DNA of 64,000 nt. Origin: Anaeromyxobacteraceae bacterium. GTDB lineage: Bacteria > Myxococcota > Myxococcia > Myxococcales > Anaeromyxobacteraceae. Positions 1 through 64,000 of this stretch are shown piece after piece. Each line of letters starts with the position of its first letter. Positions within the stretch are counted from its first letter, which is position 1. The stretch is from contig JASGHJ010000001.1 in the NCBI GenBank assembly GCA_047602405.1, forward strand, positions 1,600,001-1,664,000, read 5' to 3'. The position numbers were made by a program, and so were the translations under genes. The notes under the pieces were generated by a model that did no database searches, had not been told where the DNA came from, and saw only the letters and a program-made list of their open reading frames with translations.

Positions 1-1
1 C

Positions 2-277
2 GTAGTCGGAGAGGGCGGCCTCGCCGCCGGCCGCGTCGAGGTCGGGCAGCGCGGCGAGCGCCACGTAGACCGGGTCGAGCGCGAACGCGGAGAGCGCGCC
101 GTACGGCGAGTCCTGCCCGCGCGACGCCTCGTTGACCGGGAGCACCTGCAGCATCGAGAAGCCGGCCCCGGCGGCCCAGCGGGCGAAGGGCACGAGGTCG
201 GGGATCTCGCCGACGCCGGCGTCGGTCGCGGAGCGGAGGGAGAAGAGCGGGATGAGGACGCCGGCCTGACGTGGCAT
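2..277 (-). CDS. malQ: 4-alpha-glucanotransferase (amylomaltase, GH77), N-terminal part; runs off the window edge
   Basis: Manual translation from ATG at 277: MPRQAGVLIPLFSLRSATDAGVGEIPDL...MLQVLPVN...DSPYGALSAFALDPVYV, a typical GH77 N-terminus. Confidence 0.85.
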   Translation of the reverse strand, partial: MPRQAGVLIPLFSLRSATDAGVGEIPDLVPFARWAAGAGFSMLQVLPVNEASRGQDSPYGALSAFALDPVYVALAALPDLDAAGGEAALSDY

Positions 278-384
278 GTGACCCTGGTGCTCCTGCAAGG
301 CGGCGGCCCGGATGCCGGGCTTGTCTCCGCCGAGGTTGCCGGCATTATCAGCCCTCCAGCCCATCCGGCACCACTCGTTCGGGT

Positions 385-1356
385 ATGAGTCAGACGTCAC
401 GCGGTCGTTTCGCCCCGTCGCCGACGGGACCCCTCCACCTCGGGAACGCCCGCACGGCGCTCCTGTCGTGGCTCGACGCGCGCGCGCGCGGCGGGCTCTA
501 CGCCATGCGGGTGGAGGATCTCGACGGCCCGCGGGTGCGGCCCGGGCTCGAGGCCCGCATCCTCGCGGAGCTGCGCTGGCTCGGGCTGGACTGGGACGAG
601 GGGCCGGACGTGGGCGGCACCGCGGCGCCCTACCGGCAGTCGCAGCGGACCGGGCGCTACGAGGAGGCCCTGGACCGGCTGCGCGCGGCGGGGCGCGCGT
701 ACCCGTGCTTCTGCTCGCGCGCCGAGATCGCGCTCGCGAGCCAGGCGCCGCACGGCCCCTCCGACGAGGGGCCACGCTACCCGGGCACCTGCAGCCGGCT
801 CGGGCCGGAGGAGGTCCGGGCCCGCTCCGCGTCCCGCCGGCCGGCGTGGCGGCTCCGCGCTCCGGAGGGCGAGGTGGCGTTCGAGGACGGCGTCCACGGG
901 CCGCAGCGGTTCGACGTCTCCTCGACGGTGGGCGACTTCGTCGTCATGCGGGCGGACGGTGTCGCCGCGTACCAGCTCGCGGTCGCGGTGGACGACGCGG
1001 CGATGGAGGTGACGGACGTCGTGCGCGGCGACGACCTCCTCGCGTCGACCGCGCGCCAGCTCCTCGTGCTGCGCGCGCTGGGCCTGCCGGCGCCGCGGTA
1101 CGGCCACGTGCCGCTCCTCCTCGGGGAGGACGGGCAGCGGCTCGCGAAGCGGCACGGGGCGCGCTCGCTCGGGGAGCTGCGGGAGGCGGGCGCGGATCCA
1201 CGCGCGGTGGTGGGCGTGCTCGCGGCCTCGGCCGGGCTCGCGGAGCCCGGCGCGCGCCTCTGGCCGTCCGAGCTCGTGGCCGGCTTCTCGCTGGCGCGGC
1301 TCGACCGGGCCGCCGCCGTGCTGCGCACCGCCGACGTCGAGGCGCTCGTGAGGTAG
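385..1356 (+). CDS. gluQ: tRNA glutamyl-Q(34) synthetase GluQRS
   Basis: GRFAPSPTGPLHLGN (HIGH-like), YPCFCSR, VVRGDDL and RLAKR motifs; no anticodon-binding domain; start trimmed to ATG 385. Confidence 0.9.
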   Translation: MSQTSRGRFAPSPTGPLHLGNARTALLSWLDARARGGLYAMRVEDLDGPRVRPGLEARILAELRWLGLDWDEGPDVGGTAAPYRQSQRTGRYEEALDRLRAAGRAYPCFCSRAEIALASQAPHGPSDEGPRYPGTCSRLGPEEVRARSASRRPAWRLRAPEGEVAFEDGVHGPQRFDVSSTVGDFVVMRADGVAAYQLAVAVDDAAMEVTDVVRGDDLLASTARQLLVLRALGLPAPRYGHVPLLLGEDGQRLAKRHGARSLGELREAGADPRAVVGVLAASAGLAEPGARLWPSELVAGFSLARLDRAAAVLRTADVEALVR

Positions 1357-1369
1357 AGTCGACGCCCCG

Positions 1370-1951
1370 ATGGCGCTCCTCCGCTCGAAGACCCCGGACG
1401 GCTGGCTCGACGTCGCGCTCGGCGCGATGGACCTCACGCTCTCCGACCACGCCCACCTCGAGAAGAAGGCCGCCGCGAGCGCGCTGAAGCTCGTCGCCGA
1501 CCACCCGGACCGGCCCGGCCTCGTGCGCCCGCTCGCGAAGCTCGCGCAGGAGGAGCTGCAGCACTTCCTCGCGGTGCTGACCGAGCTCGGCCGCCTCGGG
1601 CACCCGCTCCGGCCGGACGAGGGCGATCCCTACGCCCAGCAGCTCCGCCGGCTCGTGCGGAGCGGCGGCGTGGAGCGGCTCGTGGATCGGCTGCTCGTGG
1701 GCGCGCTCATCGAGGCGCGCAGCTGCGAGCGGCTGTTCCTGCTCGCGGAGGGGCTCGCGCGGCCGGGCGGCGATCCCCGGCTCGCCGAGCTCTACGACCG
1801 GCTCGCGCGGAGCGAGGGCGGGCACGAGACGCTGTTCCTGGATCTCGCGCGCGAGGTCGGCGGCGCGGCGGTCGACGCGCGCGCCGACGCGATGGCGGAG
1901 GCGGAGGCGGCGATCGCGGCGGAGCTGCCGGTCCTCGCGAGGATCCACTGA
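1370..1951 (+). CDS. miaE: tRNA isopentenyl-2-thiomethyl-A37 hydroxylase
   Basis: DHAHLEKKAA, EELQHF, LIEARSCERL and SEGGH di-iron motifs. Confidence 0.9.
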   Translation: MALLRSKTPDGWLDVALGAMDLTLSDHAHLEKKAAASALKLVADHPDRPGLVRPLAKLAQEELQHFLAVLTELGRLGHPLRPDEGDPYAQQLRRLVRSGGVERLVDRLLVGALIEARSCERLFLLAEGLARPGGDPRLAELYDRLARSEGGHETLFLDLAREVGGAAVDARADAMAEAEAAIAAELPVLARIH

Positions 1952-1956
1952 CTCCC

Positions 1957-2006
1957 TCCCTCGTCTCCGGCCCGCCTGCGGCGGGCCTACGCTCGCGATG
2001 AGCGGA
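1957..2006 (+). repeat. REP-like palindromic repeat copy; supplies the MCP stop codon
   Basis: tccctcgtctccggcccgc...gcgggcctacgctcgcgatgagcgg matches the copies at 8985, 31265 and 36538. Confidence 0.75.
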
Positions 2007-4605
2007 CGAGGGAGTCGGACGCGTCGTGTTCCTCGAACGCGGTCGGGTGCGGGAGCGCGGGCTGCCCGGGCGCCGCCTCGTCGCCGAGCTTGAACTGGTT
2101 CACGAGCTCCTGGAGCGTCGCGGCCTGCGAGGACAGCTCGGCGGCGGCGGAGGAGGACTCCTCGGCGGACGCGGCGTTCTGCTGGGTCACCTTGTCCATC
2201 TCGAGGACCGACCGGCCGACCGCGGCCACGCCCTTCGCCTGGTCGCCCGTGGCGGCCGCGATCTTCTCGACGAGGCCGGTCACCTCGCCCACGCCGCTCA
2301 CGATGCGGCCGAGCCGCTCGCCGACCAGCTTCGAGGCGGCGTCGCCCGCGTTCGCGTGCTGCACCGACTCCTCGATGAGCTGGGAGGTGTGGCGCGCGGC
2401 GGTCTTCGCGCGCAGGGCGAGGTTGCGCACCTCCTCGGCGACGACCGCGAAGCCGCGGCCGGCCTCGCCGGCCCGGGCGGCCTCCACGGCGGCGTTGAGC
2501 GCGAGGAGGTTCGTCTGGAAGGCGATGTCGTCGATGTCGCGGATGATCCGGCGCGTGCCGTCCGCGCCGGTGCGGATCTTCTCCATCACCGCCTGCATCT
2601 CGGACATGGCGGACGCGCCCTCGGTCGCGTGCTCGCGCGCGGCGCGCACGAGGCCGTTCGCGCTGGCGGCGCTCGCGGCGGACTCCCGGGTCGAGCGCTC
2701 CACCGAGGACACCGTGGTGGTGGTCTCCTCGAGCGCCGCGGCCTGCTGGGACGCGCCCGCGGCGACCGCCTGCGAGGAGGAGGCGATCTGGGCGGCGGCG
2801 CCGTTCACCTGCGAGGCGGCGTCCGCGACCTTGCGGATGGCGAGCTGGAGGGCCTCCGCGGTGGAGTTCACCGCGCCGGAGAGCCGGGCGTGGTCGCCCA
2901 TGAAGAAGCCCTCGACGCGGGCCGTGAGGTCGTGCTTCGCGACGCGCTCGAGCGCCTCGGTGGCGGCCGTGCTGGTGGACGTGACGCCGTCGAGGACGCT
3001 GTTCATGCCGTCGATGATGGCGCGGTAGTCGCCCGCGTGCCGGGACGGGTCGGCGCGCTGCGAGAGCATGCCGAGCTCGGCGGCGCTCGCGAGGTTCGAG
3101 ACGTCCTCGAGGAGGCGGCCGATGGCGTCGCCGCTCGCGATGAGGCCTTCCTTGAGCGGCGCGAGGTCTCCCCGGAACTCGATGTCGAGCGGCGGCGGGC
3201 GCACGCCGTGGCCGAGCGACTCGACGAAGCGGGTCGCGGCGACGGTGGGGCCGGCGAGGGCCTCGAGGGCGCCGTTCATGCCCTCGACGATGGCGCGGTA
3301 GTCGCCGGGGTGGCGCGTGGCGTCGGCGCGCACGTCGAGCCGCCCCTCGCGCGCGGCCTCGGCGAGGTGCCCCGCGTCGTCGACGAGCGCCTCGAGCGAG
3401 TCGATGCACCGGTCGAGGTTGGCCTTCAGCTCCGCGAAGTCGCCGCGCCAGGCGGTGGCGGTCGCGGCGGGGATCCGCCCCGCGGCGAGCTCGGCGACCG
3501 CGGCGGCGGAGGCCTGGATGGGGCCGACGACCGCGTCCAGCGTGTCGTTGACGCCCTTCACGATGCGGCGGAAGTCGCCCTGGTGGCGCGAGATGTCGGC
3601 GCGCACGGAGAGGCGGCCCTCGACGCCCGCGGCGGCCAGCACCGTGGAGTCCTCCACGAGGTGGTTCACCGCGTCGATGCAGCGGTTGAGCGAGGCGCGG
3701 ATCTCGTCGAAGTCGCCCGGGTACGGCTCCTCGATGCGCCCGGGCACGTCGCCGCGGGAGAGCCGGTCCAGGCTCGCCCCCGCCAGGTAGAGCGGCTCGA
3801 CGAACGCGTCGAGCGCCGCGTTCTGGTCCTGGATGGCGGACCTGAAGTCGGGGTGGACCTTCTCCGGGTCGGCGCGTTCGCCGAGCCGGCCGGCGGCGAT
3901 GGCCTCGGCCGCGCTGCGGCTCGCCTGCGAGATGCCCGTCACCGCGTCGGAGACAATCCGCGAGAGGCGCCAGGCGACGAAGCCGGCGAACCCGCCGAGG
4001 AGCACGAGGCCGGCGAGCATCACGAACGCGCTCGCGACGAGCGTCCGGCGCGCCTCCGCCTCGAGCTCGGACGCGCGCGCCTCGAGGAGGTTCACGAGCC
4101 TGTCCGAGGCGGTGCGGTGCTGCGCGTAGGCGGCCTTCGCGGCGTCGAGGGCCGCGAGCGCCTTCATCGCGTCGGAGTCCTCCATCGCCTTCGCGAGGTC
4201 GCCGCTCTTCGCGAAGACCACCGCGGCCGGCGCGTGGGCGGCCTCGAGCGCGGCGGCGAGCTCGGGATCGAGCCCGGTGGAGCGCCAGTGCGCCACGGCG
4301 TCCTCGTGGGCCTTCCGCTGGCGGCCGATGGACTCGACGATGACCGCGCGCTTCGCGCCGTCGTACTCCTGCGCGAGCTTCAGCAGCTCACCCTGCGTCT
4401 CGAGCGCGTACAGCGGCGGGGGCACCACGTCGGCGAGGAAGTCCTTCGACGCGATGACGCGCCCGTACAGCGCGCCGCCCACGGCCACCCGCAGGGCGGG
4501 CACGTAGACCATGACCGCGGCGGCGAGCATGCCGCCGACGACCAGGAGGGCGAGCGCCTGGACGGCACGCGCGAGGGAGAGACGGTCGAGAAGGGTGAGG
4601 CGCAT
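1987..4605 (-). CDS. Methyl-accepting chemotaxis protein with tandem HAMP domains
   Basis: Two TM segments, repeated HAMP-like units, and [34 protein letters not shown] signalling motif. Confidence 0.92.
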
Positions 4606-4736
4606 GGGGGGGCCGAGACCTCCACCCCCCGCGATCGCACGAACCCTGCCAGCCCAGGTGGGACTCAACTCCGCGTAACTGTGCCCCGTTTACTGGGAGG
4701 GCGCGGGTCCCCGGGACCCCGGGGTGCCCCGCGCGC

Positions 4737-7433
4737 CTAGCGGACCGGCCTCCCGTCGCCATCGAGCAGCGCAGGCACGGGAAATCCGGCCTTCTCCAGC
4801 TGCGGCAGGATGACCTTCCGGTCCCCCACGAGCACGATGGTCATTCCATCGAGCGCAAACGTGCCGTCCTTGGCCGTGGCGGCCGCCTTCGCCGCGTCGA
4901 TCGCCGAGAGCGCCTCGGCGTCGCGCCGGAGCGCGTCGGGCGGGTGGCCGTTCATCGCCTCGCGCGCGAGCAGCTCGCCGAGGCCCTGCGTGGTCTGCGC
5001 CTGCTCGACCATGCGGAACCGGAGGCTCTCCCGCACCTTCAGGAGCTCCGGCTCGGGGAGCCCCGCCGCGAGCGCGCCGAGCTCCTTCTTGATCTCGAGG
5101 AGCGCCGGCCCGGTCACCTCGGTCTGCACCGAGGTCGAGACGACGAAGGTGGTCTGGAGCCCGTCCTCGAGGACGCGGCTGCTTGCACCGTACGTGTACC
5201 CGTTCTTCTCGCGCAGGTTCTGGTTGAGGCGCGAGGTGAACGAGCCGCCGAGCGCGGTGTTGACCGCCTCGCGGGTGAGGCGCGCCACGTCGTCGGCGCG
5301 CGCGACGGGGCGGGCGAGCTGGATCACCGTCTGCGGCGCGCCGGGCCGGTCCACGAGGAACCAGCGCCCACCCCGCGTGGCCGTGATCGGCGCCGGCGCC
5401 GCCGCGGCCGCGGGGCCGCGCGCCTGCCACCTCCCGAAGCGGGCCTCGAGCGCCGCCTTCACCGCCGCGGCCTCGACGTCGCCCACCACCACGATCACCG
5501 CGCCGCGCGGGTCGAGGAGCCGCGGGGCGAGCGTGCGGACGTCGGCGGGCGTGGCCGAGGCGAGCGTCCGCGCGTAGCCGTCGGTGGGACGGCCGCGGTA
5601 GTCCTCCGGGCCGTAGAGCGTCGCCGCGGTCGCGACCGCGGCCACGGCGCGCGGCTCGGCCGCGCGGGCCTCGGCGCGGCTGCGGGCGAGGTCGAGCTCG
5701 CGCTCCACGTCGGCCTGCGCGAGGTTGGGGCGGAGGACCGCGTCGGCGACGAGGTCCAGGGTCGGGCCGAGCTTCGCCGCGAGGCCGACGAACGAGAGGT
5801 CGATCGCGTTGCGGGTGGCCCTCGCCTCCGCCTGCGCGCCGAGCGTGCGGATGGCGTCGGCCCACTCGGGCGCGCTCTTCCCGCCCGCGCCGGAGACGAG
5901 GAGCGCGGCGACGACCGAGGCGAGGCCGGACTTCTCGGCCGGCACGAGCCGCTCGCCGCCGGCCGCGAGGACGTGGCCGGAGACGAGCCCGCTCCCGGGC
6001 TGCCGCACGATCCGCACCTCGACGCCGTTCGAGAGCTTCGCGACCTCCGGCGCCGGGGCGGTGAACCTGCCGGGCGCGAGGTCGGCGGGGCGCTGGTCCG
6101 GGATGGCGGCCGCGACGTCGGAGGCCGGGAGCACGCGCAGGTCGAGGCGCCCCTCGCCGAGCGAGCGCGCCGCGTCCTTCACGCCCGCCGCGGTCGCGCC
6201 GGTGTAGCGGGCGAGGTCGCGGTCGAACGCGTCGGGCTCGCCGAAGAACGCCAGGTACTGGTTCATCCGGTCCGCGCGCCGCAGGAGCTGCTCCTTCTCC
6301 ACGCGGAACCGGGTCTCCATGCCCGCCTTCACGCGGGTGACCTCGGCCGGGGTCGGGCCCTTCGCCGCGAGCTCGGCGACCACCGCGAGCGTCTCGCGCT
6401 TCACGCGCTCGAGGTCCGCGCCCGGGACGCCCGTCACGTCGATGCGGAACCGCGACTGGAGGAGGTTCTCCTCGAACGTGGCGCTCACCTCGGTCGCGAG
6501 CCGGAGCTCCTGCACGAGCCGGCGGTCCAGGCGGGAGGAGGGCCCCTCGGAGAGGATGAGCGAGAGGAGATCACGCTCGGCGGTGCCCGGCGCGAACTGC
6601 GGCGGGCCGTGCCAGACGAGCGTCAGGCGGGGGAGCTCCACCTTGTCGGAGACCACCCGGCGGATCTCGTGGTCGAGCGCGACGGGCGCGGGGCGCGGGT
6701 GCGTCGGCGCGGCCCGGTTCGGGACCGCGCCGAACATCGCCTCGACCATCGGGCGGACCTTCTCCGGATCGAAGTCGCCGGCCACGACGAGCGTCGCGTT
6801 CGCGGGCACGTAGTGCTGGCGGAAGAACGCGGCGACGTCCTCCACGGAGGCGGCCTGGAGGTCGGCGTGCGAGCCGATGACCGGGTGGTGGTAGGGGTGG
6901 CCCTCCGGGTACATCACGTCGGGGATGACGAGCTCGGAGGCGCCGTACGGCGTGTTCTCGTACGACTGGCGCCGCTCGTTCCGCACCACGTCCCGCTGGA
7001 GGTCCACCTTCTCCTTCGTCATCGCCTGGTCGAGCGTGGCGAACCGGTCCGCGTCGAGCCAGAGCAGGGTGGGCAGGAGCGACGAGGGGCCGAAGGAGTA
7101 GTAGTTCGTCCGGTCCTCGGTCGTGGAGGCGTTGTTGGCGCCGCCGCCGCCCTCCATGATCACGTCGAACTGGTTCCCCTGCACGCGCTTCGTGCCCATG
7201 AACATCAGGTGCTCGAAGAGGTGCGCGAAGCCCGTGCGCCCGGGCACCTCGTCCTTCGAGCCGACGTGGAACCAGGTGTTCACGACGACCTGGGGCAGCC
7301 GGTGGTCCGGGTGGAGCACGACCGTCAGGCCGTTCGGCAGCGTGAAGGTCTGGAGCTCGAGCCTGGCCGGGGTGGGTGCGCCGGACGGCGCAGGGGCGAG
7401 CAGCGTGACGGCGAGTGCGAGCGGTGCGAGCAC
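4737..7433 (-). CDS. M16 family zinc peptidase (pitrilysin-like, fused two-domain), secreted
   Basis: GFAHLFEHLMF inverted HxxEH motif; signal peptide after GTG 7433 with GGAGG RBS. Confidence 0.9.
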   Translation of the reverse strand: MLAPLALAVTLLAPAPSGAPTPARLELQTFTLPNGLTVVLHPDHRLPQVVVNTWFHVGSKDEVPGRTGFAHLFEHLMFMGTKRVQGNQFDVIMEGGGGANNASTTEDRTNYYSFGPSSLLPTLLWLDADRFATLDQAMTKEKVDLQRDVVRNERRQSYENTPYGASELVIPDVMYPEGHPYHHPVIGSHADLQAASVEDVAAFFRQHYVPANATLVVAGDFDPEKVRPMVEAMFGAVPNRAAPTHPRPAPVALDHEIRRVVSDKVELPRLTLVWHGPPQFAPGTAERDLLSLILSEGPSSRLDRRLVQELRLATEVSATFEENLLQSRFRIDVTGVPGADLERVKRETLAVVAELAAKGPTPAEVTRVKAGMETRFRVEKEQLLRRADRMNQYLAFFGEPDAFDRDLARYTGATAAGVKDAARSLGEGRLDLRVLPASDVAAAIPDQRPADLAPGRFTAPAPEVAKLSNGVEVRIVRQPGSGLVSGHVLAAGGERLVPAEKSGLASVVAALLVSGAGGKSAPEWADAIRTLGAQAEARATRNAIDLSFVGLAAKLGPTLDLVADAVLRPNLAQADVERELDLARSRAEARAAEPRAVAAVATAATLYGPEDYRGRPTDGYARTLASATPADVRTLAPRLLDPRGAVIVVVGDVEAAAVKAALEARFGRWQARGPAAAAAPAPITATRGGRWFLVDRPGAPQTVIQLARPVARADDVARLTREAVNTALGGSFTSRLNQNLREKNGYTYGASSRVLEDGLQTTFVVSTSVQTEVTGPALLEIKKELGALAAGLPEPELLKVRESLRFRMVEQAQTTQGLGELLAREAMNGHPPDALRRDAEALSAIDAAKAAATAKDGTFALDGMTIVLVGDRKVILPQLEKAGFPVPALLDGDGRPVR

Positions 7434-7499
7434 ATGACCTCCGGACGGGGGACAGGGCGGGGCGCCGCTACAGGGAGTGCGGCCGGCCCGCGACGTGAC

Positions 7500-7622
7500 A
7501 TGGTAAAGGACGGCGTGCGCCAGCGCCTCGCATTCCTCGCCGCCGCCGCCGTGGGGCTCTTCCTCCTCGTGGCCGCCGCGCTCTTCGCCCTCTCCAGGGC
7601 CCTGGGGCCTCACCAGCCGTGA
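7500..7622 (+). CDS. Putative 40-aa single-TM small protein coupled to the ferric-reductase-like gene
   Basis: MVKDGVRQRLAFLAAAAVGLFLLVAAALFALSRALGPHQP; its stop overlaps the next start (GTGA). Confidence 0.5.
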   Translation: MVKDGVRQRLAFLAAAAVGLFLLVAAALFALSRALGPHQP

Positions 7623-8977
7623 CGCAGCCGCCGAAGCCCCACATCACCGTCGAGGCCCGCGACTTCACCCGCTCCGCACTGTGGGTCGCGCTCTACGTCC
7701 TCCTCGCGCTCTACCCGCTCCTGTGGCTCGCGGCGGTGCCCGTGCCACGCGGCGCGACGTTCCGCGACGACCTCGGCGGCGCGCTCGGCTTCCTCGCGCT
7801 CTCGATGATGGCGATGCAGTTCCTGCTCACCGCCCGCTTCACCTGGCTCGCGCCTCCGTTCGGGACCGACCTCGTCTACGCGTTCCACCGGCACATCACC
7901 GCCGCGATGGTCGCGTTCGCGGTGCTCCACCCGCTCGTGCTCCTCGGCGGCGAGTTCTGGACCTGGTGGGAGCTGCTCCTGCCGTGGGAGGCGCCCTGGG
8001 AGATGGGCGCGGGCGTGATCTCGCTCTACGCGCTCCTCGTGGTGTCGCTCACGAGCTGGTTCCGCAAGCGCTGGAAGCTCCCGTACGACGGCTGGCGGAA
8101 GGTGCACGGTATCCTCGCCACGGTGGCGGTCGTGCTCGGGCTCTGGCACGGGCTCGCCGCGCAGCGCCTCCTCGAGGCGCCGGTCGTCCGCTGGCTGTGG
8201 CTCCTCTGGACGCTCGCCTGGGCCGCGCTGATCCTCCGCGTGCGCATGGCGAAGCCGCTCACGCTGCTGCGCCGGCCGTACGTCGTCCACGAGGTCCGGC
8301 CCGAGCCCGGCGACGCGGTCACGCTCGTGCTCGATCCGAACGGCCACCCGGGGTTCCGCTTCCGCTCGGGCCAGTTCGCGTGGCTCTCCGTCGGGAGCTC
8401 GCCCTTCGCCGCGGCCGAGCACCCGTTCTCGATCGCCTCCTCGAGCCAGCGCGCGCCGCGCATCGAGATGCTCATCAAGGCCGCCGGCGACTTCACCCGC
8501 GGCCTCGCCGAGCGCGTGAAGGAGGGCGATCGGGCCTACGTCGATGGGCCCTTCGGCACGATGAGCATCGACGCGGTGCCCGACGAGGACGGCTACTGCT
8601 TCATCGCGGGCGGCGTCGGGCTCGCGCCCTGCCTCTCGATGATCCGCACGCTGGCCGACCGGGGCGACCGCCGGCAGCACGCGCTCGTCTACGCGACCGT
8701 CGAGTGGGACAAGACCCCGCACATCGAGACGCTGAAGGCGCTCCAGGAGCGGCTCGCGCTGAAGGTCGTGCACGTGGTGGAGAAGCCCCCGCAGGGTTGG
8801 ACCGGCGAGTCGGGCTTCATCACCCAGGCGATGCTCGAGCGGGTGCTCCCGACCGGTGGCCGCCGCTCGTACTTCATCTGCGGCCCGCCCCGCATGATGG
8901 ACGTGGTGGAAAATGCGCTTGCACGGATGGGCGTCCCGCTCGGGCAGATCCACTCCGAGCGGTTCGACCTTGTTTGA
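7619..8977 (+). CDS. Ferric reductase-like TM domain plus FNR-type FAD/NAD(P)H-binding oxidoreductase
   Basis: Six TM helices with His residues, EHPFSIASS, IAGGVGLAP, FICGPPRMM and terminal HSERF. Confidence 0.85.
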   Translation: MTQPPKPHITVEARDFTRSALWVALYVLLALYPLLWLAAVPVPRGATFRDDLGGALGFLALSMMAMQFLLTARFTWLAPPFGTDLVYAFHRHITAAMVAFAVLHPLVLLGGEFWTWWELLLPWEAPWEMGAGVISLYALLVVSLTSWFRKRWKLPYDGWRKVHGILATVAVVLGLWHGLAAQRLLEAPVVRWLWLLWTLAWAALILRVRMAKPLTLLRRPYVVHEVRPEPGDAVTLVLDPNGHPGFRFRSGQFAWLSVGSSPFAAAEHPFSIASSSQRAPRIEMLIKAAGDFTRGLAERVKEGDRAYVDGPFGTMSIDAVPDEDGYCFIAGGVGLAPCLSMIRTLADRGDRRQHALVYATVEWDKTPHIETLKALQERLALKVVHVVEKPPQGWTGESGFITQAMLERVLPTGGRRSYFICGPPRMMDVVENALARMGVPLGQIHSERFDLV

Positions 8978-8984
8978 CGGGGGC

Positions 8985-9039
8985 GCTCGTCCCTCGACTC
9001 CGGCCCGCTGACGCGGGCCCTACGCTCGGGATGAACGGG
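8985..9039 (+). repeat. REP-like palindromic repeat copy
   Basis: gctcgtccctcgactccggcccgc-tgac-gcgggccctacgctcgggatgaacggg. Confidence 0.85.
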
Positions 9040-9042
9040 CCG

Positions 9043-9084
9043 CCCCCGCCCCGGCGAGGCGGCTCGCCGGGGCCCCACCCCCGG
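9043..9084. repeat. Second short palindromic repeat, also present at 23265-23307
   Basis: cccccgccccggcgaggcggctcgccggggccccacccccgg is nearly identical to 23265-23307. Confidence 0.65.
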
Positions 9085-9198
9085 CAGCAATCCCGTAACG
9101 CAGTGCACCGCCGGTGTACCCTGTCCGTGTCCTCGGGCGACGGGACCCCACCGTGCGTTGAAACACGCAACAGACCGTCTACTGTCGGGCGCTCGCGC

Positions 9199-9585
9199 AT
9201 GGAGACGCCCTCCCGCCCACCGCATCCGTTCGAAGACGGCCGGCTCTCCTACCTCCAGCTGCCGGCCGTCGACCTCGCCGTGTCGGCACGGTTCTACGCG
9301 GGCGTGTTCGGGTGGCGCTGCACGGGCGAGGGCGCGCGGCACCGCGCGTTCACGGACGCGACCGGCCACATGATCGGCGCCTTCATCACCGGGCGGCTGC
9401 CGACCGGCGCGCCCGGGATCCTGCCCTACGTCTACGTGCACGGCATCGACGCGGCGCTCGCGCGGGTGGTCGCGTACGGCGGCGAGGTGGTGCGCAGCCC
9501 GTACCCCGAGGGCGCGCTGTGGGCCGCCACCTTCCGGGATCCCGCCGGCAACGTGCTCGGCGTGTGGCAGCACGGGCCGCGGTAG
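9199..9585 (+). CDS. VOC/glyoxalase family protein
   Basis: LSYLQLPAVDLAVSARFYAGVFGW and ATFRDPAGNVLGVWQ. Confidence 0.85.
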   Translation: METPSRPPHPFEDGRLSYLQLPAVDLAVSARFYAGVFGWRCTGEGARHRAFTDATGHMIGAFITGRLPTGAPGILPYVYVHGIDAALARVVAYGGEVVRSPYPEGALWAATFRDPAGNVLGVWQHGPR

Positions 9586-9599
9586 GCCCGCGCCTCCCC

Positions 9600-10217
9600 T
9601 CAGAGCTTCCGGCCGGGAATCGCGAGCGGCTCCTCCGCGAGCGGCTTGCCGGTCCTGGGGTCGAGCACGCGGATCGCGAAGAAGTTCGCCGCAAGACCGC
9701 GCTGGTCGCCGAGGGTCCAGGGCTTCCTCGGCGTGAAGACGAGCTCCACGTCGACCGGGCCGGCCCGGAGCGCCGCCTCGAGCGCCGCGCGGTCGGCCGC
9801 GGCCGTGTCGGGGGGGAAGTAGACCTGCGTCTCGAGGTTGCGCGTCGCGGGCTCGCCGCCCTCCTCGATCGCCTCGGGCGTGCCGTGCGTCAGCGAGCCC
9901 TGCCCCGCCGGCACGCGCGAGGAGACGAGCAGGAAGAGCGCGTCGCCGCGGGGCAGGATCCGGACGAGGCCCGCGCCGGAGACGCGCGCGAGCTTCTGGT
10001 GGTCGTGGGAGGACGCGAGGAGCTTCGCGACGTCCCTCTGGCAGCGGGCCTTCGCGGCGGCGCTCCCGGCGCACGGCGTGGTGGCGCGCGCGACGTACGC
10101 GGCGAGGTCCGGCACGCGGGTGGCCTTGTCGAAGAACGACGCGAGGTCCCCGCCGCGGGCGGCGACGGGCAGGGCGAGGGCGAAGGCGGCGAGGAGCGGC
10201 GCGGCGAGACGGGGCAT
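9600..10217 (-). CDS. Secreted hypothetical protein
   Basis: Signal peptide (LALPVAA) and coding-like codon usage; no recognised motif. Confidence 0.65.
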   Translation of the reverse strand: MPRLAAPLLAAFALALPVAARGGDLASFFDKATRVPDLAAYVARATTPCAGSAAAKARCQRDVAKLLASSHDHQKLARVSGAGLVRILPRGDALFLLVSSRVPAGQGSLTHGTPEAIEEGGEPATRNLETQVYFPPDTAAADRAALEAALRAGPVDVELVFTPRKPWTLGDQRGLAANFFAIRVLDPRTGKPLAEEPLAIPGRKL

Positions 10218-10283
10218 GCGGCCTCCGGGCGGGAGGCCGTTCCATAGCGAGCGGGCGCCGGGTCCGCCAGCGCTCGGGACGGC

Positions 10284-10700
10284 TCAGGCCCCGATCACGT
10301 GGAAGCCGCTCGCGCGGGCGGCGGCCGCGAGCGCATGATCGTGCGTCGCGAAGTGAAGCGGCTCGTTCACCTCCCACCACGCCTGCGCCGAGACGAGGTG
10401 GATGGCATCGAGCGTGCCGAGGGCGACGGGCAACGGCTGCGAGGCGCGCATCAGGACGCTGCGGGTGAGCTCCACCACCTCGAGCTCCTCGAAGAGCCGG
10501 TAGGCCTCCTCGCGCCGCCGGGCGATGGCGCGGAAGTCCAGGGAGGGGGCGGCGAAGCGAAGACGATCGAGCGTGCGGAGGAGCTCGGTCTCCGTGAGCG
10601 CGCTCGTCACGGCGAGCTCGATCTCGTCCCACTCCTGGAGCGGGTCTCGTTCCCCGAGGAGACGGCGCACCAGCACCGAGGTGTCGAGGTAGGCCCTCAC
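10284..10700 (-). CDS. vapC: PIN-domain VapC toxin
   Basis: AYLDTSVLV, TSALTETE and LGTLDAIHLVSA...FATHD. Confidence 0.88.
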   Translation of the reverse strand: MRAYLDTSVLVRRLLGERDPLQEWDEIELAVTSALTETELLRTLDRLRFAAPSLDFRAIARRREEAYRLFEELEVVELTRSVLMRASQPLPVALGTLDAIHLVSAQAWWEVNEPLHFATHDHALAAAARASGFHVIGA

Positions 10701-10957
10701 CGCTTGTTCCGGTCCTCGAGGACGAGCGCGAGGCTGGAGACCGGGAGGTCGAGCGGATCCAGGCGCCGGAGGCGCTTCTTCGCCTCCGAGAACGGTCGCA
10801 AGGCCGGGCGGATGACGATCCCGCTCGGAGGGCCGGCCGGGACCACCTGCGCGACGGGCGTGGTCCGCTCCATCACGAGCAGCACCTCGCCCTGCTTCAC
10901 CTCCCGCAGGTGGCTGGAGAGGTGCGCCTTGAGGTCCGCGATTCCGACCTTCTTCAT
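10697..10957 (-). CDS. Phd/YefM family antitoxin
   Basis: MKKVGIADLKAHLSSHLREVKQGEVLLVMERTTPVA; 4-nt overlap with vapC. Confidence 0.88.
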   Translation of the reverse strand: MKKVGIADLKAHLSSHLREVKQGEVLLVMERTTPVAQVVPAGPPSGIVIRPALRPFSEAKKRLRRLDPLDLPVSSLALVLEDRNKR

Positions 10958-10992
10958 GACCACATGATGGTCATGACAGGTCATGTTGTCAA
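10954..10992 (-). promoter_or_regulatory. Sigma70-type promoter (TTGACA-17-CATCAT) with overlapping operator palindromes; probably leaderless
   Basis: Minus strand reads TTGACA ACATGACCTGTCATGAC CATCAT GTGGTC ATG; inverted repeat TCATGACCA-N5-TGGTCATGA. Confidence 0.7.
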
Positions 10993-11021
10993 GGCGACCC
11001 GGGACCTACGGCCCGCCCCGC

Positions 11022-12059
11022 CTACCCCAGCGCCACCTTCAGCATCGCGTCGTTCTCGGCCGGCATGCCGATCGAGATCCGGATGCAGCCCTCGAGCCCC
11101 GCGTAGTGGTCCTGGCGGCGCACGAGGATGCCGGCGGCGAGGAACTTCTGGTACGCGGCCGCGGCGTCCGGCGTGCGCACGAGGAGGAAGTTGCCGGCGG
11201 ACGGGTAAACCTTCCAGGCGGGGTGCTGCTCGAGCGCCGCGAGCACCCGCGCGCGCTCGGCGCGGATGCGCTCGACGAGCGGCTGCACGTAGCCAGGGGA
11301 CTCGAGCGCGGCGAGCAGGATCGCGGTCGTGTGCACCGGGATGCAGAACGGCGGGATGCAGGCGCGGACCACGGACGCCACCCGCCGCGAGCCGAGCAGG
11401 TAGCCCGCGCGGATGCCGCCGAGCGACCAGGACTTCGAGAACGTGCGGAGGATCGCGACGTGCTCGTTCGCGCGCGCGAGCGGCCGGAAGTCTGTGCCGG
11501 CGAACGCCTGGTACGCCTCGTCGACGACGAGGAGCCAGCCCCGCTCGGCGGCGCGGGCCGCGAGCCGCTCCACGTCGGCGGCGGCGAACATCGCGCCGGT
11601 CGGCGCGTGCGGCACCGGGAGGAAGCAGACGCCGGGCGGGCCCGCCATCTCGGCGAGGAGCCCCACGAGCGGGAGGGTGAAGCCGGGCCCGAGCGGGAGG
11701 CCCTTCCACGGCGTGCCCGCCGCGGCGGCGCCGCCCTTGTAGTACGGGAACGCCGGGACCGTATCGAGCACGCTCCGCGCCGCCATCGCGAGCGCGAGGC
11801 AGAGCAGGTTCGAGCCGGGCGCGAGCACCACGCCCTCCTCCGGCCAGCCCTCGTGCCGCGCGAGCGCCGCGCGCACGTCCTCGGCGTGCAGCTCCGGATA
11901 GCGGTTCCAGTCGAGCCGCGCGAGCCGCTCGAGCGCCTTCGCCTTCACGGCGGGCGGGAGGTCCTCGGGGCTCTCGTTCTGGTCGAGCTTGATGCGCGCG
12001 TCGCTCTTCGCGTACGGGTAGTCCGCGACGTTCGCGAGGTGGGGCTTGAAGGCGTCCAT
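11022..12059 (-). CDS. hisC: Histidinol-phosphate aminotransferase
   Basis: IKLDQNESP, NRYP, VVDEAY and LRTFSKSWSLGGIRAGY (PLP lysine). Confidence 0.85.
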   Translation of the reverse strand: MDAFKPHLANVADYPYAKSDARIKLDQNESPEDLPPAVKAKALERLARLDWNRYPELHAEDVRAALARHEGWPEEGVVLAPGSNLLCLALAMAARSVLDTVPAFPYYKGGAAAAGTPWKGLPLGPGFTLPLVGLLAEMAGPPGVCFLPVPHAPTGAMFAAADVERLAARAAERGWLLVVDEAYQAFAGTDFRPLARANEHVAILRTFSKSWSLGGIRAGYLLGSRRVASVVRACIPPFCIPVHTTAILLAALESPGYVQPLVERIRAERARVLAALEQHPAWKVYPSAGNFLLVRTPDAAAAYQKFLAAGILVRRQDHYAGLEGCIRISIGMPAENDAMLKVALG

Positions 12060-12084
12060 CGGTCGTTCGAGTCCTGCCGTGTCG

Positions 12085-12267
12085 CTACGGCTCCAGCACC
12101 GCGTTCACCACCACCGCCGCGAGCAGCCCGACGACCGCCGGGCCCGAGCCGCCTCAGGCCCCGCAGCCGAGGGCGGGCACCGCGAAGGTGATCCCCGCCC
12201 CCGCGAGCCCGGCCGCGGCCGCCATCCAGCCGCGGTGCCGCATGAGCCACTCGCGCAACGGCGTCAT
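12085..12267 (-). CDS. Candidate 60-aa membrane selenoprotein with CxxU motif (UGA at 12156-12154)
   Basis: Manual translation MTPLREWLMRHRGWMAAAAGLAGAGITFAVPALGCGA(U)GGSGPAVVGLLAAVVVNAVLEP*; GGAGGTGAT RBS upstream; SECIS-like hairpin after the UGA. Confidence 0.6.
12119..12153 (-). promoter_or_regulatory. Putative bacterial SECIS element
   Basis: After UGA: GGCGGCUCG GGCCCGGC-GGUC-GUCGGGCU; 8-bp stem with a GGUC loop starting 17 nt after UGA. Confidence 0.55.
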
Positions 12268-12287
12268 GTCCGGTACCTATCACCTCC

Positions 12288-12728
12288 ATGGCTTACCTGC
12301 TCGTCCTCTTCGCCCTCCTCGCCGGCGTCAGCCTGCCGGTGCAGGCCGGCGTCAACGCCGCCCTCGCGCGCGGCGTCGGCCGCCCGGAGTGGGCCGGCGT
12401 CGTGTCCTTCGCGGTGGGCCTCGTCGGCATCGCCGCCTACGCGCTCGTCTCCCGCGCGCGCGTCCCGACCACCGCCGAGCTCGCCGGCATCCCGGGCTGG
12501 GCCTGGACCGGCGGCCTCATCGGCGCGTTCTACGTGACGAGCGTCATCCTGCTCACGCCCCGGCTCGGCATCGCGCTCACGATGGGCTTCGCCGTCGCCG
12601 GCCAGCTCGTCGGCGCGCTCGTGCTCGACCAGATCGGCGCGTTCGGGCTCGACGCGCGGCCGGTGACCACGTCGCGCGCGATCGGCGTCGTGCTGCTGAT
12701 CGTCTCGGTGCTGCTCATCCGGCGGTAG
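12288..12728 (+). CDS. DMT family transporter (YdcZ-like)
   Basis: PVQAGVNAAL, WAWTGGLIGAFYV and GQLVGALVLDQIGAFG. Confidence 0.85.
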   Translation: MAYLLVLFALLAGVSLPVQAGVNAALARGVGRPEWAGVVSFAVGLVGIAAYALVSRARVPTTAELAGIPGWAWTGGLIGAFYVTSVILLTPRLGIALTMGFAVAGQLVGALVLDQIGAFGLDARPVTTSRAIGVVLLIVSVLLIRR

Positions 12729-12844
12729 CCGGCCGGCGCCTGGCGTGGCGGGCGCGGCGCTGGTCGGGACTCGGCCCGCGGCCGGGCGGTGAGACGCGGC
12801 GTTTCTCCCGCCGGGTCGTACCGATCGTGAGACACTCGGGGCGC

Positions 12845-13816
12845 ATGCGCTCCGTGCTCTCCCGCCTCGCCGCGTGGCTGCGCCGCGCACCTCCCGCGCC
12901 CGACCTCTCCGCGCCCGCCGGCCCGGAGGCGCCCTCCTCGGCGGCGGTGGAGGCGAACGATCGAGGTCACGCTGCGCGGGACGCGAGCGACCTCGAGGCG
13001 GCGGTCCTGGCCTACGGGGAAGCCGCGCGGCTCGCGCCGGGCTGGGAGGCGGCCTGGTTCAACCTGGGCATCGTCACGAAGCAGTCCGGGCGCTGGGACG
13101 CGTGCCGCGACGCCTGCCGGCGCGCGCTCGCGCTCGAGCCGAGCGAGGGCGCCTGGTGGAACCTCGCCGTCGCCTGCACCGCGCTCGGCGACTGGGCGGG
13201 CGCTCGCGAGGGCTGGCGCGCGTGCGGCATCGAGGTGCCGGACGGGGATGGGCCGCTCGAGATGCACCTCGGGTCCGTGCCGATCCGCGTAGATCCCGGC
13301 GGGTCCGCCGAGGTGGTCTGGTGCGACCGCATCGACCCCGCGCGCGCGATCGTCCGCAACGTCCCGATGCCGGAGTGCGGTCGCCGATACGGAGACCTCG
13401 TGCTGCACGACGGTGCACCGAACGGCTACCGGAAGCGGGGCGACCGCGAGGTCCCTGTGTTCGACGAACTCGCGCTGCTCGCGGCCTCGGGACGGTCCAC
13501 GTTCGTGGTGACGACCGACCAGCCGACGCCGGAGGACTCGTCCGCGCTCGCGGCCGCGTTCGAGGCCGCCAGGCTCCCCGCCGAGGACTGGACACTCCAG
13601 GTCCGCATGATCTGCAAGGCGTGCAGCGAGGGACGGCCGCACGCGGAGGGTGAGGAGCACGCACCGGACCCCGAGTGGAAGACGAGCCACGAGGTGGGCA
13701 TCGCAGCGGTGAGCGTCGAGCCCGTGCTCGCGGTGCTCTCGGCTTGGGCGACGGGCGGGTCCGGGCGCGGGTACGGAACGCTGGAGCTGGCCCTCGCGGG
13801 CACCGCGTCGGCCTGA
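12845..13816 (+). CDS. Tetratricopeptide repeat protein
   Basis: AWFNLGIV and AWWNLAVA TPR units; C-terminal domain with VLHDGAPNG and CKACSEG. Confidence 0.75.
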   Translation: MRSVLSRLAAWLRRAPPAPDLSAPAGPEAPSSAAVEANDRGHAARDASDLEAAVLAYGEAARLAPGWEAAWFNLGIVTKQSGRWDACRDACRRALALEPSEGAWWNLAVACTALGDWAGAREGWRACGIEVPDGDGPLEMHLGSVPIRVDPGGSAEVVWCDRIDPARAIVRNVPMPECGRRYGDLVLHDGAPNGYRKRGDREVPVFDELALLAASGRSTFVVTTDQPTPEDSSALAAAFEAARLPAEDWTLQVRMICKACSEGRPHAEGEEHAPDPEWKTSHEVGIAAVSVEPVLAVLSAWATGGSGRGYGTLELALAGTASA

Positions 13817-13829
13817 ACACCGACGTCCT

Positions 13830-13882
13830 CACGCCCCGAAAGTTACGCCACCGGTGGAGGGCATGGCGGATTCCGGGGTCAC
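13830..13882. repeat. 53-bp conserved intergenic motif, copy 1
   Basis: 48/53 identical by eye to 38475-38527. Confidence 0.8.
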
Positions 13883-13993
13883 TCCAAGGAATGTCCTCGG
13901 GGCCTCGGTCCGCTTCCTCGCTGCGACCGTCCTCCCACACCCACCTTCCTCCTCTCCCTCGTCCGCGCGCAGGGCGCGTGCGATCCTCTCCCG

Positions 13994-15412
13994 GTGAGAA
14001 CGCCCGCCGGCCTCCTGCTCGCCGCCCTCGCGCTCGCCTGCGGCGCGTCGCGGGACGCCGGCCCGGTGAAGGTCGTCGTCGCCCCGGAGGCCGTGGCGCT
14101 CGCGACCGGGCAGTCGACGACGTTCTCCGCGACCGTCACCGGCACCTCCGACCACGCTGTGATCTGGTCGGTCGACGGCGGAGCGATCGACGCCACCGGC
14201 CGGTACACCGCGCCCGGCACGCCCGGCAGCTTCACGGTGACCGCGACGAGCACCGCCGACGCCTCGAGGTCCGGCCGCGCGCTCGTCCTCGTGAACGCGG
14301 GGGGCGCCTGCCTCGCCTCGGGCCTGCTCGCCTCGCTCGGGAAGTCGGACCTCCTCGTCGGCCTCTCCGGCGCGGACGCGAGCGCGGCCGCGGCGGCCTG
14401 GGATCTCCGCTACGTCTACCTCGCGGGCGTCGTGAAGGACCCCGCGGGCGCGTGCACGGGCCCGGGCTACTCGGCGTGGTGGGGCTGCTGGCAGGACCTC
14501 TCGCAGCCACCGGGCCAGTACGTGACCGGGTTCGTCTCGGCGGCCGCGGCGCGCGGCCAGGTGCCGATGTTCACGTACTACGTCCTGCTCCCCGCGAGCG
14601 GCGCCCCCGAGGGCGCGGGCGAGGTGGCGGCCGCGAAGGACGTGAGCTTCATGGCCACGTACCTGCGCGACTGGCGCTTCCTCCTGCAGCGGGTCGGCAC
14701 CTCGAAGGCGCTGCTGCACGTCGAGCCGGACCTCTGGGGCTACGCGGAGCAGGCGAACGCCGATCCGCACCAGGTCCCGGCCGCGGTCGCGACCGCGAAC
14801 CCGACCGACTGCGCCGGCCAGGAGAACTCCTTCGCGGGCCTCGGCCGCTGCATGATCGCGATGGTCCGCACCTACGCGCCGAACGCGATGGTGGGACTGC
14901 ACGCCTCGGCCTGGGGGACGAAGATCGACGTGCTCGGGAACACGAACGCGTCCTTCGACGTCGAGGCGGAGGGGCGGAAGCTGGGCGTCTGGCTCGCCGC
15001 GGCCGGCGCCGACGTCTCGGACTTCGTCGTCGCCGACCAGAGCGACCGCGACGCCGGCTACTACGCTTCGCTCGGCCGCGACACCTGGTGGGACGCGACG
15101 AACGCGACACTCCCGAACTTCCACCAGGCGCTCGCGTGGGCGAACGCGGTTGCGGGGGCGGTGGGGCGCCCCATCCTCTGGTGGCAGGTGCCGGTCGGGA
15201 ACCTGAACCAGGCGAACACGACCTCGCACTGGCAGGACAACCGGGTGCAGTACTTCTTCGACCACCCGGCGGAGTACGCGGCCTCCGGGGCCGTGGGCAT
15301 CGCGTTCGGGGCGGGGGCCGACGGCCAGACCGTCCCCGAGACGGACGGGGGCTACCTCGTCTCGCGCGCGAAGGCCTACCTCGACGCGGGCGGGACGCCC
15401 GCCTGCCCGTAG
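13994..15412 (+). CDS. Lipoprotein with Ig-like domain and putative glycoside-hydrolase-like domain
   Basis: Lipobox LALAC; Ig-like segment (VIWSVDGGAIDATGRYTAP); aromatic-rich domain with HVEPDLWGY. Confidence 0.7.
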   Translation: MRTPAGLLLAALALACGASRDAGPVKVVVAPEAVALATGQSTTFSATVTGTSDHAVIWSVDGGAIDATGRYTAPGTPGSFTVTATSTADASRSGRALVLVNAGGACLASGLLASLGKSDLLVGLSGADASAAAAAWDLRYVYLAGVVKDPAGACTGPGYSAWWGCWQDLSQPPGQYVTGFVSAAAARGQVPMFTYYVLLPASGAPEGAGEVAAAKDVSFMATYLRDWRFLLQRVGTSKALLHVEPDLWGYAEQANADPHQVPAAVATANPTDCAGQENSFAGLGRCMIAMVRTYAPNAMVGLHASAWGTKIDVLGNTNASFDVEAEGRKLGVWLAAAGADVSDFVVADQSDRDAGYYASLGRDTWWDATNATLPNFHQALAWANAVAGAVGRPILWWQVPVGNLNQANTTSHWQDNRVQYFFDHPAEYAASGAVGIAFGAGADGQTVPETDGGYLVSRAKAYLDAGGTPACP

Positions 15413-15494
15413 CCCGTTCGTCCTTCGACAGGCACGTGACGCACGGATCGGCTCCCGGGCGCGGCCCCCGCTCCGCCTCCGATGGGTATCTGGC

Positions 15495-15524
15495 TTGACG
15501 GGCATATGCCTGGAGCAGCATATA
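15495..15524 (+). promoter_or_regulatory. Promoter and operator of the ArsR operon
   Basis: TTGACG -35 box followed by the inverted repeat ATATGC-N8-GCATAT just before the ATG. Confidence 0.6.
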
Positions 15525-15530
15525 CCTCCC

Positions 15531-15896
15531 ATGGAATCCACGTTCGCGATCGTCGCGGAGCCGAACCGGCGGGCGATCCTGAGCATGCTCGCCGCCTCCG
15601 AGCGCTCGGTCGGCGAGCTCGAGAAGAAGCTCCGGCTGACCCAGACCTCGGTGTCGAAGCACCTGCGGGTGCTGCGCGAGGCCGGGTTCGTCGAGGCGCG
15701 GGTCGATGCGCAGCGGCGGGTCTACCGCATCCGGCCGGAGCCGCTCCGGGAGATCGACGACTGGCTGCAGCCCTTCCGGCGCTACTGGTCGGCGCACGTC
15801 GACGCGCTCGAGCGGCACCTCGACCGGATGGAGGCGCGCAAGGGCCAGGCGCCGAAGGGGCACGTCTCCAGGGGACCAGGAAAGGACGAGCGATGA
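15531..15896 (+). CDS. ArsR/SmtB family transcriptional regulator
   Basis: FAIVAEPNRRAIL, VSKHLRVLREAGFV and QRRVYRI. Confidence 0.88.
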   Translation: MESTFAIVAEPNRRAILSMLAASERSVGELEKKLRLTQTSVSKHLRVLREAGFVEARVDAQRRVYRIRPEPLREIDDWLQPFRRYWSAHVDALERHLDRMEARKGQAPKGHVSRGPGKDER

Positions 15897-16432
15897 GCAC
15901 GAAGCGCGGTGACTACACGCCGGGGCCCGCGGAGGGCGCCCGGGTCGAGAAGGACGGCGAGCACTGGACGCTGGTCCTGGTGCGGGACCTCCGCCACCCG
16001 CCGGCGCTCGTCTGGGAGGCGCTCACCGATCCCGCCGAGCTCGTCGAGTGGGCGCCGTTCGACTCCGACCGGAGCCTCGCCGCGCCGGGGCCGGTGACGC
16101 TCTCGACGGTCGGGGCGCCCACGCCCCAGGTCCAGGCGTGCGAGGTCACGCGCGCCGACGCGCACCGGCTGCTCGAGTTCACCTGGGGCGGCAACGCGCT
16201 CCGCTGGGAGCTCGAGCCGCAGGGCGCCGGGACGCGGCTCACGCTCTGGCACGACATCGACCGTCGCTTCATCGCGTGGGGCGCCGCGGGCTGGCACCTC
16301 TGCCTCGACGTCCTCGACCGCTTCCTCTCGGGCGCGCCCATCGGCCGGATCGTGGGCGTGGACGCGATGCAGTTCGAGGGCTGGCAGCGGTTGACGGCGG
16401 AGTACACGAAGCAGTTCGAGGGCGCTCGCTGA
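15893..16432 (+). CDS. SRPBCC/AHSA1-like domain protein
   Basis: LVRDLRHPPALVWEALTDP, LRWELEP and AAGWHLCLDVL; ATGA overlap with the ArsR gene. Confidence 0.85.
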   Translation: MSTKRGDYTPGPAEGARVEKDGEHWTLVLVRDLRHPPALVWEALTDPAELVEWAPFDSDRSLAAPGPVTLSTVGAPTPQVQACEVTRADAHRLLEFTWGGNALRWELEPQGAGTRLTLWHDIDRRFIAWGAAGWHLCLDVLDRFLSGAPIGRIVGVDAMQFEGWQRLTAEYTKQFEGAR

Positions 16433-16453
16433 GCGCCGGAACGGGGTGAAGCC

Positions 16454-16834
16454 ATGGACGTCTTCCTCAAGGTCGTGCAGATCCTCCTCGCCCTCCACAC
16501 CGCGATGGGCGCCGCCTGGAAGTTCACGACGCCCGTGACGGCGGTGCCGTCGCTCTCGGCGCTGACGCAGGGCGGCTGGCTCGGGCTCGGCGTGATCGAG
16601 CTCTTCCTCGCGGTCGGGCTCGTGCTGCCGGCGCGGTCGCGGGCGCTCGCGCGCGCGGCCCCGCTCGCCGCGGCCGGCGTCGGCGCCGAGATGCTGCTCT
16701 TCACCGCGGTGAGCCTCGCCTCCGGCGCAGGCCAGCCCGGGGAGATCGGCTACTGGCTCGTCGTGGCCGCGATCTGCGGGTTCGTCGTCTGGGGTCGCGC
16801 GGTCCGCACGCCGGCGGCGGTCCCCTCGGCCTGA
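16454..16834 (+). CDS. DoxX-like membrane protein
   Basis: Four hydrophobic segments; LGVIELFLAVGLVLP. Confidence 0.7.
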   Translation: MDVFLKVVQILLALHTAMGAAWKFTTPVTAVPSLSALTQGGWLGLGVIELFLAVGLVLPARSRALARAAPLAAAGVGAEMLLFTAVSLASGAGQPGEIGYWLVVAAICGFVVWGRAVRTPAAVPSA

Positions 16835-16876
16835 CGCACCGCGGCCGGCGGTGGCGAAGACCCTCGTGAACGGGGT

Positions 16877-17995
16877 CTACACGCCCTGACCCGTCGCGCC
16901 CATCGCCGCGTCGATCGTCTCCGCGAGGTAGCGCGCGGCGAGGCCGACGGTGCCGTCGTTCCCCGCCGCGTCGCGCCCGAGGCCGGGCGCGACCTCCATC
17001 ACGTCGCCGCCGCAGAGGCCCACCTCCCGGCCGAGCCGCCGGATGAGCTCGGAGACGAAGTCCGGGGTGAGCCCGCCCGGCTCCGGCGTGCCGGTCGCGT
17101 CGGCCCAGCGCTCGTCGGTGCCGTCGATGTCGTTCGAGAGGTACACCGCGCGGACGCCGCTCGCCCGCACGTGCCGCACGATGGCGTCCACCGCGGCGGC
17201 GGGGTCGCGGTTCACGTCCTCGGCCCAGAACTGCCGCACGCCGAGCGTCGTCTCCCAGTGGTCGCGGGTGCGGCGCGTGGCGCGGATGCCGACCTGCACC
17301 ATCCGCCCGCCGCGCCCGACGAGGTCGTTCGCGTGGAACGACCACGTGCCGAAGCAGTAGCGGACGCCGAGCCGCTCCTCGAGGAGGTCGGTGTGGGCGT
17401 CGAGCTGCACGATGCCCAGGCCCGGCACGTGCGGGGCGAGCGCCTTCACGACCGGCCAGGCGCAGGAGTGGTCGCCGCCCAGCGCGAAGACCTTCGCCTG
17501 GGGGTTCACCGACAGCGCGAGCTCGAGGGCGCGCTCGGCGATGGAGAGCGGGGACACCGGCAGGACGCCCGCGTCGGCGGCGCCCGGGTAGAGCGCCGCC
17601 CGCGAGGCGGCGAGCTGGGCGGCCGAGAGCATGTCGTCGTGGAGGAGCTGCGGGACGACGAACACGTCGCCGAGGTCCACGAGGCCCGCGGCGCGAGCGC
17701 GCTCGGCCCGGCGCGGGTCGTCCGCGAGCAGCCGCGCGCGGAGGGCGCCGGGCCCCAGGTTCGCGCCGCGGCGGAAGCCGGCGCCCACGTCGGACGGGAT
17801 CCCGAGCAGGAACCCCCGCGCGGTCGCGAGGCGGGCGAGGTCCTCCCGCCAGCGCGCCTGCACGCCGGCCTCGTCGGCGGCGCCGTAGAGCGAGCGCTGG
17901 AGCGCCTCCTGCTCGGCCTTGCCGGTGGAGACGAGGTGGATGCCGCCGCCCGCGGGGCGGAGCAGGCGGGAGAGGGTGTCGGCGGGCGTCGTCAC
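16877..17995 (-). CDS. Arginase/agmatinase family ureohydrolase
   Basis: GANLGP, GGDHS, DAHTDL, SNDIDGTD and ATGTPEPGGL motifs. Confidence 0.88.
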   Translation of the reverse strand: MTTPADTLSRLLRPAGGGIHLVSTGKAEQEALQRSLYGAADEAGVQARWREDLARLATARGFLLGIPSDVGAGFRRGANLGPGALRARLLADDPRRAERARAAGLVDLGDVFVVPQLLHDDMLSAAQLAASRAALYPGAADAGVLPVSPLSIAERALELALSVNPQAKVFALGGDHSCAWPVVKALAPHVPGLGIVQLDAHTDLLEERLGVRYCFGTWSFHANDLVGRGGRMVQVGIRATRRTRDHWETTLGVRQFWAEDVNRDPAAAVDAIVRHVRASGVRAVYLSNDIDGTDERWADATGTPEPGGLTPDFVSELIRRLGREVGLCGGDVMEVAPGLGRDAAGNDGTVGLAARYLAETIDAAMGATGQGV

Positions 17996-18009
17996 GCCCG
18001 TCCTTTACC

Positions 18010-19555
18010 TCACGCCTTCCAGGCGCGCACGAACTCCACGAGGGTGCGCACCCCGAAGCCGGTGCCGGCCTTCGGCACGTAGCCGCGCTCCCGGCCGGAG
18101 TGCGACGGGCCCGCGATGTCGAGGTGGGCCCAGGGCGTGTCCTTCGCGAAGGCGTGCAGGAAGTGACCGGCGCTGATGGCGCCGCCGAGGCGGTCGCCGG
18201 TGTTCTTGAGGTCCGCGCGGTCGCTCTTGAGCGACTCCTTCAGGGACTCGGTGAGCGGGAGCCGCCAGACCTCCTCGCCGGCGGCGCGCGCCGCGGCGAC
18301 GACGCCCTCCACCACGGGGCCGTCCGGGCCCATCAGGCCGGCGGTGGTCGGCCCGAGCGCGACCATGCAGGCGCCGGTGAGCGTCGCGACGTCGATCATC
18401 GCGGCGGGCTTCATCGTCGCGGCGGCCCAGGCGAGGACGTCGCCGAGGACGAGGCGGCCCTCGGCGTCGGTGTTGGTGATCTCGACGGTCTTGCCGGCGT
18501 AGGAGGTGAGGACGTCGGTCACCTTGTACGCGCGGCCGCCCGGCATGTTCTCGCAGGCGCCGAGCACCGCGTGGACCGGGAACTCCGGCTTCACCATCGC
18601 GACCACGCGGATGGCGGCGAGCACCGCGGCGGAGCCCGCCATGTCGGTGTGCATGTGCTGCATGTTCTCGTTCGACTTGAGCGAGAGGCCGCCGGAGTCG
18701 AACGTGATGGCCTTGCCGACGAGCACGACCGGCGGCCGCTTCGCGCCGGCGCCCTTCGGCACGTAGCTCACCTTCACGAGGCGGGGCTGCTCGGCCGAGC
18801 CGCGCGTCACGCCGAGGAACATGCCCATGCCGAGCTTCGCGATCTCGGCGGGGCCCTGCACCTCGATGGCGAGCCCCGCCTTCTTGGCGAGCGCGCGGGC
18901 CTCCTCGGCGAGCCGGGCCGGCGTGAGGTCGGCGGGCCCGAGGTTCACCATGTCGCGCGCCCAGGCCGTGGCGTCGGCGAGCTCGCGGGCGAGGGCGACC
19001 GCCTCCTTCACCGCGGCGGTGCGGGCGACGAGCGCCGGGACGACCACCGTGAGGCCGGAGAGCTTCGCCTTCTTCGAGGGCTCGGTCTTGTAGCGCTCGA
19101 ACACGTACGCGCCGAGCAGCACGCCCTCGGTCGCGGCCCGGGCGGCGCCGGCGGCCTCGTTGCCCTCCGCGCCCTCGGGGAGCGTGATGACGAGCTTCGC
19201 GGCGCCCGCGCGCGCCGCCGCCCGCGCGGCCTGACCGCCGGCCTGCCGGAGCGCCTCGCGCGCGTCCTGGGGCCACGGCGCCGCGCCGGCCTTCTTCCCG
19301 CCGAGGCCGAGCACCACGACGCGCGCGGCCTTGAGCTTGCCGAGCGTCTGGATCGTGAGCTCCTGCCCGGCCTTCGCCTCGAACCGCTCGGCGTCCGCGG
19401 CGGCGTAGAGCGCGCCCCCGAGGGCGCGGTCGACGGCGGCGACGCGTGCGCCGCGGAGGTCCTCGGCGTGCACCGGGACGGCGAGGACGTCGGTGACGAG
19501 GGTCAGCGGATCCACGCCGGCGGTCTGGACGGCGATTCTGGCTGGGATGGGGCAT
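18010..19555 (-). CDS. pepA: Leucyl aminopeptidase (M17); apparent 1-nt insertion just after the ATG
   Basis: VGKAITFDSGG, DMAGSAAV and NTDAEGRLVLGD; the ATG with GGAG RBS at 19555 is out of frame by one extra C (atgcccc). Confidence 0.9.
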
Positions 19556-19580
19556 CGGGGTCTCCGTCGGAGGGGGTTCG

Positions 19581-21113
<1,533 letters not shown>

Positions 21114-21125
21114 GCGCCGGCGATT

Positions 21126-22295
21126 CTACCCCGGCCGCGCCGACGCCGAACCTTCCCGACCTCCCACGGCGGCCTCGAGGACGCGCTCCAGCCGCTCGGC
21201 CACGAGGGGCCAGAGGAATCGCGACGCGACGCGCTGCCGGCCACGCGAACCGAGGGTGCGCGCGCGGGCCGGCTCGGCCAGCAAGGCGGACAGGGCGTCC
21301 GCGAGCGCGGCCGGATCGCCCGGCGGGACCAGGAGCCCGCAGGCCCCGTGGCCCAGGATCTCCGGCACCGCCTCGAGCGCCGTCCCCACGCAGGGGAGGC
21401 CGCAGGCCATGGCGTCCAGGAAGGCGAGGCCGAACGGCTCCTGCAGGGTGGGCAGCGCGAAGACGGTCGTCCGGGCGAACAGGGCGGGGAGCCCCTCGTA
21501 CGGGACGGGCCCGAGCAGGGTCGCTCCCGCGGGGAGGGGGTCGGGCAAGGACGGCGGGCCCGCGATGAGGAGCCGGGCGCCGGGGAGGCGGTGCCGGACA
21601 CGCGCGAAGGCCTCGAGGAGGACCCGCCCGCCCTTGCGGGCGAACTCGCGCCCGACGAAGGCGATGGTGCGGCCGTCGTCGTCGCGCGGCGCCGTGGCCG
21701 GGAAGACGTTCGCGCCGGCGCCCACCACGTGGACGCGCTCCGGGTCGACGCCGTAGTCGTCGACGAGCGAGCGCGCGGCGTTCTCGCTGAAGGTCGCGAG
21801 CGCCCGGGCGCCGCGGTAGGTGCGGGCCTCGCGCTCGCGCCAGCCGGGGCCGTAGTCGACCGGCGGGAGGAGCCCCGCCTCGGGGAACGGCCGCGCCCGC
21901 ATCGCGAGCGCGCGGGTGTGGTCGAGGAGGAGGGCGTACGGCAGCCGCGGCGGCAGCCCCGGCGCGAAGAGCGCCCCGTTCTGGAGCACGACCTCCGGCG
22001 CGGACGCGAGCGCGTCGAGCGCGGCGCCGGCCTCGCGGGAGTGCAGGTCGAACGCGAAGGGGGTGTTGAACCGGTGCGCGAGCGCGCGCCCGCCGAAGCG
22101 CGCGGCCGAGATGGCGAGGTGGGCGAGCACCGCCGGCGTCGGCCGCGGCCAGCGGGTGCGCCGGTCGCGCAGGTCGAGCGTGCCGAACACCTCGACCGGC
22201 GTGACGCGGTGGCCGCGCAGCTCGAGCGTGCGCGCCACCTGGGTGGTCACGCCGCTCTGCTCGCCGTAGTTCGCGTAGGCGATGGAGAGCCCCAT
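21126..22295 (-). CDS. Glycosyltransferase family 4
   Basis: FVGREFARKG and EPFGLAFLDAMACGLPCVGT. Confidence 0.88.
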   Translation of the reverse strand: MGLSIAYANYGEQSGVTTQVARTLELRGHRVTPVEVFGTLDLRDRRTRWPRPTPAVLAHLAISAARFGGRALAHRFNTPFAFDLHSREAGAALDALASAPEVVLQNGALFAPGLPPRLPYALLLDHTRALAMRARPFPEAGLLPPVDYGPGWREREARTYRGARALATFSENAARSLVDDYGVDPERVHVVGAGANVFPATAPRDDDGRTIAFVGREFARKGGRVLLEAFARVRHRLPGARLLIAGPPSLPDPLPAGATLLGPVPYEGLPALFARTTVFALPTLQEPFGLAFLDAMACGLPCVGTALEAVPEILGHGACGLLVPPGDPAALADALSALLAEPARARTLGSRGRQRVASRFLWPLVAERLERVLEAAVGGREGSASARPG

Positions 22296-22363
22296 CGCCT
22301 GGAAGGTGCGGACGCCGGCGGGCCCACGGAGGCACCCGCCTGGCCCGCTCCGGGACGGGCGGT

Positions 22364-22745
22364 TCAGCCCTTCTCGGGCACCGAGGCCGGCCGCTCACCG
22401 TGCCGCGCGGTCACGACCGTCCGGATGCCGCCGCGGACCGCGAAGTCGCCGACGACCTCGATCCAGCGCGGCTGGATGGCCGCCACGATGTCGTCGCAGA
22501 TTCTTGTTCGTGACGGCCTCGTGGAACGCGCCCTCGTCCCGGTACGACCAGAGGTAGAGCTTGAGGCTCTTCAGCTCGACGCAGCGCTCGGCCGGGACGT
22601 ACCGGAGCCGGATGATCGCGAAGTCCGGCTGCCCGGTCATCGGGCAGACGCACGTGAACTCCGGACAGTCCATGGCGATCTCGAACGGACGATCGGGCTT
22701 CGGGTTCGGGAAGGTCTGCAGGTCTCGGGAAGGCTTCGAGGGCAT
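22364..22745 (-). pseudogene. queF: PreQ0 reductase (7-cyano-7-deazaguanine reductase), frameshifted at about 22501 (probable sequencing error)
   Basis: [25 protein letters not shown] and FHEAVTNK, continuing in another frame as ICDDIV...[11 protein letters not shown]. Confidence 0.85.
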
Positions 22746-22875
22746 GGTCGTTTGTCGCGGGAGGAGGAATCCGAACGGGTGAGGGGCCTCGAGTTTTCGA
22801 GATCGGGGATGGAAATCCTACTCCCCGGAACCCCGGTCCTGCCGCCAAGCCCCTGTAACCTCGTCCATCGCCGGG

Positions 22876-22891
22876 AGGCAAGCCGTTTGCT
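22876..22891 (+). promoter_or_regulatory. Sigma-54 (-24/-12) promoter
   Basis: AGGCAAGCCGTTTGCT has exact GG-N10-GC spacing and TTGC, upstream of the small ORF. Confidence 0.6.
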
Positions 22892-22936
22892 AATCCGAAC
22901 CACGAGCGGCGCGTTCGCCTTCCTCAAGGAGGCAGC

Positions 22937-23131
22937 ATGAAGCGGTTCGGACGTCGTACCCGCAGCACCAGCACCCCCCGCCGGCTCGTCACGACGCTCG
23001 GCGACCTCATCTCGGCCGCCTACGACGCGGTGCCCGGCCTCGGCCGCGACCGGGTCGAGCGCGCCCTGAAGCTGTTGACCCGCTCGCCGCTCGCGCGGCA
23101 GCTCAACCCTCACGTGGAGTTCGTTCGCTAG
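22937..23131 (+). CDS. Small basic hypothetical protein (64 aa)
   Basis: Strong RBS AAGGAGG; TTLGDLISAAYDAV core; own promoter and terminator. Confidence 0.75.
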   Translation: MKRFGRRTRSTSTPRRLVTTLGDLISAAYDAVPGLGRDRVERALKLLTRSPLARQLNPHVEFVR

Positions 23132-23205
23132 GACGCGCTTCTCCCCTGCTGGAGGCGTCGTCCCCTCGACGTCTCCGCGTCACTACGCAGGACGAGCTCC
23201 ACATT

Positions 23206-23246
23206 CATCGGGCCTGGCGACCGCCGCCAGGCCCGATGTCTTTGTT
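23206..23246 (+). terminator. Intrinsic terminator
   Basis: Perfect 14-bp stem catcgggcctggcg/cgccaggcccgatg followed by tctttgtt. Confidence 0.7.
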
Positions 23247-23264
23247 GCACGGGGGGCCGTAGGC

Positions 23265-23307
23265 CCCCCGCCCCGTCGAGCGGAGCTCGCCGGGGCCCCA
23301 CCCCTGG
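23265..23307. repeat. Second short palindromic repeat copy
   Basis: Matches 9043-9084. Confidence 0.65.
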
Positions 23308-23431
23308 ATCAGCTCCGCGCTCCCGCGCCTTTGGCGCGGGGGCGCTTCGCTGGCGGGATCCTGGGGGCGGTCTGATGGGGTTCTGGGGGCGGGGTGCTGG
23401 CGGCGGGGTTCCGGGGGTGGGGTGGTTCCCC

Positions 23432-25057
23432 TCACTCTCCGCTCATCCTGAGCGTAGGCCCGCGGACGCGAAGCGTCCCGCGGGCCGGAGTCGAAGGACG
23501 GTCGTTCGCGACCACCGGGCGAGGCCAGGCGGGCTGGGGGGTGCCCTGGGCGCGCGGGAGGTAGAGCACGTAGCGGCCGATGCGGCGCACGGGCTCGTAG
23601 GCGCCGCGGATGGCGGCCGCGACGCCCTCGCCGAGGTGGACCTTCGAGTACCAGCGGGCGAACTCGGGGTCGTCGAGGTCCCAGTAGAGCACCACCGCAG
23701 CGAAGCTCCGCGATCGCAGGCGCTGCTCGAGCGGCTGCGCCACGCCGGCATCCCTCGCGGCCGCCAGGCGGAGCATGAACGGGTCGAGGAGGTACGGGCG
23801 CTCGCCGCGCAGGAGCGGGAGGAGCGGATCCTCCGAGAGGATCGAGCCCGGCGGCAGCCAGGCCGAGACCGCGCGGAGGTCGCGGAGCCGGGTGGAGTCC
23901 CGGTGGTCCACCGCGCCGAGGTGGAGGGCCGCCGCGAGCCCGGCGACGGCGGCGAGCGGCGCGAGCGCGCGCGCCACCCACCGGGCGCGGCGCCCGGCCT
24001 CCCAGGCGCCCGCGAACGCGGCGGCGGACGCGGCCTCGGCCTCGATGAGGTGGTTCGAGGTGGTGCCGGGCGACGAGAAGACGACGACGGCGCCCGCGAG
24101 CGCGGCGAGCAGCCAGAGCGCGGGCAGGGCGGCGGGGGCGAGCGGGCCGGTCCGCGCCGCGCGGAGGTGGCCCGGGGCCGCCGCCAGCGCCGCGGCGAGC
24201 CCGGCGCAGAGGAGCACGATCCCGGCGCGGTCCTCGTGCACGAGCTCGCCGACGAGCCGCGCGGGGCCGCGGAGGAGGTCGGCGGGGCCCGCGCCGCCCG
24301 CGGCGCAGGCGGCGAGGAGCGCGAGGAAGCGGCCGTCGGAGAGGGCGTCGGCGGCGCCCACGACCGCGGCGGCGAGCGCGGCGACCCCGGTCGCGAGCGC
24401 CACCGCGGCCCGGCGATCGCCGCGCAGGAGGAGCCACGCCGCGCCCGCCGCGGGCGCGGTCAGCGCGGTGGGCTTCGCCGCGAAGGCGAGGCCGAAGGCG
24501 AGCACGGCGAGGACGAGCCGGGTCCGCACCCGGTCCGGGATCCCGGCGAGCAGCGCGAGGCCGAGCGCCGAGAGCCCGACGGGCAGGAGATCCCCCCGCG
24601 CGGAGGTGAGCGCCTCCTGCGGCGCCAGCGCCGCGAAGGCGAGCACCGCGAGCGCGGCCGCGATCGGGGGCCCGCGCCCGCAGCCGCGTGCGAGCGCGTA
24701 CACGCCCGCGAGCACCGAGAGCCCCGAGGCGAGCGAGAGCAGGTAGCCCGCGGCGAGGAGGTCGGCGCCCGCGGTCCGGAGCGCCGCGTGCAGCGAGAAG
24801 AGGAGCGGGAAGAACCGGGTGCCGCCGGTGCCGAGCGCGGGGTCGACGAGCGGGCGGTAGAAGGTGCCGTGCGCGAGGTCCTCGGCGAGCGCCAGCCAGG
24901 CGCCCGAGACGTGGTTGAGCGCGTCGCCGCTCGACCACGCGGCCGGGAGCCGGAGCGCGGTCGCGAGCGCGAGCGCGGAGGCGGTGGTCACGAGGGCGGC
25001 CACGCCGAGCGTCGCCGGGCGCCGGGCCGGCGCGGGGACCGGGGCGGGGACGATCAC
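23432..25057 (-). CDS. Polytopic membrane protein, GT-C/ArnT-like glycosyltransferase candidate
   Basis: Many TM helices, FYRPL...GGTRFFPL, ARGDLL and AFAAKPT; GTG start overlaps the flippase stop. Confidence 0.65.
   Translation of the reverse strand: MIVPAPVPAPARRPATLGVAALVTTASALALATALRLPAAWSSGDALNHVSGAWLALAEDLAHGTFYRPLVDPALGTGGTRFFPLLFSLHAALRTAGADLLAAGYLLSLASGLSVLAGVYALARGCGRGPPIAAALAVLAFAALAPQEALTSARGDLLPVGLSALGLALLAGIPDRVRTRLVLAVLAFGLAFAAKPTALTAPAAGAAWLLLRGDRRAAVALATGVAALAAAVVGAADALSDGRFLALLAACAAGGAGPADLLRGPARLVGELVHEDRAGIVLLCAGLAAALAAAPGHLRAARTGPLAPAALPALWLLAALAGAVVVFSSPGTTSNHLIEAEAASAAAFAGAWEAGRRARWVARALAPLAAVAGLAAALHLGAVDHRDSTRLRDLRAVSAWLPPGSILSEDPLLPLLRGERPYLLDPFMLRLAAARDAGVAQPLEQRLRSRSFAAVVLYWDLDDPEFARWYSKVHLGEGVAAAIRGAYEPVRRIGRYVLYLPRAQGTPQPAWPRPVVANDRPSTPARGTLRVRGPTLRMSGE
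23439..23501 (-). repeat. REP-like repeat copy lying in frame in the last codons of the 23432-25057 CDS
   Basis: ccgctcatcctgagcgtaggcccgcgg...ccgcgggccggagtcgaaggacgg; encodes RPSTPARGTLRVRGPTLRMSG. Confidence 0.8.
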
Positions 25058-26535
25058 TCGGAGGCCCCCGGGGCCGCTCGCGCGGTCGCCGCGGGTCGAC
25101 GGAAGAGGTCGAGCCACGCCGCCGGGAGCCCGCCCGAGGCGAGCGTCGCGGCGAGGTAGGCGACCGCGAAGGCCGAGCCGGCCGCGAGGAGGCGGACGAG
25201 CGGCGCGCCGGCCACCACGGCGAGCGCCCCCGCGGCGGCGCCGGCGGCGAGCCCGGAGGCGGCGAGCTGCCGGGCGAGCGCCCGCCACGGCAGGATCTCC
25301 CGCGCCCCGACCTCGAAGCTCTCGGCGGCGCGCCCGAGCATCGCCGCGCGCGCGCCGGCCTCCGCGAGCACGTGGCCAGAGATGGCGCCGATGGGCCCGA
25401 AGGTCCACAGGCCCGAGAAGACCAGGAGGGCGGTGCCGGCGAGCTTCACCGCCGAGAGCCCGAGCATGTAGCGGTTCTCGGCGCGCGCGCGGAGGACCCC
25501 GTCGAGCGGCAGCGCGGCGAGGACCACCGCGAGCGTGCCGATCCGGAAGAGCGGCACCGCGTCGAGGTAGCGCGCCGAGAAGAGGAGCTCGACGAGCGGG
25601 CGCGCCACGACCACGAGGAGCGCCGTGAGCGGCACGAACGCGAACGCGAGCTGCCCCACCGCCTCGTGGAAGAGCGGCAGCGCGGCGCGCGGCGGCCGGC
25701 CGGCGCCGTCGGAGTCGGCGATGCCGATCTGGAGGAGCTCGGCGACGGGCGTGTGGAGGATGTCGACGATGGGGAGCTGGAACATCCCGACGGCGTAGAC
25801 GGCGAAGGTCGCGGCGGGCACGATCGCGGCGACGGCGTACTGGTGGAGCTGCTGCTGCGGCACGAGGAGGAGGAAGGCCGCGCCGAACGGCAGCGCGTAC
25901 GCGGCCTGGCGCCGGGCCGTGGCCCGGTCGAAGACGAGCCCGTGCTCCCAGGCGAGGCACGCGACGCTGGCGAGCGCCCGCGCCGCGTGGACCCACAGGA
26001 TGCCGGTGAGCACGCCCTCCGCGTAGCGCCCGAGGAGGAGCGCGCCCGCGAGCATGCCGCCGCCGCGCGCGACCTCGGTGCCCACGCGGGCGAGCGCCGC
26101 CCGCCCCACGAGGCCGCGGGCGTTCCAGGCGACGTCGAGCGGCGCCCCCGCGATCTGCAGGCCGGCGAGGCCGGCGACGAGCGGGAGGACCCGGGCGAGC
26201 TCGGGGTTCCCCGACCAGGCGTGGACGAGCGGGGCGGCGGCGAGGAGCGCGAGCGCGGCGACCGCCCCGAGCACGGCGTGGGCGAGGCTCGTCTGCGCGA
26301 CGTACCGGTCCCGGCGGAGCGGATCGCGCGGCAGGAAGTAGTACAGCGAGAGGGTCGTGCCCATCGGGAGCACGAGCGCGAGGGTCTGGGCGAGGAGCCA
26401 GGCCTGCTTGAAGGTGCCGTAGGAGGCCGGCGCGAGGACCCGGGCGAGGATCATCGGCACCGCCACCGTGAGGGCGGCGCCCGCGAGGCGCGCCACGAGG
26501 AGCGGCCGGGCACGCGACAGGAGCGATTCGGGCAC
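25054..26535 (-). CDS. Wzx-like oligosaccharide flippase (MOP superfamily)
   Basis: About 12-14 TM; ILARVLAPASYGTFKQ and FAVYAVG. Confidence 0.82.
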   Translation of the reverse strand: MPESLLSRARPLLVARLAGAALTVAVPMILARVLAPASYGTFKQAWLLAQTLALVLPMGTTLSLYYFLPRDPLRRDRYVAQTSLAHAVLGAVAALALLAAAPLVHAWSGNPELARVLPLVAGLAGLQIAGAPLDVAWNARGLVGRAALARVGTEVARGGGMLAGALLLGRYAEGVLTGILWVHAARALASVACLAWEHGLVFDRATARRQAAYALPFGAAFLLLVPQQQLHQYAVAAIVPAATFAVYAVGMFQLPIVDILHTPVAELLQIGIADSDGAGRPPRAALPLFHEAVGQLAFAFVPLTALLVVVARPLVELLFSARYLDAVPLFRIGTLAVVLAALPLDGVLRARAENRYMLGLSAVKLAGTALLVFSGLWTFGPIGAISGHVLAEAGARAAMLGRAAESFEVGAREILPWRALARQLAASGLAAGAAAGALAVVAGAPLVRLLAAGSAFAVAYLAATLASGGLPAAWLDLFRRPAATARAAPGASE

Positions 26536-26648
26536 TCGAGCGTCCTCCGCGCGTCACGATGCGCAGGGCGGGCGCCGGAGGCGGGGGTGCTGCCGGGGTG
26601 GTGCCCCGACGGGCCCCTCGGCAAGCTCGGGGCCGGCGGGGCGGGGAT

Positions 26649-26700
26649 CCGTTCATCCCGAGCGCAGGCCCGCGAAGGCGGGCCGGAGTCGAGGGACGGG
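26649..26700 (-). repeat. REP-like repeat copy
   Basis: ccgttcatcccgagcgcaggcccgcgaaggcgggccggagtcgagggacggg. Confidence 0.85.
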
Positions 26701-26712
26701 CCCCCCGGCCGA

Positions 26713-27765
26713 TCAGGGCCCCTCCGACGCCCAGCCAGGCGAGCGGCCGGTCGCCCGGCCGAGCCACTCGAGCAGCGGGACGCCACCCTCGGTGAAGTCG
26801 GCCGGGTGGCCGAGCATCGTGTGCCTCGAGCCCTCGACCCGGAAGGCGGCCGCGTTCGGCAGGGGCGCGATCACGTCCCGCACGAGCCGGTCGAGCGCGC
26901 GCTCGAAGCCGGCGGGGCCGAGGAGGGTGTAGCCGCGGATCACCTCGTCCTGGGTGGAGGAGAGGAGGGCGAGGCGGTCGGCGGGGTACCGGCGCGAGAG
27001 CGCCGGCAGGATCCCGGAGAGGTCGAGCAGGCAGCCCTCGCCGCAGATGGGCGTGACCGCCTCGTCGAGCCGCCACGCGAGGACCCACGAGGCGACGATC
27101 GCGGGCGAGAGGTCGGACCCGACGAGCGGCGGCCCGGAGTCGTCGACGAGCGTGCCGCTCGCCGAGGGCCATGCGTCGCGCACCGCGGGGTGGTTCACGA
27201 GCGCGCCGTAGCCGCCGGCCGAGGCGCCCGCGAGCACGACCCCGGCCGGCGACGAGAAGAGCGGGCGCAGCGCGGCGACCGCCCGGCGCACGTTGGCCCG
27301 ACCGCGGTGCTGCATCCGCCCCGGCGCGCCCGGGTAGTCCTGCGAGGCGTCGCCCGCGTGCACGTCGCCGGTGCAGTACGGCACGAACACGAGCGTGAAC
27401 CGCGCGAAGGGGTTGCCGGGGAGGTCGCGATCGAGGATCGAGCCCGGCACGTCCCGCAGGCGCGCGTCGGCCTGGGCGGCGCCGAACGGGCCGCGCGAGA
27501 CGAGCGCCGGGAGCGTCGCGCCGGCGCCGAAGCAGGTGAGCGCGTCCCAGCAGGCGCCGCCGCCGTCGAGGAAGACGAGGAGCCCGTCGCCCTCGCCGCG
27601 GCTGACCGCGACGCCGGTGGGCGAGCCGTCGCCGCACACGCTCCCCTCGACGGGGAGCCAGGTGAAGCGGTGGAGCGGGAACCGCTCCGCGCCGCCGGCC
27701 GGACCGCAGCCGGAGGCGAGGAGCAGGCCCGGGAGGAGGAGCGAGGCGAGGGGGGCGGGGCGCAC
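26713..27765 (-). CDS. Pectinacetylesterase-family hydrolase lipoprotein
   Basis: Lipobox LASGC; CGDGSPTG, FLDGGGACWD, VPYCTGDVHAG and GASAGGYG. Confidence 0.85.
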   Translation of the reverse strand: MRPAPLASLLLPGLLLASGCGPAGGAERFPLHRFTWLPVEGSVCGDGSPTGVAVSRGEGDGLLVFLDGGGACWDALTCFGAGATLPALVSRGPFGAAQADARLRDVPGSILDRDLPGNPFARFTLVFVPYCTGDVHAGDASQDYPGAPGRMQHRGRANVRRAVAALRPLFSSPAGVVLAGASAGGYGALVNHPAVRDAWPSASGTLVDDSGPPLVGSDLSPAIVASWVLAWRLDEAVTPICGEGCLLDLSGILPALSRRYPADRLALLSSTQDEVIRGYTLLGPAGFERALDRLVRDVIAPLPNAAAFRVEGSRHTMLGHPADFTEGGVPLLEWLGRATGRSPGWASEGP

Positions 27766-27767
27766 CC

Positions 27768-28751
27768 TCAGAAGGTGAGGACGATCTTCCCGAAGCTGGA
27801 GTTCTTCTCCATGCGCTCGTGTGCCTCGCGGGCGCGCTCGGCGGGGAGGACGAGATCCACGACCGGCTTCACCTTGCCCGCCGCGACGAGCGGCAGGGCG
27901 TCGCGCGCGAAGGCCTGCGACGCGGCGATCTTCTCCTCGAGCGGCCGGGGGCGGAGCACGGTGCCGACGACGGCACCGCGGGCCCGCATGAGCAGCGGGA
28001 GGTCGAGCGGGCCCTCGCGGCCGCCCATCGTGCCGATGACCACGATGCGGCCGCCGGGCGCGAGCGCCGCGAGGTCGTCGGTGAGGTACGCGCCGCCGAC
28101 GAGCTCGAGGACGACCGCCACGCCGCGGCCGCCGGTGGCCGCGCGGACCTCGCCCGCGAAGCGGGCCGGGTTGCCGACCACGATGCCGTGGTCGAGGCCG
28201 AGCGCCTTCGCGCGCTCGAGCTTGTCGGGCGTGCGGGAGGTGCCGATGACGGTCGCCCCCGCGGCGCGCGCGAGCTGGATGGCCATCGTGGCGACGCCGG
28301 AGCCCGCCGCGTGCACGAGCACGGTCGCGCCGGGCCGCAGGCCCCCCAGCGTGAAGAGCGCGTCGTGGGAGGTCACGCCCGCCTCGGGCAGCGCCGCGGC
28401 CTCCTCGAAGGAGAGGTTCGGCGGGACGCGCAGCAGCGTGCGCTCGTGCGCGACGGCGAGCTCGGCCTGGGCCTCGCCCGACGCGATGGCCATGACGCGG
28501 TCGCCGACCTTCCAGGCCTCCACGCCCGCGCCGCACCAGACGACCTCGCCGGCGAGCTCCAGGCCGGGCACGTCCTCCCGGTAGCCGGCGGGCGGCGGGT
28601 AGAGGCCGCGCCGCTGCAGGAGGTCGGCGCGGTTGAGGGCCGCGGCCTTCACCTGCACCAGCACCTCGCCGCGCCCGGGCTCCGGGTCCGGGAGCTCGGC
28701 GAGCTCCACCACCTCGGGACCACCCTTCCCGTTGAACCTGACGGCCTTCAT
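27768..28751 (-). CDS. NAD(P)H:quinone oxidoreductase (PIG3/Qor, MDR family)
   Basis: ALNRADLLQRRGLYPPP, PGLELAG, VLVHAAGSGVA and GKIVL. Confidence 0.88.
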   Translation of the reverse strand: MKAVRFNGKGGPEVVELAELPDPEPGRGEVLVQVKAAALNRADLLQRRGLYPPPAGYREDVPGLELAGEVVWCGAGVEAWKVGDRVMAIASGEAQAELAVAHERTLLRVPPNLSFEEAAALPEAGVTSHDALFTLGGLRPGATVLVHAAGSGVATMAIQLARAAGATVIGTSRTPDKLERAKALGLDHGIVVGNPARFAGEVRAATGGRGVAVVLELVGGAYLTDDLAALAPGGRIVVIGTMGGREGPLDLPLLMRARGAVVGTVLRPRPLEEKIAASQAFARDALPLVAAGKVKPVVDLVLPAERAREAHERMEKNSSFGKIVLTF

Positions 28752-28861
28752 CCGCTCGCCTCCTCGCTCCCGCCGGATGGTGTCATCCATCCGCGCACAC
28801 GTCCACCCGGGGACCACCTCGCGCCCTTCACTCCGAGTCCGCGCGATGCTAAACACCGGAC

Positions 28862-30241
28862 GTGCCCGCGCCCGGCCTCCTGCTCGTCCCCCTCGCCTGG
28901 GTCCTCTCCGCCGCCCCGGCGCCCGGGCAGGCGTCGCGGTGCGAGCGCGGCGCCGCGGACGGGTGCCGCGAGGCCGGCCGGGAGCTGCTCTCCTCCACCG
29001 ACCCCCGGGCCGCCCGCCTCGGGACGTCCTACGTCGTCCTCGCCTGCGAGATGGGTGACGCCCCCGCGTGCGCCCACCTCGGCGCGCTGCACGCGCTCGG
29101 ACGCGGGGTCTCCTTCGACGCGGTCCGCGCGACCGCGCTCTCGCGCCGGGCGTGCGAGGCGGGCGTCGCGTTCGCCTGCGCGAACTGGGCGGCGCTCGTG
29201 GCGGAGGACGCCGGCGGTCCGGCCCGCCTCGCCGGGGCGCAGGCCGTGGACGTGGTGCGCAAGCTCCGGGCGGCGTGCGAGGCGGGCGCGCCGGAGGGGT
29301 GCCTCGACCTCGCGGTCGCGCTCGAGGCGGGCGCGGCCGGGAAGCCCGACCAGGACGGCGCCTCGGTGGCGCTCGTGCGGGCGTGCGACGCCGGGCTCGC
29401 CGTCGCCTGCCACCGGCTCGCGCTCGTCTGGTCCGACGAGGACACCGCGCGCCCGCTGCGGGCCCGCGCCTGCCGCGCGGCGATCGCGCCGGCGTGCGCG
29501 GTGGCCGGACTGCCGGTGCCGCCGGCCGGGCCGTCCACGCCGTCGCCGCGCCTCGCCGAGGACCCCGGCAGCCTCGCGCTCGCGGTGCCGGGCACGGGCG
29601 GGGTGCACCCGGCCGACCTCGCCGACCGCGCGGTGGGGACGGTCGTCTCCGGTGCGCAGGCGGAGGGAGACGCCGCGGTCGCCCTGCTCCTCCCGGCCCG
29701 CCGGCTCGAGCTCGCGCCCTGCCTCGACACGCCCCGCGCCGCCCCGGCACGGCCGGTCCGGCTGGAGCTCGCGTTCGTGGTGGAGGCCGACGGCCGCGCG
29801 GGCGAGGTGCGGGCCTCGACCGACCCGCCGGAGCCCGCGCTCGAGGCGTGCGCCTCGGAGGTCGCGCTCGACTGGAGCTTCCCCTCGGGGCCCGCGCGGG
29901 CCGGGCCGTTCGCCGTGCGGCTCGACCTCGACCCGTTCCCGGGCGGCGTGGCGCCCGTCTACCCGGGGCAGAGCGGCGCGAGGCCGGCCCCGCGCGAGCC
30001 GGGCTGCGTCGCCACGGCGCTGCGCGCGCCCCCCGACACGGTGGCGCGCGCGCTCACGTTCAAGCTCGCCGTCGACCCCGAGGGCCGGGCCACGCTCGTC
30101 GCGCCGCTCACGACCGCGCCGGAGCCGCTCCTCGAGGCCGCGTCGCGGGCCATCCGCTCGTGCCGCTTCACCCCCGGTTCGGTCGCCGGGCGGCCCGCGC
30201 CGGTCTGGACGACGATGACGCTGAGGGTCGGGGGCGGCTGA
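28862..30241 (+). CDS. Secreted protein with Cys-rich Sel1-like repeats and TonB-C-like C-terminal domains
   Basis: Signal peptide; repeated ACExG..AC units; C-terminal CRFTPG...APVWTTMTL. Confidence 0.65.
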   Translation: MPAPGLLLVPLAWVLSAAPAPGQASRCERGAADGCREAGRELLSSTDPRAARLGTSYVVLACEMGDAPACAHLGALHALGRGVSFDAVRATALSRRACEAGVAFACANWAALVAEDAGGPARLAGAQAVDVVRKLRAACEAGAPEGCLDLAVALEAGAAGKPDQDGASVALVRACDAGLAVACHRLALVWSDEDTARPLRARACRAAIAPACAVAGLPVPPAGPSTPSPRLAEDPGSLALAVPGTGGVHPADLADRAVGTVVSGAQAEGDAAVALLLPARRLELAPCLDTPRAAPARPVRLELAFVVEADGRAGEVRASTDPPEPALEACASEVALDWSFPSGPARAGPFAVRLDLDPFPGGVAPVYPGQSGARPAPREPGCVATALRAPPDTVARALTFKLAVDPEGRATLVAPLTTAPEPLLEAASRAIRSCRFTPGSVAGRPAPVWTTMTLRVGGG

Positions 30242-30330
30242 GCGTCGACCCGGGGCCCGGGTCAGCCGAAAACTGGCCGCGAGACCCGTGGCGCGGTAGC
30301 GATCGGAATCGCTATCGTTCGGCTCGACCG

Positions 30331-31251
30331 GTGACCGCCACGGACCCCATCAACCTCGAGGAGGTCGTGCGCGCGGGCCGCGTGCTCTTCGGGCCCGGCT
30401 TCGCCGCCGACCAGGCGTGGTGGCGCGACGCCCTCCGCTCGACCTACCGGCGCCGCTCGTTCGAGACCCACCCCGACCGCGCCCGCAGCCTCGGCCGCTC
30501 CGAGACCGACCTCGCGCGCGAGTTCCAGTCGGTCACCGAGGCCTACCGGATCCTCTCGCAGATGCGCGCCGGCCCGCTGCAGGCGCCGAGCACCGTCGCG
30601 GATCCCCCGCGCGGCCGGCCGAAGGAGCCGCCGCGCGCGCAGCGGGCCGCGCACCGCGCCGCCTCGAGCGCCGGGTCCGCCGGCCCGCGGCCGACGCCCC
30701 GGCCGCGCCCGCCGCCGCCTCCGCCGCGCCAGGCACCGCCCCGCGCGCCCGACGCGCCGCCGCCCTCGCAGCGCTCCGCCTCCGCGCGCGCCGGCGCCCG
30801 CGCCTGGGCGCCCGGGTCGTTCGGCGCGCCGCGCGTGCGCCACTCGGTCCGCCCCGAGGACCTCCCGCGCCGCCGCCTGCGCTTCGCGGAGTTCCTCTAC
30901 TACTCGGGGCGCGTGCCGTGGACGGTGTTCGTCGACGCGCTCGTCTGGCAGCGCGCGCAGCGCCCGGCGCTCGGCCGCATCGCCGTCGAGTTCGGCTTCC
31001 TCACGCCCGAGGAGGTCATGGCCATCCTCGAGCGCCGCCGCCTCGCGGCCGCGCAGCAGACGCTGTTCGGCGAGTACGCCCTCGCGCTCGGGTACGTGAC
31101 CCCGTTCCAGCTCCTCGTGATGCTCGGCCAGCAGCTCAGGCTGCAGCGCCGCATCGGCGAGTTCTTCGTGGAGCGCGGGCACATCGAGGAGGGCGACGTG
31201 GACGAGCTCCGCGCCCGCCTCATGAAGCACAACCTCCGCTTCGCGCACTGA
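30331..31251 (+). CDS. J-domain (DnaJ-like) protein
   Basis: YRRRSFETHPDR...FQSVTEAYRIL; Pro-rich linker; C-terminal repeated FGE/LG units. Confidence 0.8.
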   Translation: MTATDPINLEEVVRAGRVLFGPGFAADQAWWRDALRSTYRRRSFETHPDRARSLGRSETDLAREFQSVTEAYRILSQMRAGPLQAPSTVADPPRGRPKEPPRAQRAAHRAASSAGSAGPRPTPRPRPPPPPPRQAPPRAPDAPPPSQRSASARAGARAWAPGSFGAPRVRHSVRPEDLPRRRLRFAEFLYYSGRVPWTVFVDALVWQRAQRPALGRIAVEFGFLTPEEVMAILERRRLAAAQQTLFGEYALALGYVTPFQLLVMLGQQLRLQRRIGEFFVERGHIEEGDVDELRARLMKHNLRFAH

Positions 31252-31264
31252 GTTGCACGGGGTG

Positions 31265-31315
31265 CCGTCCCTCGACTCCGGCCCGCTGCGCGGGCCTACG
31301 CTCGGGATGAGCGGG
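31265..31315 (+). repeat. REP-like repeat copy
   Basis: ccgtccctcgactccggcccgctgcgcgggcctacgctcgggatgagcggg. Confidence 0.85.
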
Positions 31316-31424
31316 GGCCCGCCCCGGCAGCAACAGCCCGCCAAAGACGAGAGCCGGTCACCGCCAGGGGAGGGCGGGACCGGCTCGGGTGGGGGACCGC
31401 GGGGGAACCGCGGGGGGTGCGGAC

Positions 31425-31646
31425 CTACGCGACGACCTCGATGGTGGAGCCCTGCTTCGGCAGCACCTGCACCGGCGCCGGCGGGGGGGTGTTGCCGGCG
31501 GGCGCGGTGGCGAGCTTCGAGCCGGCGTTCGCCGTGCTCGCGGCCGTCTCGATGAGCTTCAGGGCCTGCTGCCCCTGCACGTCTTCGTTCGAGCGGACGA
31601 TGTTGAGCGTTGCGGCCTGGAGCTCTGCGCCGATGGCGTTCTTCAT
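31425..31646 (-). CDS. Small protein, YjfB/putative motility protein-like
   Basis: QGQQALKLIETA and terminal GSTIEVVA resemble the YjfB pattern. Confidence 0.6.
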   Translation of the reverse strand: MKNAIGAELQAATLNIVRSNEDVQGQQALKLIETAASTANAGSKLATAPAGNTPPPAPVQVLPKQGSTIEVVA

Positions 31647-31799
31647 GGGCTGGGGGATGAGCAAGGACCGGGCCCGCCGGCCGATCCGCCAAGTGGGCAG
31701 GATCGGCCGGGTTCGGGTTTGGTCGGCGTGGTCGTCCGGCGCCCCTGGGTCAGGTCGCGTGGGGTCTGCTGCGGGTGGGGGCCACGCCTACACGGCGAC

Positions 31800-32968
31800 T
31801 CACCCGCCGCGCCCGTCGCTTCCCGCGGCCCGCTCGACCGGCAGCCGCAGCCGGAACGTGGTGCCGGCCGCCGAGGTGGTGAAGTCCACCTGGCCGCCCA
31901 GCATCCGCTCGCCGAAGAGCTGCATGGCGAACGTGCCGAGGCCGCGGCCCGGGCCGGCCTTGGTCGAGAAGTGCCGCTGGAACACCCGCGCCCGGATCGC
32001 CTCCGGGATGGTGCGGGGGTTCGTGACCTCGAGGACGAGGTGGCTCCCGTCGGCCCGGGCGCCGAGCGTCACCTCGTCGCCCTCGTCGCTCGCCTCGCAC
32101 GCGTTCACGAGCATGTTCACGAGCACGTGCTGGACGAGGAGCGGATCGGTCGGGAGCGCCACCCGCGGCGCCGGGAGCACGCGCAGCTGCCGCCCGCGCG
32201 CCGCGGGCGTGTGCGCCAGCACGGCGTGGGCCCGGTTCAGGAGCTCCTGCGCGCGGGTGACGACGCGCGAGGGCTGGTAGCCGGCGGGGTCGTCGGAGAC
32301 GAGCGCCCGGTGCAGGCCGATCTCCTTGAGGAGCTGGGCCGAGAGCAGGCGTGCGTCGCTCACGACCTCCGCGTCGGGCGGCTGGCCCGGGGCGAGCTCG
32401 GCCACCACGCCCGGAGCCCTTGCGCGAGGTTGGCGAGGTCGTGGGTGAAGGCGCGCTCCGCCTCGGCGTGCCGCTGCTCGCCCGTGACGTCGGTGAGCGC
32501 GATGACGACGAACCGCGCGTCCTCGAGCTCGAGCGGGGCCGCGCGCACCTTGAGCATGCGGGCGCCGCCGCCGGCGAGCTTGAGCGCGCAGCTCCGCTCC
32601 GTCTCGCCGTGGCGGCTCGCCGCGACGATGCCCGCGGCGAGGCCGCAGCTCGCGCACGGCACGCAGGTGCCGCAGCCGTCGGGGCCGGTGGCGGGGAACG
32701 CGCACCCGAGCACCTCCCCCGGGCGCGCGCCGAGGACCGCCTCGGGCGCGCCGTCGCCCACGAGCGCGAGCCACGCGGGGTTGTACGCGACGATGACCCG
32801 CTGCGCGTCCACCACCGCGGCGGCGCCGGCGGTGCTCCTCAGGAGCGCGGTGACGATGGGACTCCCGGTGACGCGGGCGATCTCCGCCCGGAGCGCCTCC
32901 GGTGACGGCCGCCCGGCGGGCAGGTGATGCGTGGACTTCGACCTCCCGGCTCCGGGCCCGTCGGTCAT
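31800..32968 (-). pseudogene. Sensor histidine kinase with Cys-rich PAS-like domain, frameshifted at about 32412 (probable sequencing error)
   Basis: H-box FTHDLANL in the 32360-33022 frame; NMLVNACEA, FSTKAG and GRGLGTF in the 31800-32774 frame. Confidence 0.8.
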
Positions 32969-33044
32969 GGCGATCCCCCGGGCGCGAGGATGGTCGTTCC
33001 GCGCGCCCTTGGCAATCCTCACCCGTGCGAGCCCCCGGGCTCCG

Positions 33045-33656
33045 TCACCCGGGCGCGCCGGCCGTCCGGTGGAACACCAGCAGCCGGTCGCCCTCCTCCG
33101 GCATCGGGAGGTCGGCGGCGAGCGCGAGCCCGCGGCGGGCGGCGGCCCGGACGAGGGCGTCGCCGTCGCGCACGCCGAGCGCGGGGTCGTACGCGCGGAG
33201 CTTCCCGTCGATGCGCCGGAGGCGCTCGCCCATCGGCGCGCCGCCGCGGGTGAACGGACCGTGAACGGCGAGCGGCGCGCCTGCGGGCAGCACCCGGACG
33301 GCGCCGGCCCAGAGCGCCTCGGCGCACGCAGGGGGCGCGGCGTGCAGGACGTTGAGGCACAGGAGCGCGTCGGCGCTGCGGGCGGTCCAGGCGGGTGCGA
33401 GGAGGTCGAGGTCGAGGGGCGCGAGCAGGTTCGGGAGGCGCGCCTCGGCGGACCACGCGCGGATCGACGCGCGCGCCTCGGGATCGGGGTCGGAGGGCTG
33501 GAAGGTGAGGCCCGGGTAGGTCGCCGCGAGGTGCAACGCGTGCTCGCCGGTGCCGCTGCCGAGCTCGAGCACGAGCCCGGTCCGGGGGAGGTGGTCCCGG
33601 AGCGCGTCGGCGATGAACGCGCGGTTCGCGAGGGCGGCGGCGGCGGTGCGCTTCAC
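33045..33656 (-). CDS. DUF938 SAM-dependent methyltransferase-like protein
   Basis: [23 protein letters not shown] and LGVRD. Confidence 0.85.
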
Positions 33657-33683
33657 GGTGGGAAGGGCTACGGTGAACGCACC

Positions 33684-34854
33684 ATGCCCTCCGCCGCCCG
33701 CCCCGTCCACCGCGCGCTGATCGGGGCCCTCGCGCTCGCGGCCTGCGCGGGGCCACGCGAGGCGGCGCCCGCCCGCCCGGCCGGCGCCGCGCCCGCCGCG
33801 CGCGGACCTTCGCGGCACCCGGCGGAGCGCGAGCCCGCGGAGCGCCAGACCTTCCCGGTGCTCGACCAGGGCCGGCTCTCGATCGAGATCCCGAAGGGGT
33901 GGACGGTGCGCGTGGCGGAGCTCGCGCCCGGCATGCCGCCGTCCATCCGGATCGATCCCCCGGGCGGCGGCGCGCTCTTCGTCGCGCCGCTCTACGACCC
34001 CGAGCAGGGCGACGGCGCCGCGACCGCGCGCCTCTTCACCGAGCTCGCCCGGCGCAAGGCCCTCGAGTCCGCGGACGGCGAGCCGGCGATCCAGCTCATC
34101 GAGGGGCCCGCCGGCGAGGAGCTCGGGAGCTGGTTCGTCGCGGCCGACCGGGACTACGCCACGCCGGGCCCCGGCGAGGAGCGCTGGCGCAACATGCTCC
34201 GCGGCGCGGTGCACCCCGGGCGCCTGCTCGTGTCGTTCACCTGGTTCGACGACGTGGCCGGCCCGCAGCGGGAGCAGGTGCTCGCGCTCGTGCGCGGCGC
34301 GCGCCACGAGGCCGCGGCCGCGGCGCAGGCGCCGGCCGCGCCGCCGGCCGGCGGCGAGGGGAAGTTCGAGCTCACGCCCGATCCCGGCGCGTCCACCGTG
34401 CCGCTCGCGGTGCAGGAGCCCGGCGGCGCGTTCACGGTGCTCGTCGACCTGCCCGGCTTCAAGCTCTACGCGCCGCGCGCCTCGCCGGACGGCGCCGGCA
34501 CGCTCGTGCTCGGCGAGGATCCCGGGAGCGGGATCGTGGCGTCGGTGACCATCGGGCCCGCCGACGGCGCCGCCGACGCGCGCGCGTGCCGCGACGCGAA
34601 GCTCGCGCGCCTCCGGAAGGCCGCGCCCGAATCTCGCCGAGGTCCGCACCGCGGAGGCCGCCGAGGCGGCGCGCCTCACCTACGCGCTCCGGGAGCTCCG
34701 CGGCCGCGAGGTCCGCCAGGAGCACGCGCACACCTTCCTCCTCCGCGCCGGGCGGTGCGTCGACGTGCACGCCTCGAAGGCGGACCCCGCGCCGGGGGAT
34801 GGCGCGACGCTCCAGAAGATCCTCGCGAGCGCCCGCTTCGCGACCACGCTCTAG
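33684..34854 (+). pseudogene. Hypothetical lipoprotein, frameshifted at about 34630
   Basis: Lipobox LAAC; coding frame continues as [11 protein letters not shown]...[10 protein letters not shown]...[10 protein letters not shown]. Confidence 0.6.
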
Positions 34855-34872
34855 GCGGTAGAGTGGCGGGCC

Positions 34873-36525
<1,653 letters not shown>

Positions 36526-36537
36526 GTTTCGCGGGGG

Positions 36538-36593
36538 GCTCGTCCCTCGACTCCGGGCCCGCTTGCGCGGGCCCTACGCTCGGGATGAGCGGG
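36538..36593 (+). repeat. REP-like repeat copy
   Basis: gctcgtccctcgactccgggcccgcttgcgcgggccctacgctcgggatgagcggg. Confidence 0.85.
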
Positions 36594-36621
36594 CTGTTCA
36601 TCCCGGCAGCGAGGTCCACTC

Positions 36622-37362
36622 ATGCTCGAGCACAGCGCGTCGTTCACGGTCCACACCTTCGAGGTCGACGCCTTCGGCGCGCTGGAGGTCCCGGCGCTCT
36701 CCGGCTTCCTCGGCGAGATCGCCGGGCGCCACGCCCAGGAGCTCGGCGTCGGCATGGAGGCGATGTTCTCCCGCGGCATCACCTGGGTGCTCGGGCGCCA
36801 GCGCATCGAGGTGCCGGCGGAGGTGCGGCTCGGCGACGTGCTCGAGGTCGTCACCTGGCCGGCCGGCATCGAGAAGCTCGTCGCCATGCGGCACTTCCGG
36901 GTGCTGCGCGGGCAAGAGGTCGTCGCGCAGGCGACCTCGCACTGGCTCGTGCTCGACCTCGCGACCCGCCGGCCCCGGCCGCCCGCCGAGGTGGTCGACC
37001 CGCGGCTCCCGCGCGAGGTGCTCCCCCCGGTCGTGCCGCCGCCCTCGAAGCTCCCCGCCCTCGAGGCCTGGGACGAGGATCGCCGGTTCACGGTGCGTTA
37101 CTCGGACATCGACATGAACCTCCACGTCACGAACACGAGCTACGTGGCGTGGGCGGTCGAGGCGGTGCCGAAGGACGTCTGGAAGGCGCGCCGCCTCGCC
37201 TCGGTGGACGTCTCGTTCCTCGCCGAGTGCCACCACGGCGCGGCGATCCGCTCGCGCGTGAAGCAGACCGGCGAGGGCACCTTCGCCCACGCCATCGTGC
37301 GGGAGGAGGACGGCAAGGAGCTCGCCCGCCTCGCGACCGGCTGGGTGCCGCGGAGCGCCTGA
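36622..37362 (+). CDS. Acyl-ACP thioesterase (double hotdog)
   Basis: EVDAFG, TWVLGRQRIEV and VRYSDIDMNLHVTNTSY. Confidence 0.88.
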   Translation: MLEHSASFTVHTFEVDAFGALEVPALSGFLGEIAGRHAQELGVGMEAMFSRGITWVLGRQRIEVPAEVRLGDVLEVVTWPAGIEKLVAMRHFRVLRGQEVVAQATSHWLVLDLATRRPRPPAEVVDPRLPREVLPPVVPPPSKLPALEAWDEDRRFTVRYSDIDMNLHVTNTSYVAWAVEAVPKDVWKARRLASVDVSFLAECHHGAAIRSRVKQTGEGTFAHAIVREEDGKELARLATGWVPRSA

Positions 37363-37375
37363 CGCGGGGGGTCCG

Positions 37376-37969
37376 GTGATGGCCGAGATGCGCGCCGCGC
37401 AGCTGCAGGAGGACCTCGTCGCGCTCGCCGCGCTGGGCGACGAGGTCGCCCGGCGGGTGCTCGCGGATCTCCCGCCCGAGGTGGTGGCGCGCATCCGGGA
37501 GGCGACGCGGGTCGACTGGCTCTCCATCCGCGAGGTCCACGAGCCGTTTCTCCACGCCGTCCGCAGGCACGCCGGGGACGAGGGGCTGCGGACCTTCGCG
37601 CGCGTCGCCGCGCTCCGCTCCGCGACCTCGAGGTTCGTCGGGCCCATCATCGAGCCGCTGGTGCGCGTGTTCGGCCTGGGGCCGGAGGTCATGCTGCGCG
37701 TTCCGCCCACCGCCTACCGCGCCACCTTCCGGGGCATGGGCGAGCTCGTCCGGCTCTCCGCGGCGCCGAACCTGGTGCGGTTCGCGCTGCGCGGCCTGCC
37801 CTCGGACATCGACCGCGAGCCGATGTACCTGGTCGTGGCGGGCGCCCTCGAGGGCGCGGTGGCCCACGCGAAGGTGGCGGGGCGGGCGGAGATCCTCGCC
37901 GGCGAGGGCGGCGCGGACGCGGTGTTCGAGGTGCGCTGGCCGTCGCCCCGGCCGTCCCGCGATCGGTGA
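37376..37969 (+). CDS. Hypothetical protein
   Basis: Coding-like codon usage; follows the thioesterase on the same strand. Confidence 0.6.
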   Translation: MMAEMRAAQLQEDLVALAALGDEVARRVLADLPPEVVARIREATRVDWLSIREVHEPFLHAVRRHAGDEGLRTFARVAALRSATSRFVGPIIEPLVRVFGLGPEVMLRVPPTAYRATFRGMGELVRLSAAPNLVRFALRGLPSDIDREPMYLVVAGALEGAVAHAKVAGRAEILAGEGGADAVFEVRWPSPRPSRDR

Positions 37970-37975
37970 ACGGGT

Positions 37976-38338
37976 TCAGCCGTCGAGCCAGCTGTTCCCG
38001 GCGCTGATGCAGGACGACTTCACGACCTGGACCTCGCTGGCGCCCAGCCCGTAGTACGCGTAGATGACCTGCAGCGAACCCGCGGCGGCCACGCAGCGGC
38101 CCGAGCGCCCGGCGTCGGGACAGGACGCCGTCGAGAACGTCCCGCCGGTCGAGGCGCAGCTCGTCTGGAGCTGCTGCAGCTGGAACTGATCGATCCCGCG
38201 GTGCTCGTGGCAAATGGCCGGCGACTCGATGCACGAGCCGGCCAGCCCGCCGCCGCCCGCCGGGTCACCGTCGCTGGAGCCGCCGCCGCACGCCGAGAGG
38301 GCGAGGCCGAGCCCCGCCGCGATCCAGAGCCGCGTCAT
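37976..38338 (-). CDS. Small Cys-rich lipoprotein
   Basis: MTRLWIAAGLGLALSAC lipobox, six further Cys, GGAGG RBS. Confidence 0.75.
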   Translation of the reverse strand: MTRLWIAAGLGLALSACGGGSSDGDPAGGGGLAGSCIESPAICHEHRGIDQFQLQQLQTSCASTGGTFSTASCPDAGRSGRCVAAAGSLQVIYAYYGLGASEVQVVKSSCISAGNSWLDG

Positions 38339-38474
38339 GCGTTCACCCTCCGTACGGAGAGCCTTCCACGCGCCGGCCGGTCCTGCAACGGCGGGGATGA
38401 CGCACCCTGGGCGGCGCGCCCGGCCCGCGGTGATACGTCGCGGACTGCCTGCGCACCGCGGGTGTGGCGGGTGG

Positions 38475-38527
38475 CACGCCCCGGAAGTTACACCACCGGT
38501 GGAGCGCATGACGGATTCCGGGTTCAC
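38475..38527. repeat. 53-bp conserved intergenic motif, copy 2
   Basis: 48/53 identical by eye to 13830-13882. Confidence 0.8.
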
Positions 38528-38559
38528 CAGAAGGTGAGGGGCGCGCGGCGAACGCCGCC

Positions 38560-39096
38560 CTACCGCCCGAACATCCACGTCACGACGACCACCGCCGCCG
38601 CGAAGCCGGCGAGGTCGGCGAGCAGCGCCGCGGGGAGCGCCTGGCGGTACCGCGAGACGCCGACGGCGCCGAGGTAGACCGCGAGCACGTAGAAGGTCGT
38701 CTCGGTCGAGCCCGCCATGACCGACGCGAGCCGGCCGGCATAGGAGTCCGGACCGTCGGAGCGCAGCACGTCGGCGACGACGCCGTTCGCGGCGCTGCCG
38801 GACAGCGGCCGCACGAGCACGAGCGGGAGCACGCTCGCCGGGATGCCGAGGCGGTCCGTGAGCGGCGCGACGAGGGCCGCGAAGGCGTCCATCGCGCCGG
38901 AGGCGCGCAGCATGCCGAGCGCGACGAAGACCGCGACGAGCGGCGGGATGATCCGGAGCGCGGTCTCGAAGCCGCCCTTCGCGCCCTCGAGGAACGCCGG
39001 GTAGACCTTCACCCTGCGGAACGTGGCGAGGAGCGGGATGCCCGCGAGGAGGAGCGGGATCGCCCAGGTCGAGACGGCGTCGACGGCCTCGCGCAT
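38560..39096 (-). CDS. spmB: Spore maturation protein B-like (nucleoside recognition gate domain)
   Basis: FLEGAKGGF, LVRPLSGS and GSTETTFYVLAVY. Confidence 0.88.
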   Translation of the reverse strand: MREAVDAVSTWAIPLLLAGIPLLATFRRVKVYPAFLEGAKGGFETALRIIPPLVAVFVALGMLRASGAMDAFAALVAPLTDRLGIPASVLPLVLVRPLSGSAANGVVADVLRSDGPDSYAGRLASVMAGSTETTFYVLAVYLGAVGVSRYRQALPAALLADLAGFAAAVVVVTWMFGR

Positions 39097-39097
39097 C

Positions 39098-39700
39098 TCA
39101 GGGACCCCCGGCGGGAGCGGCGGGCGGCGGGAAGAGCGGCGCGAGGAGGCGGGAGGCGACGGCCGCGACGACGACGCCGCAGGCCGAGGCGACGAGCGTC
39201 GGCCCGAGGATCTCGGCGGGCGCGTGCGAGCCGGCCGCGGTGCGCAGCGCGATGACGGTCGCGGGCACGAGCTGGATGGAGGCGGTGTTGAGCGCGACGA
39301 GCGTCGCCTGCGCGTCGGTCGCCGTGCCCCGGTGCGGGTTCAAGGACTCGAGCTCGGCCATCGCCTTCATGCCGAACGGCGTCGCGGCGTTGGCGAGCCC
39401 GAGCAGGTTCGCGCCGAGGTTCATGACGATGGCGCCCATGGCCGGGTGGTCGGCGGGCACGGAGGGGAAGAGGAAGCGCAGGAGCGGCCGGAAGGCGCGC
39501 GCGATCGCGCGGACGACGCCGGCCTCCTCGGCGACCTTCATGAGCCCGAGCCACAGCGCGAGGACGCCCGCGAGCCCGATCGAGAAGGTGACCGCCCTCC
39601 CGGCCGACTCGACGGCGGCGGCGGTGAGCGCGGCCATGCGACCGTTCCACGCGGCGAACGCGACCGCGATCGTGACGAGCGCCGTGAAGAGCAGGCCCAC
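39098..39700 (-). CDS. spmA: Spore maturation protein A-like
   Basis: LWLGLMKVAEEAG, NLLGLANAATPFGMKAM and LNTASIQLVPATVIALR. Confidence 0.88.
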   Translation of the reverse strand: MGLLFTALVTIAVAFAAWNGRMAALTAAAVESAGRAVTFSIGLAGVLALWLGLMKVAEEAGVVRAIARAFRPLLRFLFPSVPADHPAMGAIVMNLGANLLGLANAATPFGMKAMAELESLNPHRGTATDAQATLVALNTASIQLVPATVIALRTAAGSHAPAEILGPTLVASACGVVVAAVASRLLAPLFPPPAAPAGGP

Positions 39701-39754
39701 GGCGGGATGGTCGCACGACGGGTGCCGAGGTCCATTTCTTGATAGAACCCGGGC

Positions 39755-41308
39755 GTGAACCGCCCCTCGCGCGCCGCCGCACTCCTGGTCTCCCTCGCCG
39801 CGCTGCTCTCCGCCTGCCCCGAGCGGCGCGAGGCGCTGCAGCCGCCCGCGAAGAAGCCACCGCAGGCGGCGCTCGCGCCCGCGCCGCAGGGCGGCCCCGA
39901 CGTGCTCTCGGTGCAGCGGCCGGACGGGCCGGAGTGGTTCGGGCTGTACCTCCTCGGCAAGAAGGCCGGCTGGACGAAGCTCTCGTTCGCCCGCGAGATG
40001 CGCCGCGGCCAGGCCGTGCTCGTGGGCCGGAGCGAGACCGTGCTCTCCGCGACCGTGGGCACGAACACCGTCGAGCGGAAGGTCGTCGAGGAGCGCGTCT
40101 ACGAGGCGCGCCCGGCCGGCCCGCTGCTCGAGTTCTCCGGCGAGTGGTCGGGCGACGGCGGCGAGCGGAAGGTGTCCGGCAGCTGCGCCGCCGCGATCTG
40201 CCAGCTCACCGAGAGCACCGCGAGCGGCACCCACCGGAAGACCATCGAGGGCGTCGCCGAGACCGCCGACCAGGCCGACGCGGTCCGGCTCGCCTCCGCG
40301 CGTCGGGCGACCCAGCGCGGGCGGCAGCTCGACCTCGAGAAGCTGCGCGTGAAGGACGTGGAGACCGCCTTCCTCCGGCGGGACCGCATGGCCGGCGGCG
40401 GCGTGGAGACCCCGGTCTCGGTGGTCGCCGAGGCCGAGGTGGGCGACCGGATGGCGGTCGAGTACCGCGTCGCCGACGACGGCCGGCTGCTCGAGATGCG
40501 CCTCGGCGAGGCGCTCGTCGCGCGGCCCGAGGCGGAGGACGTCGCGAAGAAGCTCGACGAGCTGGATCTCTTCGAGCTCGCCCGCGTGCAGGTGCCGTCG
40601 CCGCTCCCGCGCGACGTGCCCGCCACCGTGAAGTACCGGCTCTCCGGCCTCCCGGCCTCGTTCCAGGTGGCCGACGCCCGGCAGCGGTACGAGCGGGCCC
40701 CGGGCGGCGGTGACCCCGTCCCCGACGCGGTGCTCACCGTCACCGCGAAGGTCCCGGCCGCGGCCGACCCCTCGAAGGACACGCCGCTCGCGCGCGCGAG
40801 GGCGGGCGTCGACCCGGACGAGCTCGCCTCGGGGCCGCAGGCCGACTCCGAGGATCCCGGCATCCAGGCGCTCGCGCGCCAGGTCGTGGGCGACACGAAG
40901 GGCACCTACGCCGCGGCGCTCAAGCTCTCCGACCACGTGTTCCACCGCCTCGAGAAGGCCTACGGCGCGAGCCACGACCGCGCGAGCGACGTGCTCCGCG
41001 CGGGGAAGGGCGACTGCACCGAGCACTCGGTGCTGCTCGTCGCGCTCGCCCGCGCCGCCGGCATCCCGGCCCGCGGCGTCCACGGCCTCGTCTACGCGCG
41101 CTACGACGACAAGGTCGACGCGCTCTACTGGCATGCCTGGGTCGAGGTGCGGAGCGCCGGCGAGTGGATCGCCGTCGATCCGACCTTTGGCCAGGCGGTC
41201 GCCGACGCCACCCACGTCGCGCTCGGCCGCGGCACGCAGGTCGACGCGGTGGGCCTCCTCGGCGCCCTGAAGGTGAAGTCCGTCGAGGTGAGCGTGGGGA
41301 AGAAGTGA
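39755..41308 (+). CDS. Transglutaminase-like domain lipoprotein
   Basis: Lipobox LSAC; GDCTEHS, HAWVEV and VDPT catalytic triad motifs. Confidence 0.88.
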   Translation: MNRPSRAAALLVSLAALLSACPERREALQPPAKKPPQAALAPAPQGGPDVLSVQRPDGPEWFGLYLLGKKAGWTKLSFAREMRRGQAVLVGRSETVLSATVGTNTVERKVVEERVYEARPAGPLLEFSGEWSGDGGERKVSGSCAAAICQLTESTASGTHRKTIEGVAETADQADAVRLASARRATQRGRQLDLEKLRVKDVETAFLRRDRMAGGGVETPVSVVAEAEVGDRMAVEYRVADDGRLLEMRLGEALVARPEAEDVAKKLDELDLFELARVQVPSPLPRDVPATVKYRLSGLPASFQVADARQRYERAPGGGDPVPDAVLTVTAKVPAAADPSKDTPLARARAGVDPDELASGPQADSEDPGIQALARQVVGDTKGTYAAALKLSDHVFHRLEKAYGASHDRASDVLRAGKGDCTEHSVLLVALARAAGIPARGVHGLVYARYDDKVDALYWHAWVEVRSAGEWIAVDPTFGQAVADATHVALGRGTQVDAVGLLGALKVKSVEVSVGKK

Positions 41309-41382
41309 GGCCCACGCCGTCGACGAGCAGTGAACCCGTCACAGCGCCGGCGCGCAGCCGGCGTGAGCAAGGAGAAGAACCC

Positions 41383-41790
41383 GTGAGAGGTCTCGACCAC
41401 GTCGCCATCCTCGTCAGCGATCTCGACGCCGCGGTGAAGCTCTACCGCGACGTGTACGGCCTCGAGCTCGCCGAGATCGAGGAGGTCCCCACCGAGAAGG
41501 TGCGGGTCGCCATCTTCGGCCACGGCACCGGCCGCATCGAGCTCGTCTCGCCCTCCGGTCCGGACAGCCCGATGGCGAAGGCGCTCGAGAAGCGGGGCGA
41601 GGGGCTGCACCACGTGTGCGTCGAGGTCCCCGACATCGAGAAGGCGATGGCGGCGCTGAAGGAGCAGGGCGCGCCGCTCCTCGACGAGAAGCCGCGCCCG
41701 GGCGCGGGCGGCGCGCGGGTCGCCTTCGTGCACCCGAAGGGCAGCCGCGGGGTGCTGGTGGAGCTGCGCCAGGGCCCGCCGCGGAAGTGA
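41383..41790 (+). CDS. mce: Methylmalonyl-CoA epimerase
   Basis: LDHVAILV, RIELVSP, GEGLHHVCVEV and VAFVHPK...GVLVEL. Confidence 0.88.
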   Translation: MRGLDHVAILVSDLDAAVKLYRDVYGLELAEIEEVPTEKVRVAIFGHGTGRIELVSPSGPDSPMAKALEKRGEGLHHVCVEVPDIEKAMAALKEQGAPLLDEKPRPGAGGARVAFVHPKGSRGVLVELRQGPPRK

Positions 41791-41901
41791 TCGAACGCGC
41801 GCGGCGGCGAGGCATTCCCGGGGCGAGGGACGGCTTGACCGGCCCCCGGCTTCGTGTTTTGGAGAGCGGTCCACGTCCCACCGTCCGATCGGGGAACGCT
41901 C

Positions 41902-43845
41902 ATGATCCGCCTCGCCGCCGCCCTCGCGGCCTCCCTCCTCCTCGCGCCCGCCGCGCTCGCCCAGGCGAAGCCGGACGCCAAGCCCGAGGCGACGAAGCCC
42001 GACGCGGCGAAGCCGGACAAGCCGGCCGCGCCGCTCGACCTCGACGCGAAGACGCAGGAGGCGATCCGGCGCGCGGTCGAGAAGGCCAAGGAGGAGATCC
42101 GCGACGAGGTCCGCGCCGAGCTCCAGGGCGCGCAGTCCGCGGCCGAGTTCCTCGGCACCGCCGCCGAGGGCCCGAAGCTCGAGTTCTTCGAGCTCGACGG
42201 CTACTTCCGCACCCGCGGCCAGCTCTACGACCAGCTCGGCCTGGGCGTGAACTCCGACGCCGCCGGCTTCCCGTTCTTCCCGAAGCCGCTCTTCAGCCCC
42301 GACCGTCGCTCCACCAACGCGACGACGAACATGCGGCTCCGCCTCGAGCCGACCCTCAACGTCTCGGACAACGTGCGGGTGAAGGCGCAGATCGACGTGC
42401 TCGACAACTACGTCCTCGGCTCGTCGGCGAACCTCACGATGGACTCGAGCTGGAACCCGTACTTCGCCTCCGGGTTCTACGGCTCGTCCCGCGTCGCCTA
42501 CGACGGCGACAACCGCAACGACCGCCCGGCGATCACGCCGAAGCGCGCGTGGGCGGAGGCGCAGACCCCGGCCGGCCTCCTCTCCTTCGGCCGCATGCCG
42601 TCCGCCTGGGGCCTCGGCATCCTCACGAACGCGGGCACCGGCCTGGACCAGGACTACGGCGACACCGTCGACCGGATCCAGTTCGCGCTGCCGCCGGTGG
42701 CGACGCCCATCGGCCAGCTCACCTTCATCCCCATGCTCGACTTCGACTCGGAGGGCGCGCTGCAGCTCGACCGCGCCTGGGGCAGCGGCGTGGGCCAGCC
42801 CTTCGACGTCGACTCCGCGGACGACGCGCGCACCTACGCGATCAAGGCGGTGCGGATCGACACCGAGGACGAGCTCCGTCGCAAGCTCGATCGCGGGGAG
42901 TCCTCCTTCAACTTCGGCGCGTACTACAACTACCGCACCCAGCGGAACGTCTTCCCCGACTGGCTGGTGAGCGGCTACAACGCGAACCTCGTCGCGGGCA
43001 TCGGGAACGAGGGCGCCGAGACCTTCGCGAACCGCCGGGCCTACGGCCACGTCATCGACGGCTGGGCGCGCTGGGTCAGCCCGCGCTGGCGCCTCGAGTT
43101 CGAGGGCGTCGGCGCGCTCGGCCACATCGGCAACGCCTTCGTGGTCGCGAACGCCAACATCGGGACCGTCGCCGACCCCGCCATCAAGAGCATGGGCTCG
43201 GTGCTGGTGCGGCAGTGGGGCGCCGTGCTGCAGACCGAGTTCAAGGCCATCCCGAACAAGGTCAGCCTCGGGCTCGAGATCGGCCTCGCCTCGGGCGACA
43301 ACGCGCCGGGCATGGGCAACTCGACCCGCGGCGCGACCTACGACGCCACCTCCGACTCCTTCACCTACCAGCCGTACGGCTCGCTCGAGGGCCCGCAGTT
43401 CGGCGACTTCGCGGCGCTCTCCGGCGCGGGCGGCATCCACCACGACCGGGACATCCGGAACTTCCGCTTCAACCCGGCCTACCGGATCGACGAGGTGCTC
43501 TTCCGCACCATCCTCGGCGGCATCACCGACACGCTCTACGTCCGCCCGAGCCTGCGCTGGGACATGTTCCCGGGCCTCGCCTTGGACACGGCGATCATCT
43601 ACTCGCAGGCGATGTACGGCGAGTCGACCCCGAGCGCCGCGCAGCAGGGCGACGTGAACACCCAGGTCGTCTACGACCACGGCAACAAGGCGCTCGGCCT
43701 CGAGCTCGACACGAAGCTCACGTACACCGGCGTGGACGGCTTCGCGGGCTGGTTCTCGTACGGCCTGCTCCAGCCGCTCGGCGCCTTCGGCACCGGGCTC
43801 TCCCGCGGCCACGCCCTGCAGTTCGGCTTCGCGGCGAAGTTCTGA
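41902..43845 (+). CDS. Myxobacterial outer-membrane beta-barrel protein (TIGR04551-like)
   Basis: Signal peptide; ELDGYFRTR, NMRLRLEP, FGRMPSAWGLGI and NFRFNPAY; C-terminal Phe. Confidence 0.75.
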   Translation: MIRLAAALAASLLLAPAALAQAKPDAKPEATKPDAAKPDKPAAPLDLDAKTQEAIRRAVEKAKEEIRDEVRAELQGAQSAAEFLGTAAEGPKLEFFELDGYFRTRGQLYDQLGLGVNSDAAGFPFFPKPLFSPDRRSTNATTNMRLRLEPTLNVSDNVRVKAQIDVLDNYVLGSSANLTMDSSWNPYFASGFYGSSRVAYDGDNRNDRPAITPKRAWAEAQTPAGLLSFGRMPSAWGLGILTNAGTGLDQDYGDTVDRIQFALPPVATPIGQLTFIPMLDFDSEGALQLDRAWGSGVGQPFDVDSADDARTYAIKAVRIDTEDELRRKLDRGESSFNFGAYYNYRTQRNVFPDWLVSGYNANLVAGIGNEGAETFANRRAYGHVIDGWARWVSPRWRLEFEGVGALGHIGNAFVVANANIGTVADPAIKSMGSVLVRQWGAVLQTEFKAIPNKVSLGLEIGLASGDNAPGMGNSTRGATYDATSDSFTYQPYGSLEGPQFGDFAALSGAGGIHHDRDIRNFRFNPAYRIDEVLFRTILGGITDTLYVRPSLRWDMFPGLALDTAIIYSQAMYGESTPSAAQQGDVNTQVVYDHGNKALGLELDTKLTYTGVDGFAGWFSYGLLQPLGAFGTGLSRGHALQFGFAAKF

Positions 43846-43878
43846 TCCGATCGGATCCTTGATAACGTCGCGCTCCTC

Positions 43879-45366
43879 ATGGCCAAGAGGAGCACGCCGC
43901 CCGACGCGAAGTCGGGGAAGCAGCCGTCGGGCAAGCAGTCGTCGGGCAAGCAGTCGTCGGGCAAGCAGTCGTCGGGGAAGAAGCCCGCGCCCATCTCTCG
44001 CGCCGCGCTCGCCGGGGACGCAGATCCCCGGCTCGTGGCGCTCTCCGTCTCCATCCAGGACGACGGCGCGCTCCACGCGGAGGACATCCGCGGCAGCCAG
44101 GCCCACGTGGGCATGCTCGCGGCCCGCGGCATCGTCCCGCAGGCCGTCGCGCGCCGCGTGACCGCCGCGCTCGACCAGGTCCGGGCCGAGTTCGCGGCGG
44201 GCAAGATCCGCTTCGATCCCGCGCTCGAGGACGTGCACACCCACGTCGAGCGCCGCCTCGGCGAGCTCGTCGGCAAGGACGCCGGCTACCTCCACGCCGG
44301 CCGCAGCCGCAACGACCAGGTCGCGCTCGACGAGCGGCTCTTCATCGTGGCCGCCTGCGACCGGTGCGACGCGGCCCTCGCCGGGCTGCAGCGCGCGCTC
44401 GTCGGCCAGGCCCGCCGCCACGAGGCCACCATCCTCCCCGGCTACACGCACCTCCAGCGCGCGCAGCCGGTCTCGCTCGCGCACCACTTCCTCGCCCACG
44501 TCGAGGCGCTCGGCCGCGATCGCGACCGGCTCGCCGACGTGCGCCGCCGCGCGGCGATCTCGCCGCTCGGGTCGGGCGCGCTCGCCGGCTCGACGCTCCC
44601 CCTCGACCGCGAGGCCGTGGCGGCCCGGCTCGGGCTCGCGGGCGTGACCCGGAACTCGCTCGACGCGGTCTCCGACCGCGACTCGGCCGCGGAGCTGCTC
44701 TTCGCGGTCGCGCTCGCGGCGGTGCACCTCTCCCGCCTCGGCGAGGAGATCGTGCTCTGGACGACGAAGGAGTTCGGCTTCATGACGCTCGCCGACGCCT
44801 TCGCGACCGGCTCGTCGCTCATGCCGCAGAAGAAGAACCCGGACGTGGGGGAGCTCGCGCGCGGCCGCGCCGGGCGCGCCATCGGGGACCTCGTCTCCCT
44901 GCTCGCGATCCTGAAGGGGCTGCCGCTCTCGTACAACCGCGACCTGCAGGAGGACAAGCGGCCGCTGCTCGGCGGGCCGGAGGCCCTCGCGCTCACCGCC
45001 GCGGCGCTCGACGGCGCGGTCGAGACCGCCACCTTCCACGCCGACCGCATGGCGGAGGCGCTCGGCTCGGGCGAGGCGCTCGCCACCGACGCGGCCGAGT
45101 ACCTCGTCGAGCGCGGGGTCCCGTTCCGCGAGGCGCACGAGGCGGTCGGGAAGGCGGCGGCGCTGTCGGCGCGGACGGGCCGGCCCATCGCGAAGCTGAC
45201 CGCGGCGGAGTGGGCGAGCTTCCACCGGAAGTTCGAGAAGGACGTGCTCAAGGTGTTCGACGCCCGCAAGAGCCTGCGCCGCCGGGACCTCCCCGGCGCG
45301 CCCGGGCCGAGGCAGGTGCGGGCGGAGCTCCGGCGGTGGGAGAAGGCGCTGGGGAGGAAGCGGTGA
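43879..45366 (+). CDS. argH: Argininosuccinate lyase
   Basis: [22 protein letters not shown] and [12 protein letters not shown]. Confidence 0.95.
43912..43980 (+). repeat. 15-bp coding tandem repeat (SGKQS x about 4.5) in the ArgH N-terminus
   Basis: tcgggcaagcagtcg units. Confidence 0.85.
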
Positions 45367-45581
45367 GGGTCCCTCGTCTTCGTCCGCTCATGCCGAGCGT
45401 AGGCTCCGCGGTGCGTAGCACCGCGGGCCGGAGTCGAGGCACGCTCGGGACGAACGGGCTCTTGATCGTTGCGTGTCTGGTCTTCACCGCCGCCTGCGGC
45501 GTGAAGGCCCCGCCCCGGCCCCCGAAGGCGCCCGCGGCGCCGGTGCAGCCCGCCCCCAGCTCCAGCCCGGACGGCAAGTGA
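45363..45581 (+). CDS. Small lipoprotein (LptM/YifL/LppL-like position and motif) with in-frame repeat insertion
   Basis: GTGA overlaps with both argH and lys[15 protein letters not shown] lipobox and motif. Confidence 0.65.
45370..45457. repeat. Nested composite REP-like element (88 bp), inverted relative to 46830-46917
   Basis: About 77/88 identical by eye to the reverse complement of 46830-46917. Confidence 0.85.
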
Positions 45582-46963
45582 ACCACTTCCAGCGCAGGCG
45601 CGGCGTGCTCCACGCCGAAGGGATCACCGTCGAGGCCCTCGCGGCCGAGCACGGCACCCCGCTCTACGTCTACTCGACCGCGACCCTCACCCGGCACTGG
45701 CGCGTGCTGCACCGCTCGCTCGCCGGCGTCCGTCACACCGTCTGCTACGCGGTGAAGGCGAACTCGAACCTCGCCGTGCTCTCGCTCTTCGCGAAGCTCG
45801 GCTCGGGCTTCGACATCGTCTCGGGCGGCGAGCTGTACCGCGTGCTCCAGGCGGGCGGCGACGCCTCGAAGGTGGTCTTTAGCGGCGTGGGCAAGCGCGA
45901 CGACGAGCTCGCCTTCGCGCTCTCCGCCGGCGTGCGGGTCATCGACGTCGAGAGCGCGCCGGAGCTCGCCCGGATCTCGATCGTGGCGCGCCGCCTCGGC
46001 GTGCGTGCGCCCATCGCGCTGCGGGTGAACCCGGACGTCGATCCCCGGACGCACCCGTACATCGCGACCGGCCTGCGCGAGTCGAAGTTCGGCGTGGACG
46101 TGGCCGAGGCGCGGCGGCTGTACGCGCTCGCGGCGAAGGACGAGGCCCTCGAGGTGAAGGGCATCGCCTGCCACATCGGCTCGCAGATCACGACGATGCG
46201 GCCGTTCCTCGACGCGGTGGGCCGGGTGCTCTCGCTCGCCCGCGATCTCCGGAGGCAGGGCATCCCCATCCGCCACCTCGACGTCGGCGGCGGCCTCGGC
46301 ATCCGCTACAAGGACGAGGACCCGCCGCACCCCGACGCGTACGGCGAGGCCATCCGGAAGGCGCTCGGCGGGTTCGACGGCGAGGTGCTGCTCGAGCCGG
46401 GCCGGGTGCTCGTCGGCAACGCCGGCGTGCTCGTCACCCGCGTGCTGTACGTGAAGCGGAGCGGGAAGAAGGTGTTCGTGGTGGTGGACGCCGCCATGAA
46501 CGACCTCGTCCGCCCCGCGTTCTACGACGCCCACCACGAGCTCGAGCTCGCCGGCCCGCCGAGGAAGGGCGCCCGCGAGATCGTCGCCGACGTGGTCGGC
46601 CCGATCTGCGAGTCGTCCGACTTCCTGGCGAGGAGGCGGCGGCTGCAGGAGCCGGAGCCGGGCGACCTCCTCGTCGTGCGCTCGGCCGGTGCGTACGGGT
46701 TCACGATGTCCTCGAACTACAACGCCCGCCCGCGCGCGGCGGAGGTGCTCGTCGACGGCGCGCAGGCCTTCGTGGGCCGCCGCCGCGAGACCTACGCGGA
46801 CCTCGTCCGGGGCGAGCGGCCGCTCCCGACCGCTCATCCTGAGCGTGCTTCGACTTCGGCCCGCGGTGCTACGCACCGCGGCGCCTACGCTCAGCATGAG
46901 CGGCCGAAGTCGAAGGGGGCGGGCGCGAAGTCGAAGGACCCGAAGCGCGCCCGGATCGGTTAA
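45578..46963 (+). CDS. lysA: Diaminopimelate decarboxylase
   Basis: GTPLYVYS, YAVKANSN, HIGSQ, EPGR, GPICESSD and GAYGFTMSSNYN. Confidence 0.95.
   Translation: MNHFQRRRGVLHAEGITVEALAAEHGTPLYVYSTATLTRHWRVLHRSLAGVRHTVCYAVKANSNLAVLSLFAKLGSGFDIVSGGELYRVLQAGGDASKVVFSGVGKRDDELAFALSAGVRVIDVESAPELARISIVARRLGVRAPIALRVNPDVDPRTHPYIATGLRESKFGVDVAEARRLYALAAKDEALEVKGIACHIGSQITTMRPFLDAVGRVLSLARDLRRQGIPIRHLDVGGGLGIRYKDEDPPHPDAYGEAIRKALGGFDGEVLLEPGRVLVGNAGVLVTRVLYVKRSGKKVFVVVDAAMNDLVRPAFYDAHHELELAGPPRKGAREIVADVVGPICESSDFLARRRRLQEPEPGDLLVVRSAGAYGFTMSSNYNARPRAAEVLVDGAQAFVGRRRETYADLVRGERPLPTAHPERASTSARGATHRGAYAQHERPKSKGAGAKSKDPKRARIG
46830..46917. repeat. Nested composite REP-like element in frame in the LysA C-terminal tail
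   Basis: ccgctcatcctgagcgtgcttcgacttcggcccgcggtgctacgcaccgcggcgcctacgctcagcatgagcggccgaagtcgaaggg. Confidence 0.85.
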
Positions 46964-47001
46964 GTTTCCCGCCTCGAGGCTCTCCCCCGGAGGTTCCGTA
47001 G

Positions 47002-47892
47002 ATGGCCAGGCTGGAAGGCTCCATGGTGGCGATCGTCACGCCCATGAAGGACGGGCGCGTCGACACGAAGGCGCTCGCCGACCTCGTGGCGTGGCAGGTC
47101 TCCGAGGGCACCGACGGCATCGTGCCCTGCGGGACGACCGGCGAGGGCGCGACCCTCACCGCCGCCGAGGCCGCCGAGGTGGTGAAGACCACCGTCGAGG
47201 TCTGCCGCGGGAAGGCGCTCGTCGTCGCCGGCGCCGGCTCGAACGCGACCCACGTGGCCATCGAGGGCGTGAAGTCGGCGAAGGCGCTCGGCGCCGACGC
47301 CGCGCTCGTGGTGACGCCCTACTACAACAAGCCCACGCAGGAGGGGCTCTACCGGCACTACGTCGCGATCTGGGAGGCGACCCGCTTCCCGGTGGTCGCC
47401 TACAACGTGCCCGGCCGCACCTCGGTCGACATGCTGCCCGAGACCGTCGCGCGGCTCGCGAAGGCGGGTGCCATCGTCGGCATCAAGGAGGCGACGGCGA
47501 GCATGGACCGCCAGGTCCAGCTCGTCGAGAAGGTCGGGAAGGACGCGCTCTCCTACCTGTCCGGCGACGACTTCACGACGCTCCCGTACCTCGCCTGCGG
47601 CGGCCACGGCACGATCTCGGTGACCGCCAACGTCGCGCCCAGGGCCGTGAAGGAGCTCGTGGTCGCGGCCCGGAGGCCCGACCTCGTGACCGCGCTCCGG
47701 CTCCAGGCGGCCATGGGCGAGCTCAACCGCGCCATGTTCCTCGAGACGAACCCCGGCCCGGTGAAGGCGGGCGTGAACCTGCTCGGCCGCTGCGGTCCGG
47801 AGCTGCGCCTCCCGCTCGCGCCCGTCTCCGACGCGAACCTCGCGAAGGTGCGCGAGGCGATGGTGAAGTTCGGCCTCCCGGTGAAGGGGTAG
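47002..47892 (+). CDS. dapA: 4-hydroxy-tetrahydrodipicolinate synthase
   Basis: AIVTPM, CGTTGE, TPYYNKP, YNVPGRT and GIKEAT. Confidence 0.95.
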   Translation: MARLEGSMVAIVTPMKDGRVDTKALADLVAWQVSEGTDGIVPCGTTGEGATLTAAEAAEVVKTTVEVCRGKALVVAGAGSNATHVAIEGVKSAKALGADAALVVTPYYNKPTQEGLYRHYVAIWEATRFPVVAYNVPGRTSVDMLPETVARLAKAGAIVGIKEATASMDRQVQLVEKVGKDALSYLSGDDFTTLPYLACGGHGTISVTANVAPRAVKELVVAARRPDLVTALRLQAAMGELNRAMFLETNPGPVKAGVNLLGRCGPELRLPLAPVSDANLAKVREAMVKFGLPVKG

Positions 47893-47895
47893 GAC

Positions 47896-48699
47896 ATGAC
47901 GAAGGTGGTGGTCACCGGCGCCGCGGGCCGGATGGGCGGGACGATCATCCGCCTGCTCGCGGGCGCGGACGGCCTCTCGCTCCACGCGGCCGTCGAGCGC
48001 CCGGGCGGCCCCGGCGGCGACGCCGGCGTCGCGGCCGGGCTCCCGGCGAACGGCATCACGATCGGCCACGACCTCGCCGCCGCGCTCCAGGGCGCCTCGG
48101 TGGTCGTCGACTTCACGAGCCACGAGGCCTCCGCCCGGCACGCGGCGCTCTGCGCCGAGCGGGGCGTCGCGCTCGTGGTCGGCTCCACCGGCTTCACGCC
48201 CGAGTCCCGCGCGAAGGTGGCCGAGGCGGCGAAGCGGATCCCGGTCGTCCTCTCGCCCAACATGAGCGTGGGCGTGAACGTGCTCTTCGACCTCGTCCGG
48301 CGCGCCGCCGCCACGCTCGGCGACGCCTACGACGTCGAGATCGTCGAGCTCCACCACAGGAAGAAGAAGGACGCGCCCTCCGGCACCGCCGAGAAGCTCG
48401 CCGAGGTCGCGGTCGAGGCGCTGGGCCGGTCGCGCGACGTCCTCGCCTACGAGCGCCACGGCATGATCGGCGAGCGGCCGGCGAGGGAGATCGGCGTGCA
48501 GACGCTCCGCGGCGGCGACGTCGTGGGCGAGCACACCGTCTACTTCTGCGGCGAGGGCGAGCGGCTCGAGCTCACCCACCGCGCCACCTCCCGCGAGCAG
48601 TTCGCGCGCGGCGCCCTGCGCGCCGCCGGCTGGCTCGCCGGGAAGCCGGCGGGGCTCTACGACATGGCGGACGTGCTGGGCCTCCGGGAGAAGAAGTGA
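47896..48699 (+). CDS. dapB: 4-hydroxy-tetrahydrodipicolinate reductase
   Basis: [18 protein letters not shown] and [15 protein letters not shown]. Confidence 0.95.
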
Positions 48700-49448
48700 G
48701 GGTCTGCCGCTACCGCCTCCGCGGTCAGGACCGCTACGGCCTCGTCGAGGGCGACCGCGTGAAGCCGCTCACCGCGGCGCCGTGGTCGGGCGGCACGCCC
48801 GAGGGCGCGGTCGTCCCGCTCGCCGACGTGCGGCTGCTCGCGCCGGTCGAGCCGTCGAAGGTGGCCTGCGTCGGGCGGAACTACCGCGCCCACGCGAAGG
48901 AGCTCGGCAACGAGGTGCCCGTCGAGCCGATGTTCTTCCTGAAGCCCTCCACCGCGGTCGTCGGCCCCGGCGAAGAGATCCGCTGCCCGCCGCAGTCGAA
49001 GGAGGTCCACTTCGAGGCGGAGCTCGCGGTGGTGATCGGGCGGACGCTCACCCGCGCGACGCCGGTCGAGGCGCGGATGGGCATCTTCGGGTACGCCTGC
49101 CTGAACGACGTCACCGCCCGCGACATCCAGCGCGCCGAGAAGCAGTTCACCCGCGCGAAGGGCTTCGACACCTTCTGCCCGATCGGCCCGGTGGTGGAGA
49201 CCGGCGTCGACCCGCTCGACCTCGGCGTGATCTGCCGCCTCAACGGCCAGGAGCGCCAGCGCGGCTCGACGCGCGACATGGTCCACGACGTCTTCGCGCT
49301 CGTCGCGTACGTCTCGCAGGTGATGACGCTGCTCCCGGGCGACGTCGTCTCCACCGGCACGCCCGAGGGCGTGGGCCAGCTGCAGCGCGGCGACTGGGTC
49401 GAGGTGGAGATCCCCGGGATCGGGCTGCTCAGGAACCCGGTGGTGTAG
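48696..49448 (+). CDS. Fumarylacetoacetate hydrolase family protein
   Basis: [26 protein letters not shown] and [12 protein letters not shown]. Confidence 0.9.
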
Positions 49449-49467
49449 TGGCCGGCGCCGCGGCGGC

Positions 49468-50112
49468 TCAGCGCTTGCGGCCGAAGAGGTTCAGCCGGAC
49501 GCCGACCTCGAAGGTCACCCCGCCGATCCAGGCCGGGTTGTACGCGAAGAACGTCGCGTAGGCGCCGTCGTAGCTCACCCCCGCGAGGAGATCGATCCGG
49601 TCGCCGAGCGGGATGGCGGCGCCGCCGCTCACGTGCAGGCCCATGCGGCGCTGGGTGCTCCAGCCGACGACCTGGCTCGTCGCGTCGGTCGTCGTGCGGT
49701 GGGCCGACGAGCGGGAGACACCGAGCCCGACGGAACCCTCGGTGTGCACCGGGCCGAGGCTGCCGAAGATCCGCAGCGCGGGGACCGCCACGAACTGGGT
49801 GATGCGGTCGAGCCGGCCCTGGTCGGCGGAGTCCCGCGAGGTCGCGGAGCGGCGGGCCTCGAGCTCGAGGCCGTAGCTCGTGCCGAAGCGCCAGCCGAGG
49901 CGGCCGCCGAAGGCGTAGCCGAGCGGCAGGTCGCCGAGCTCCGGCCCCTCGCCGGTCGGCAGGAACGGGCCGCCGAGGACGGTGAGCTGGAGGCCCCGCG
50001 GGCCGGTATCGGGGGCGTCCTCCTCGTCGACCTGCGCCATGGCGAGGGCCGGGGTCAGCGCGAGGGCGAGGGCTGCGAGCCGGGCGGAGGCGAAGCGGGC
50101 GGAGGCGAGCAT
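49468..50112 (-). CDS. Outer-membrane beta-barrel domain protein
   Basis: Signal peptide (ALAMA-Q) and alternating beta-strand pattern ending EVGVRLNLF. Confidence 0.65.
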   Translation of the reverse strand: MLASARFASARLAALALALTPALAMAQVDEEDAPDTGPRGLQLTVLGGPFLPTGEGPELGDLPLGYAFGGRLGWRFGTSYGLELEARRSATSRDSADQGRLDRITQFVAVPALRIFGSLGPVHTEGSVGLGVSRSSAHRTTTDATSQVVGWSTQRRMGLHVSGGAAIPLGDRIDLLAGVSYDGAYATFFAYNPAWIGGVTFEVGVRLNLFGRKR

Positions 50113-50208
50113 CGGTGGGTGGCTCCAGGGTGGTGGCCGCGGGCACAGGTTCTCCCGGCACGCACGTTCGGTCAACCCCTGGCCCCGTCCGTGGTCCCGG
50201 GCTATGGG

Positions 50209-50709
50209 ATGCGCGTGCGCGCGTACGTGGCGGTGGGCAGCAACCTCGGGGATCGGTGGGCACGGCTGGGCGCCGCCGCCCGCGGGATCGCGGCGCTGCC
50301 GCGCACGGCGGTGGTCGGCGCCTCCCGGGTGTTCGACACGGCGCCCGTCGGCCCGCCGCAGCCGCGGTACCTGAACGCCGTCCTCGCGCTCGAGACCGGG
50401 TTGCCGCCCGAGGCGCTCCTCCGGATGCTGCGCTCCGTCGAGGCCCGCGCGCTCCGCCGCCGCGACCAGCGCTGGGGCGCGCGCACGCTCGACCTCGACC
50501 TCCTCCTGCACGGCGAGGCCGTCCTGCGCACGCCGGCGCTGGTCCTGCCGCACCCGGGGCTCACCGCGCGGCGCTTCGTGCTCGCGCCCCTCGCCGACCT
50601 CGCGCCGGGCCTGGTCGTCCCCGGCACGGGGCTCGACGTCGCGGCGCTGCTCGCGCGCGCGCCCGGCGCGGCGGACGAGGTCGTGCCGGTGGGGCGCTAC
50701 CCGCGCTGA
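50209..50709 (+). CDS. folK: 2-amino-4-hydroxy-6-hydroxymethyldihydropteridine pyrophosphokinase
   Basis: YVAVGSNLGDR, YLNAV, WGARTLDLDLL and LPHP...RRFVLAPL. Confidence 0.93.
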   Translation: MRVRAYVAVGSNLGDRWARLGAAARGIAALPRTAVVGASRVFDTAPVGPPQPRYLNAVLALETGLPPEALLRMLRSVEARALRRRDQRWGARTLDLDLLLHGEAVLRTPALVLPHPGLTARRFVLAPLADLAPGLVVPGTGLDVAALLARAPGAADEVVPVGRYPR

Positions 50710-50715
50710 GCCACC

Positions 50716-51258
50716 TCAGAGCAGGTCGGGATCGAAGTCCGACGGCTCGAGCGCGTTCCACTGCCAGTCCATCGCGGCGAGCACGCGGGCCTCGTCGCCG
50801 TCGCGCTCCGGGAGGCGCTTCCTCGCCGGGCCGGGGGTGACGGCCCCCTCGGCGAGGCCGAGCCGCTCGAGGACCGGGCCCCAGCGCCCGGCCGGGCCGA
50901 ACGCGGTGACGACGCCGCGGCGGTCGAGGGCGAGCGTGGAGGGCTCCGCGCCGGACATGATCCACAGGCCGTGACGGCCGTCCTGCTCGAGGAAGTCGCC
51001 GAACGCGCCGAGGAGCTGGTCGAGCGCCGAGCGCAGCACCGGCCGCGGCGACTGGTACCGGCCCTCGGGCCGGAAGGTGTGCGACTCGAGGAGCACGTAG
51101 ACGACCGCGAAGGGCTCGCCGAGCTCGGCCGAGAGCGCGCGGAACAGCTTCATCGGCTCCAGCGGCGCGGCCGCGAGCTGCTCGGCGCCGCCCTCGAGGC
51201 GGCGCTCGTAGGTCTCGCGCGGGGCCGCGCTCCCGTCGACTCCGGACGTCTCGCCCAT
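50716..51258 (-). CDS. Hypothetical protein
   Basis: Coding-like ORF of 180 aa; no recognised motif. Confidence 0.6.
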   Translation of the reverse strand: MGETSGVDGSAAPRETYERRLEGGAEQLAAAPLEPMKLFRALSAELGEPFAVVYVLLESHTFRPEGRYQSPRPVLRSALDQLLGAFGDFLEQDGRHGLWIMSGAEPSTLALDRRGVVTAFGPAGRWGPVLERLGLAEGAVTPGPARKRLPERDGDEARVLAAMDWQWNALEPSDFDPDLL

Positions 51259-51303
51259 GGGGCGGGTCTACCACGGCCCAGGCCCGCGCGCAGGCCGCCG
51301 AGA

Positions 51304-51750
51304 TCACCGCGCGCCCGCCCCGGCGCCGGCCGGCTCGCGCGCGCCGCGGGCCAGGCGGGCCACGAGGTGGGCCATCACGCGCAGGGCGAGCGGCTCCAGG
51401 AACGGGCCGGGGCTGGTCGCGAGCCGCCAGAGGAGCGCCGCGAGGGCGGCGTCGCTCACCCGCTCGCGCTCGCTCGACCACCAGTCGGCGATCCGGATCA
51501 TCGGCCAGTGCGTGACCATGTCCTCGAAGGGCGCGGTGCAGGCGTCGAGCGCGCCCTCCACGGCCCGGGCGAGCGCGCAGGCGCGGGTGCTCGCCACGAG
51601 GAGCCGGATGCGGAGGGCGTCCTCGCGGGGCTCGAGCGCGTCTCCGCACGTGCGGGCCACGAGCGCGCGGAGGTCCTCGCCGCCGAGCAGCACGCTCACG
51701 GCGAGCGACGTCACCTCGGGGGAGACGTCCCAGAATCCGCCGCGCCGCAC
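51304..51750 (-). CDS. Hypothetical protein, divergent from the feo operon; start uncertain
   Basis: RRGGFWDVSPEV...LAALLWRLATSP; upstream Fur-like box. Confidence 0.55.
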   Translation of the reverse strand: MRRGGFWDVSPEVTSLAVSVLLGGEDLRALVARTCGDALEPREDALRIRLLVASTRACALARAVEGALDACTAPFEDMVTHWPMIRIADWWSSERERVSDAALAALLWRLATSPGPFLEPLALRVMAHLVARLARGAREPAGAGAGAR

Positions 51751-51829
51751 GACCGGAGGCGTGCGCGCGGGTCGGGTCCGAGTCCTCGCAGCCGGGGCAT
51801 TCGCGGACCCGAGGGCCCTCGCCAGAGTT

Positions 51830-51848
51830 GCGAATGAGACGCAGTTTC
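51830..51848. promoter_or_regulatory. Putative Fur-like box
   Basis: GCGAATGAGACGCAGTTTC matches GATAATGATAATCATTATC at 12/19 positions. Confidence 0.45.
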
Positions 51849-52122
51849 ATGTTTCGAGGGTAGGCGGTACCGCGGCGAAGATCAACCCGGGCGGCCAGGA
51901 GGGGCGCCGAGAACGGTCTCGTTCCCCGTCGGCGCGTGCGGCAAGTGGTCGCGCTCCGGCCCGCGCCGGATCCCCGCAAGAGGCCGATTACCGCCCGGAT
52001 CCCGGGCGTCTCGCGGCGGAGGGCGACCCGCCGTCGAGAGAACGAGTCGCAACAAGACGCATCGAAATTGATCCCGCGCAAGGTCCGGCGCGGCGGGTGC
52101 CTGTAGAACGGCGTCCGAAGTT

Positions 52123-52141
52123 GAGAATGATTCTCGTTTTA
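52123..52141. promoter_or_regulatory. Fur box upstream of the feo operon
   Basis: GAGAATGATTCTCGTTTTA matches the Fur consensus at 13/19 positions; AT-rich island before iron genes. Confidence 0.7.
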
Positions 52142-52184
52142 GTTTGCAGTGCCCGCGCAGCCGCAGCTCTCAGGAGTGCCCGCC

Positions 52185-52922
52185 ATGCCCCTCGCCGCCT
52201 CGCTCCGCGCCGCCGTTCACGCGCTCACCGCCGCCGCGCTGCTCGCCGCCGGCCCCGCCCTCGCCCAGGGCGAGGAGGCCGAGGAGGTCGCCGGCGACGA
52301 GATCGTCGCCGAGGCGCTGTTCCTCGCCGACACGCTCCCGCCGGGGAGCCGGGACTTCAACCTCCAGCTCTCGGTGGCGCGCGACGAGGCCCACCGGCTC
52401 ACCACGTCGCCGACGCTGCAGTTCGCGGCCCCGCTCGGCGAGCGGCTCGGCTTCACGGTGGACGTCGGCATCCCCCGGGACAGCGGCGCCCTCGAGAACC
52501 CGGCCGCGTCGCTCAAGCTCGTCCTCCGCGAGGCGGCCGCCGACGCGACGGGCCTCTCGGCCTGCGCGGACGTGTACGGCTCGACGCACCGGGCCGCCGA
52601 CACGGAGGTCGCCCTCGGGCTCGGCGCGCTGCGCGCGGCGGGGCCCCTCGCGCTCCGCGCCTCGGCGCTCGTCGCGACCGGCGCCGGCGCCTGGGCGCCG
52701 CACCTCCACGCCGGGGCCTCCGCGGCGCTGGCCCTCTCGCCGCGGTGGCGCGCGCTCGCCGAGGTGGTCGCCGAGGTGAGCCGCGGGGGCACCGTGTTCT
52801 CGGCGGGCCCGACGTTCAAGGTGGCGCTCACCGACACCTTCGCGGTCATGGGTGGCGCGCTGTTCGAGCTCGGGAAGAGCGCCCTGCCGGTGTTCACCCT
52901 GCAGCTCTCGAGCACCATGTGA
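52185..52922 (+). CDS. Secreted, probable outer-membrane beta-barrel protein; first gene of the feo operon
   Basis: Signal peptide (PALA-Q), acidic N-terminus and amphipathic strands; AGGAG RBS. Confidence 0.6.
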   Translation: MPLAASLRAAVHALTAAALLAAGPALAQGEEAEEVAGDEIVAEALFLADTLPPGSRDFNLQLSVARDEAHRLTTSPTLQFAAPLGERLGFTVDVGIPRDSGALENPAASLKLVLREAAADATGLSACADVYGSTHRAADTEVALGLGALRAAGPLALRASALVATGAGAWAPHLHAGASAALALSPRWRALAEVVAEVSRGGTVFSAGPTFKVALTDTFAVMGGALFELGKSALPVFTLQLSSTM

Positions 52923-52932
52923 GGAGGCCGCG

Positions 52933-53139
52933 ATGATGCCGCTCGGGCTGCTCGGGGTCGGAGAGTCGGGAGAGATCGTCGGGGACGTCGCCGCGCAGCG
53001 CGCGGAGGACCTCGGGCTGCGCGCGGGACGGCGGGTGCAGATGCTCGCCAACGTCGGCGGCCCCGTGCTCGTGAAGGTGGACGGCTCGCGCATCGCGGTG
53101 GACCGCGGCGTGGCCATGCGCATCCAGGTGAGGATCTGA
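52933..53139 (+). CDS. feoA: Ferrous iron transport protein A
   Basis: RAEDLGLRAG and VLVKVDGSRIAVDRGVAMRIQV. Confidence 0.85.
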   Translation: MMPLGLLGVGESGEIVGDVAAQRAEDLGLRAGRRVQMLANVGGPVLVKVDGSRIAVDRGVAMRIQVRI

Positions 53140-53141
53140 CC

Positions 53142-53369
53142 GTGAACCTGTCGAACCTGAAGCCGGGCCAGCGCGCCCGCATCACCGCCCTCGGGGCGCT
53201 CGGGCCGATGAAGCGCCGGCTCATGGACATGGGCCTGCTGGCCGGCGCCGACGTGGTCGTCGAGAAGGTGGCGCCGCTCGGTGACCCCATCGAGGTCCGC
53301 ATCCGCAGCTACCACCTGTCGCTCCGCAAGGCCGAGGCCGAGGGCGTCGCAGTGGAGGTGCAGCCGTGA
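53142..53369 (+). CDS. feoA: Ferrous iron transport protein A (second copy)
   Basis: RRLMDMGL and KVAPLGDPIEVRIRSYHLSLRKAEA. Confidence 0.92.
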   Translation: MNLSNLKPGQRARITALGALGPMKRRLMDMGLLAGADVVVEKVAPLGDPIEVRIRSYHLSLRKAEAEGVAVEVQP

Positions 53370-55567
53370 GCGCCGCCCTCGAGCTCGTCCCGCCGCTCGC
53401 CCCGGCCCGCCCGCTCGTCGTGGCGGTCGCCGGCAACCCGAACTCGGGCAAGTCCACCCTCATCAACGCCATCGCCGGCACGCGCCTGCACGTGGGCAAC
53501 TGGCCGGGCGTGACGGTCGTGAAGAAGGAGGCCTCGTTCGAGCACGCCGGCCGGCCGATCCGGCTCGTGGACCTCCCCGGCACCTACTCGCTCTCGCCAC
53601 ACTCGCAGGAGGAGATCGTCGCCCGCGATCACCTCGCGCTCGAGCGGCCCGACGTCGTCGTCGACGTGGTGGACTCGACGAACCTCGAGCGGAACCTCTA
53701 CCTGACCGTCCAGCTCCTCGAGCTCGGGCTGCCGGTGGTGGTGGCGCTCAACATCCACGACGAGGCGGTCGCGAAGGGGCTCCGCATCGACGCCGCGGCG
53801 ATCTCGGCGAGGCTCGGCGTCCCGGTGGTGACCACCTCGGCGACGCGCAAGGAGGGGCTCTCCGCGCTGCTCGACGCCGCCCTCGCCGCGGCCGACGCGG
53901 GCGCCTCCGCGCGGGCGCCGCTCTCCTACGGCGCCGACCTCGACCGGGCCATCGCCCGCGTGGCCGGGGAGCTCGAGCGGCGGCCGGAGGTGGCCGGCCG
54001 GTTCCCGCTCCGCTGGCTCGCGACGAAGCTCGTGGAGGGCGACGCGCACGCGGCCGCCCAGGCGGGCGTGGAGGCCGAGGAGGTCGTGGCGGAGCCGCTG
54101 CGCCACCTGCGCTCCGCCCATGGCGACGTCGAGACGCTCCTCGCCGAGGCGCGCTACGGCCTCGCCGCCGGGCTCACCCGCGAGGTGCTGACCCGCCCCG
54201 AGGCGAGCCGGGTCGAGCTCACCGAGCGGATCGACCGGATCGTCCTCGACCGCTTCCTGGGCATCCCGATCTTCTTCCTCGCGATGTGGCTCGTGTTCAA
54301 GCTGACGTTCGACCTGTCGTCCCCCTTCGGCGACTGGATCGACGGCATCGCGAACGGCCCCGCGAAGCGCTGGGCCGCGGCCGGCCTCGCGGCGCTCGCC
54401 GCGCCGGACTGGACGGTCTCCCTCGTCAACGACGGCATCATCTCCGGCGTGGGCTTCGTGCTCGTGTTCGTGCCGGTGATCCTCGCGATGATGTTCTTCA
54501 TCACGCTCCTCGAGGCCTCGGGGTACATGGCCCGGGCCGCGTTCGTGATGGACCGGGCGATGCACGCCATCGGGCTGCACGGGAAGTCGTTCATCCCGAT
54601 GGTGCTCGGCTTCGGCTGCAACGTGCCCGGCGTGTACGCGACCCGGATGCTCGAGAGCCACCGCGACCGGGTGCTCACGTCGTTGCTCGTCCCGTTCATG
54701 TCCTGCGGCGCGCGGCTGCCGGTGTACGTGCCTCTTCGCCGGGGTGTTCTTCGCGGGGCGGGCCGGCACCGTGGTCTGGTCGCTCTACGTGCTCGGCATC
54801 GCGCTCGCGATCCTGACCGGCCTCGTCTTCAAGAAGACGCTGTTCCGCGGCGAGGCGCCGGTCTTCATCATGGAGCTGCCGCCGTACCGACTGCCCTCGC
54901 TCTCGTCCCTGCTCCTCCACACCTGGGAGAAGGGGAAGCACTTCGTCTACAAGGCCGGCACCTACATCCTCGCGGTGTCGGTGGTGGTCTGGTTCCTGCT
55001 CAACCTGCCCTGGGGCGTCGAGCACAAGCGCGACTCGTACCTCGGCAAGGCGGGGGCCGTCGTGGCGCCCGCGCTCGCGCCCGCGGGCTTCGGCACCTGG
55101 GAGGCGGGCGCGGCGCTCATCACCGGCATCATCGCGAAGGAGATCGTCGTCGGCACGATGGCGAGATCTACGCGGAGGGCGCGAAGGGGGAGGCGTCGGC
55201 CGTCGAGGCGCCGACCGTCGCCGCCGAGCTCCGCGGCATCGGGGTGGGCTTCCTCGCGGCGAGCCGGGACGCGGCGCTGAACGTCGCGTCCAACCTCGGG
55301 GTGGCCTCGCTCTCGATCCAGGAGGAGGCCGGCGAGGAGACGCCGCTCCAGGCCGCGCTCCGCCGGAGCTTCACGCCGCTCACCGCGGTCGCGTTCATGG
55401 TGTTCGTGCTGCTCTACATGCCCTGCGTGGTGGTCGCGATCGCGATGCGCCAGGAGCTCGGCGGCTGGCGCTGGTCCGCCCTCGCCGTCGCCTGGCAGAC
55501 CGGGGTGGCCTGGCTGATCGCGACGGTGGTCTTCCAGGCCGGGCGCCTGTCCGGGATCGGGGGCTGA
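53366..55567 (+). CDS. feoB: Ferrous iron transport protein B; two compensating frameshifts (about 54731 and 55160)
   Basis: GNPNSGKST, VGNWPGVT, DLPGTYSL, GFGCNVP and CGARLPVY; the true middle segment (FIMELPPYRLP...AKEIVVGT) is in the 54744-55280 frame. Confidence 0.92.
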   Translation: MSAALELVPPLAPARPLVVAVAGNPNSGKSTLINAIAGTRLHVGNWPGVTVVKKEASFEHAGRPIRLVDLPGTYSLSPHSQEEIVARDHLALERPDVVVDVVDSTNLERNLYLTVQLLELGLPVVVALNIHDEAVAKGLRIDAAAISARLGVPVVTTSATRKEGLSALLDAALAAADAGASARAPLSYGADLDRAIARVAGELERRPEVAGRFPLRWLATKLVEGDAHAAAQAGVEAEEVVAEPLRHLRSAHGDVETLLAEARYGLAAGLTREVLTRPEASRVELTERIDRIVLDRFLGIPIFFLAMWLVFKLTFDLSSPFGDWIDGIANGPAKRWAAAGLAALAAPDWTVSLVNDGIISGVGFVLVFVPVILAMMFFITLLEASGYMARAAFVMDRAMHAIGLHGKSFIPMVLGFGCNVPGVYATRMLESHRDRVLTSLLVPFMSCGARLPVYVPLRRGVLRGAGRHRGLVALRARHRARDPDRPRLQEDAVPRRGAGLHHGAAAVPTALALVPAPPHLGEGEALRLQGRHLHPRGVGGGLVPAQPALGRRAQARLVPRQGGGRRGARARARGLRHLGGGRGAHHRHHREGDRRRHDGEIYAEGAKGEASAVEAPTVAAELRGIGVGFLAASRDAALNVASNLGVASLSIQEEAGEETPLQAALRRSFTPLTAVAFMVFVLLYMPCVVVAIAMRQELGGWRWSALAVAWQTGVAWLIATVVFQAGRLSGIGG

Positions 55568-55569
55568 CC

Positions 55570-55755
55570 GTGAGCCCGACCGATCTCCTCCTCGCGACCG
55601 CGATCCTGGGTGCCGCCCTCGCCGTGCTCGCGCGGTCCTTCAGGAAGCCGGGCGGCGGCTGCGCCGGCTGCCACGGGGCCTGCGCGACGCGCGGCGCCCC
55701 GCGGGACACCGTCCAGCTCGGCACACCGGGCCGTCCCACCCGCTGCGGCCCTTGA
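55570..55755 (+). CDS. FeoB-associated Cys-rich membrane protein
   Basis: One TM helix followed by GCAGCHGAC, directly after feoB. Confidence 0.8.
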   Translation: MSPTDLLLATAILGAALAVLARSFRKPGGGCAGCHGACATRGAPRDTVQLGTPGRPTRCGP

Positions 55756-55783
55756 TTCGTACACCACACCAGGAGGTCTCACC

Positions 55784-56279
55784 GTGATCAGCAAGACCAT
55801 GCAGGACGCGCTCAACGCGCAGATCAACCTCGAGCAGTACTCCGCGCAGCTCTACCTCGCGATGAGCGCGCACTGCGAGGGCAAGAGCTTCAAGGGCTTC
55901 GCCCACTGGCTCCGCGTGCAGGCCGGAGAGGAGACGGCCCACGCCATGAAGCTCGTGGGGTTCCTCCTGGACCGCGGCGGGCGCCTGGAGCTCGGCACCA
56001 TCGCCGCGCCGAGGACCGAGTACGGCGGCATGCTCCAGGTGTTCGAGGAGACGCTCGCGCACGAGAAGAGGCATCACCGGGAAGATCTCGGCGCTCTTCG
56101 CGCAGGCCCGCGAGGAGCGGGACTGGGCCGCCGAGATCGCGCTGCAGTGGTACGTGACCGAGCAGGTCGAGGAGGAGGCCACGGTCGGCCAGATCGTCGA
56201 TCACCTCCGCGCGGTCGGCGACCAGGGCGGCGGGATCTGGTACCTCGACTCGAGGATGGGGAAGCGCGGCGAGGCGTGA
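55784..56279 (+). pseudogene. ftnA: Non-heme ferritin, frameshifted at about 56070 (probable sequencing error)
   Basis: LNAQINLEQYSAQLYLAMS and QAGEETAHAMK, continuing in another frame as LQWYVTEQVEEE. Confidence 0.85.
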
Positions 56280-56312
56280 GCCGGTCCCCGCCTGCCCTCG
56301 CGGCGGGCGGGG

Positions 56313-56576
56313 TCAGCCGTGCTTCTTCTCGAGCTCCGCGACGAGCGCGACGTACGCCTTCCTCGCGTCCGCCGTCGCGGTGCCCTTGCGCGCGGTCCAG
56401 GCGTCGAACTTCGCGCGGCCCTTCGGGTCGAGCATGCCCGGGCGGCTGCCCGTGACGTCGCCCTCGGTGGCCTGCTTGTAGAGCCCGTACAGCGCGAGCA
56501 GCTCGTCGTTGGACGGCCGGCGCTTCAGCGTCTTGACCCGCTCCTGCGCGGCGGCGAACCCGTCGTCGTTGGCCAT
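56313..56576 (-). CDS. Acyl-CoA-binding protein
   Basis: LLALYGLYKQATEGD and GRAKFDAW. Confidence 0.9.
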   Translation of the reverse strand: MANDDGFAAAQERVKTLKRRPSNDELLALYGLYKQATEGDVTGSRPGMLDPKGRAKFDAWTARKGTATADARKAYVALVAELEKKHG

Positions 56577-56607
56577 GGCCCGAGGGTGAGGCCGACGGGC
56601 GCCCCGG

Positions 56608-56976
56608 TCAAGGCCGGGCGCGCCGCAGCAGCCACAGCGCGAGGAGGCCGACGCCGAGGTTCGCGACCATCCCCGCCGGGGAGGCGCGCCCGTACAGGAT
56701 CGCGCCGTTCACGAACCCGGCGAACACGTGGAGCACGACCGCCCCGAGCGCGAGCGGGAACATCGCCGGCTTGCCGCGCAGCGCGGCGAAGCCGGCCGCG
56801 AGCGCCGCCGCGCCCACCGCCACGAGGACGGCTCCGAGGAGGCGCGCGACGCCCTCGTCGGCCGCGGAGCCGACCGCGGCGGGGCCGCCGACGAGGAGCG
56901 CCACGCCACCCGCGCCGCGGGCGAGCCCGAGGACGATGAGCACGAGGGCGGCCGGCAGCGCGGGACGGGCGACCAT
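56608..56976 (-). CDS. Small membrane protein (4 TM)
   Basis: Four hydrophobic segments from ATG 56976. Confidence 0.6.
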   Translation of the reverse strand: MVARPALPAALVLIVLGLARGAGGVALLVGGPAAVGSAADEGVARLLGAVLVAVGAAALAAGFAALRGKPAMFPLALGAVVLHVFAGFVNGAILYGRASPAGMVANLGVGLLALWLLRRARP

Positions 56977-57003
56977 GGCGGGGCGGGAGTGTATCCTCGT
57001 GGC

Positions 57004-57360
57004 ATGGCGCTCGCGACGAAGCTCAACCTGAAGCCTGGCGTGAAGGTCCGCGTGGTGGGGAAGCCGCGCTCGGTCGACCTCGACGACGTCACCACCACGG
57101 CGGCCGCCGCCGCGCCGGCCGTGCTCGTCTTCGCGGCGACGAAGGCGGCGCTCGACGCGAAGGGCGCGCCGTTCGTGGCGGCCGCGCGCGAGGACCGCAT
57201 CGCCTGGGTGGCCTACCCGAAGGCGGGCCAGCTCGACACCGACCTCTCTCGCGACGTGGTCTGGAAGCACCTCGCCGGGAAGGGCATCCAGCCGGTGCGG
57301 CAGATCGCGATCGACGGCGTCTGGAGCGCGCTGCGGTTCAGGCCGGGGACGCGGGGCTGA
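57004..57360 (+). CDS. DUF3052-like protein
   Basis: LATKLNLKPG, WVAYPK...TDLSRD and QIAIDGVWSALRFR. Confidence 0.75.
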   Translation: MALATKLNLKPGVKVRVVGKPRSVDLDDVTTTAAAAAPAVLVFAATKAALDAKGAPFVAAAREDRIAWVAYPKAGQLDTDLSRDVVWKHLAGKGIQPVRQIAIDGVWSALRFRPGTRG

Positions 57361-57423
57361 GCGACGGGCGGCCGGTGCCGGCCGCCGGGCACGGCGGGCG
57401 CCCAGGCGTCTTGCGCGCTCGCA

Positions 57424-59268
57424 TCACACCCGCTCCGCGCGCGTTCGGCCGAACTGCCCGTCCTTCCAGACGACGCCGTTCACGCGGAACTCGACGGCCT
57501 CGGGGAAGATGCCGGTGATGGTGGCGTGGCCGCCGTGGACGACGACGTGGTGGTGGAAGGCGCAGAGCGGCATGCGGTTCCAGGCGTCCTCCGAGCCGCC
57601 GTGGCTGCGGAACTCGATGTGGTGGCCGTGGTCGCTGCGTCGGCTGCAGCCGGGGAAGCAGCAGCGCGGGTACTTCGCGCGCTGCTTCTGGGACACGGTC
57701 TTCGGCTCCATCACGTCGCCGCCCCAGACCGCGATGAAGTGGTCCGCGAGCTTCCCGAGGAAGGCGCCGTCCAGGGTGGCGGACTGCGGTCTTTCGGCCT
57801 CCTCCGGGGTCACGGGAAGCGCCAACGACGCCAGGAACGCCTGATGGAGCAGCAGGGCGACCCGGCGGGGGACCCATACGCGGAATCGCTTCGACGCAGA
57901 CATATGCGCGTCGGTCCGCGCCTGGACGGCCTCCTTGAGCTCGACCACCGTCAGGGTCTCGGCCCGCTTCGCGAATTCGAGGATCTGGTCCTGCGGGACC
58001 TCCTTCAGGAGGAGGAGCTTCGAGTAGCTGAGGCCCATCTCCTTCGCGACCTTGAGCTCGGGCTTCTCCCAGAGGTGCTTCTCGAGCGCGGCGCGGGTCT
58101 CGATGGTGCGGGCCGGGACGCCGAGCCGCTCGGTCGCGTAGTGACGGAAGTCGACGAAGCCGGCCTCCTTGTGGAGCCGGGCGCCCTTCACGACCGCCGA
58201 GCAGAAGCCGATGAGGTCCTCCCAGCTCTTGATCTCCAGGGAGAGGCCGAGCGCCGTGCCGTAGAGGTCGTCGTCGGTGGCAGCGTCGAGCGGGTCGAGC
58301 TCGACGGCCGGGACCGGGACGACGGGATCGAGGAACTCCCAGGAGGAGGTCTCCGACTCGAGCTTCGCCTCCGCGGCGTTCCGCTTCGTCGGGACGTCGA
58401 GCGGGTGCAACGTTCGATCGAGGGCGAGCTCCGCGCCCTTCACGTCCCACTCGTCCCCCGGGTGCTCGGAGAGGAACTCCTGCCCGAGCGCCTCGAGCTG
58501 GACGAACCGGTGCGGGCTCTCGACGAGCTCGCCGGCGAGGGCGAGGGCCTTGTGGAGCCGCTCGCTGGCCCGATCCGAGACCGGCACGTCGAGGTGCACC
58601 CAGGGCGCCTCGTCCTCCTCCCTCTTCTCCTCCGCCGCGTCGGGCCCCGGCAGCGCCTTCCGCTCCTTCAGCGCCCGCTTCACCTCCTGCTTGAGCCTGC
58701 GGACCGGCAGCTCGGCCGCGCGCTCGACCCAGCGCGCCTCGTCGTCCCCGGGCGTGACCGGCAGCACCGCGAGCGCCGCCGACGGGCTCACCGTGCCGGC
58801 GTGCACCGCGGCCCTGAGGAGCGGCCGCTCCCGCAGCGCCTTCGAGAGCTGGACCTCCACCTGCGCGGCGCGCCGGCGGGTGCCGAGGAGGTTCTCGGTG
58901 AAGTCGCCGAGGCTCGAGAAGCCCAGCCGGGCGAGCCGGTCACCCTCCGTGAACTTGGCGAGCACCGCGGCGCGGCTGACCTGCAGGGCCCGCAGCATGC
59001 GAGCGCCCTGGGCGAGAGCGCGTTCGTACTTCTCGAGGCCGCCGTCGCCGCGCAGCCAGAGCTCGCGCAGCTCGAACAGCGTGAAGGTCGGGAGATCCCA
59101 CCGCGGCGCGCGGAGATCCCAGCGGTCGCCGAGCGGGTCGCGGTGGGTGATGCTGCTCGCGGCCTGCGCGGAGACGGCGTCGTTCGAGGCAGCCGCCGGG
59201 GCGAGCTCCGGAGGTACGAGCTCCGGAGGCACTCCGCCGACGATTTCGCTGGCCGCGCACGCGTCCAT
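57424..59268 (-). CDS. HNH endonuclease with duplicated DUF222-like helical domains
   Basis: C-terminal RCCFPGC...HHIEFRSHGG...NRMPLCAFHH; two LGFSSLGDF/AGFVDFRHYATERLG repeats. Confidence 0.82.
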   Translation of the reverse strand: MDACAASEIVGGVPPELVPPELAPAAASNDAVSAQAASSITHRDPLGDRWDLRAPRWDLPTFTLFELRELWLRGDGGLEKYERALAQGARMLRALQVSRAAVLAKFTEGDRLARLGFSSLGDFTENLLGTRRRAAQVEVQLSKALRERPLLRAAVHAGTVSPSAALAVLPVTPGDDEARWVERAAELPVRRLKQEVKRALKERKALPGPDAAEEKREEDEAPWVHLDVPVSDRASERLHKALALAGELVESPHRFVQLEALGQEFLSEHPGDEWDVKGAELALDRTLHPLDVPTKRNAAEAKLESETSSWEFLDPVVPVPAVELDPLDAATDDDLYGTALGLSLEIKSWEDLIGFCSAVVKGARLHKEAGFVDFRHYATERLGVPARTIETRAALEKHLWEKPELKVAKEMGLSYSKLLLLKEVPQDQILEFAKRAETLTVVELKEAVQARTDAHMSASKRFRVWVPRRVALLLHQAFLASLALPVTPEEAERPQSATLDGAFLGKLADHFIAVWGGDVMEPKTVSQKQRAKYPRCCFPGCSRRSDHGHHIEFRSHGGSEDAWNRMPLCAFHHHVVVHGGHATITGIFPEAVEFRVNGVVWKDGQFGRTRAERV

Positions 59269-59297
59269 ACCCGCGATCCTGCCACCCCGGTCTGACA
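59269..59297 (-). promoter_or_regulatory. RecA-NDp/PafBC-like promoter, probably leaderless
   Basis: Minus strand reads TGTCAG-N10-CAGGAT-N7-ATG. Confidence 0.45.
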
Positions 59298-59353
59298 GTG
59301 AGATCGCAGGATCCGGCTGGGGCTCAGGGAGGATTCGAGCCCCCGGGCCCCTG

Positions 59354-59402
59354 TCCCTCGTCTCCGCCCCCGCTGCGCGGGGGCTACGCTCGGGACGGAC
59401 GG
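59354..59402 (+). repeat. REP-like repeat copy (divergent)
   Basis: tccctcgtctccgcccccgctgcgcgggggctacgctcgggacggacgg. Confidence 0.7.
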
Positions 59403-59426
59403 AGGGGGGAGCGGGACGGGCGGGGA

Positions 59427-59498
59427 GGAGAGGGACGGACGGGGGGAGAGGGACGGGCGGGGGGAGAGGGACGGACGGGGGGAGAAGGACGGGCGGGG
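59427..59498 (+). repeat. G-rich 18-bp tandem repeat x4
   Basis: GGAGAGGGACGG(A/G)CGGGG units. Confidence 0.85.
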
Positions 59499-59541
59499 AG
59501 CCTGGCCCGGGCGGCTTCCGGCGCGGCGCCCACAGGGGTCC

Positions 59542-61566
59542 CTACGGCGCGAACCCGACCGACGCCCACAGGCGGGCCGGGTCGTACGCCACGCCGGCCG
59601 CGACGACGAGCTCGAGCCTGCGCAGCGCGCGGATGTCGGCGAGCGGGTCGCCGTCCACGACGATGAGGTCGGCGCGCTTCCCGCGCGCGAGGGTTCCGAC
59701 CTCGCCGTCGAGCTTCATCGCGCGCGCCGGCACGAGCGTCGCGGCCTGGAGGGCCTCCATCGGGGTGAAGCCGAGCTCGACGAGGAGCTCGAGCTCGCGG
59801 AACTCGCTGAAGCCCGGCACCGCCTGGTCGGTGCCCACGACGACGGGAACGCCGGCCCGGTGCAGCGCCGCGACCACCGCCCGCGCCGCGGCGCGCACCT
59901 TGCCCGCGAGCGCCGCGCCCTCGGGCCGGACGCCGAGGTCGGCGTAGGCCGCGCCGATCGCCGCCGGCAGGCGGGCGAGCCCGGGCTCGTGCTGCACGAT
60001 CTCGTCGTGGGGCGCGCCGAAGAGCTCGCCCAGCGCGAGCGTCGGGTCGACGACCGGCTTCCTCGCCGCGAACTCCCGCGCGACCGCGCGCGCCGCCGGC
60101 GAGGCGAGGTCGAGCCCGTCGAGCGCGCGCCGCAGCTCCGACGGCGGAAGCTCCTTCGCGGGGTCGGTGCCCGGCGCGAGGAAAGGCCGGACCAGGAACT
60201 GGGAGTGGCTGATCATGTCCATGCCTGCCCGGAGCGCCGCAATCGTGCCGATGCCGCGCGGGACGTGGCCGGTCACGGTCATGCCCGCGGCGTGGGCCGC
60301 CTTCGCGAGCGGCGCGATGAGGCGCGGATCCAGGCTCGAGTAGATCTTCACCTGGCGGCAGCCCGCCTTCCTGAACCGGGCCACGAGCGCCGGGATCTCG
60401 TCCGCGGAGCGCAGCCGATCCTTGCCGAGCGCCGCCGCGCCCTCGCCGTCGACGATGCAGGCCATGAGGATGCGCGGCCCGACCCCCCGGCCCGAGGCGA
60501 CGGCGTCGCGGACCGAGGTGATGAAGTCGAGCTCGTTGCCGCAGTCGCGCACGGTGGTCACGCCGGCGGCGAGGTAGAGGGGTCCCCACTCGACCTGCTC
60601 GAAGTGGGCGTGCATGTCCAAGAGCCCGGGCAGGACCGTCTTGCCGGACACGTCGACGGTGCGGGCGCCGGCGGGGACGGGGACGCTGGCGCGCGGGCCG
60701 ACGTCGACGATGCGGTCGCCGTCCACGACCACCACCGCGTCCGGAACGGGCGGCGCGCCGCTGCCGTCGATGAGGCGGGCCCCCACGTAGGCGACTGTGC
60801 CGCCGCGTGCGCCGGCCGGGCGGAGCCCCGCGGCCGCCTCCTCGAGCGCGGCCATGCCGTCCGCTGCCGCGCGGGACACGAGCCCCGACAGCGCCTCGGA
60901 GAAGCCCCGCGCGGTCGCCTCGAAGTGATCGAACTCGGCGTCCACGCCCTTCAGCGCGGCCACGTTGCCGGCCTCGTCGAGCCAGACGGTCTCCCGTCCC
61001 CAGGTGAGCCCGCCGAGCGCGAGGCGGTGCAGCGTCCGTGGCTTGCCGTCGTCGTCGGTGACCACGTCGTCCCCGCGCCGCTCCACGGTGACCTCGCCGA
61101 TGGGGACGACCGGCAGGCGCGCCGGCTCGCCGTGGCTCGCCCAGTAGCGCAAGAGCGCCTCGGTGACCGCCACCGGGGCGTAGGCGGAGCCGACGAAGAA
61201 CGTCGCCGGCGCCGGGATCGTGCGGGTCTCGCCCCGCTGCGTGACGACGAGCTTGCCGCCCGCCACCTCCACCCGATCGTCGACGCGGGTGGGACGCGAG
61301 GTGGCGCCCCAGACCTGGAAGGACCGGGGCGCGCCGTCGCCGCCCACGCGCAGGACGGCGGCGAGCGGCACCGGCGTCGCGCGGTCGGTGAAGGCGAAGG
61401 CGCTCTTGATCTCCGCGCCATCGCCGTCGCGTGCGATCAGCACGTCCTCCCGGCCGACGCGGCTCTGCCACTTGTAGAGCGTGAAGCTCCTCCGCTCGGG
61501 AGGTGCCGCGTGCGCGGCGGCGGACGCGAGACCGCCGACGAGCAAGGCCAGCAGGCGAGGGCGCAT
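59542..61566 (-). CDS. Secreted amidohydrolase family protein with N-terminal beta domain
   Basis: PGLLDMHAH, GVTTVRDCG, VTGH, VGTD and GKRADLIVVDGDP. Confidence 0.88.
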   Translation of the reverse strand: MRPRLLALLVGGLASAAAHAAPPERRSFTLYKWQSRVGREDVLIARDGDGAEIKSAFAFTDRATPVPLAAVLRVGGDGAPRSFQVWGATSRPTRVDDRVEVAGGKLVVTQRGETRTIPAPATFFVGSAYAPVAVTEALLRYWASHGEPARLPVVPIGEVTVERRGDDVVTDDDGKPRTLHRLALGGLTWGRETVWLDEAGNVAALKGVDAEFDHFEATARGFSEALSGLVSRAAADGMAALEEAAAGLRPAGARGGTVAYVGARLIDGSGAPPVPDAVVVVDGDRIVDVGPRASVPVPAGARTVDVSGKTVLPGLLDMHAHFEQVEWGPLYLAAGVTTVRDCGNELDFITSVRDAVASGRGVGPRILMACIVDGEGAAALGKDRLRSADEIPALVARFRKAGCRQVKIYSSLDPRLIAPLAKAAHAAGMTVTGHVPRGIGTIAALRAGMDMISHSQFLVRPFLAPGTDPAKELPPSELRRALDGLDLASPAARAVAREFAARKPVVDPTLALGELFGAPHDEIVQHEPGLARLPAAIGAAYADLGVRPEGAALAGKVRAAARAVVAALHRAGVPVVVGTDQAVPGFSEFRELELLVELGFTPMEALQAATLVPARAMKLDGEVGTLARGKRADLIVVDGDPLADIRALRRLELVVAAGVAYDPARLWASVGFAP

Positions 61567-61755
61567 GCCCGAGGCTAGCACTCATTGACGTACAGTGGAG
61601 CCGCTCGGATGGAGTCGCCCTGGCCGGGGGACACCCCGATGGCATTCTCCAGCCGCGCCGCCGGAAAGCGCTCGCTCACTCCCCGTCCAGGGAGGGCCGC
61701 CGGGAACACCACCGGGCGCGGCGGGTTCCGACCCTCGAGGCGAAAGGAGAACCCC

Positions 61756-62241
61756 ATGAACACCCAGACGACGAAGCAGCGCGTGATCCGGAGGCGGCTC
61801 GTGGGCGTGGCCGTCGCGTTCGCGGTCCTGGCGGCGGCTCCGGCCCGGGCGGCCGACGTCGGCGTGCGGGGCGGCATCTACTCGTTCGAGCACGGCCCCG
61901 ACAGGCCGTTCCTCGGCGCCGAGCTGCTGCTCCACGCCGGGGGCGGCTTCTACGTGAACCCCAACGCCGAGTTCGTCTTCGTGGACGGCAGGCGGTTCTT
62001 CACGCTCAACCTCGACGCCCACTACGACCTGCCGGTCCGCGGTCCGTACCTCTGGATCGGCGGAGGCCTCGCGGTCGAGGTCGCCGATCCGGACGGCCCG
62101 GCCGCGAGCTCGACGGAGGCCCACGCCAACGTCCTCGCCGGGATCGGCTTCCGCACCGGCGCCGTGGTGCCCTACGTCCAGCTGAAGCTCGTCACGGGCG
62201 CGCCCACCATCGTCGTGGCGGCGGCCGGGATCCGCTTCTGA
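61756..62241 (+). CDS. Small outer-membrane beta-barrel protein
   Basis: AAAGGAGA RBS, signal peptide (APARA-A), beta strands and C-terminal GIRF. Confidence 0.7.
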   Translation: MNTQTTKQRVIRRRLVGVAVAFAVLAAAPARAADVGVRGGIYSFEHGPDRPFLGAELLLHAGGGFYVNPNAEFVFVDGRRFFTLNLDAHYDLPVRGPYLWIGGGLAVEVADPDGPAASSTEAHANVLAGIGFRTGAVVPYVQLKLVTGAPTIVVAAAGIRF

Positions 62242-62243
62242 GC

Positions 62244-63635
62244 TCAGGCCTCGAAGCTGCGCGTGAGCTTCGCGATCGCGGCGGGCGTCGAGCGCACGCG
62301 CACGTGCCGGCCCGCCTCGTCGAAGGTCTCGGAGACGACGCGCGCCGTCTCGTAGATCTCGGCGACGCGCCCCTGGCTCGCGTACGGGACGAGGAGCTCG
62401 GCCTCCACCATCTGCGCCTCGAAGAAGTCGAGGATGGTCTGCCGGAGGGCGGCGACGTCGCCGGGCGCCTTGGCCGAGAGCAGGATCGCGTCGGGGTACC
62501 GCTCCTTCAGCGCGCGCCGGGCGGCCGCGTCGACCTTGTCGCCCTTGTTGAGCAGGAGCAGGTTCGGCACCTCGGCCGCCCCGATGTCCCTGAGGACGGT
62601 CCGGGTGACCTCGAGCTGCGCCTCGAAGGTCGGGTCGGAGGCGTCCACGACGTAGAGGAGCAGCGAGGCCTCGAGGGCCTCGTCGAGCGTCGAGCGGAAC
62701 GAGGCGACGAGGTCGTGCGGCAGCTGCCGCAGGAAGCCCACCGTATCCGAGACGAGCACCCGCGGGCGGGACTCCGGCTGCAGCGCCCGCACGGTCGTGT
62801 CGAGCGTCGCGAAGAGCCGGTCCGCGACCAGCACCTCGCTCCCGGTGAGCGCCCGCATGAGCGAGGACTTGCCGGCGTTCGTGTAGCCGACGAGCGCCAC
62901 CCTGAGCTGGTCCCGCCGGGCGTGGCGGCGGTGGTCCTGGTCGCGCTCCACCGCGGCGAGGCCGGCGGTCAGCTCCGCGAGCCGGTCGCGGATCTTGCGG
63001 CGATCGAGCTCGACCGCGGAGTCGCCCGCGCCCCGCCCCTGCTGGCGCTCCGAGCGGCCCGCCGACTCCCGCAGCCGGGGAGCGAGGTACTTCAGCCGGG
63101 CGATCTCGACCTGCATGCGCGCCTCGCGGCTGCGCGCGTGGCGGTGGAAGATGTCGACGATGACGCCGGTGCGATCGAGCACCGTCGCGCCGGTCGCCTT
63201 CTCGAGGTTGCGCAGCTGGCTCGGCGAGAGCTCGTGCGCGACCACCACCACCCTCGGCGGCTCGCCCGCCACGACCTGCCCCGCGTCGCGGTCGTCGTCC
63301 CCGTCCTCCGGCTCGGGCTCCACGTCGGCCGCCGCCTCGGCGGCCCGTGCCTCCCAGCGCTCCTTCGCCTTCGAGGTGCGGTCGGCGGCGCCCGAGGCGA
63401 CGAAGCCCGGGCCGCCGGTGAGCCGGGCGAGCTCCATGAGCTTGCCCGAGCCGAGCACCGTCCCCGACCCCGTCCCCCCGCGCCGCTGGCTGACCGTCGC
63501 GACGGTCTCGTAACCCAGGGTGTCCACGAGCCGACGGAGCTCCGCCAGGTGCGACGCGTGCGCTTCGTCGGTGACGTCGGGGAGCTGGACTCCGACGAGG
63601 ACCGCCCTGGGGCGGGCGGCGGTGGGGGTCGACAT
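62244..63635 (-). CDS. hflX: GTPase HflX
   Basis: LDRTGVIVDIF, GYTNAGKSSL, LFATLDTT, SDTVGF and NKGD. Confidence 0.92.
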   Translation of the reverse strand: MSTPTAARPRAVLVGVQLPDVTDEAHASHLAELRRLVDTLGYETVATVSQRRGGTGSGTVLGSGKLMELARLTGGPGFVASGAADRTSKAKERWEARAAEAAADVEPEPEDGDDDRDAGQVVAGEPPRVVVVAHELSPSQLRNLEKATGATVLDRTGVIVDIFHRHARSREARMQVEIARLKYLAPRLRESAGRSERQQGRGAGDSAVELDRRKIRDRLAELTAGLAAVERDQDHRRHARRDQLRVALVGYTNAGKSSLMRALTGSEVLVADRLFATLDTTVRALQPESRPRVLVSDTVGFLRQLPHDLVASFRSTLDEALEASLLLYVVDASDPTFEAQLEVTRTVLRDIGAAEVPNLLLLNKGDKVDAAARRALKERYPDAILLSAKAPGDVAALRQTILDFFEAQMVEAELLVPYASQGRVAEIYETARVVSETFDEAGRHVRVRSTPAAIAKLTRSFEA

Positions 63636-63778
63636 GGGCGGTGCTTCGTACCAGAATCCGGGCGATCGCTGGGCCACCCGCGAGATCGTCGGTGGGCCAC
63701 CCCGGAGACCTCGGCTCCGGGCCTGATCGCGCGCGTACGCTGGAGCCCGTCGCACGCCCTCTCACCAGGCAGGCTCCG

Positions 63779-64000
63779 ATGTCCTCCGCGCGCCGCGTCC
63801 TCCTCCCGCTCCTCGTCGCCGTCTCCTCGGGCTGTGGAGGAGGCTCCCCCGCGCCCGGAGCACCCGGGGGGGAGGAGGTCGTCATCACGACCCAGCCGGC
63901 GGACCGCTCGGTCATGGCCGGCGCCCCGGCGACCTTCTCGGTCGCCGCGACCGGCGCGCAGGCCTACCAGTGGCAGCGGAGCGCGAACGCCGGCGCGAGC
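63779..64000 (+). CDS. Lipoprotein with immunoglobulin I-set-like domain; partial, runs off the window edge
   Basis: MSSARRVLLPLLVAVSSGC...VITTQPADRSVMAGAPATFSVAATG..YQWQ. Confidence 0.7.
   Translation, partial: MSSARRVLLPLLVAVSSGCGGGSPAPGAPGGEEVVITTQPADRSVMAGAPATFSVAATGAQAYQWQRSANAGAS

Follow-up and report, generated by a model that had tools for sequence, protein, structure and literature searches.

Within the window, i.e., the whole stretch of 64,000 nucleotides analysed here, a short minus-strand open reading frame lies between a hisC-like aminotransferase gene and a divergently oriented exporter gene. The earlier note on this DNA had described it as a hidden gene, and the sequence, coordinates and translation given there were reproduced: the frame opens with an ATG at 12267, runs through 37 sense codons, an in-frame TGA and another 22 sense codons, and closes with a TAG ending at 12085. 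The distance of 25 nt from this end to the ATG of the hisC-like gene at 12059 was likewise correct.

12267-12085, minus strand: 60-codon open reading frame with one in-frame TGA read through, predicted helical-hairpin membrane selenoprotein
12156-12154, minus strand: in-frame TGA (codon 38), likely selenocysteine, kept in the genomes G010 and G126
12163..12165, minus strand: Cys35, within a P-x-L-G-C-G stretch that is invariant across three aligned proteins
11022..12059, minus strand: hisC-like aminotransferase, downstream neighbour (TIGR01141, 242 bits, below the cut-off of 276.55)
12288..12728, plus strand: DMT/YdcZ exporter (PF04657), divergent neighbour, with its start codon 20 nt from that of the candidate

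At the TGA, the protein would read C35-G-A-U38, with the cysteine three residues ahead of the TGA. This codon had been placed at the second position of a CxxC-type motif; the motif is there, but the U occupies the last position of CxxU, where it replaces the second Cys. In the genome of the window (G000), the candidate and the hisC-like gene are possibly co-transcribed, and the latter has an orthologue in 37 of 37 genomes of the genus. On the other side, the divergent starts (12267 and 12288) are only 20 nt apart, and the sister genome G010 shows no difference in the spacer or in the first codons of either gene; a TA-rich element in this spacer could serve both strands. Directly downstream of hisC lies an ordinary pair of a PIN-domain toxin and a Phd/YefM-type antitoxin (10284-10984, minus strand). 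The candidate's own neighbours gave no redox clue.

The DNA behind the TGA looks like coding sequence, in line with the earlier note. All codons flanking the TGA on both sides end in G/C, including all 22 codons of the tail. A dicodon model, for which 2684 long ORFs served as the training set, gives the tail a score of 5.0, which corresponds to the 30th percentile of 1500 coding windows, and the other five frames over the same stretch reach at most 1.7. An open 22-codon tail scoring as high follows 14 of 1620 TGA-ending genes (TAG-ending, 66/966; TAA-ending, 10/98). With regard to a two-sided coding signal, the TGA ranks 25th of 18,768, close to that of selD, and for most TGAs ranked above it, the in-frame start of the next gene comes after. 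Comparison with G010, for which 200 kb were fetched and third positions are 14% diverged, revealed four changes within the reading frame, each of them synonymous and located ahead of the TGA, whereas the 69 nt beyond it are unchanged; the spacer behind the TAG carries six differences. Windows as conserved between both genomes as the tail of the candidate were found in 0 of 33 intergenic post-stop regions and in 2 of 118 gene ends.

Searches for relatives led to a second lineage. A phmmer search of 1.84 billion representatives gave four matches, namely the truncated window protein, the entry P0005 and two repeat proteins, which were dropped. P0005 is 37 aa long, 57% identical, and ends in G-C-G-x exactly at the position of the TGA of G000; P0002 is called as a protein of 37 aa as well, so that automated annotation was found to truncate the gene as predicted. 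With an E limit of 0.01, a two-sequence profile of the window protein and P0005 matched six of the 92 family genomes; three of these matches proved real, so that the carriers are 3/92 (G000, G010 and G126). The last of these belongs to another genus of the family (E = 2.4e-7), and here the candidate lies between an arginase-family gene and hisC, as in G000, although hisC is about 1.1 kb away here and a gene on the opposite strand lies in between. Its orthologue reads G-C-G-U-G-G, followed by a hydrophobic helix; the proposed CxxU motif consequently applies to the candidate in the window, but not as a fixed spacing, since G126 features CxU. Conservation beyond the TGA, for which the earlier note had suggested to look, is present: G126 keeps the TGA, the hairpin and the downstream sequence, and 10 of the 23 tail residues are identical to those of G000. 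Changes outside the hairpin are conservative and hydrophobic, and a shared Asn as well as a closing acidic-Pro pair are retained. As a control, post-stop similarity as high as that of the candidate was seen in 4 of 87 G000/G126 orthologue pairs; by eye, these four read into the next gene, and the tail of the candidate is overlapped by nothing.

Further searches for carriers had the following outcome. A single-sequence search of 61 genomes yielded, besides G000, only G010 as a real match, the others (E up to 1) being weak and mostly in long frames. The three-sequence profile gave no further carrier among 92 family or 401 phylum genomes, where one weak match in a long frame was inspected and found to be unrelated, and a DNA pattern of the TGA and hairpin added none among 363 genomes of the order. 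A later protein search gave no further carrier, a plasmid search no match to the candidate, and a search for related loci in genome and metagenome contigs no match. A two-motif DNA pattern, scanned over 34 of 64 parts, hit 5 viral and 119 metagenome loci, none of which proved related once translated. With a second DNA pattern, 14 of the 15 genome loci listed were unrelated, and G126 is absent from these loci yet fits the pattern; L233, also obtained with this pattern, carries the same reading frame and was left out of the counts because it possibly stems from a genome that they already include. Homologues with Cys aligned to the TGA, another point raised in the earlier note, did not appear in close form in the protein, profile or DNA-pattern searches, and only a remote link to DUF6132 emerged. 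All 4 of the 4 sludge and wastewater runs examined carry the allele of the G010 type, including an intact TGA, which is not independent of G010; one contig of run X17 shows a change at 12107, turning Val54 into Glu. Two RNA runs contained no contig across the gene, which has no bearing on its expression.

The genome of the window is equipped for selenocysteine insertion: the genes for which the earlier note had suggested a check, i.e., those for tRNA-Sec, selA, selB and selD, are all present, and selA, selB and tRNA-Sec are found in both other carriers. Its selD itself contains an in-frame TGA, as do three genes for formate dehydrogenase alpha. A genome-wide scan for a TGA beside Cys in coding-like DNA gave five more, with the motifs TxxU, UxxC or UxxC/CxxxxU, all outside the window:

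C1:1570133, plus strand: in-frame TGA
C2:707865, plus strand: in-frame TGA
C2:2215535, plus strand: in-frame TGA
C1:1785035, plus strand: in-frame TGA
C1:1183060, minus strand: in-frame TGA

By their motifs, we take these five to be two peroxiredoxin-type, one Prx-like, one thioredoxin-type and one rhodanese-type selenoprotein gene. The distance from the candidate to selA/selB is about 25-40 kb in G010 (contig C4) and G126 (contig C5), and 1.3 Mb in G000; the proximity in the former two probably just reflects gene order.

Right behind the TGA, the hairpin proposed in the earlier note was recovered at the expected distance.

12144-12125, minus strand: SECIS-like hairpin of -13.9 kcal/mol with an 8-bp stem, whose GGUC loop begins 17 nt past the TGA

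Constraints for bacterial SECIS elements, as set out in PMC13188914, comprise a loop of 3-9 nt with G at the first two positions, located 16-37 nt after the UGA, a stem of 4-16 bp and an MFE of at most -7.5 kcal/mol. The candidate hairpin falls within these limits in our own implementation of the rules, which is distinct from bSECISearch. The same loose rules are also passed by 318 of 1500 ordinary TGA stops and by 7 of 9 other Sec genes of G000; the thioredoxin-type gene and one formate dehydrogenase fail. A stricter rule (loop starting GGT, 15-20 nt away), chosen after the candidate hairpin had been seen, is passed by 6/1500 stops and 2/9 other Sec genes. Moreover, the hairpin region folds no better than its shuffles (z = 0.60, -0.72, 0.53, 0.31), and the pairing probability amounts to 0.32 in a 50-nt fragment of G000 because of a competing fold. 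In G126, the same GGUC loop and the upper six pairs occur 20 nt after the TGA with a pairing probability of 0.99-1.0, and one G-U to G-C change preserves the pair and alters the amino acid. The hairpin alone is weak evidence and within chance; its conservation in G126 is the stronger point.

Taken together, a relative from another genus keeps the UGA, the hairpin and the protein sequence beyond, and because of this the UGA at codon 38 of a real gene is likely read through as selenocysteine; from conservation and machinery, we assign this prediction a probability of about 0.85. The DNA support for read-through comes from two independent lineages, G000/G010 and G126. The candidate as such is a real, rare and small gene, and likely one for a selenoprotein.

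If the TGA were a true stop instead, the product would be a 37-residue single-helix peptide, and the hairpin a non-coding element, e.g., a terminator, a stabiliser or a part of the divergent promoter. The 37 aa listed in the databases (P0002, P0005) would agree with this, as would the coincidence of the most conserved post-TGA bases with the hairpin and the fact that the region must also accommodate the signals of two genes diverging from starts 20 nt apart. However, conservation runs past the hairpin as hydrophobic codons up to the shared Asn and the acidic-Pro pair, 22/22 tail codons end in G/C, and G126 keeps the element although its flanking genes differ. The hairpin is, furthermore, followed by no U-run, and its region has no match in Rfam. 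We consider a true stop improbable. Even less credit is due to a decayed gene, in which a Cys or Trp codon had mutated to TGA and the tail had yet to erode. Such decay could explain the patchy distribution (3/92) and carriers without a canonical DUF6132, but the TGA is common to two genera whose orthologues average 68% identity, the hairpin is kept in both, and there are zero amino-acid changes relative to G010; on these grounds, the pseudogene reading was rejected as very unlikely.

In the reading that we prefer, read-through as selenocysteine, translation would begin at the ATG at 12267. The letters suggested as ribosome binding site in the earlier note, GGAGGTGAT, do occur here; their GGAGG, however, begins at position -20, which is too far upstream, so that a role as RBS is unsupported. 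A GGAGG at this distance precedes 6 of 2528 ATG genes of G000, with a peak at -12 to -10, and the one at the candidate directly adjoins the start codon of the DMT gene on the other strand. More likely, the candidate has a leaderless transcript, with an extended -10 element ahead of its start.

12274..12282, minus strand: probable extended -10 element with TG at -15 and TA at -12

Both dinucleotides fall on genome-wide peaks of a -10-like signal before starts (181 genes for TA at -12, 26 for TG at -15), and the G126 orthologue likewise has TA at -12. The sixth base of the element is A, as in 34 of 295 such sites, and not the commoner T. Genome-wide, TAnnnT peaks at -12 to -16 in G000, and in the upstream DNA of hisC orthologues as examined (L038-L065), a TG-n-TAnnnT element occurs 6-8 nt before the GTG start. 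Leaderless transcripts look common in the genus of the candidate.

The vicinity of hisC raises the option that the short frame acts as a selenium-sensing leader peptide controlling this gene, given that both lie on the same strand 25 nt apart and apparently on one transcript in G000 and G010. Against it, the two are separated in G126 by about 1.1 kb that includes a gene on the opposite strand, and other genomes of the genus have other genes before hisC among the upstream regions listed. We also know of no link between HisC and selenium. A leader function was rejected on account of the separation in G126 and the other genes before hisC in the genus genomes listed, and it is the least probable of all readings considered here.

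The predicted selenoprotein would be a small helical hairpin.

12169..12228, minus strand: first hydrophobic helix, about residues 14-33, following a basic N-terminal segment (hydropathy; low-confidence AlphaFold2 helix 12-33)
12094..12144, minus strand: second hydrophobic helix, residues 42-58, wholly past the TGA (hydropathy, AlphaFold2, similar helix in G126)

Hydropathy shows two segments with the TGA in the loop between them, as the earlier note had described. AlphaFold2, run with Cys for Sec on three sequences, modelled helices 12-33 and 42-58 around a loop with a mean pLDDT of 62.6, and a Foldseek search with this low-confidence model gave no PDB match. The predicted 60-residue two-helix protein would likely act as a membrane-anchored Cys/Sec redox pair. 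Its production would begin with a leaderless mRNA starting near the ATG. SelB, which in bacteria inserts selenocysteine by means of SECIS hairpins, would then likely bind the GGUC-loop hairpin and insert Sec at codon 38. According to the positive-inside rule, the resulting membrane hairpin would keep its basic N-terminus inside the cell and expose the C-x(1-2)-U loop to the periplasm; basic residues lie before helix 1 and, in G126, also after helix 2. Provided that Sec is inserted, chances are about even that Cys35 and Sec38 would cycle between the selenol/thiol and the selenenylsulfide form, passing electrons to or from a partner or scavenging oxidants at the membrane.

Two other roles of the cysteine compete with such redox cycling. 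Residues 1-34 could form a lipoprotein signal peptide, so that Cys35 would be lipidated and Sec left alone in a lipid- and helix-anchored peptide. The basic N-terminus, the hydrophobic helix and the L-G-C that follows are in agreement with this idea, and DUF6132 members carry [IV]-G-C at the same place, near the lipobox consensus; yet, as judged by eye, the -3/-2 residues fit that lipobox poorly, and 34 residues are long for such a signal, so that lipidation appears improbable as well. Less remote, albeit still rather unlikely, is a selenoprotein whose Cys/Sec pair, instead of cycling, serves at the membrane as a ligand for a soft metal (Hg, Cu, Ag) in the manner of MerT or MerF. Metal transporters are known among small membrane hairpins that carry Cys pairs, and the variable spacing (CxxU, CxU, CxxxxC) would suit a flexible ligand loop. 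Table 1 of PMC13188914 contains a putative mercuric transport selenoprotein (PF02411, MerT; C/SxxU), to which the candidate is similar as a small membrane protein with a CxxU-type motif. In contrast to this protein, the candidate has no PF02411 match, nor any match to Mer families in Pfam or NCBIfam, and the neighbours examined include neither mer-type nor other metal-resistance genes. The thioredoxin genes adjoining Cys-form DUF6132 loci also speak against metal binding.

DUF6132 (PF19628, function unassigned) was considered as a presumed look-alike of the candidate and tested. Both share a length of about 60 aa, a basic N-terminus, two Gly/Ala-rich segments, predicted in the candidate to be helices, and a G-C ending helix 1; in G126, the U stands five residues before N-P, as does the second Cys of DUF6132, and helix 2 aligns. 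They differ in the loop, which is G-C-x-x-G-x-C (CxxxxC) in DUF6132 and G-C-G-(x)-U (CxxU or CxU), i.e., two or three residues shorter, in the candidate, where a TGA stands for the second Cys. The read-through protein has no match in Pfam and no meaningful one in NCBIfam, including its selenoprotein models, and none of P0001, P0008 and P0005 reached the PF19628 gathering cut-off (23.2 bits). Against a DUF6132 profile built from 17 of the 21 matches in the phylum, the G126 protein obtained an HHalign score of 26.9 (probability 71%, 48 columns), higher than each of 250 hydrophobic decoys (best 19.2), and its U is aligned to the second invariant Cys. The window protein remained within the decoys (11.9, probability 0.7%), a profile of the three candidate sequences reached a probability of 30%, and HMMER ranks were not significant. 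The candidate family is probably a remote offshoot of DUF6132 and, by these tests, not a member.

With respect to distribution, a DUF6132 gene was not found in G000, G010 or G126. Elsewhere, it occurs in 20 of 301 genomes of the phylum, including 10/13 of the genus, and all 21 matches possess two Cys, so that there is no Sec form of DUF6132 itself among them; in two other phylum samples, 6/141 and 0/141 genomes match. One DUF6132-like locus with a TGA at the position of the second Cys (L295 of G534, selA present; about 1440-1640, plus strand) was not counted, its N-terminal half being out of frame. The Cys-form genes of relatives lie at a genomic site different from that of the candidate, and the syntenic site is occupied by another gene in G000. 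At 5 of 13 Cys-form loci examined, which stem from related genomes and are not independent, a thioredoxin and/or thioredoxin-reductase-type gene is located within 1.5 kb. This may be an indirect functional hint; a point against a thioredoxin partner is that thioredoxin systems are cytoplasmic, and the loop is predicted to be periplasmic. Rather unlikely is the wider proposal of a stand-alone module, in which a 60-residue hairpin from a leaderless mRNA, with a Cys/Sec pair of adjustable spacing on its periplasmic side, would act in a thioredoxin-linked electron relay and replace the Cys-only DUF6132 in the carriers, the CxxU and CxU spacings being derived from an ancestral CxxxxC. A literature search by the name DUF6132 gave no published function.

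Where selenocysteine occurs, the site is usually redox-active or metal-binding, and for this reason it would, if real, point to the functional residue of DUF6132-like proteins. Since gene callers either truncate it to 37 aa or overlook it, the gene stays hidden in protein databases. Compared with the bacterial CxxU/CxU selenoproteins in Table 1 of PMC13188914, the candidate shares an in-frame UGA, a G-loop hairpin within 16-37 nt, a Cys-Sec motif and the Sec machinery. None of the 119 families of that table is DUF6132/PF19628 or, by name, a 60-aa two-helix membrane hairpin, and a real candidate would consequently extend the bacterial selenoproteome by a membrane protein of very small size, from a family absent from that table. 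With 60 residues and natural CxxU and CxU forms, it would be an easy object for studying a Cys/Sec pair in a membrane loop. The weight of the finding is limited by the rarity of the gene, the absent functional clue at the locus and the fact that new selenoprotein families are a routine matter.

The surroundings of hisC in related genomes offer two minor observations. Divergent from hisC, many relatives (L210:2284-2658, minus strand, and many of L038-L065) carry the gene of a small, conserved and Gly-rich membrane protein (about 100-120 aa). Pfam gives no match to this protein, and G000 and G010 lack it at this site. Behind the G126 orthologue of the candidate (L210:1740-2200), a repeat about 80 nt long occurs several times in tandem.
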